A stretch of DNA of 64,000 nt, from the NCBI GenBank assembly GCA_020137815.1, contig CM035350.1, positions 10,044,001 through 10,108,000 of the forward strand. Direction: 5' to 3'. This document shows positions 1-64,000 of this stretch, in pieces. Position numbers and translations under genes: made by a program. The notes below the pieces were generated by a model. The model was not told the origin of the DNA, made no database searches, and was given only the letters and a program-made list of their open reading frames with translations. Source of the DNA: Hormiphora californensis. Taxonomy: Eukaryota > Animalia > Ctenophora. Position 1 is the first letter of the stretch. Each line of letters opens with the position of its first letter.

Positions 1-869
1 AATTGTCGCTAAGTTGATCTAGGGATTTAATGTTTAACAGATCGCAGAAATTTTTGTTAACGTAAATAGCAAGACCGCCTCCTTTACCACTGTAATCTGG
101 CGGGAATCTGGGTGAAGGGCTGATGGAAACCTTCCAGAGCCAGCTCCTCGCCGCTGAAAGGGAGATTAGAGGGGTTGCAATTGGTCTCGTTGAAACAAAG
201 GACGTCGAATTTCCTGAAGAAGCTCAAGTTCTCGTTAATATTTGTAATGCTCCCTGCTAAAGACCTGATGTTAGCAGAGAGGACTTGAAGCTCGCCAGTT
301 TTTTGAGTTTTGATGGCGGTGTGTGAGCGGTAATTACAGGATCTCAGAATTTCAGATGGTATTTCCCAATCCTCCGCGGATTCATCCGGAGAGGTATGCC
401 CTACATAGTTAATGAAGTTTTTGTGGTCGTACGGATTGAACGAGCTGGAGTTACGGCAGATGCGAGTGATGGGCGGGGCAACGTAGCCCGGAAGAACGTC
501 TCCAGCGCACGTCCTACAGCCTAGCGATCCCATGGAGCATTTGGGATGGGTGTAACGCTCACAGAGCCAGCATTGGCTCATCTTTGGGAGATTGCCAATT
601 TTTTTGCAGATGTGGCAGGTGATATTGTATAGTGCAGCGAGAGTAAGTGGAGTAGAGTTTTCATTTGTAGGGAGAAGATCTAGTGGAAGAGCTGATCTCG
701 TACATGGTTCACATGTCCAGGTACAAGCGAGGCCAGAATTTTCTAGGATAAGTATATCAGTAGGGGCTAAATTTACACACTTAGGGTGGAACGACATGTT
801 GCATTGGTGACAATTAACATTTTTCTTGTGTTTCCAAATTTTAGTTGTGCAGTTACTACAGTGCTGCAT
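1..869 (-). CDS. LINE ORF2 N-terminus: two PHD-like zinc fingers followed by APE endonuclease; frameshift near 90
   Basis: Two Cys/His clusters: CSNC..CHQC..HPKC..CEPC and CHIC..CWLC..HPKC..CRTC. APE motifs follow. After the stop at 84 the neighbouring frame reads SGKGGGLAIYVNKNFC. Confidence 0.8.
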
Positions 870-1172
870 CTGATGTTGGTAGTAGTTATTATACAAATAT
901 TATACGTTATGTAAGTAAAGTAATGAGGCTGGGGTGTTACTGAGAAGATTAGGGAACCTTATGTTCAGTAGCACAGCAGCCTAACAAAAAAGAGATAGGC
1001 TAGGCTAAGTTGAGAGTATTAGAAAGAAGAAGGTGGGGGTTAGGATTGGGGGGGGGGGAGGGGTTGAGAAGTTGAGTTTGGAAAGTTAAGTTAATTTGAT
1101 GTTGTGGGGACAGCAGGTTATAAAGTGAGCGTGTTGTGAATATAAAATGATGATTCAGATGACCCGTTGTGA

Positions 1173-2471
1173 TCAGCCTACATACCCCTGTATGTCTCTG
1201 AGTTCCGCTCTGAGTGGCCAGAGGCGCCAGCCCTGCCATCTACCCGGCCCACCATAGAGATGGTCGGTAAGGTGGATGGCGATGGACCTCGATAACCTAC
1301 GCTTGACGGTGGGGAGCAGGTGTATACCGTGACGTTCGTCCAGTATACGACTGCCCCTGCACCACAACCCTCTTGCTTCCGCATGAGTGTCAAGGAAGAG
1401 AAGGTTGGGGAGAGCACCTGATAACTCAAAAAGTTCAAAGTTCGTGTCCTTCACCTCATAATTGACCCATTTTCCAGTGGTGCGAGATGCCGTTTCTAGG
1501 AGAGAGTTTATCACGAACGTGGTGCCTGGATGTTTAACGCAAAGGCGCCGGATCATCGGACCCACTATCTCAATTAGAGACCATGCTCGGTGACCATATC
1601 TTGTGATGTCGTTGATGCCAGCCGAGATGAATACTGTATCAGTGCCCTCAAACATGTGGGAGTATTTGTCCAGGTCAGTTAGCTGATAGAACTGACGGTA
1701 TACCACCTGTAGACCTGGAATACCAGATGGGAAGTCCCTATCGATGCCACTGAACATAGAATCCGACAGTATTAGAACCCGTTTAGGAGGGCGCCGGGGA
1801 GTCTCGGGTTCTTTAACAGGGGGAACACGGGAAGGGGTGTCGGAGATGGGGATGGGGGACAGTTTACGGAACGTCAGTGAGATGCGGGGCTCCTTCACTG
1901 CTGGCTCCCTGGGAATACAGTGCTCCCAGTTCTCTTGGCATTCCCGGGAGAAAGCATACCCTGAACCATGATGCTGGGGATGGGTGAATGTGACCTTCGC
2001 CCCGGACAGGGATCTAATGTGGAGTGTCCTGGATGACCCGAGTGATACACAAACTATGTCACTGTCCTGACAGATTTGACCCTCATCATCCTGGTGCCAC
2101 GGGATGTTATAGTTACCATTCCTGTACAGGGTGACCAGGCACGAAAACTCCCCAATACCCTCAATTACCTCGGACAGCTTCTCTCTGATCTCGAATAAAG
2201 GCCCTTCAGTGGGGAAGGGGAGTGCTGGGTGGTACCTACCCCCATATTGATAGGAACTACCAAAGTTGGCGATATCTCGACTACCCTCTCTAGTGAAGTG
2301 GATAGTGGATGTCAGCTGCTCCACGGTGAATTGAGTGAGATTCAAGTTGAAAGACCTTACCGGGGAGACGGAGGTAGAGGTTACACTTGGGCTGGAGGAT
2401 TCACTACTGCTCGAAGATAGCGTCTGCGTCTCATCCGGACATGAGGGAGGTAGAGGGGGATTAGCTGTGAG

Positions 2472-2512
<41 letters not shown>

Positions 2513-2756
2513 GCTGCTGTAGTTGTTGTAACTCTCGGATTTGTTCCTTGAGCTCAGCAATATCAGACTTTGCTTTATCTAGCTGTTCAGTCAGCTCACA
2601 ACACACTTCACATTCCTTACTCCGCTCCTTCACACTCTTGTTCTTGACTCGCTCAGACTGTCGGAGGCTGTTGGTAGGAGGGCTTGATGTAGAACGTCTA
2701 CGGTCAGTCAACTTACCAGGGACGGCTGGGCGTGCCGGGGTGGATTTGGGAGGCAT
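1173..2756 (-). CDS. LINE ORF1 protein (527 aa): basic N-terminus, CxxC/coiled coil, polyQ, AlkB-like 2OG-Fe(II) dioxygenase, SGNH/GDSL esterase
   Basis: ATG at 2756 in gccgccATG context. AlkB motifs IPWHQDDE (HxD), VCVSLGSSR, WEHCIP and RISLTFR at ~1860-2330. SGNH blocks VLILSDSM, VFISAGINDI and HGIHL at ~1230-1780. Confidence 0.85.
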
Positions 2757-2875
2757 GGCGGCGGTGGGCGACCAGCCCCAGCAGCCCAAAGATGTTCTCG
2801 AAGCTAAATCAGGCGATCCTGCTGTCCCATGCGTTGTTATCAGTTTAGCAGAGCAAGATCAGTAGCAACATATCA

Positions 2876-2960
2876 TTGATAGAGAAATGTGAGAATGATA
2901 GAGAAATGTGAGAATGATAGAGAAATGTGAGAATGATAGAGAAATGTGAGAAATGTGGAA
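2876..2960. repeat. 19-bp tandem repeat (gatagagaaatgtgagaat) ~x4 next to the LINE 5' end
   Basis: Seen directly. Confidence 0.85.
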
Positions 2961-3507
2961 ATGCTATCAGTAAAGGGGCTGCTATTCTATTGAGTGGTAC
3001 CTCAAAATGCTGAACAACAAATGATTAATTAATTAGGGAACTGGACCTCTGTCCTCTACAATGGTGGTCGGCACCATTAGGGGTATGAGTGTGGGCTGAT
3101 TCACCTTCTCCAAAAACGTCGGAGAGTGGTTGGCAGGCCAATGCTCTGACAAGAGAGTGGTATGAACAATGTCGGATCGGTTCTGTGTTTATGTACAGCT
3201 CCTGTGGAATATTCTGGATATTATCCGGAAAAGTCTCCTGCTGCCACTGCTGTCTACTATTGTGATGAGCTAGCAACTGTGTCCCAATCAGATTGTAGAC
3301 ACAATCTACCACACACACACAGGTATTATAATACCCCCCCTGTGTTTTTGACCCTTTTCAGTTGGTATAATTATTTGCTATATCTGTGATTAATATTAAT
3401 TAAGTGTACATTCATATCTGACATTGTCTGTTAACCCTCCCTCTCCTATCTGCCAGGAGATGATCGTGTTAGGAAGGGTCAGTGGCTGATAATAAATCTT
3501 CCAAATT

Positions 3508-6500
3508 ATGAAGGAGCAGGCTGACTGGGAGCTACGCTCGGAAAGGTTTGTGTCATTCCCTTCCCAGCCCCATCCCAGCTGCACCAATTGTTTTTGTTGT
3601 TTGGATGATTGCCAAACCTTGGTAACCATGGTAACCTGAATCTTGTACTATTTGCAGAGTGGCTGATATTCTGATGGATTATCTGGACGTGACGGAGGGG
3701 GAAGATAGTCTTGATGAGGGAACACCTCTACCCAGCGAGGAGCCCATGGTGCCCCCATCAACTGGTTAGTACTACTGTTCTTTCTTCCACACCCTGCAAT
3801 TTCTCCACCCCATCAGGCAGCAACTGGTGCCATGCAGTGACTGTTCTGAGTTCTCGGTGCTATGTGTGTGTAACCATGGTAACCTTGGTAACCCTGATAT
3901 TTTACAGGTACCAACTGGTGCAGTGACTGTTCTCGGTGCTATGTGTGTGACTCTATCTCCAAGGAGGTTCATGCTATTTGTGCAGCACCAGCAGCTACCC
4001 TTGATATGGATTACCTGTCCAACCACCTCCAGTATCTTGTATCCACCACCCACAAACTCGTCCTAGCTGCAGCAGGTTAATGAGAATTAGGGCAAATTAG
4101 GGCACCCCTAGACCGTAGTTCAACAAGTTGTTGATAGCTAGCTAAATAAACATTGGATGGTTTAATTCTTTGGAATCACCGGGAATCACACATTTAACAC
4201 AACAGTTAACACAGAACATCCCCGGTTTACACACTCTTCCAAGAAGAAAACACACTTTCTCAAAACACCGCCTTCTTAAACACATACCACTCTTCAGAAC
4301 AAGATAGAGACGAGTTATCGGTCAGTTCCCAGTGTGATGTTAGTAGCACTACAGAGAGCAAGATGTCAAAACCACAGATCCTGTTGGAGAATTGGGATTA
4401 CGATACCTGCTATGAACCTCACCCTGACTGTAACCCATGCTATCCCTGCTCAATCTTTTCCCGTGAGGTAACCAATACAAACTCTATCCCTGTTCTATCT
4501 TTTCCTGTGAAGTAACCAATACAAACTCCATCTCTGCTCTATCTTTTAAAGCGTTACTCTCTAAACGCTCCCTCCAGGTCCATGGATATCTGAGAGCGAG
4601 AGCACGTCTAACAGCAAGTCATCACAAGGAGCTACTTGGACAGACCCTTGCTAGGAACCTCTCCCTTGCTGTTGAGAGATTCATCAGTTTTGCAGTGTTC
4701 CTTAAAACTGGAAACACGAGCTATTTCAAACCCAGGTAATTACATTTCACGAGTTATTTCAAACCCAGGTAATTACATTTCACTTTTGGCAATGCAACAA
4801 GGGTTCTTGGCTATGATATACTGCAACATGGGCCAATGGACACGTGCCAAGATTCCGTGTACTGTTTGTATCCGGTGTTCAGAGACCCGTGAGAGAGGGT
4901 CAGAACGAGAGATATTATCTGAACAATTGTAACGTGAGATTTCCCTATCTAACTAGTTGAGCTACAAGTTACTTGACACGATCTAATAGCATGTTCCCCA
5001 CAGAACGACAGTGAGACGGAAGGTATTGGAGAAGTTTGCAGACCTGATCCTGGCAGTGGTTCTCAAGCAACTAGCCGGAGAATCTGTAGACTTCCAAGCA
5101 GTGTTGTCAGAGACAATGAGAGAGCGCCCAATAATAACATCCTCCCTGGGTACCACAAACAACAGACAGACAAAGCAACATACAAATCAACATCTACAGA
5201 CGAATCTACAGACGAATCAACAGACAAAGCAACAGACGAGCAAAACTTTGACAACAAGGACCTCAGCCACCCAGCAGGCTAATCTCACAAAAACTAAAGC
5301 CGTTGAAAGACAGAGTAGACCTCCTCAGAGATCTGACAAGATAGGAGGAAGAAAACAGGGCAGTCCATCATCGGTTACTTCTAATTCTGGAGATCAACAT
5401 AAGCGGGTGTCTTCTCTTGAAAATAAACGGGTGTCCTCTCTTGAAAATAAGCGGGTTTCATCCTTAGAGACCAAGAGGGTATCGTCTACAGAGACCAAGA
5501 GGGTATCGTCCACAGAGAACAAAACCAGATCCAGTACCACTAATGTTATCAGGAAGAGTAAAAGCACCTCAGCTATCTCTAACCCCGGTCCTGTAAAGAA
5601 ACCCTTTGGGGGGTCCCGGGCAGACTTCAAAGTGTTCACGTACCAGGGCGGTGTTAGTAGTAGCTCTAACAAGAAAGTGGTAAAGTGCTCCAGTATGAGC
5701 AATCTAGCAGTGGATAGTGGTGGTGGTGGTGGGTCACCCGCTGGGTTCAGGAGCAGGAACACCAAGTACAGTCACATCAAGTCTAAAGTTGACAGTGGCA
5801 CTTCAAACCAGAGTGTTCCTGCAGGGAAAAAAGAACATAGTGTTCCTGTGAAGGGTTCAGGTGGCAGAAAGAAACCCTCTTCCCCAACCACTATAACATC
5901 AGGGTCTAAACCGCCCTCCAAACAGTCAACACCACCAAAAGACCCGGAATTGAGTGAGTTGATGTACGAAGTTAACGACCAGGAATTCCTAAGGAAGATG
6001 CGGGAGGCGACCCAGTCACCATCAGATGAGTTTTATGAGCTGGCGGCACAGGACTTCCAATCCTCTCACTACCAATCGCAGAACTTCTATTTTGACGCCG
6101 TGGATGGGATGGTAGAGGAGGGTGGGATGGTAGAGGAGGGTGGGATGGGAGAGGAGGGTGGGATGGGAGAGGAGGATCAGATGGAGGAGGATGAGGAGGA
6201 AGAGGAGGAGGAGGAGGAGGAGGAGGAGGAGGAGGAGGATGAGGAGGAGGAGGAGGGTGTGTTTATTGGTGATGATGATACTGCACTGAACACCCAACAT
6301 AACTCCCAATCCAATCATTCAGAATATCACGTTGGCCAGGATTCAAGGGTTCAAGATGTCCGGCACAGTAAACATCACCACAGCTCACAGCACACCAACA
6401 AGTCCCACTCGCAGTATAATAACACACCACAAAACACTAGTCATGGTGTTACTGACATCCAGAACATGACTCTCCATGATGTTAGTCTACACAGTGATAT

Positions 6501-9500
6501 CCAGATGGATTCATCCGGTGCGGAATTAGAGGTAGTAACTGATTCGCAGGAGATGGAGGTGGTAACTGATTCTCAAGAGATAGAGGTGGCAACTGATTCT
6601 CAATATGACGAGCAGATGGAGATAGAGATGGGAAAAAGACAGGGAGACAGAGAGGGAGAGAGGAAGGGAGACAGACAAGAAGAAAGAAGGGGACAGAGGC
6701 AGGGAGACAGACATGGACTAGTCCAGTCTCAAACCACTGCTCATCAGAATCACTATCTTACAGCTGACTATGTTGAAACTGTAAGTGAGGATGAGATTAG
6801 AGAGACAGTGCGGCAGACAGTTGATAGAATCAACTCTATCCAACAGCACCAGATAGACCATCAGGAACTGAATCATCAGGAACTGGATCACCAGGCTGTG
6901 ACACACCTCCATCAGACACACGACCTGACCCAGGCAGTCATACACGATCATCATGAAACAATCCAACTGGATCAGAGAGTTCGTTACCATGACAACCAGG
7001 ACGTGACGCAGGGAGTTCGTTACCATGACAACCAGGACGTGACGCAGGGAGTTCGTTACCATGACAACCAGGACGTGACGCAGGGAGTTCGTTACCATGA
7101 CAACCAGGACGTGACTCAGGGAGTTCGTTACCATGACCACCAGGATGTGACACAGGGAGTTCGTTACCATGACAACCAGGACATGGATCAGGGAGTTCGT
7201 TACCATGACAACCAGGAAGTAACGCAGGGAGTTCGTTACCATGACAACCATGACGTGACGCAAGGAGTTCGTTACCATGACAACCAGGACGTGACGCAGG
7301 GAGTCCGTTACCATGACAACCAGGACGTGACGCAGGGAGTTCGTTACCATGACAACCAGGGCGTGACGCAGCGTGCCTACTCGCAGGAAAGGGGTTCTGA
7401 CAATGTGATAACTCACACAGAGAGAACAGAGAGGGCTGCTAGTTATCCACCTGAGAGACCCGTTACTAGGTCACCAGAAGGAGCGGTTGCTATGGAAACA
7501 GCACTCTACAAACATGAAACCATTGATCGTCTGGACGTCTCTTCAGAGAAGAAGAAAGACAAGAAGATGAAGAAGGACAAGAAAAACAAAAAAGGAAAGT
7601 CCGCCCAAGGTTCAGATAATATGGTGAAGGATCACTATACTGAGCCAGATAACAGACCACTAGAAATGGCTCGGATTATGAGCCCTGAGGTCCCTATCTA
7701 CTACACTAAAGCGTCCCCCTCCCCTTGTAACCATGACGACGAGGAAGATGACGTCACAGCTTGTAAAACTCCCGATCTAAGACACCTCAGCTCCAGCTCT
7801 CCCCGGAAATCCCCCTACAACAAGCGAAGACAGGAGGAGCATGAAGGGAGTAGTGGTGGGAGCAGTATCTATCTGGACTCTGCTCTCTCCACTATATTCT
7901 CTGGGGAGGAATATCCAGCGAGAGGGAGGGGTGAGATGGTTACCTCTCCTGTTATACAAGAGGAGGAGGAGGAGGAGAGTGATAACTCCGTGTTCCAGAA
8001 CTATCTCATCTCTATGGCAACCACTGTACAAGACAAAACCACCAAGACTTCAGAGTCCTTTGACTCTGCTGTAGAGAGGTTAAACAATCTAGGAGAGGAG
8101 GATACCATGACTCTATCTGAGTACATGAGAGCCTTTAGTCCCCTCTATTCCAACATAATCAGTCGGAGCAGGAGCAGGAGTAAGGGTGATAGAGGGGCTG
8201 CTACGGATGTAGTAGATAACCGAACAGTTAGCAGCTGTAGTTTCAACGAGGCTGAGTTAGACGAGGAGGTGAGGAGGATTAACAGTCAGAGTAGTATGCT
8301 GACTGAGACACTTGGGAAGGTAGAGCACGTACTGGATGAGATAACTAGGATGGCGGGGGATGAGAGTACTGTAACAGGACCCGGGGAGCAGCAGCAACAG
8401 CAGCATGGTGGGGTCCAAGGTAGTGGTAGTGGGATGAGTGGGATAATGGATAGTTTGAACAGGGCTAAAGCTAACGTTGCAGAGGAGAAGGTTGCTATTA
8501 GGAGCAATATCAAGATGACCCAGAACAGAATCCAACAGTTCCCGATAGGTCCAGATAGGCAGGTCGAGAAGATGAGGAGTGAGAGTATGAAGTTGTTAAA
8601 GGAACATGAAGCAACACTAAGGAAGATCCTGAAGTATGAAACCAAGTTGGATAAATTAAAAGGTGCTGTGGCTGGGATCCTAAAAAAGCGGTCTGATATT
8701 GAGATAAGAATTCAGAGCAGATTGTCAGTAAGAGAAGGTGGTACCCCTTACAGCTTCACTCCAGTTCGAGGGAATACCCCTCAGTTGTCTGTTCGAGGAA
8801 ATACCCCTCAGTTGTCTGTTAGAGGTAACACCCCTCTATTGTCGGCAGGACCGAGTACAGTTAGTCTCTCTCAGGCACCATTTAGTAGCAGTAGCGTGTC
8901 CCAGCAGCAACTGATAAGCAGTGTATCACAAAGCAGTGTAGTGAGCAACACTCAGAGGAACAATGTTTCAGTGAAATCAGGTAGTGTTCCACAAGTTCAC
9001 CATGGCAACACACCACAGCAACAACATCTTGGCAACACACCGCAGCAACAACACCGTGGCAACACACCACAGCAGCAACACCATGGCAACACACCACAGC
9101 AACAACACCGTGGCAACACACCACAGCAACAACACCGTGGCAACACACCGCAGCAACAACACCATGGCAACACACCACAGCAACAACACCATGGCAACAC
9201 ACCACAGCATCACCGTGGCAACACACCAAAGGAACAACACCATGGCAACACACCAGAACATGAAATCGAGCAGAAATCTGGTAAAACTAAATCTCGGAAA
9301 AAGTCTAAGAAGAAGAACAAACGTCACAACAGTGACCATAGCAACACAGACCAGCACCATAGCAACACAGACCAGCACCATAACAACACAGACCAGCACC
9401 ATAGCAACACAGACCAGCACCATAGCAACACAGACCGCCACCATGGCAAGACAGACCGGCACCATAGCAACACAGACCGGCACCATAGCAACACAGACCG

Positions 9501-10602
9501 GCACCATAACAACACAGACCAGCACCATAACAACACAGACCAGCACCATAACAACACAGACCGGCACCATAGCAACACAGACCGGCACCATAGCAACACA
9601 GACCGGCACCATAGCAACACAGACCTGCACCATAGCAACACAAACCGGCACCATAGCAACACAGACCGGCACCATAGCAACACAGACCGGCACCATAGCA
9701 ACACAGACCGGCACCATAGCAACACAGACCGGCACCATAGCAACACAAACCGGTACCATAGCAACACAGACCGGCACCATAGCAACACAGACCTGCACCA
9801 TAACAGCACAGACCTGCACCACAGCAACACAGACCGGCACCATAGCAACACAGAGTGTGCGAACCAGACAATGTACTTCCAAGAGACAAGATCGACCCGA
9901 TCCAATTCTATCAGTAGTAACTCTGACCACTCATCCATATCTGGTGGGACAAGTCACAAGCGACGTGACACAAGTCTGATGAAACTGGCTGTATCTAACC
10001 ACATGCAATCAATTGTATCAGGTTCCACCAAGGCGATACACCCAGAGGGAGGCGATCCTTGTGACAATCGACCCCTCCTATCCAGCCTGCCTCTCTATCA
10101 AGATGTGTCTGCTGTGAAAAAGAGGGCAATCAGTATCTCTCCCCACAAAATGCCTGCTGCTGCTGTAAGATCTCCAACCAGCACCTCTCCCCACAAAATG
10201 CCCGCTGCTGCTGTTAGGTCACCACCCAGCATCTCTCCCCACAAAATGCCTGCTGCTGCGGTAAGGTCACCACCCAGTATCTCTCCCCACAAACTGCCTG
10301 CTGCTGCTGTTAGGTCCTCACACAGCACCTCTCCCCACATTATCTCCAACATTTCCAACATAGACCAGAGTGTAACAGAGGACAGCGACACCTCAACCTC
10401 TGGTATCGAGCTGACTAAGACAAGTAGGGTGGATATGTCTTGTATTGTAGCCAACAGTGATGAGGACTCACTAGGTTCAGATGTGGTGCTAACCCCTGCC
10501 CTGATGTATCCACAAGGACAGTTCTCAGAGGACGGTCTGGAGTATGGGACAGACCTGGCAGGGGATTTATTAGCAGAAAACAGACAGTACCAGTTATACT
10601 GA
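3508..10602 (+). CDS. Uncharacterised ~2000-aa low-complexity protein; exons 3508-3545, 3658-3764, 4298-4467, 4578-4735, 5004-10602
   Basis: GT-AG junctions with consistent phases join the small exons into the 1863-aa open frame. Contains an acidic tract, a coiled coil and several tandem peptide repeats. No domain recognised, and the start codon is uncertain. Confidence 0.7.
6976..7372 (+). repeat. Coding minisatellite, 36 bp x11 (RYHDNQDVTQGV)
   Basis: Seen directly; unit contains gttaccatgacaac. Confidence 0.95.
8998..9256 (+). repeat. Coding minisatellite, 27 bp (HHGNTPQQQ) ~x9-10
   Basis: Seen directly. Confidence 0.9.
9337..9853 (+). repeat. Coding minisatellite, 21 bp (HSNTDRH) ~x24
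   Basis: Seen directly. Confidence 0.95.
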
Positions 10603-10891
10603 CAACTGACAAGATAGCTGCTGCAGTTAACTGCAGTTGTTGCCTGGTAACCATGACAATGACATTAAAATATCAATACTCTGAGACACTGTGAGACATT
10701 GTGAGAGATGTGGTAGACCCACGTATTGGAGAATTGATTGTAGCTGTATTTTTTATGTAGATGTAGTTGTAGGACACCTTGTATTGTCTGTCGCTGCTGT
10801 GCCACTCGATGACACAGACAGAACTTGTATTACAAGTTGTAGCACTTTTGACTTTGAATTGAGAAACTTAGGTTTAGGAATTTATATTTAA

Positions 10892-11773
10892 CCCTTTGGA
10901 GACGATTGGGTCACAGGTGACCCAGTACTTTGAACCCATTTAGCGTCTTTATAGATCATGTTTGAATGTTTTAAGTTGTTTCCAGGGTTGAAACATACAT
11001 TTTTCTACCATTTTGAGGTCGTTTTGAGCCTCTGAAGTTGTCGAATTCGGAAAACAGGGCTAAAACAGTGCATTTGGTAGGCAAAATGGGTAGTTTAATG
11101 GCCATATCTCAAAATTGGTACGAGTATGCTTAAAATGGACTTGGAAAATGCAAGAAAAGTGTGTATTTTACCCCGGGGTAAAGTTTCAGGGTGATATTAC
11201 AAATTTTGTACCTCTCGGAGGCCTTCAAAGTGCTGGGTCACCTGTGACCCAATCGTCCCCTAACGCTAAAACAGAAATTTGCATTTTACGAGCATTTCTA
11301 AAGGAATGGCCGCCGATAAATGTCTAAAACGGCATTTTTTAAACAGGTGCTAGCGACTAACCGACTCTATCATTGATATCTCAACATCATAGGAAGTCGA
11401 TGAAAAATTTTTTGAGATCCGTGCTCCTTCATAAAATTTTTCATCTCGGCCAATTTTGAAATTCTAAAATCGGCTACAGATGAGATAGAGAGGTCCATAG
11501 GGTGTGCAAAATGTGCAGAATGGCCGGGTTTGTATAAGTGTTATGAAGAAACATAGGGCCTAAAATGAGCGGTTTTCGAGTTATGGTGCAAAATAGCTGC
11601 GAAATCTCAATTCCTGTTTTAGCGTTAGGGGACGATTGGGTCACAGGTGACCCAATAGAAATACAGGTGGTAGAACCAAAATTCCTTTTCCTGCGTTCAA
11701 GTAGGTTCAAAGTAAGTGTCTCCAGAAAGTTTTAGAGAATTCTGTCGACAGGGGGCTTATCGTCCCCAAAGGG
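10892..11773. mobile_element. Non-autonomous piggyBac-type element
   Basis: TTAA at 10888-10891 and 11774-11777. TIRs ccctttggagacgat / atcgtccccaaaggg match at 14 of 15 positions. Internal inverted repeat pair at ~11234-11272 and ~11613-11653. Confidence 0.85.
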
Positions 11774-11999
11774 TTAAATGTGTCCGAGTATTCCATTGAA
11801 TGTTAATCAATTTGACTTTGAATTCATTTGAAGCGAATCCTTTATTTCTGTGTTAAAGAATCAGACATCCAATGACGTCATATCATGACATCATGCACTT
11901 TTGTAACGCGCAAATATTAAACGCGGCGCGTGATCAAGTGAAACTGAAAATCAAGCGCGCGCGTTACGTCCGCGTCGGTGCATCTCAGCCCTCCGAAAA

Positions 12000-12807
12000 G
12001 GAAAACGTTAAAACCCCAACACCGGGGGCAAATGATCGAACCCAATGTGAATGAGACTCATCGCGATTAACTCTTCATACGGTTACCCCCTTTTTCTCTT
12101 CGGCAGCTTCTCTTCGGCTGTCGGAAAGTGATGCCTTGGGCACGTCGCGCCCCCCATGTTCGTGCGCCCGTAGGGCGATCCCCTACGGGGCTTGCCTGCT
12201 TCGCAGGAAAGTGATGCCAATCGGTGTTGGGGTTAGTGAATTTAAAAAAAAAAAAAATTAAAACTTAAAATGAAAAATCAAAAATCTGGATGCCTTTCAT
12301 TGCTAACAATTCGTAGTTTTAGTGCGCGCGACGGGTTAGGGCTATCCGTTAGGGTCTGGTTAGGGTTTGGTTTGGGGTTATCGGTTAGGGCTATCGATTC
12401 TCTAACAGATACCGTTTAGTTTATTCAAATTAGCCATGTGGTTGCGTGGCTATAGCCGTTTGAAAAAAGTCGGTCTAAGTGTACTCTTTTGGTAACGCGC
12501 ACCTGTAAACACGCTGCAAGGCACCCAGATTATAATCGCGCCCGTTAAAATCTGGGTGCCTTTCATTGCTAACAATTCGTAGTTTTGGCGCGCGACGGGT
12601 TAGGGCTATCCGTTAGGGTCTGGTTAGGGTTTGGTTTGGGGGTATCGGTTAGGGCTATCGATTCTCTAACTGATACCGTTTAGTTTACTCAAATCGGCCA
12701 TGTGGTTCCATGGCTATAGCCGTTTGAAAAAAGTCGGTCTAAGTATACTCTTTTGGTAGCGTGCACCTGTAAACAGGCTGCAAGGCACCCAGATTATAAT
12801 CGCGCCC
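12000..12807 (+). mobile_element. Mutator-like non-autonomous element, composite: two ~265-bp units with telomere-like tracts plus a nested IR-bounded insert
   Basis: 9-bp TSD ctccgaaaa at 11991-11999 and 12808-12816. GG...CC termini. Tandem units at ~12280-12545 and 12546-12807. The nested insert is bounded by aaccccaacaccg / cggtgttggggtt. Confidence 0.8.
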
Positions 12808-12848
12808 CTCCGAAAAACTTTCAGTGTTTTTAAGTTTTGCAAACAGTT

Positions 12849-12901
12849 TTGAAAAGCGCTGCCTTATCCCGCGGGGCCAGCAACGTTTGGTCGTTTGCCA
12901 A
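12849..12901 (+). mobile_element. 53-bp micro-transposon (TTG...CAA)
   Basis: 9-bp TSD caaacagtt at 12840-12848 and 12902-12910. Homologous copies at 22734 and 24855. Confidence 0.8.
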
Positions 12902-13330
12902 CAAACAGTTTGAAAAGAAAAGAAGAAAAAAAAGGAACACGACTGTGTGGGTGTACCATTATATTGTTGTGTTTGAAAAGTGCTTTCTCGCATGCAATGG
13001 ATCCCAATTCCCAGATCCCTGTTTGTTTTGTTCAAACCCGGGGCACGGGGAGGGTCGAACAAGCCAAATCCCTGTCAGTGGTGCTCTCGGGGGCGAAGAA
13101 AGCCCAGTGTCCAGGACCCACTTTTTGGGAGAAAGAAGAGAAGAAAGCTTTCTGCAGCTCTGGATCAAATTTCTTTTCGTGAATGAAAGCCCCTGGGTCA
13201 ACTTTTCTGTGGGTCTTGTGTTTTGGCATACTGGGACAGTGCCTCATGGCCCCTCTGGCCTCTACCCTTTGCCGACAGCTGTAACAGTAATCGCTCCCAT
13301 GTCTGGATCATCCTATAATACGGAGCTACT

Positions 13331-13560
13331 AAAGTCGGGTGGCGTGCGAGTTTTTATTTGCACGTCGGAAACTTGTTTTCGCTCTCACGCCTTTATTTCT
13401 TGACCAATTACGTCAAACCAAAGTTTTACGGACTCACCAAATTATGCTCTTTCCGATGATATGCGATTTTTTGCCGAAAAGTGAGAGCAAGTGGGGGCTG
13501 TCACGCGCAAATACGACGCCACGTGTGAAAAGGGGGTGACAGTTTCAAAAAATCCGACTT
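13331..13560. mobile_element. TA-flanked MITE (aagtcgg...ccgactt ends)
   Basis: taaagtcgg at 13329 and ccgacttta ending at 13562. The right end ggggtgacagtttcaaaaaatccgacttta is shared with the element at ~26002-26222. Confidence 0.65.
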
Positions 13561-13847
13561 TAGGCTAGTAGTACTAGCCCGAGTAAAACTAGCCCGAGTA
13601 ATACTGTTATACCCGTCCTCTTTCCCCCAAAATAGGCCCTGCTGCTGCCCAAACATGGGAAGTGAATGGGGAAAATATTAGTCTTGGTAATGTTCAGATG
13701 ATTACTAATTCCTTGATAATGTTCAGATTTTTTGAAAAAAAAACCTGATTGACCGGGCCCAATAATATAACAATAAGGGTAATCAGTACCTACATAAAAA
13801 ATAATGTTCAGATGATAACTAATCCCATCACTATACTTAGTATCAGG

Positions 13848-16224
13848 ATGAGGGAGAGTGCCTGGATAGAGGTAAGGGAGATGACATGGTCTCAGCGGCT
13901 GATGAATCTAGCAGTGTTAGCATTCTTCATTGTTATCTGTATGGGAGGGGGAGGTCTCATGGGGGCCATCACTGTTAACGATTTTGGGGACGAGAGTGAG
14001 TGGTACGGAAATCTAACTAAGCCTGACTGGAACCCTCCCTCTGCTGTATTTGGCCCAGTTTGGTCCTTGTTATACCTCCTGATGGCTGGTGCAGCATTTT
14101 TTGTTTGGAGGGAAACTGGTTTCTGTAAACAAGTGAGTTGTAAAACGCAGTGTGGTACGTGTTATGTTAGCCACACATAAATTTCTTCTTATTGTGCTTG
14201 TGAAGAGTGTGTTATAGTGTGTAGCACTGTGAAGCGTGTTTGTAATGCAGCATTGTTATGGGAGTGTATCAGGAAACTGCTCTGTGTTACAATGTGTTAT
14301 TAAACAATTGGGGTCACGCTTATAATTGTTTATCAAATATCAAAATAAATGAATCAATAAGAATTGACCAATCGGCTGTTTTTGAGTCGCATAGTTCTGA
14401 TACAATGAAATAGTGTTTATTTAGGACTGTAGACGACTCGCAGATTTTTTTTCAGGAAAGATAATACGGGACGGTTTCGACGTTTAACGTCATCAAAACT
14501 TTTCAACACTACTTTAAACAAATTCATTTGAGCAGATGATGACGTTAAACGTTGAAACCGTCCCGTATTATCTTTCCTGAAATAAATCTGCGAGTCGTCT
14601 ACAGTCCTAAATAAAAACTATTTCATCGTATCAAAATAAATCGCATTATTTCATTCCACTTCTCTCACCACTAAAATTAGGCTGAAGAATCGGTAGACCC
14701 TCGTATGTGACTTGTTGTTGTATGTGACTTTCCTATTCAATATTCATGCTATTGGATAAACATTAGATCACGATCTGTGTGTGTGTCTCTTCAGATGAAT
14801 ACTGAATCCAGTAACTTGATACCCCCGCTAAGAGTTCTTATAAACAGGGGGGGGGGACAACTAGGTTCATATTACCAAGGAATGTTCCTATATCATTCAC
14901 TGTCTCGGAGAATTACACATGACATTGTGAGCTCCTTTACAACAAGGAACAGCTTTCATTGGTTGGTGGGAAATAGTTGTCTCGTTCACACTACTGAATA
15001 GAGAACTGAGTGAGCGTCACCAAAGTTGGCTGCACTTCTGAATTCACCATACTACTCAGTACGTGGTTTTACCACACAGTAAAATGAGGTGTTATAGTAG
15101 TTCAATACTGTGTTATAGTTCAGAGTAGGATGATCACAGTCTCTGTACTACGCATGTGTTTACATCAAGTGTCCAGATGTATGTGACATGTGGTCATCAA
15201 GTGAGGGATTGTGGCAGCAATGTATGTGTGGAACGTGGCTATTGTTTGTTATGTGAGAGGGACAAATGACATCTCAAAATAAACAATCAATTACCCAACA
15301 TGCAAAGCTTGTAATGTAAACATAATACACAGCATGGGGGGCGCCTGGTACTGAATACTGAATAAAAACGGCAAGTTTATCTACCGCCATCAAATTCGAT
15401 TACACTCGAGAGGTGCACATACCACTGACCACACGCACAGCACTACTATTACAAAAACACGTAACCCCGCATGCTCCAACTAACTCCGATCCCCCTTTCA
15501 GCCCCTTCCTCTGGTGGTTTTCTTCATTCAGCTGGCACTAAACTTTGCCTGGGTTCTCATCTTTGGAAAGGCCCACGACCTCCTTGGGGTAAGTAATCAC
15601 TATCTATCTAGATAGATAGAAGTAATCACTGTAGTGCGGTAATAAGGTTATGTGGCTCACTCTGTGAGGGCTCGTTAGTCCAAGTAGTAGGGCGCCAGGG
15701 TTTGGTGTCAAAGTTTCTGTATATGGGCAGGATGAGCAATATTTCTCTGTACGTGTGGGCCGGAGACTCACTATTTATTAAACGTCACATCGTCATGCAT
15801 TGATGATCGACCGTTCAACGAGCTCGAACGTCTAAAAGTTCGACCGATCAGTAACTTGCTGATTGCTTTTTACCTTGAAATGGAATGCTGTAACGCGCGA
15901 CATCAAAATAGTAGGGACAATAGCGCGCGTAGTCACATACAGCCACAGCGCTGACAATCGTTCGGCAGTTTGAGAGACTTTCTCTGCAGCTCTCTCAGAG
16001 AGAAGACTCCAAACTCACCGAGTCAGGCATCTAAACCATCCTTCTTTCAGGGTGCTATCGAGATTCTAGTCCTGTGGGTGGCGATTGTGGCAACTATGGT
16101 TCTGTTTTTCCGAGTCAAGAAATGGACCGCTCTCCCTCTTTTCCCTTACCTCTGCTGGGTCACATTTGCAACCTGTCTCAGTTGGACTATCTGGGATCTG
16201 AACAAGAAAAACCCAAACATTTAG
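13848..16224 (+). CDS. TSPO: Translocator protein (TspO/MBR family); exons 13848-14132, 15502-15588, 16051-16224
   Basis: Motifs WYGNLTKPDWNPPSAVFGPVWSLLY, QLALNFAWVLIF and PYLCWVTFATCL. Two phase-0 GT-AG introns. Start is at 13848 or 13881. Confidence 0.92.
14351..14628. mobile_element. Inverted-repeat (Penelope-like) insertion in TSPO intron 1 with a spliced-leader-like loop
   Basis: ~97-bp inverted arms at 14398-14495 and 14537-14633. 13-bp direct repeat tatcaaaataaat at 14338-14350 and 14629-14641. Hammerhead-like core at 14533-14562. Confidence 0.65.
14496..14532 (+). other. Ctenophore spliced-leader exon-like sequence (not an SL RNA gene)
   Basis: aaacttttcaacactactttaaacaaattcatttgag matches, from memory, the Pleurobrachia/Hormiphora SL except for one base. 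It is not followed by a GT donor. Confidence 0.7.
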
Positions 16225-16637
16225 AGAGAGAGGACCAGAGGACGCCCCGTTGGGGGAGAGAGAAATAGACTCTGAGTGTGTAATGTTGATTGTGTCAAAT
16301 CCGGGTCTATAAATTGACATGTGGTCAGAAGACAATTAATATGTTACTGTTTGTCCCTAATTAAACTCAGACTTGCTAGGGAACCCTTGTGTAATCAAGG
16401 GACTCTCCCTACAATATATGACCTTCAGTAAATGAGTGGGGGACGGTTTATTTTTATTGGATATTAGCATGATTAGGACAGTGTAATCAAAATTAAACAA
16501 GTTATCTTTATAAGAGCGAAGTCTATCAATTTGAACAATATTTACACACTATCACTTATTAGTACAGAATATATCCTATCAAAAAGGGTCCCTGTGTTAA
16601 AGAGGGTCTATAAAGGGTGTCCCCTAGGTTCAATGTT

Positions 16638-19623
16638 TTAGAAAATATACCGGCTAGATCCGGCCATCATATCATTGTTATTATATCCACTCCCTCCTCC
16701 TCTATCATCACTACTACTGCCTCCCCCACTACTACTACTCCCCTGACCACTGCTCCCTCCCCCCTCACTACCACTCTCCTCTCTGAGAACACGAAGGTTC
16801 TGGTTTAGTATATCGGTCAGGTCTGATAGGTCCAGATCCTGGGCAGGCAGGTGAACCTCGTGGCGCTGATAGAACAGTAGATGAGGTGTATCTAGGTCCA
16901 TTTTAGGTTCGTTAATTAGGTCTCTCTCCTCTAGAGATACTGTTGAGTCGTTAAAACACAGACTCCTATCTAGCAGGGAGCTGGTGGAGGTTGAGGGTAG
17001 ACCGTATGTGTAGAAGTGTCCACTGTCTGTAGTTGACCCACTGTGTACCACAACAGCATAAAGTCTATAATCCCCTCCCTCTACCACGCTGTGACCTGTA
17101 ACCGGACTCCTTTCTAGGCCAATGGAAGCTGGGATAGTGACCTTTGTTAGGTGTTTAGTCCGACACCCTTTATCTTTATCAAATGCTATTCTATCCAGAG
17201 TAAAGATAAGGGAGCCAGGTAGTTTGGTAAGGTGGGTATGACGGGTAGCATCAGTTTTACCCCCACACCGCTCACAGTGGTACTGATTTTCTCCAGTTAG
17301 GATCTCCGGGGCAAAGGTCCTGTCAACTAGATCTGGAAGTGAGATTCTCTCAGCGCCGTTACATGGTAGAGATAGAAAGAAGAAGGTCTCATCTCGAGAG
17401 GAGACAACTTCACAGTCACCACAAACAATTCGAATTTGCTGTGTTCCTTGGAAGTTCTTTTGGATTATCTGACTAGGTTCTGAGAGTGGGACTGCAGGTT
17501 TGGGAAGGAGGGAGTGCCTCCTATATTGGTCAGCCTCTCTAGATCCAATTAGTCTCCCTCCCATTAACCCAGACACAGCCCCCTCATCTCTTCCATCCTC
17601 TCCTACTACCCTTATCTGCCCAGAAGCCGTGGTACCTGACCCAATTATATCGAACATGTGTCTGAGCAATTCGGCTGAGTCCTGTTGGGATCCAATAGTA
17701 AACCAGGGTGGTCTGACAGTGTGGAACAAAGTGTCAGGAGATAGGGACCGGCGGATAGAGTAGGATAAATTCAGAAATATTCTCCGTAGCTCTGTCAGGA
17801 CACTTGATTCTATTTTATTGAATATCACATCATGCTGGAAAGGTACTGATAGCCACAGTGCCTGAATCAGACTATTGAAGTAGCATGTGTTACCAAGGTT
17901 AGTAAATCCAACACCCCGACCTCCAACTAACTGGGATTTAGTGAGGGTCTCGTGCAGTTCTATCCAGTTATTTGTTTTGTCTGCAACATTGTACAATCGA
18001 GTGAAATGAGGGAATCTGTGCATCAGACAGTTTAGTGTTTTAGATACCCCTTCCCTTCTCTCCATTGCAGCCAGCTGGGTGAAGTGTTTATGAACAAGAC
18101 AGGGGAGTGTTGGTTTAGAAGGAGCAGGTCCCCAACTAGTGAGAGAGAGTTATCTGATATCGTCCCTACTGCAAGGAGTTGTTCCACTATTCGTTCTGAG
18201 TGGTGCAGCACTACTAGAAACCTCTTCTCCCTTGCTAGTCCTCTATGTAGCCCCATAACCCAGTGAGATAGTGAGACACCCCGACATTGTAGAGATGTTA
18301 GGTTGTCTAGACACCGGGTTAGTTCAGTATCCCCCAGGGAGGATAGGAATTCAGAAGTAGCAGTTGTTACAGTAGTAGTGTCCGTTATAGAGGACAGGAT
18401 CTGACCCTGAAATGGAGTGTGATAGTTTGGAAACTTCCAAATAAAAGTTTAGTTTAGCAAAACAATTATGAGCTGGGGTTATTTATACACAACGTTACCT
18501 GTGCTATTGACAGTTTCCCTTCTGCTAGTGTCCCTGCAATGAGCTTTAGAGCAGTCACCAAACCCTCCTGACTCCCCACAATCTGACTGTGCCACTCCTG
18601 GAGGGGGAGATAGTGGTTTGTTTGTCAAGGGTGGGGTGTCGAATGGATTGTTTGTTTGTGAATTCTTTGATCGAACCCTCACAGTGCGCGTTGAGTGTGC
18701 GCGTTCTGCGCCGTCTGGCCTGCACCGACCACCCCGCGCCGTACGTCATTACTCCACTACTCCCTATCACCTTACCGTTAGTTTCAGTGTTCTGTCCGCC
18801 TGGCCACAATACCTCACACACGTCTCAGTATAATCCGTGTGAGATGTGAACCATTCAGGTGACAGGACAGGGAGGATCGAATCAAGGTCAGGTGACTCAA
18901 ATGAGAGCTGTTTAGAATTGGACAATAGTTCTGCCAGCTGGCGCCCCTGCAAAAACAACAAGTTACACACGAACATACAGTCTTGAGACAATCAAATGTC
19001 AGAACTCAGACAGTTTTGACAACTTGGTTCCCAAAATAGCTCTAGTCAAAATTTGACAATCATTCCCTCTCTCTCTTCTCCTTCCTCTCTCCCTACCCCA
19101 GCTTTGTCAACCATTTCTCTCTCTCTCTCCCCTGTCACCCCTTAACTAACCGTCTGGTGGGGTATTGGTTTATTTGAGGAAGTTGTTTTAGAGATAAGTT
19201 TGCACCGCAGTCCCGTCATCTCGTGATTGCAGTGAGAACATCTTGATACAGCACCAAACACTTTCCAGGGGTGACTCTGGGGAAGAATGGGTTAACAATG
19301 TTAATATTCCTTATAGTCTGGTGGAACAAAATGAATCATTGAATCCCCACTGTCCCTACGTTACTTTGTGTGGATCACACCGTCTGTGAGGGGTCGGTAG
19401 ATCAAATGTTACTCACCCCATGTAGTATAATCACTACAACGACTGCTAATGTCCGTGTCTCACTACTGCTTCCATTCCCTAGATGATCCAGACATACTCC
19501 CAGAACAGCCTCCGCAGAAGACTGATCAAGACGTTGTAGGTGAGGTCTGAGGGTCTGTATCAGAACTAGTTTCTCAGAGTGGGATTTATCCACTGACAAC
19601 ACTCCCCGAACTATTCCATCCAT
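16638..19623 (-). CDS. Ubiquitin-specific protease, USP35/USP38-like (multi-exon; apparent 1-bp frameshift at ~18090)
   Basis: Cys box GFTNLGNTCYFNS, QQDSAE, and His box YAVVVHSGSTTDSGHFY. The N-terminal MDGIVRGVL and QHSPVLF(H) resemble USP35/38. Internal exon boundaries were only partly resolved. Confidence 0.85.
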
Positions 19624-19827
19624 ACACCCCCTATTATACTGGGATGGAAGTGTTACAAGTGTTACTACATTAGTCGTGAGAGAAATGTGAAGAGGTAGAC
19701 AATCAGTTGTCATGAGGGGGGGGGGGGAAGAGAAACGAATGAAAATGTATTGAGTTCATTTTTAAAATGGTTGTTTTGTAATATAAAGAATTAAATAGCA
19801 TTAAAAACAAGTGTCTCTGTGTCCCCT

Positions 19828-20444
19828 CTAAGCTCCGGCAGTTTGTTTGTTCTGTTGGGCCTCCTTGCGTGTTGCATCCATTAGCAGAGCAGGGTCTACC
19901 TCCTCGGAGGGAATGTGGCAATACCTGGGAGGGAGAAGGGGAGATTAAAGGAGGGCCGGGGATCTTACTTAGGGGGAGGGGGTATAACTTCGGGGGAGGG
20001 GGTAACTGTGGGAACTGAGGGAAGGTTGGGGTGGGTTTGATATTTGTGTTTTCCTACAACATATATCTCAGAATGGCTATCTCTCTCACCTGACTACGCT
20101 GCCTCGAATGAAGCAGTTCTTCACACTCAACATGTGGGGATACTTGTCCGAGTCTGGCACACTAATATCTGAAGGGATGTTGGACTGTCAAATGGTACAT
20201 AGGCACAACTCTTTAAGACCAGTTAGATATTCAGGTTTTTTGGCAATCTTAGTTACTGCAGTAACTAAGATTGCCAAAGAACCTGAATATCGAACAATAC
20301 TAGTTGTTTATTTCACCTACCTGTCAGTTTGATGTTTAGGAACTGATCAACAGAGTGAAGTGTTCCACAGATACTAAGATCATTCTTTAGCTCCACAATC
20401 ACATCCTTACCAACCAGAGACTTGAAGAAAGAGTAGAAGAGCAT
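19828..20444 (-). CDS. LSM2: U6 snRNA-associated Sm-like protein LSm2 (99 aa); exons 20444-20321, 20168-20090, 19924-19828; absent from the ORF track
   Basis: Spliced translation MLFYSFFKSLVGKDVIVELKNDLSICGTLHSVDQFLNIKLTDISVPDSDKYPHMLSVKNCFIRGSVVRY... Intron phases are consistent, giving a 300-nt CDS. Confidence 0.96.
20226..20291. repeat. Near-perfect 66-bp palindrome (MITE-like) in LSM2 intron 1
   Basis: gatattcaggttttttggcaatcttagttactg / cagtaactaagattgccaaagaacctgaatatc. Confidence 0.85.
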
Positions 20445-20750
20445 GTTCCTAACTTGTCTAATTTAACACAGAGTGAGGGGACAGCAGAGAGCAGGAGAGA
20501 CATTTAAAACTCGAATCCAGTGTTCGGAAAAAACATAATCTCTCTTCTCTCTCTCATACACATGGAATGTTACATGGTTGACAAATTCAAATTAATAACT
20601 TTCACGTGTTTCGCAATACACATGTTTTACATTCACTGGCCCACACACAATACACATGTTGTACAATAACTAGACACATGTCCTCTTTGAGTCTCTGATA
20701 CAGAAACAGCACGACACAGCTACAGCACAATAACAATAACAACAACATCT

Positions 20751-21077
20751 TCATTTCTTGACACTCTTTGGCTGTCTATCATAAGCGTTTTTATCATGAT
20801 GACACTCATCTTCTGAGTCACTCTCCCCAAACTCCTTGGGTTTGTGATAAATACAACACACTTTGCTACTCTTCTTGTTCATGTGTTCATTATCAATAGC
20901 TGTCGTCTCATCCCACTGCACCCCCCGGGGCTTGTTCTTCTTTTTCAACACTACACGAGGGGGAGCTGCTTCTGATGATGAGGATGAGGGGGCAGGGGCT
21001 GTAACTGTTACTGTCGCTGAACCGCTACTTTCTTGTTCAGACTTCTGCTGCTGCTGCTGTCCCCCATTACCCGACAT
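20751..21077 (-). CDS. PPP1R11: Protein phosphatase 1 inhibitor-3 (PPP1R11/Ypi1)
   Basis: RGVQWDE (RVxW-type docking motif) and [20 protein letters not shown] signature. Intronless. Confidence 0.92.
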
Positions 21078-21252
21078 TACACTGGGGTCCTAAACTGTGA
21101 ACAGAATGGGTTTAGAACTGGGGGTTGATCAGGAGAGACAACACATACAGATAATTAAACACCATATATGGATTTTCAGCCAATAGTAACCATGGTAACA
21201 AGTTTAATCAGATAAAACACTTTAATCATTCAACATTCATACACACTCTACT

Positions 21253-21651
21253 TCACATAACTTTCGGTTTTATAATCAGTTTCCCCTTCTCATTGCAGGA
21301 CAAGTTGTATTCGTGTAAAACCAGTCTGTTTCTGGAGAGAATGATGGCGCTGGTGTCAGCTCTATTGTGTGCTCCTGTCAGGATGAGGAGAGCTAGAAAG
21401 ATCAGTGCCAGAGCGAATACTTTGTTCTCGTATAGTGCGGAGAGGATGGAGAAATTACTGTCGATTTGAAGGTTGGTGATGAAGCCGTATCCGGTGAATA
21501 GAACAAACAAAACACTGATTATCAGTAGAAACTTCCAGCGGTATGATTTGGGTTCCAGGTATCGAACTGCACGTGTTATTCTCCGCTCAAAAGCTTTCAG
21601 ATCATCTTGTACTTCTTCCTTTGTAAAACCGGGTGACCGGTGTATCTGCAT
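21253..21651 (-). CDS. CNEP1R1: Nuclear envelope phosphatase regulatory subunit 1 (TMEM188/Spo7 family)
   Basis: DLKAFERRIT, two transmembrane segments and LHEYNLSCNEKGKLIIKP. Intronless. Confidence 0.9.
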   Translation of the reverse strand: MQIHRSPGFTKEEVQDDLKAFERRITRAVRYLEPKSYRWKFLLIISVLFVLFTGYGFITNLQIDSNFSILSALYENKVFALALIFLALLILTGAHNRADTSAIILSRNRLVLHEYNLSCNEKGKLIIKPKVM

Positions 21652-21782
21652 TACAACTAGAAACAGAACATGGGGAATTAACAGTTGTAATTATGATGAA
21701 AAGCTGTATATAACAGATTTGTATAAAATGTTTAGAAATATAAAATACAGCAATTACTATTAAAAAAACTCTGTTCTCCACC

Positions 21783-22553
21783 TCACATCTTCTCATATGT
21801 CTCTACATGTCCACATTCTGTGCACGTGTGGGAATATTCATCTTCTTCCTCATCATAACTCTCATCCCCAAACACATGAACATGAGCTTGTCGGGGTGCC
21901 CGCTGTCTAGCCGCCTTCCTTAATTCAACCATCTTCTTCTCCATCTTTCTCTGTGTAGCTTTCTCTCTGTTCTCTGATCGTTTAGCCACCGCTGCGTCTA
22001 TCCCCTCATCTCCACCGTGAACCTCACAGGCTCTCTGGTACACGTGGCCGATGAGATATAGTTTCATACTGGCACCATGTGGTCGATGTGGATTAGGGGC
22101 GGATACATATCTGAGATTGGGCTCCCTGTAATCAAAATCACAGTCCTTCAAAATAAACTCATTTTTAGCATCTGTTTTGGATATCAATTTGAACTGGTCT
22201 CTGTCTTTTTCCCGACATTCATCACATACTGTTTCCTCGAACTTTGTATACAGATAACTAGCATTACATTGAATATTGCATTCTCTGCATTTTACCGGGT
22301 TTTCTAGTTCTGAGAGATCACATCCAGCAACATCCCGACCAGTTTTAGCAGGGACAGGTTCTGATGAGGTGTGTTGCTCTTTCCCTTCTGCTCTAACACA
22401 GTCTCTAACTATTTGATTTTGTATCCGGCTATCTCGCAGAAGAATTGCGTTTTGCCGTTTACGTTCGATGTCCGCGATGGTAGATTTACTTAACTTGGCC
22501 TTTTTCTTGGGCCTCATTTCGTTTGATTCGGTCTCTTTTATTTCCTCAGACAT
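21783..22553 (-). CDS. XPA: DNA repair protein XPA
   Basis: IERKRQNA; C4 finger CREC-x17-CDEC; ISKTDAKNEFILKDCDF; NPH..MKLYL; C-terminal HVHVFG..CTECGHVETYEKM. Intronless, ATG at 22553. Confidence 0.95.
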   Translation of the reverse strand: MSEEIKETESNEMRPKKKAKLSKSTIADIERKRQNAILLRDSRIQNQIVRDCVRAEGKEQHTSSEPVPAKTGRDVAGCDLSELENPVKCRECNIQCNASYLYTKFEETVCDECREKDRDQFKLISKTDAKNEFILKDCDFDYREPNLRYVSAPNPHRPHGASMKLYLIGHVYQRACEVHGGDEGIDAAVAKRSENREKATQRKMEKKMVELRKAARQRAPRQAHVHVFGDESYDEEEDEYSHTCTECGHVETYEKM

Positions 22554-22733
22554 CCTGATAACTTCATGAGCATTGAAACCAGCAGCCCGCAACTCGGTCT
22601 ATACCAAAAACTGAAACTTTTGGCCCAAAACTCAAAAGAAAAATGAGAAACTCAAAAGAGAAATGAGAAGGGAGCGTAGGCTGTAGGTAATATAAGCCTC
22701 GTCCCTCGGGCTCTGGCCGCTGGCCTGTGGGGC

Positions 22734-22787
22734 TTGGCAAACGTTGCTGGCCCCGATAGCAGCGCGGGATAAGGCAGCGATTTTCAA
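22734..22787 (-). mobile_element. 54-bp micro-transposon (TTG...CAA)
   Basis: TSD ctgtggggc / ctgcggggc (one mismatch). Homologous to the 12849 and 24855 copies. Confidence 0.75.
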
Positions 22788-22838
22788 CTGCGGGGCGAGA
22801 AAACAACAAAAAAACAAAAAAAATGGTCCAGAAAAACG

Positions 22839-23087
22839 GGCCAGCGTTAAAATCTGGGTGTTTTGGGAGTGCTGACAAACGGTTTTTTAGGGTTAGGGCT
22901 AAAGTAGGGTTAGGGTTAGGGTTGGGGTTTAGGTTGGGGTTAGGCCTTGACATTCCCTACCAGATAAACTTTGAATCAGCCAAAACGGTTGAGTGGTTTG
23001 GCGGTTAGAGCCATTTTAGTGAATCAACTTTTTTGGCAGCGCGCACCTGTAAACAGGCCTCCAAACACCCAGATCGTTACGGCGCCC
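22839..23087 (+). mobile_element. Mutator-like MITE with telomere-like tract
   Basis: 9-bp TSD agaaaaacg at 22830-22838 and 23088-23096. Imperfect TIRs ggccagcgttaaaatctgggtg / cacccagatcgttacggcgccc. Internal gggttagggttagg. Confidence 0.85.
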
Positions 23088-24582
23088 AGAAAAACGGGAA
23101 ACCGAAAAAGAAGGGATAAAAGTGAGAAAAAGGAAAGACAATAAATTACCCACACACCCTCATATACTCATTCTCCCTCTCTCTCTGCTCATGTATCTCG
23201 AAAGTCAACATCTTCCACTCTGACTGGGATCACACGTCTCTTGGTGCCCCTAAGCGCAACAAGTGTTGATCTCAATAAGCTGAATCGTGTCTTTTCATGC
23301 GCCCAGAAAAACGTCGCGTCGTGAAAGTTAGACAAGTTTTTAGACAAGTTTTAGACAAGTTTAAAAATGATTCAGGTCGGTGTTACCCGACCCATGAAAA
23401 TACAATAATAATTTAATTAATAATTTAAAAACACACTCAAAAAATAAATATAATTAAAAATAAAAGGAAATCTGGAGAAGTGGGGAGGGAGATGGGGGAG
23501 GGAGAAGGGATCAAGGCATGTGTGTATGGGGGGGGGGGGGTGCATAGTGATAGAGTTGGTGGTAAGTGGAGAAGAGAACAGTGTGGTTAAGGGAGTGGGA
23601 ATGACCGGGTGGAAGGGTGAGAGAGAGAAACACGATGCTAAGAGAGAGGTGACCAGCAGTGAGGTGGAGAGGGAGCACTTAAACAGGGGGAAGGAAGAAG
23701 GGAATAGAGGTAGCAAGACAACGTGCGGGAGGCGGGGGACCGGAGGTAAAGGAGGACTGAGGCTGACGAAGAGCACTGAGAGCAGCTAGGGATGGGTTCC
23801 AGGGAAAGGGCAGCGAGGTCTGGAGAAAAAGGGTGAGATGAAGGAGGGCCAGAGGTGAGGAATGGTAAAGGTGAGAGTACCAGAAGAGCAAGAGGCGAGA
23901 CGATGATCCGGATCAAAAAAGGGGGGGGGGCTGGAACGAGGAGGGAAATGGAGGAGGTCAAACCAGCGGTGGAGACGACGAGAAGGAAGCGGAGTGTCGG
24001 TGGAGCCTGGCTGTCGGGGACGGGGGACTGACGGAGAGATGCAACTCAGAGAGAGGAAGTAGATGGAAACCACGGACAGGAAAAAGGGCGGTGAGGGCTG
24101 GAAACGGTGAAGGAGGGCCAGAGATGGAGGTGAGGAAGGAGAGGGGGGAGCACCCAGATGAGCAGAAGAGGCGATGACCTGGATCAAAGGGACGGTAGCC
24201 CGGAACAGAGGGTATCAGAGGAGAGCTGGAACGAGGAATACGAGGAGGAGGTCTGACAGAGCGGTAGAGACGACGAGCAGGAAGGGACTGCCGGAGGGCT
24301 CTAGGGAGGGGGTGGAAAGGGTTGGAGTCAGCAGGCGAGAAGAAGTAGGGCGGTGACCTGGATCAAAGGGACGGTAGCCTGGAACAGAGGGTATCAGAGG
24401 AGAGCTGGAACGAGGAATACGAGGAGGTCTGACAGAGCGGTAGAGAGGGAGGGGGTGGAAAGGGTTGGAGTCAGCAGTCGAGAAGAAGTGGAGGCGGTGA
24501 CCTGAATCAAAGGGACGGTAGCCTGGAACAGAGGGTATCAGAGGAGAGCTGGAACGAGGAGTATGAGGAGGAGGTCTGACAG

Positions 24583-24915
24583 GGGCGCGATTATAATCTG
24601 GGTGCCTTGCAGCGTGTTTACAGGTGCGCGCTGCCAAAAGAGTATACTTAGACCGACTTTTTTCAAACGGCTATAGCCACGCAACCACATGGCTAATTTG
24701 AGTAAACTAAACGGTAACTGATAGAGAATCGATAGCCCTAACCGATAACCCCAAACCAAACCCTAACCAGACCCTAACGGATAGCCCTAACCCGTCGCGC
24801 GCGCTAAAACTGCGAATTGTTAGCAATGAAAGGCACCCAGATTTTAACGTTTTCTTGGCAAACGTTGCTGGCCCCCGCAGCGCGGGATAAGGCAGCGCTT
24901 TTCAAAACGTTTTCC
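24583..24915 (-). mobile_element. Mutator-like MITE with telomere-like tract, containing a nested micro-transposon
   Basis: 9-bp TSD gtctgacag at 24574-24582 and 24916-24924. Near-identical to the 12546-12807 unit in reverse orientation. Confidence 0.85.
24855..24905 (-). mobile_element. 51-bp micro-transposon (TTG...CAA)
   Basis: 9-bp TSD aacgttttc at 24846-24854 and 24906-24914, inside the terminus of the host MITE. Confidence 0.8.
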
Positions 24916-26001
24916 GTCTGACAGGGCGGTAGAGACGAAGTTATTTTTATGGACAAGACCATTCGCGCGCGCGATATTCTGCACCGAAAGATTAGTTTAA
25001 TTCGCGCGTTCCATTCACGCCGGAATGTCATGACGCATCACAAAACATAATTTCCGAGGTTTCAAGTTGCAACTTTTCTGGAAAACGCGAACGTTAAAAT
25101 CTGGGTGTTTTCGCTTTTATATGTGTTTTCGCTTTTGAGTGTCGGCACTCACGATTTTTGGGGCTAGGCTAGCTGCTAGGGCTACGGTACGGTAAGGGGC
25201 CGAGGTTAGGGCTCGGGTTTTGGATGGGGTTAGGGCTTGAAAACTGAAATTTCCTATCAGATTCAGATCCATATAATAATTTCCAAAATGTTAGTCCGAT
25301 AATTGTTTTCTCCCTACTCCTCCTACAGTTTTTGAGCTAGACCCCTGAAAATTTGTACACTGGTACTTTGGACCAAGGCAGGTGTAAGTACGGGCTCAGA
25401 TTTTTGATCCGATCTTTACAACAGTGACGTCACGGGGTGACGTCATTGCGCCAAAAATACTTACATTTTTCAAACGCTTCTAAGACCCTGAAAACGGCTC
25501 TAAATCAAAAAACTAACGCAATAGTGGGGAAAGAGAATCGTTTGAACTTCATTTTACATGATAGCGATTTCCCGTAACTCAATGTTTAAGGGTCGTAAAT
25601 CGCGTCGGGAAAGTTAAAAATGCCAAAAATATGATATTTTTCACCGTAGCCACCCAAAATCTTATCCAATCGATATGAAACTTGGTCGTTATGTGAATTT
25701 TAATGTCCTTTGGCCAGGGGTTCCCGGAAAACGGATTGGCAAGATGAGAACTGACCGGAGTTCTTATAATTCTAAATTCACGAATTTGGAATTTTTCGTC
25801 GACTTTTTTTTGGCGAGGAAATTCAATACAATGAATTTTAAAATTTTACACTGCGCGCGTAACTCTAGGTTCCGCGCGCGGCGTAAAAAAGCAGCGCTTT
25901 TTTGGGAAAATTCGCGCGTTACAGTAAATGATTTACCCGCCTCGCCAAAATTGTAACGCGCTCCTACTATGAGACTCATTGCTCTAAGGGACAAACAAAT
26001 T

Positions 26002-26222
26002 ATAGTCGGATTTTTTGAAACTGTCACCCCCCTGAAATAACAAATTTGTCATATCTCCGGTTCCTGATAAGATAGAGACTTGAAATTTGGAGGTTCGGAA
26101 GAACTTAGCAAGATCTTTATAACCTCCAAATTTCAAGTCTCTATCTCATCAGGAACCGGACTTATGGTCATTTAAAGAAATTTGAAAACTCAGGGGGGTG
26201 ACAGTTTCAAAAAATCCGACTT
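26002..26222. mobile_element. Palindromic TA-flanked MITE
   Basis: TIR agtcggattttttgaaactgtcaccccc / gggggtgacagtttcaaaaaatccgact, plus an internal inverted repeat at ~26057-26095 and ~26121-26160. Confidence 0.8.
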
Positions 26223-26223
26223 T

Positions 26224-26612
26224 AATAAGGAACCATAATAAAGTTCAAGAGCCTCCAAGAGCACCCAAGAGCGTACCCGATCGAAGAGAGACCACACCTG
26301 AGAGCGCACCACACCCAAAAGAGACCACATCGAAGAGCGCACCACCTCCAGAAGACACCACTTCAAGAGCGCACCACATCAAAGAGAGCTCCCCATCCAG
26401 AAGATACCACGCGCAGGGGACACCACGCGCAGAAGAGACCAGCGCGGCGTTATATTTGCGCGTGCGGTCTCTTCTGCGCGTGGTGTCCCCTGCGCGCGGT
26501 ATCTTCTGGACGGGGAGCTCTCTTTGATGTGGTGCGCTCTTGAAGTGGTGTCTTTTGGAGGTGGTACGCTCTTGGATGGGGTACGCTCTTGAACTTTATT
26601 ATGGTTCCTTAT
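26224..26612. mobile_element. Foldback-like palindromic element with ~20-bp subrepeats
   Basis: Ends aataaggaaccataataaagttcaagagc / gctcttgaactttattatggttccttatt. Arms are complementary up to a ~25-nt loop near 26441-26465. Confidence 0.85.
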
Positions 26613-26702
26613 TTATCTTTTAAAAATCAAACACAAATGTCACCGGTTATATGAGGATAAATTACCATTTACCAGGTCACGGGTTCCCAGCAAACGGGTA
26701 CT

Positions 26703-26975
26703 CTAGTAGTTTAAATTGCACATATCCTGGATCCTCTTTGTGAATTTCCTTTGGATTGTCTCAACTTGTTGGATATCGGAGATTTTGGGAGAGTCCCAAA
26801 GTGGACAGCAGTACTCAAGCTTACTGCGTACAAGGCTTTTGTAGAGAATTAGCATTGTTCCCTTGGCTCTGGTCTTAAACGCCCGTAGAACCCACGCACT
26901 TATCCGCCTAGCATCAGAGGTCATTTTTCCGATTTGGTTTTCCCAAGACAGGGTATTTGACAACTGAATCCCTAG
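26703..26975 (-). mobile_element. CR1-like LINE fragment (region C-terminal to RT)
   Basis: LYKSLVRSKLEYCCPLWDSP..IQQVETIQRKFTKRI is typical of CR1 ORF2. Confidence 0.85.
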
Positions 26976-27184
26976 ATCTCGAACACATTCCTTTGGTTCG
27001 ATTTCTAGTAAAGTATAAACTTTGGATTAGCCAAAACGGTGTGGTGGTTTGAGCCATTTCAGTGCAGGCCGCAGAGTACTTTTTGGCAGTGTGCACCTGT
27101 AAACAGACCCGTAAACACCCAGATTGGAACGGCGCCCGTAAAGAATGTCGGGATTAAGATCTAAGTTCTAACCTCCTTGACGCC

Positions 27185-27372
27185 AGTTAACAGGTGCACA
27201 CTGCCAAAAATTACCCTGTGCCATGCTAATATTGCTAAATTGATCCTACCAGCTGCAACCAAAACACTCAACTGTTTTGCCTAAACCAAAGTTTATTTGA
27301 TAGGAAATTCCGAGCCCTAACCCCAGCCTTAACCCTACTTTAGCCCTAACCCTAAAAACCGTGAGTGCTGAC
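27185..27372 (-). mobile_element. Degenerate copy of the telomere-tract Mutator-like MITE
   Basis: acaggtgcacactgccaaaa ... ccctaaccctaaaaaccgt, matching the family in reverse. Confidence 0.65.
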
Positions 27373-27510
27373 ATTCTTCCCGATAAGATAGAAAACTAAT
27401 TCCGGTTGCGTTGGATTCGTCTCGATGAGGTGATTCAGAAAAAGCTCCGTTCAGTAGGGGGTTTCATGACCACAGTCAGTCTAACACAGATTCCTGTCAT
27501 AGCATGAGTC

Positions 27511-49114
<21,604 letters not shown>

Positions 49115-49132
<18 letters not shown>

Positions 49133-49470
49133 ATACTGGATTGTAACTGACATGTAGATACTGGACTGGGCAACTGACATGTAGAAAGGGACTGGATTGT
49201 AACTGTTATGTAGAAAGGGACTGGACTACTGATATGTAGAAAGGGACTGGACTACTGATATGTAGAAAGGGACTGGACTACTGATATGTAGGGACTGGAT
49301 TGTAACTGTTGTGTAGAAAGGGACTGGGCAATAAATGTAGAAAGGGACTGGGCAACTGATATGTAGAAAGGGACTGGACAACTGATATGTAGAAAGGACT
49401 GGATTGTAACTGATATGTAGAAAGGACTGGATTGTAACTGACATGTAGAAAGGGACTGGATAACTGTTGT
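49115..49470. repeat. Degenerate ~25-30 bp minisatellite starting at the stop codon of the PTPN13-like gene
   Basis: Units of gactgga...actga(c/t)atgtagaaagg. Confidence 0.85.
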
Positions 49471-49935
49471 ATAGTGTAGGGACCAGGAATACTGTAGGGA
49501 CAGATGGGATTATATGAGAAAACAGAGGGTACCTGGAGACAGCAGAAGGATAGTGATGCCTGAGTGACATGTGTGTGACAGTGACATGTGACCAAAAAGG
49601 GTAACAATGAACGATTACAAACCTCACAATTCACATGTGTCGTGTTTGACAAAAATGCTGCTTTTTACTATATTTCAAATGAACGAATGTAAATGTCTGA
49701 TTTCTGAAGTTTATTTTTTACAATCGCACAATTCAGTTAAAATCTCTCTGTTGTTATTTTCTTCCTTCCTGGTGTTGAAATGATCCACCTCACAATCTCA
49801 AATCTCGTCAATTGTTAAACTGAGTAGATGACCTGTCTTTCTCTCTCTCGTTATGGCAGACAACTGTTGCTACGGTGCGACAATTGAGATGAAAGGGAGA
49901 TAGAGATAGAAAGAGATAGATAGATAGATAGAGAG

Positions 49936-50004
<69 letters not shown>

Positions 50005-50725
50005 TTAGTTTGAGAAAAAGGTTGATTCTTCAAGAAAAACAACGTAACTAAAGAATATAGAAGATGGAGATAAAGAGAGAGATAGGGAGAAGGAAAGTAA
50101 GAAAGAGGAATCTGGAATACTTTGACAGGTTGTAAGTTACACTGGACCAACAATGTAATCATGCTCTGTGACCCTCTCATGCTAGTTGCTACACCGACCT
50201 ATTAGACGAGTATACTGTATAGCCCGATTCTTGACATTGTGTCATGGCGTACTCAGTCTTTTTAGAGGGGGGAGTAAGGCACTTTGTGAGAAAAAGAAAA
50301 CTGCACTGTTTTAGGGTTTTAAAAGGCTATCTTGGGAGGTATGTAACAACTGCTTATAAGTAAAAACTGTTTTCTCCTTTTATAAAACCGAATTTGCACC
50401 AAACCAAAAAGAGGACAATCAACTTTAATTAAATTCTCTCATTTTCTATTGTCTTCTTTTTGGTTATATGGGATGCACTTTAATAATATTTTGCGTATTT
50501 ATATAAAGTAAGAAACAGAATGAATTGTTAATATTTGAAAAAAACACTTTTCTCTCTTTCTCGTGGGAATTATAATAAACGGGGGTTTTGGAATGCCGTG
50601 GAAAACATATCAAAATACCTTCTCGTTATTGTGCAAATACACTCTCTCTCTCTTCTTTCACGGTGCTAAATAAACAGTATACTAGCGACGAAAACAAACC
50701 CAGCTTATCACACACACACACACAC

Positions 50726-50796
<71 letters not shown>

Positions 50797-51194
50797 CACA
50801 CACACACACACACACGCGTGTGTAAACGCTACATGTTGGAGCTACAAACACACAAACTCTCTTTCTTTCTCTCTCTCTCTCTATCTCTCTTTCTCTCTCT
50901 CTCTCTCTCTTTCTCTTTTCTCTCTCCCTTTCCTTTTCTCTCTCCCTTTCTCTCTCTTTCACAGTTCACTATCATTCCCTCAACAATATGCTATACTTCA
51001 TTTATTCAGTCTTTATCCGTATTGCTACTGAATCAAATCCCTCCTCTCTATCCGGACAGCGTGACGGCGGTAGTTCAATATTATACAGTTCACAAATAAT
51101 TTGGCGGGGAGTAACTATGGTAACCAATTAGTGTAACTATGGTAACCAATTAGTGTAACTATGGTAACCAATTAGTGTAACTATGGTAACCCCC

Positions 51195-53679
51195 TCACAT
51201 CCAGGTTGTATTAATATTTTCCCTGCTACCAGTTCCATTCCGTTTCACTGCGTATTGGTGATCGTTCAGGGCGCTCTTGCTAGCACATCCACTAAACACA
51301 GCCACGAAAATTGCCGTACCTGAAATACCAGGGAGAGGGGGATGTTAGGCTTCACAGTGCTGTAACAGTGGTGTTCTGTCATTGTACGTAGTATAGTGTT
51401 CGAGGGCCCTGTGCTGTGCTAGTATGTGAGGGCCCTACATGTGTGTGAGGGCGATTAGAACATTCTGAACAGTCATGCATGATGCAGTTATATGTTAAAA
51501 AGAGAGGGCTCCTATATTCCCTCACACACAGACACACACACAGTGATGGTATAACAATAGGTTTACACATGGCTGGCTGACACTCGGTCTGAAACCTCTC
51601 TAAACAATGAAAAACAAATTGGTGGGATTGTGATTGTTTGTCAGTCGGTCTGAGTATCCATGCAAACAGGGCACATGCGGTGGAGAGTAAGGGGGCTGCA
51701 GCAAAAAATCACGCACACAACTCGGGTAAAGAAAGGGAGGGGGCACACTCAGCTAATTTCGTGATTTTTTTTTGCACAAAAGGAAGAGGTGCGTACCTAA
51801 AAAAGAGAGAGGGACAAGGTGACGACACAGGGCCCCCTACATGTGTCTAAACGCTGCGTCTCTTCGTTGGTTCTTAGCTTTATACGCAGCAATTATGTTC
51901 AGCCCGGTTAGGAAGATGATAACACCTGGCAACGGGCAATGTGTGAGGAGTGTGGACAAAATGTGAGGAGTGTGGACAAATTGTGAGGAGTGTGGACAAA
52001 ATGTGAGGAATGTGGACAAATTGTGAGGAGTGTGGACAGAATGTGAAGAGTGTGGACAGAATGTGAGGAGTGTGGACACAATGTGAGGAGTGTGGACAGA
52101 ATGTGAGGAGTGTGGACAGAATGTGAGGAGTGTGAACAGAATGTGAGGAGTCTGGACAGAATGTGAGGAGTGTGGACAGAATGTGAGGAGTCTTGACAGA
52201 ATGTGAGGAGTGTGGACAGAATGTGAGGAGTGTGGACAGAATGTGAGGAGTGTGGAAAAAATGTGAGGAGTGTGGACAGAATGTGAGGAGTGTGGACAAA
52301 ATGTGAGGAGTGTGAACAGAATGTGAGGAGTACGGAACAAGTGATAAAAAGCCGGAGCCGTTTACTTTTTTCTGGAAAACATTCAGAACGATGGTGATAG
52401 AAACTTTGATTGGGAATGAAGGGGGTTATTTTATGCGGAGCAAGCCCAAATAGCCGAGACTCATACAACCCGATATAGCGCAAGCTGTAATAATCGTACA
52501 CACTCACACACACACGCACATAGAAAGAAGAGAATCTCACTACGCATGCTCACTTATTCACACACACACAATATCATACACAACTTACATGCTGTAGCGA
52601 CAGCTCCGTAGATAGCCCAGGATAGTTGGCAGATTCCAAGACTAAAGGCGGCGAATTTAGTTCCAGTGTCGGAGGGGTTTGTGCAGAATTCATTCAGGGT
52701 AGAGTTGGTATGCCATGTAGCACAGAACATTATTATCGCAGCAGTTAGGCACAGAGCTGAAAAGGGAAGGGGTTAGGGAATGGGTTTGAAGAAGAGGGTT
52801 GTCAGACATGAGGGGTCGAGAGAGTTTGATATCATACTGTGTCAGTGTTGTAGTAGATAATAGTAAGGTAATTTAGGAAGTGATTTGGTTTTGTTTGTAC
52901 AAAGGGCCAAAATTAGTATTGACTGCTTTTGTAGTAGTGGTATTGTTGATCTTTATTGAGGTCTCTCTCAACACAGTACACTATAATGTGTGCAGCAGTA
53001 CTTCAATACAGATACTCAGAGTCTGAGTCTTAGAGAGTGAAAAAAGAAGGATATCTCAGATATCTTTGGATCAGGCCTACACTGGAAATATATGTAAAAA
53101 AACCCAGTAAGGTAGGAGCACAGATGGAACTCCCTGTCTATAATGGGTATGTACGCAGTGATGCCCAAATATGGGCATGTACGTGATGCCCAAATATGGT
53201 CAATTTACCTGCTAGAATGTTCCACACGACCATCATGATGAGCATGGTTCCCTGGCTCTTGATAGCAACACACTCAGTAACGGTGATGTTCCACAGAGAG
53301 ATCAGGATAAATAGCATTCCTGTGGAGGGAGGAATATTAGGGGATGGGAGAAAGGAGTATTAGGAAATGGGATGTTGGGTGGGACAATTCCTGGAGTTGT
53401 AAAAGGGTTGATTTTGAGGAGAAATACTGGTTGAACAGCTAATTTTCATAAAACTAGTTTGTGATATAACCCAATATGAAGCTTGCCGAGATCTCTTCAG
53501 CAGTGTAACAGCAGGAAACGCAATAACTATTCGGTGTGGTAGCTGGCCTAATATATTATTACAACTATTATTACTTTATATTACTACTTTTACTACTTTT
53601 CTGTGTGACAGTGTGTAGGGTGATGAGTGTTGTTGGGCGTGGAGGAGTGTGTGGGTTAGAAAGAAGAGAGAGAGAGAGA

Positions 53680-53749
<70 letters not shown>

Positions 53750-54934
53750 GTACATTCTGTATACATGTATGGAGAAGGAGTATGAGAGAGAGAATTAATT
53801 AACATGAGTATGTCAAAATGTTTCCCCCTGCTTGAGATTGATATGCAAGAAGAGGTAGTGAAGGAAAAGGATAGCTCATAGAGAACACAGGAGAGAGAGG
53901 TAAAATGGGGATAAATATAGTCACAGTGAGATTGCACATAAACAAAGAAAGTTGTGAAGAAGAAGAGAAGTATGTGTGTGCCCAGAAGAAGTAACCTAAA
54001 AATGAATGTTTTCTCTCTCTCTTACCAGAAGCGTAGATGATCATGATGGCCTTTTCTTCCATTTTATTCCACTGATTCCAGTTTGTATTAAAACTCCAGG
54101 TGTATTTAGTATAACTGGTTCTGGGGGAGATGGTAGTTTAGTTTCATCTAGGGTTTACAGATGTCGTGTTTACAGTTTCCTTTTTAATTAGTAACTCCCC
54201 TAACTAATTATCCTAATTACCCGTTTTCGTCGGTTTCGGTATCAACAAGATCACCTCCGCTGCTAATAAGACCGTAGCTATACGTTTTATAGTCCTGGTA
54301 TTTGGCTGCATCACTGGTCTGAAGAGGAAGAAGGGTTAGAGATGTAGATACTGGTCTGGGAATGAGGATGGTTAGAGATGTAATATGTAGTAAAGGGTAG
54401 ATCGATGTGATATACCTAGTATGTTGAGAGTTAGTAGGAGTGACATACAGTTATTAGTGATCCGATTTCAGTAAAAATAATGACGTAACGACTAACACCG
54501 GATCAGCCTATCTCTCCCTCCCTCCCTCCCTCTAGTCTTTATAGCTCTATACTACCTCTCTAACTCTTTACCTATCTGTAGGGAAATCAAACAGCGTGTG
54601 TAACACGGATATTGGATACGGTACCTCACCCTCTTACTAATATAATTCCCACATCCCACAGCTATTCTCTTCCTCAACACGCCTAATATTCTCATAATAT
54701 GGCTTGTTATTTACATGGCCTCTCTCTCTTATTACATCCTAACAAAACAAAACATTCATTCCCCCTTCCTTACCTTGATGTCTCCCTCCAACACATTCCC
54801 CTTACCTTGATGTCTCTCTCCAGCCAGGCGGGTGAGATGAGGGCCAGGGAGCCCATTAGGAAGGCTAGGAAGGTAAGGAGTCCGATAGTGAACCTCAGAC
54901 ATGGGAAATACCTGCAACACGTTCCACAACCCAT
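51195..54934 (-). CDS. LHFPL/claudin-superfamily tetraspan membrane protein; exons 54934-54806, 54318-54221, 54120-54026, 53319-53209, 52756-52589, then 51925-51837 or 51319-51195
   Basis: Four hydrophobic segments; SPAWL after TM1; YGL; C...FSLGICQLSWAIY in the second loop (LHFPL-like). All splice phases are consistent. Confidence 0.8.
51938..52337. repeat. 20-bp minisatellite ~x20 (aatgtgaggagtgtggacag), intronic
   Basis: Seen directly. Confidence 0.95.
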
Positions 54935-54961
54935 GGTGCTACACGAGGGGGAACGGGGGTT

Positions 54962-54995
<34 letters not shown>

Positions 54996-55137
54996 CACAA
55001 TTTCAAAAAGGGGCTTCTCCTGAATATATTCAAACGTGGTAAAAATGTATAAAACGGAAACACAGTAGAAATTGTAGCAATAAAACTTTCCCAGGGTTAA
55101 AACATTAAGCAAGCAACAAGACAAAGAGAGAGATGCA

Positions 55138-56089
55138 TTACAGGCACGTGATGCCAACATCAGCCATTATTTTAGAAAGTGCCCCCTTCTGTTCACCAGA
55201 TAGAGGTTGAATTGGAGACCTAGAGGGACCTCCATAAAGCCCCACTGCATCGCAGACATACTTCAATCCCGCAATACCAAACTGAGCAGTAACAGGCAGT
55301 GTTGGGTGCAATTAGTCGATACTGCAGCTCCAGGGATTCATCAACTCCAGTAACCAGCTGATCATGCAACTTACAAACTTCATCACCCATCACATTAGCA
55401 AGTGCTGCTACTGCCCCCACAGCACCAACACTGTAACTAGCTTTCATAAAACTAGCAGATCCCGCCAAGATCTGGAAATCTTTCCCACTCGTCAAGTGAG
55501 CTATCTGTCCAATTCTCACCACGCTACCACCACTCTCCTTAACCCCAATAACATTATCGTGCGCAGCAAGGTCGGCAATAACCGGTACAGGCATATCTAA
55601 CCCGGTATTACCAGGCACATTATACAGAATTACAGGGATAGGGGAGGCATCAGCGACCCGTGTAAAATGCTCTTTAAATGCAGTTCCTGACATGGATCCT
55701 TTGTAGAAACAGGGAGTGTAAATTAGAGCAGTAGTTGCCCCTGCCTTGGCTATCTCACTAACACATTCAATGGTTAGCTTGGTACTCTCTGCTCCGGCCC
55801 CTCCAATGATAATTTTCTCCGTGTCCTCTTCTCGAACGGTTTCCACCAATTTACACTTTTCAGCCAGGGACAAGTACTGGAACTCTCCATTGCTGCCCAG
55901 AACAGTGTAGCCCAGATATGGTTTCTTCTTCCAAATACTCATGTTGCCCCTCAATTTGGCTAGATCTAACTCCTCTGAGGAATCGAAGGGGGTCGGGATG
56001 GGAGGGAAAACGCCTGACAAGCTGACCCTAGTTGACATTGTTCGGGCGAAGAACGATGCAGCAGTATGCATCCGAGTAATTCGTAACAT
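55138..56089 (-). CDS. HOGA1: Mitochondrial 4-hydroxy-2-oxoglutarate aldolase (DHDPS-like); 1-bp frameshift at ~55295
   Basis: GVFPPIPTPF, LGSNGEF, ILYNVPGNTG, GVKESGG, LAGSA and a presequence-like N-terminus. The shifted frame continues VTAQFGIAGLK..GLYGGPSRSP to a stop at 55138. Confidence 0.92.
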
Positions 56090-56478
56090 ATTCTAAAATG
56101 CTTGAACTGATGAAAACTACTTATTTATGCAACAAGTTACTGGTTACAGGCGTAGACTCGGAAAATTAAAAAAATTGAGCGTGGTGCACCAAAAAAAATT
56201 AAAAATCTCAAACTCAGAAGAAATGTCTTTTGATCTTGCGCGCTTGAGCGCGCGTAGTTGGCAACGAAGAAAAATTAAATTTGTGCGTTACATTTTAAGC
56301 CGATCGCCCACGCCAATTGCAATTTCAGTTTTGCAAAATCTCGGAGATTCAGATCTCAAGAAAAAGTTCCGACGGGCCGTCTCCCGAAACGCTCTCAGTC
56401 CAGATTCCGGAGTCCCCTGACCCCCGTAGAACCTATTTGTAGAGGGTGACACGCCCCTTGAAGATAGCTGCCACCCTT

Positions 56479-56874
56479 GGCCAGCGTTAAAATCTGGGTG
56501 TTTGGAGTGTCAGCACCCACGGTTTTTAGGGTTAGAGCCAAAGAAGGGTTAGGGTTGATGTTTGGGTTGGGGTTAGGCCTTGACATTCCTATCAGATAAA
56601 CTTTGGATTGGCTAAAACGGTTGAGTGGTTTAGCGGGTAAAGTCCATTTTTTTTCAACTGTTCACCCAAAAACTGAAATTTAATAAAAATTAGAATTTGG
56701 GTGGCGCGCGCTATACGTTAACATGTGATAAACGCGCAAAACAATTCCGCGCACGACTTTGGGGGGTGAACAGTTGAAAAAAAATGGAGTATAGAGCCAT
56801 TTTAGTGCAGGGTACTTTTTTGGTAGCGCACACCTGTAAACAGGCCACGAAACACCCAGATCGTAACGGCGCCC
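56479..56874 (+). mobile_element. Mutator-like MITE with telomere-like tract and a nested IR-bounded insert (~56640-56790)
   Basis: 9-bp TSD gccaccctt at 56470-56478 and 56875-56883. Same termini as the 22839 copy. Nested inverted repeat tccattttttttcaactgttcaccc / gggtgaacagttgaaaaaaaatgga. Confidence 0.88.
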
Positions 56875-57579
56875 GCCACCCTTACCCGGACGCACCTAGA
56901 CCCGCTGACCTAACTTAACAACTCTAGGTTCGCAGTTTGCACCTGCTAGGATTTATCAATTCAGATCACTCATGAAGTATGAACGCTGATTATTGCACCC
57001 TAAAAACCGGGTTCGGCTGTAGGGCAGAGCCGCGAGGCGCGAGCAGTGTCTAGGCGAAAATTTAAGGTGCAAATTCTTCATGAACTGCCATGCCCAAAAC
57101 CCTGGCTACGCCACTGTCCAGGGTCTGCAAGCCCCTGAAAATTGTAAAAATCTGAGAATGCTTGAAAAGAGGAAACTAAAATTTTCCGTAAATGTTCGCA
57201 GAAATCTCTTAGTCCAGCACTTCCACACCATTGCATTTAGTTTATAATAACGGCTGATACCACCAACCCTAAACTCAGATCTACAGGATCTATGCAGGAA
57301 TAAAAATCTACTAACAACCCCCCTGTGCTATAGATTTTATTATGGGTACTACAATGGAGTGAGAAGCGAGCTGTCTTATGTGATTCACTGATTTAACATG
57401 CCTAAGAAATCAATGTAGGTTATCACTTATCAGTCCTGTATTTTCATATTGTTTAATTCAATGTGCACGTTGCCAGCCCAGTATTTTGTTTAAAACTTTT
57501 CTAAATCTTACCTTTATAAACTCTTTTCAGAAAAGGAAAAAAGAAGAATGGAGGAAAGTCAAAGAAGGGACCCAAATCA

Positions 57580-58399
57580 GTGAGTAACTCCCCCCTCCTT
57601 CCCCCCCCCTCCTTCCCCCCCCCCCTCCCCTCCCTCCCCACCGCTCCCCCCCTCCCTTCCACCCTCCAGAGTAGTTTTACACCCTGTGTCCTAGCATGAT
57701 GAAATACTTGACTAGCTTGACAGAAAATATGTGTTCTAATAAACATAGACCTTCCCTCTATCTCTGTCATTTCTTCATCTCTAAGCCCACCCCCTCTTCC
57801 ATTGTAATGGGTTGAGGGTGGGGGGATGTTGTCTAGGGTAAATTGGGGCAATTTGGGGGGGAACTGCCCCCGGGGGAGGACCCCGAGAAGGGAAACAGGC
57901 CCGAAGGGGAAACAAAAAAAAAAAAAAACCCCCCCCCCCCCCCCCTTTTTTTTAAAAAAAGGGGGGGGAAGTGAAGGCGGCCGCGAAAACAAAGGAAACG
58001 CGGGCCCCCTTTTCCCCCCCCACCCGGGAAATGGGAGCCTCTTCCCCTTCTCATTTCTTCGTCTCTTCCCCTTTGCGTACTGGGGAAAGGGAGAGGTAAG
58101 AGTCTAACAAATATCTATATCTCGCTTTTATCTTTTACTTCTATCTTCTCTCTCTCGACTCTCTCTCCCCTCTCTGCGTGTCATTAAAATCTCAGATGGG
58201 GGAAAATACGGGGTTAAAAATGGTTGTACTAGGATCTTTGTATCTTTTACGTTTTAAACTATATGACAACGACGGTTTTTTCCTTTTTTTTTTGTTTTGG
58301 GGGGAGCCCCTGGGGTTTTTTTTTTTTTGAATTTCTTTATTATGCCCAAAAAAAAAAAAGGGGGGGGAAGGGGGGGGAAAAAGGGGGGGCGGGGGGGGG

Positions 58400-58436
<37 letters not shown>

Positions 58437-58860
58437 AAGGGGCCCCCAGACCCCCCCCCCCCTTTTTTTAAAAAACCGAAACCCCCCCCCCCCCCCCCTT
58501 TTTTCCCCCCCTCCCCCTTTTCCCCCCCGGGGAAATTTTTAAAATTTTTTTCTTCTTCTTTCCCTTTTTCTCCTCTTTTTCTTTCTTCCTCCCATTTTCT
58601 TCTCCCCTTTTCCTCCTTTCTTTTTTCCCTTTTTTTTTTTTTTTTTGGGCTTTTTGGGGGGGGGCGGGGGGTTTTTTTTTTTTTTTTTTTTTTTTTTTGG
58701 GTCTTCTCCCCTCTATCCCCTTTTTCAGCCCTCCCCCCCCCCCTAGAGTCGAAAAACAGAGAATTCGTGGTATTAGGAAAAATTTTTAAAAGTAGAAAAC
58801 TAAAAAAGAACAACAAAAAGAAATATTGGGGACCAAAAAATATATAGTTTTTTTTAGTAT
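57580..58860. other. Homopolymer-inflated, low-quality sequence
   Basis: Adjacent long runs of G, C, A and T with no periodic unit. Confidence 0.75.
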
Positions 58861-61559
58861 AATGAACGGAAAGTTCAAAACATCGAACTGATCAAGGACA
58901 GTGGGGTTCTAAGGTTCATTTTTCCCATTTCCCGGAAAAGACCCACTCCCCTTTAACAAAAAAGCGCAACAAATCATAGCAATAAGAAACACAGTCCCAA
59001 TAACAACTGTTACTATTGTAACTATCCTTGTCGACTCTCTCTCCACGCACATCCCTTCCCCATTATCAGTGTCATGTGTGCAGTACTCATCAGATAGACA
59101 TGTCCTGAAATTGGATCCCTGTTTTTTTCCCCGTTAACACCCCGTACAGTAAACAGTAGCAAATTTGATTGCAAAGGGGGTGTCCCCTCCCAGTTTAGCA
59201 CTTTGTATTAGACTTTTCAACTGGATCGTCTTGTAGGGAGATGTGAAGGAGACACAGGAATACAGCTTTAGATATTTATACTAAAAAAAGTAAAATATGA
59301 AGAATATATTTTCCAGGCGACACAACTAAGTTTTAAATACAATTTCAAACCTTTTATTCAAAAGTATTTCAACGAAATTTTTGGCCTTTCCAGTAATTAA
59401 GCCTTCTATTCTGTATCCTCTTGTCCGAAAAGAAAACTAAAATTTGATCCCGATAGTTTGACATTCGTGAAAGAAAATTAAAAGAGTATAAACTGAAAAA
59501 ATTTGGGTCATAATTTAAGAACCGGTATAGGGTGAAACACGTAAGATTGGGGAAGGGGTTTGGGAACGAGAATATAAATTTTGGAATATAAATGGGAAAA
59601 AGAAAAGAGAATGTGTTTTTTTTAGTTCTCCTTACGTCATCCCTCGTTTCCCCCGGAGTCATCCGTTTGAATAAAAAAACCGTATTCAAAAACAAACGCT
59701 TATCACCCAAAGAGACGCCCCGTCCTCCCAATACCATCCCCAAGTACGCCGTTGTTTTTTGTTTGGTATTCATGTCAGGATCAGTCGTGTTAGGCAAATA
59801 CTGAGCCTACCCCTGCCTACCACAGTGAGAGTGAGAGGACAACTCCAGACAGACACGACAAATGTGACTATACAACAATTCCCTCCACAAAGAAAAAATT
59901 GAGGTGAAACCTTTTTTTTTTTTGAATTTTCCTCACAGTTACACGTTGTTCATACATTTAATTTTTCGGCTTATAGGTAATTGCTTTTTTTAAATTCGTA
60001 ATTTTTTGTTACGGCAATAGTTTCGTCTTATTTTGCTTTAAAGCAAATTTTACGGCTGTTGTTTCGACATGGTTTGTCGTCATTTTTGACGCTAGGAGGA
60101 AAAAGAATATCAAACAACTCTCCCGGTGGAGAGAGAAGAATAACGAATCTCCCCAAACTAGAACGTCTCCCTCCAAATCCAACTTCGTATTGACTCCGAA
60201 AAAACACCTGCACTCTCCGTACTCTAACGACGCCCCATGGGCCTGGAGAGCCCAAGTCCAGTACGTACACAATCCACAATCTCAACACGCTCCGACGTAA
60301 CTTGGAGCACCAAACCTGCCGTAACTTGACCAGGTATAACGCCTGCATGGCGTAGGAAGCCTCACTGGGTGAACCAGGACCACAACTTCAGAGAAAGGAG
60401 ACCCCACCTGTACCAGATCTAAACCATTACTCTTCAGGGGGTTTTCAAAAAGAGTCCTCTTTTAGGATTAGGCTCAGACCAGTCCCGTCGTATTCCCTTA
60501 GGAATTCTGCGGAGCTAGACTCACCAGTCGTTAGCTGCACTTGGGACCGTTACCACGTGTTTCCGAAGTTTGCCGCCGTCCTCGCCTTTTTCCTTCCTCT
60601 GGGAGTTGCAACCGGGATCTCCTAGGCACCTTAGGGGTGGCAAAACCGAGCTTTCGAGAAAGAAGAAAGGCTCGATGTCCTCTACTACACCAGAATCGCT
60701 GTCCAGGACCAGCACCACGTCACCAGTACCAGTACCATCTCCAGTAGCACCACTAGTACCAGCACCACCTCAGCAGTAGTCCACTAGTACCAGACACCAA
60801 GTACCACCTTCTGCAGTAGTACCACCAGTACCAGCTACCATCGCCAGTACCACCATCACCAGTAACAGCACACCATCTCGAAACACAGTTACCACCAGCA
60901 CCAGTAAACGAACCACCACATTCAGCACCAGTATCCCCAGCACAGTAACAGCACCACCATATTCAGCACCAGTATCCCAGCACCAGAACAGTACACCAGT
61001 ATCAGCACCCAGTAGCACCAGCACCAGTACCAACATCAGCAGTAGACCACAGTACCAGGCACACCACCAGCACATTCTCAGCCGCAAGAGCACCACAGAC
61101 CAGCACCAGCACCGCACCACTATTCGGGCTTCCTCAGCTACCGCGGAACTGATTCCGCAGAGCTAGGACTGACTCAGATTCCGTTTCCTGACCCTAGTTC
61201 CGCCATTCTGATCCTCAGTGAATGTAGTTGTCGCACTTGCATTCGGGTCATAGGAACTAAGACTATGATGTCATTCACCAGTCTCGGAACGTTAGCTATC
61301 TCGACATCCTCATTGAACGTGATACTAGGAGACGCGCTGGACAAGGTGTTCACCTTCTGTTCAGGGTTGAGTTCGGTCTATTGTCTAGTTTTGGGTTGCT
61401 CGGCTGCTTTCATCGGTTGTTCTTCTAGTGGGTAAAAGATGTAAACATTGTGCCTAGATAAAATCGTATTAGTGATTTGGGTGTGTTGTGTTTGTCGTGT
61501 AGTGTAAGTGATGGTAATTTGTATGGGACTTTTTTTTTATTTTTGAAATGCTAACACCT

Positions 61560-64000
61560 TTTTTCTCCCTTTTCTCTACTTCTATAATAATCTTCCAGTT
61601 TCAATTTGTGTCACTTCTCTTACGGACCCTTTTCCAGCGCACCGAACTATTATCTGTTTTGGCCATATATTTTGATACATAACTAAATCGCGGCACTTCA
61701 AATAAGGACTTGATACTTTTTTCTCGTCTTCTGTGACACAAATATCTAGATCTTGCTGGTGCAACTGTTGGGTTTCTTAAATACTTTGGGAAATTTTCCT
61801 ATGTAACTGGTACGCATGTGTTGTTTATATCATCCTGGCTCATTGTCTCGAATTTCTTTTTTTTTCTATACGTGTGTCATTTTCTACATACAAATCACTA
61901 GGCATGGTAAGATCACGTCCAAATACTAAGAAATTTGGTGAGAGTTTTTGTTCGGGGCACAAACAAGATTATTTTGAGCTAAAAACCAACATATTTTATA
62001 TAAATATCGTAATTTTTTCCAATCATTAGCCTTGAGAAGGGATCTAAAACACTGTATTATCTGTTTGTTTGCGCTTTCGGCCTTGCCATTGCTCGGTGAA
62101 ATTTGGCAGTTGTTTTGATATCCTGATATACAAAGGCTTTAAATAGCTTTCCATAATGACGACGTTAAAATCCTGTACCTAAGTCATGGCTAATAGAACG
62201 AGGAAACCAAATTTCAAAAACCAATTTCAAAGAGCACTTATTGTGGCTTGTGTTCAGTAGATTCACGGCACGGCAACAGTGTATTAGTGAATGAATCGAC
62301 GATAACTAGTAATGCAATATTCCTCTAGGGGGGTGTTGTGCTTGGATTAAATGGTCAATGGAAATATTTTGATTGAATTCAGTATACACAATGGGTTTTC
62401 ATGGGAGCTCTAAGATATGCCTTAGTTGCTTAGTACGGGCACAAATAAGACAGCTATCCGTAAATACTTAACTTCCTCCTTATAATTATGGAAATAGTAG
62501 TTCTTTAAAATTCTAGATATCGGATTTTCGACACCACTATGACACCGCCTCAAATGTACTGTGACATTCAACATTACTCTTTCAACAAGGGAGTCAGGGA
62601 CAAACTATTAGAAACTTAAAACTTTTTGAGTCTTTGGATCAACCCACACTTTCTATAGATAAATCCATTTCAATTAAAAACTCAAAATTTTTGAAGTAAT
62701 GACAAAGTTCATTAGGCTCACTCCGATGACTAAAATTTAATGGCTTCTCGCCACTCTCTAACCATTCCAACACTCGCTTGAGATTAGAATCCTTCTTTGT
62801 CCTCTAGTTTTATTTCATCTAATTTGACTAATTTCAGTTTGTCATCATTTTGATGGCAGCTAAACTTTTGGCTCAAACTCTAGGTATTGTATCAGGTTTG
62901 TGTACCTGACTCTTTCGTCTGATTGACCCATAAGACCAACGGCTAAGAAAATCGGCATGCTAATCTGACGAAGTACCACTACGTGTTGATTACCAAAATT
63001 AACTGATGCCAAATCAGCAAGTCTTTTTGCATAAAACTATTCTCTTTACGAAAACTTCTCAAAAGATACCAAAGATCTGCATCTGTTTCAATATTAACTT
63101 TGGGTGCAGCTAATAATACATTTCAGGCATAAGGCACCATGTAGTCCTAAAAAATTCATTTTGTGGCACCATATTGTCGGTGGCTTTTGAACAGTTATTC
63201 TACTCCAATAACATAATGATTACGACGTTTTCCCGTTTTGAATTTGCTGTAGACAAGCACCTGTGACCTCGCTTAGAAGAAGTCTATGCTGACAATAAAT
63301 CCACTATTCAAATCAGGGATGGCAAGGGTTTTGAGGAGAACAAAGTTCTGCTTTTAAGTTTTTCAAATGATTTTTGACATTCAATAGACCATTCAATGGT
63401 TTGTTTTGCTCTAGCAATCATATAATGCCTAGTAATTTTTGCTAATTGGGATGAATGACCTATTCAATTCATAGTACCAAAGAAATTTCTGTAATTGCTT
63501 CACAGTTTTGGGGGGCTGAATTGTCATGATAGCTTTTGTTATTTTCATCTACAGAAATACCATTTTCAGTTAAAGTATGGCCCAAAAATTTTTGCTGAAC
63601 TAGCAAACAAAGGTGTGTCTTTTGGGGTTAAGCTTCATGTTAGCAAAGTTAATCTGTCAAAAACAAATTTTACCGAGTTAGGTGATCTTGAACCGTGTTG
63701 CTACCAGGCCCAACAATCATCGATATAGAAACAGGAACTAAAAGAAACTGGCAAAACGTTTGGATATCATTCTACTGAATTGGCACTAGAAACTAGTTTG
63801 GCCTTGTACCTACGTTTTTCCACATGTAACGTGATGTTTGTAAGTACAACGGTGGTTAGGGGTGTTACTACGTTTTTTCGAGGGGCAATTGCCAAAACTG
63901 GAAGTAAAGTTCAAAACTACTCAAAATATTTAGTTATCCCTCATTTTATCTAGAAACTTGTTAATTTTTGGTAATCGTATTGATCTTGTATGGCCTGCGA
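61560..64000 (-). mobile_element. Possible highly disrupted DNA transposase remnant (hAT-like)
   Basis: AT-rich and free of microsatellites. Short minus-strand peptide fragments weakly resemble hAT motifs (..HE..H near 63630, NEF.G near 63150). No intact ORF. Confidence 0.3.

Follow-up and report, generated by a model that had tools for sequence, protein, structure and literature searches.

Why should a LINE protein hold an AlkB-type dioxygenase between a coiled coil and an esterase, and is such an arrangement peculiar to one locus or an established design? The question is raised by an ORF1 near the start of the window, i.e., the 64,000-nt stretch of the Hormiphora californensis genome analysed here. 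The ORF1 is a single uninterrupted reading frame on the minus strand, from an ATG at 2756 (in GCCGCCATG context) down to 1173, and encodes 527 aa plus a stop codon. The open frame around it spans 1173-2789 (minus strand), and the frame 5′ of the ATG is given as open to 561 aa.

The translated aa sequence can be divided into five parts, all encoded on the minus strand. The N-terminus (aa 1-41, 2634-2756) is basic and disordered, with abundant R, K, P and S and an AF2 pLDDT below 50. It is followed by a long helix in the AF2 model (aa 42-97, 2466-2633; pLDDT 87-94 across aa 50-90) that runs into a polyQ tract of 18 residues. The helix has heptad spacing, with hydrophobic residues at 3-4-3-4 intervals when read from the sequence (L..L......I..L...I..L..L), and is a putative coiled coil. 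The third part is an ALKBH2/3-type Fe(II)/2-oxoglutarate (2OG) dioxygenase domain (aa 133-300, 1857-2360) with the residues H221, D223, H279, R291 and R297. A Pro-rich basic linker of low pLDDT (PRRPPKR; aa 301-324, 1785-1856) joins it to an SGNH/GDSL esterase domain (aa 325-505, 1242-1784) with S333, G380-x-N382-D383 and H479. An earlier note on this DNA had called an unbroken ORF1 with coiled coil, AlkB and SGNH in this region, and the call is right to the codon, the strand being minus. The codons of H221 and D223 sit exactly at 2088-2096, where an H-x-D had been claimed; that of H279 is 1920-1922 (distal His expected at about 1921), and R291 (1884-1886) and R297 (1866-1868) form the R-x5-R placed at about 1866-1886.

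The AlkB identity proposed in the earlier note is upheld both by profile search and by structure prediction. The domain matches Pfam PF13532 with an E value of 1.9e-17 and 64.5 bits, above the cut-off of 31.2. In the AF2 model (pLDDT 91.8) it has the double-stranded beta-helix core and the N-terminal extension typical of AlkB, and fits ALKBH3 with Z 20.3 (rmsd 1.8 over 160 residues) and ALKBH2 with Z 20.1 (rmsd 1.6 over 159 residues); ALKBH6, EcAlkB, FTO, ALKBH5 and ALKBH1 reach Z values of 14.7 at most. A family profile run against the PDB gives ALKBH3 at 1.5e-28, ALKBH2 at 1e-25, and ALKBH8 and EcAlkB at about 1e-5, an order with which phmmer agrees, and finds no match to ALKBH5 or FTO at E≤1. 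Residues of the window copy align with WHSDDE, QHRVP and RVNLTFR of ALKBH3, the last reading RISLTFR in the window, and H221, D223 and H279 align with ALKBH3 H191, D193 and H257. By sequence and modelled fold, the segment is an ALKBH2/3-type Fe(II)/2OG dioxygenase, within which ALKBH2-like (dsDNA) and ALKBH3-like (ssDNA/RNA) types are inseparable by Z-score.

The window SGNH domain itself is a weak match in Pfam (E 0.012, below the cut-off). The SGNH identity given in the earlier note is nevertheless confirmed by three other lines of evidence. The AF2 fold fits the GDSL protein 4rw0 with Z 16.7 (rmsd 2.5 over 167 residues), many other GDSL esterases with Z 14-16.5, and the PAF-AH 1bwp with Z 14.6; the SGNH domains of sister families pass the Pfam cut-off; and the family's own profile finds the window copy at E 1.3e-55. 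The ZfL2-1 esterase 4c1b was not matched by the single sequence (E≤10) or by the family profile (E≤1), and it does not figure among the fold matches listed. The best SGNH sequence match in the PDB for the family profile is 3p94, which is also the top match for the L2 esterase (Metcalfe & Casane 2014, PMC4120745).

Is this two-domain protein part of a LINE? Beyond a spacer of about 300 nt that includes a C-rich tract (870-1172) lies the 5′ part of an ORF2 (1-869) on the same minus strand, with two PHD-type fingers at its start (about 503-860; PF00628, 25.1 bits) and the beginning of an APE domain; the rest of the APE and the RT follow beyond position 1 of the window. The PHD-APE ORF2 that the earlier note saw directly downstream is therefore located about 300 bp past ORF1. 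A tblastn search with the intact ORF2 of the relative C2 shows one frame break within the APE, between window positions 96 and 121, and past the break the frame is open to a stop at G000:C1:10041230. This continuation matches RVT_1 at E 3.6e-37 (L022:7230-9788), and so the RT, on whose presence downstream the earlier note had made its reading depend, exists just outside the window. Upstream of ORF1, four tandem copies of a unit of about 19 nt, read from the sequence (2875-2955, minus strand), are presumed to belong to the 5′ UTR; the genome holds no second full copy of the window subfamily that would delimit the 5′ end of the element. The 3′ end carries a (GATT)n-like microsatellite instead of poly(A). 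From its sequence context, the window protein is the ORF1p of an APE-type LINE with CR1/L2-like features. These features are indirect ones, namely the esterase ORF1, the PHD fingers and the (GATT)n-like 3′ end.

The window subfamily is approximately single-copy in the genome, its sole close copy being a 412-bp fragment. Because of this, and of the ORF2 frame break, the window copy is probably dead as an element. The low copy number could also be read as the mark of a host AlkB-esterase gene that lies beside a LINE by chance, or of an assembly chimera. The same linkage however recurs elsewhere. In C2, a PHD-APE-RT ORF2 is found downstream of ORF1 and both ORFs are intact (585 and 1236 aa). An unrelated marine metagenome contig (L066) has the same ORF1-ORF2 order with PHD-APE-RT and intact ORFs of 599 and 1165 aa. 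A related-locus search with P0191 yielded one useful contig, and a similar search with P0021 found nothing. In families C, D and E, the ORF that comes after ORF1 leads into an APE-type start (CNVNGL), and the family G locus ends short of the APE. The two-domain ORF thus precedes APE/RT ORFs in several multi-copy families and in an independent contig, and the host's genuine ALKBH2 has a gene of its own. The host-gene or chimera explanation, which we regard as having practically no chance of being correct, is rejected on the recurrence in these families and in the metagenome contig, and the same recurrence bears out the LINE ORF1 reading of the earlier note.

The AlkB domain is not confined to this copy, a point on which the earlier note had let its proposal stand or fall. 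PF13532 has 40 matches in the H. californensis genome. Among 30 loci examined, AlkB and SGNH are encoded in one ORF in 21 and in adjacent ORFs in 2 more, which represent at least seven divergent LINE families, and a 503-aa two-domain ORF is intact in 7 copies. Most AlkB-family matches in this genome (at least 28 of these 30 loci) thus derive from LINEs rather than from host repair genes, which matters for annotation. Metagenome pipelines name relatives of the protein "alkylated DNA repair dioxygenase AlkB".

Outside this genome, an exhaustive search of representatives revealed 103 protein clusters (50% identity) below 1e-30, most of which cover both domains. Word-indexed searches returned far fewer: 11 matches with a domain-only query, 11 with a profile query, and only 4 with the full ORF1, because polyQ words swamped the candidates. 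Named cluster members come solely from the ctenophores Pleurobrachia bachei and Mnemiopsis leidyi, and the ESM Atlas clusters carry the label "commonest Ctenophora". The window ORF1 (family A) clusters with sequences from Mnemiopsis and Pleurobrachia and is remote from families B-G, which sit in the same genome as it does. On these comparisons, the AlkB-esterase ORF1 design is ancient, conserved and found widely among ctenophores. A recent capture from the host ALKBH2 was also considered. The host orthologue (L036) is a separate gene that matches human ALKBH2 at 1.4e-58, and its identity to the LINE AlkB domains is just 30-34%, which rules out such a capture. One small RNA run under the species label contained nothing from this stretch, which is not evidence of silence.

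Conservation was followed in 95 homologues with 20-54% identity to the window copy. The Fe(II) triad is nearly invariant (H221 95/95, D223 95/95, H279 94/95), as is the R-x5-R of 2OG and substrate binding (R291 93/95, R297 95/95); in the window copy the AlkB catalytic set is complete, as the earlier note described. In the N-x-Y motif, a 2OG contact, Y211 is present in 94 of 95 sequences, and the Asn position is occupied by Thr in 76 and by Asn in 13. The esterase residues are similarly kept: S333 in 95/95, G380-x-N382-D383 in 92-93/95 and H479 in 93/95. The block V Asp (D-x-x-H) is not kept, the position 3 before the His being N in 53, D in 19, R in 12 and H in 7 of the 95, with H in the window copy; D456 (87/95) could be a stand-in. 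No conserved Gly is found in the block II region of the 95 homologues.

Selection on the two domains can be read from dN/dS, which for AlkB comes to 0.18 (family B) and 0.09 (family C); these values represent purifying selection and not the neutral evolution that the earlier note had named as fatal to its proposal. For SGNH, dN/dS is 0.27-0.31. In family A, dS is saturated (window versus C13 and C2), but the frames are nonetheless open. The pairwise identities of AlkB and SGNH correlate (r = 0.79, 95 homologues), and the two domains evidently evolve as one unit. The two-domain unit is kept under purifying selection across many deeply diverged ctenophore LINE lineages.

It should be asked whether the AlkB fold might serve mainly as a single-stranded nucleic-acid binder or chaperone of the ORF1p, with catalysis dispensable. 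According to Schneider et al. 2013 (PMC3905857), a structural RNA-binding domain is missing from esterase-type ORF1ps, and an orchid AlkB with an H448A mutation still binds RNA (PMC9289625), both of which would fit such a role. The invariant or near-invariant Fe(II) triad and 2OG-binding Arg residues in 95 sequences are unexpected for a purely structural binder, and this explanation is considered very unlikely.

The role that we favor is enzymatic. The protein is probably a coiled coil-AlkB-esterase ORF1p in which AlkB demethylates m1A and m3C on the LINE RNA, and perhaps on the cDNA, within the RNP. The ALKBH2/3-type dioxygenase is inserted between the putative coiled coil and the SGNH domain of an esterase-type ORF1p plan. 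The ORF1p would multimerise through the helix and coat the element RNA in cis, and the AlkB module in the RNP would bind single-stranded nucleic acid and oxidatively strip methyl groups of the N1-methyladenine/N3-methylcytosine type from the RNA template, possibly also from nascent cDNA. Reverse transcriptases stall at such lesions, which disturb the Watson-Crick face, and so an element able to clear them would complete more full-length copies. AlkB may double as a structured nucleic-acid-binding domain, otherwise absent from esterase-type ORF1ps, and the esterase may retain a separate lipid- or membrane-related role. ALKBH3 repairs m1A and m3C in ssDNA and RNA, m1A and m3C block RT, and plant RNA viruses use AlkB domains to repair their RNA; it is the likeness to the viral domains that suggests lesion removal as the purpose of the LINE AlkB. 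Against this reading stand the Thr that takes the place of the 2OG-binding Asn in 76 of 95 sequences, the failure of Z-scores to tell ALKBH2-like from ALKBH3-like types, and the probably dead state of the window copy.

The same chemistry could be directed at regulatory marks instead of damage. AlkB would then erase host-placed marks (m6A, enzymatic m1A) from LINE transcripts as an epitranscriptomic counter-defence; such marks would silence or destabilise the transcripts, and damage repair would not be the purpose. In vitro, the AlkB of an orchid Ty3/Gypsy element removes the methyl group of m6A (PMC9289625), and according to work cited in that paper m6A on LINE-1 and ERV RNAs alters their fate. 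The catalytic residues are kept in the LINE AlkB homologues, as an eraser would demand, but the domain is of the ALKBH2/3 type, with Z 20 versus 13.8-14.1 for ALKBH5/FTO and E 1e-28 to ALKBH3 versus no ALKBH5/FTO match at E≤1. ALKBH2/3 enzymes act chiefly on m1A and m3C, which counts against m6A, and counter-defence is judged improbable.

A function at the DNA level should also be considered, with AlkB repairing 3mC or 1mA in nascent cDNA, at the nicked target site or in methylated element DNA. Such lesions could come, for instance, from cytosine DNA methyltransferases, which would leave 3mC as a by-product. The fold match to dsDNA-bound ALKBH2 equals that to ALKBH3 (Z 20.1 versus 20.3), TPRT exposes single-stranded DNA, and Rosic et al. 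in 2018 are said to have described co-evolution of DNMT and ALKB2. However the loop that connects the distal His to the first Arg, CIPREPAVKEPR, resembles RVPKEYHSREPR of ALKBH3 and presumably is without the RKK-type motif of ALKBH2, and an ORF1p is expected to meet RNA first. A primary role on DNA is therefore held to be unlikely, and demethylation of LINE RNA is retained as the preferred reading.

More tentatively, the whole ancient ctenophore LINE radiation may possibly depend on a self-encoded ALKBH3-like demethylase in its ORF1p. If so, m1A/m3C on the LINE RNA template or cDNA would be a natural barrier to target-primed reverse transcription, the methylation being either damage or host-written; non-LTR retrotransposons would be able to evolve their own eraser, and coiled coil-AlkB-esterase would be a new functional class of ORF1p. 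Ctenophore LINEs would offer a direct way to ask if retrotransposition is held back by m1A/m3C on the RNA template or the cDNA. LINE ORF1 proteins are of RRM/CCHC, L1-like, PHD and esterase types, and we know of no type that includes a nucleic-acid-modifying enzyme. The earlier note knew of no AlkB among LINE ORF1 modules, and in keeping with this a search of 8.4 million full texts found no description of a LINE ORF1 with AlkB and esterase. The ORF1p AlkB would be a third, independent instance of an RNA-templated replicator with its own AlkB, beside those of plant RNA viruses and of the orchid Gypsy element, and the first from a non-LTR element and from an animal. The domain is moreover a candidate for RNA engagement by esterase-type ORF1ps, which lack an RNA-binding domain.

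Among known elements, the plan of the window ORF1, with its putative coiled coil, resembles that of the zebrafish ZfL2-1 ORF1p (4c1a/4c1b, PMC3905857), in which a coiled coil at the N-terminus is joined by a poorly conserved linker to an SGNH domain at the C-terminus. Esterase Ser, Asn and His are conserved in ZfL2-1-type proteins and in the window ORF1, and both are encoded upstream of an APE-RT ORF2. Esterase-type proteins are the Type IV LINE ORF1p in the classification of Metcalfe & Casane 2014 (PMC4120745), and in an L2 subgroup ORF2 is reported to begin with a PHD finger, as the window ORF2 does with its PHD-type fingers. The window ORF1 differs from Type IV in the complete ALKBH2/3-type dioxygenase of about 170 aa between the putative coiled coil and the esterase, a domain absent from the ORF1 types in Schneider et al. 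(PMC3905857) and Metcalfe & Casane (PMC4120745), and its family differs in a block V Asp that is mostly Asn. With ZfL2-1 the family has the SGNH fold class in common, but sequence comparison does not link it to 4c1b at E≤1, and its host phylum is Ctenophora.

The LINE AlkB and human ALKBH3/ALKBH2 have a common fold (rmsd 1.6-1.8 over about 160 residues, 27-28% identity), the HxD...H triad and the RxxxxxR motif. Unlike the human enzymes, it is located inside a retrotransposon ORF1p, flanked by a putative coiled coil and an esterase; it is without the N-terminal extensions of the host enzymes, and the Asn of its N-x-Y motif is usually Thr. Plant RNA viruses of the Flexiviridae type carry AlkB domains in their replicases and, like the window LINE, are RNA-templated replicators with an AlkB of their own. 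The ORF2 of the orchid Ty3/Gypsy element likewise supplies a selfish RNA-templated element with its own AlkB-family protein, shown to be active in vitro (PMC9289625). However the orchid AlkB resembles ALKBH5, has m6A as its substrate, arose recently, and is restricted to Phalaenopsis, where an LTR element encodes it (PMC9289625), whereas the ctenophore AlkB is ALKBH2/3-like, fused to an esterase in a non-LTR ORF1, ancient, and spread across LINE lineages.

An uninterrupted ORF1 with a complete AlkB catalytic set, as claimed in an earlier note, is found on the minus strand. The open frame extends over window positions 1173-2789 (-), with the first ATG at 2756 (-) in the context GCCGCCATG, and yields a product of 527 aa. 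The motif positions listed earlier are exact once placed on the minus strand: codons for H221-x-D223 are at 2088-2096, the distal H279 at 1920-1922, and R291 and R297, the first and second Arg of R-x5-R, at 1884-1886 and 1866-1868. The triad and both Arg line up by phmmer with WHSDDE, QHRVP and RVNLTFR of human ALKBH3. The AlkB domain scores 64.5 bits with Pfam 2OG-FeII_Oxy_2 (PF13532; cut-off 31.2). The SGNH domain is sub-threshold with Pfam Lipase_GDSL_2 (E 0.012), but is borne out by its predicted fold (Z 16.7 to GDSL protein 4rw0, rmsd 2.5 over 167 residues).

An AF2 model of aa 140-527, built on the natural alignment of 95 rows, has a pLDDT of 91.8. In an exhaustive structural comparison the AlkB domain best matches ALKBH3 (8jnr, Z 20.3, rmsd 1.8 over 160 residues) and ALKBH2 (3h8o, Z 20.1, rmsd 1.6 over 159 residues), followed by ALKBH6 (Z 14.7), EcAlkB (14.5), FTO (14.1), ALKBH5 (13.8) and ALKBH1 (12.9); SGNH also matches PAF-AH 1bwp (Z 14.6). 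Foldseek is in accord. The ORF1 family profile searched against PDB sequences finds ALKBH3 (1.5e-28), ALKBH2 (1e-25), ALKBH8 (1.4e-5) and EcAlkB (1.8e-5) with its AlkB part, and GDSL lipase 3p94 (0.006) with its esterase part. The full-length model displays a disordered N-terminus (aa 1-41), a single helix (aa 42-97), a Ser-rich disordered stretch, AlkB (aa 133-300), a Pro-rich basic linker and SGNH (aa 325-505). Of the coiled coil proposed earlier, one long predicted helix with 3-4-3-4 hydrophobic spacing stands, and the coiled coil itself is putative. The helix is extended at its end by 18 glutamines (CAG/CAA, window 2464-2531, -).

ORF2 begins at window position 869 on the same strand, ~300 nt downstream of ORF1, and opens with two PHD-type fingers (PF00628, 25.1 bits) followed by APE; ORF1 thus lies directly upstream of a PHD-APE ORF2. 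Aligned to a relative's intact ORF2, this ORF2 shows one frame break, between 96 and 121. Beyond it, 922 codons follow without interruption until the stop codon, which lies just outside the left edge of the window (L022:7230; G000:C1:10041230); this continuation contains the RT (RVT_1, 3.6e-37). The 3′ UTR has a long (CT)n run (L022 7020-7140). A (GATT)n-like microsatellite replaces poly(A) ~480 nt past the ORF2 stop (L022 6745-6765), an ending like that of CR1/L2-type LINEs. The only near copy of this subfamily in the genome, besides short weak matches, is a 412-bp fragment on contig C9 (93% identity); the subfamily is essentially single-copy. Elsewhere in the window, an 1863-aa open reading frame at 5011-10602 (+) shows strong AT skew throughout, peaking at 0.73 at 9001-10000; a Pfam search of it gave no match.

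A PF13532 search of all 45 contigs of the genome (110.7 Mb) yields 40 matches, 35 above cut-off. Thirty of these loci were examined with profiles built from the ORF1 family, and at least 28 are LINE-derived. AlkB and SGNH share one ORF in 21 of the 30 and occupy adjacent ORFs in two more; AlkB-only ORFs are otherwise mostly truncated relatives. The AlkB+SGNH loci sort into at least seven families, with ORF1 open frames of 561/585 aa in family A (527 aa in the window copy), 593-601 aa in B, 473 aa in C, 461 aa in D, 523-531 aa in E, 517 aa in F and 503 aa in G (seven intact copies, and four truncated or extended). Both domains exceed the Pfam cut-off in families C and D. The AlkB segment and its linkage to ORF2 recur in other copies, and the family A relative at G000:C2:9604000-9616559 (L002/L023) has both an ORF1 of 585 aa and a PHD-APE-RT ORF2 of 1236 aa intact. 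In families C, D and E the ORF after ORF1 continues as far as an APE-type start (CNVNGL; ...LNETW in D), and the family G locus stops short of APE.

ORF2 of L064 (contig C5, family C), L041 (C8, family D) and L047 (C10, family E) opens with a conserved MISxEQYRxxIGxFAGG, followed by a hydrophobic, membrane-span-like stretch and a 2A-like ...(I/L/V)NPGP motif directly ahead of APE (CNVNGL...). The motif suggests ribosome skipping, by which a small N-terminal protein would be released; APE-type LINEs with 2A-like peptides are on record (PMC3708506). Families F and G (L054, L055) have the same opening motif and hydrophobic stretch, and these loci end before the NPGP position. In family A (the window copy and the marine-metagenome contig L066), PHD fingers are at the ORF2 start, with no NPGP there. 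SGNH (PF13472) matches outside AlkB loci (G000:C7:4181881, C9:90969, C4:49995, C10:3298963 and others) lie in long open frames of 569-1231 aa and may represent other esterase-carrying transposon architectures.

An exhaustive HMMER search over 1.84 billion representatives gave 4381 matches at E<=1e-3, of which 103 reach E<=1e-30, mostly of 450-700 aa with alignments spanning both domains. Named relatives are ctenophores without exception: Pleurobrachia bachei (EukProt) and Mnemiopsis leidyi (KAL5248803.1, KAL5257292.1). ESM Atlas clusters annotated '2OG-Fe(II) oxygenase/GDSL-like lipase' carry the label 'commonest Ctenophora'. The 7-kb L066 encodes an AlkB+SGNH ORF1 of 599 aa and a Cys-rich-APE-RT ORF2 of 1165 aa, both intact. 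In the C2 relative, ORF1 shares 92% identity with a protein model from P. bachei, which puts this genome near Pleurobrachia. In a maximum-likelihood tree the window ORF1 clusters with sequences from Pleurobrachia and Mnemiopsis, with support for the clade; far from it, families B-G of this genome make up a clade of their own. Thus the AlkB-SGNH fusion is older than the split of those LINE lineages, and very probably older than the divergence of the sampled ctenophore lineages. Sequence pairs that are more alike in one domain tend to be more alike in the other (r = 0.79 for pairwise identity), as expected if the two were inherited as one unit.

Over 95 homologues with 20-54% identity to the window copy, the AlkB residues H221, D223 and R297 are found in all 95, H279 and Y211 in 94, and R291 in 93; for SGNH, S333 is found in 95, G380, N382 and H479 in 93, and D383 in 92. 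The canonical N-x-Y Asn of AlkB is replaced by Thr in 76/95, and the canonical block V Asp of SGNH deviates (N 53, D 19, R 12, H 7). The AlkB segment is not evolving neutrally: its dN/dS (Nei-Gojobori) comes to 0.18 for family B and 0.09 for family C, with 0.27-0.31 for SGNH in family B; dS is saturated in family A. The host ALKBH2 orthologue is a separate, single 231-aa ORF on C5 (L036, G000:C5:6327763-6331170, ORF 1486-2178, -; 1.4e-58 to human ALKBH2), with 30-34% identity to the LINE AlkB domains. Its N-terminal QISLSNFF resembles a PCNA-interacting box.

ALKBH3 demethylates m1A and m3C in ssDNA and RNA, and both lesions block the progress of reverse transcriptases. The AlkB domains found in plant RNA viruses repair viral RNA. 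The ALKBH2/3-type fold is a single-stranded nucleic-acid binder, and in the ORF1 protein its catalytic residues are nearly invariant. Most likely, the domain would strip methyl lesions that block RT from the template RNA, and perhaps from the cDNA, within the RNP. Less probably, it might wipe regulatory marks or repair DNA at the integration site; a mainly structural binding role is improbable.

The earlier note did not know of an AlkB module in a LINE ORF1, and full-text literature searches brought up no description of AlkB in LINE ORF1s or ctenophore transposons. Among the ORF1 types of Metcalfe & Casane (PMC4120745), none has an AlkB domain. An active AlkB is encoded by an orchid Gypsy element (PMC9289625). 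Esterase-type ORF1 proteins combine a coiled coil with an esterase and lack a structured RNA-binding domain (PMC3905857); the window ORF1 differs from these in having an ALKBH2/3-type domain between the helix and the esterase.
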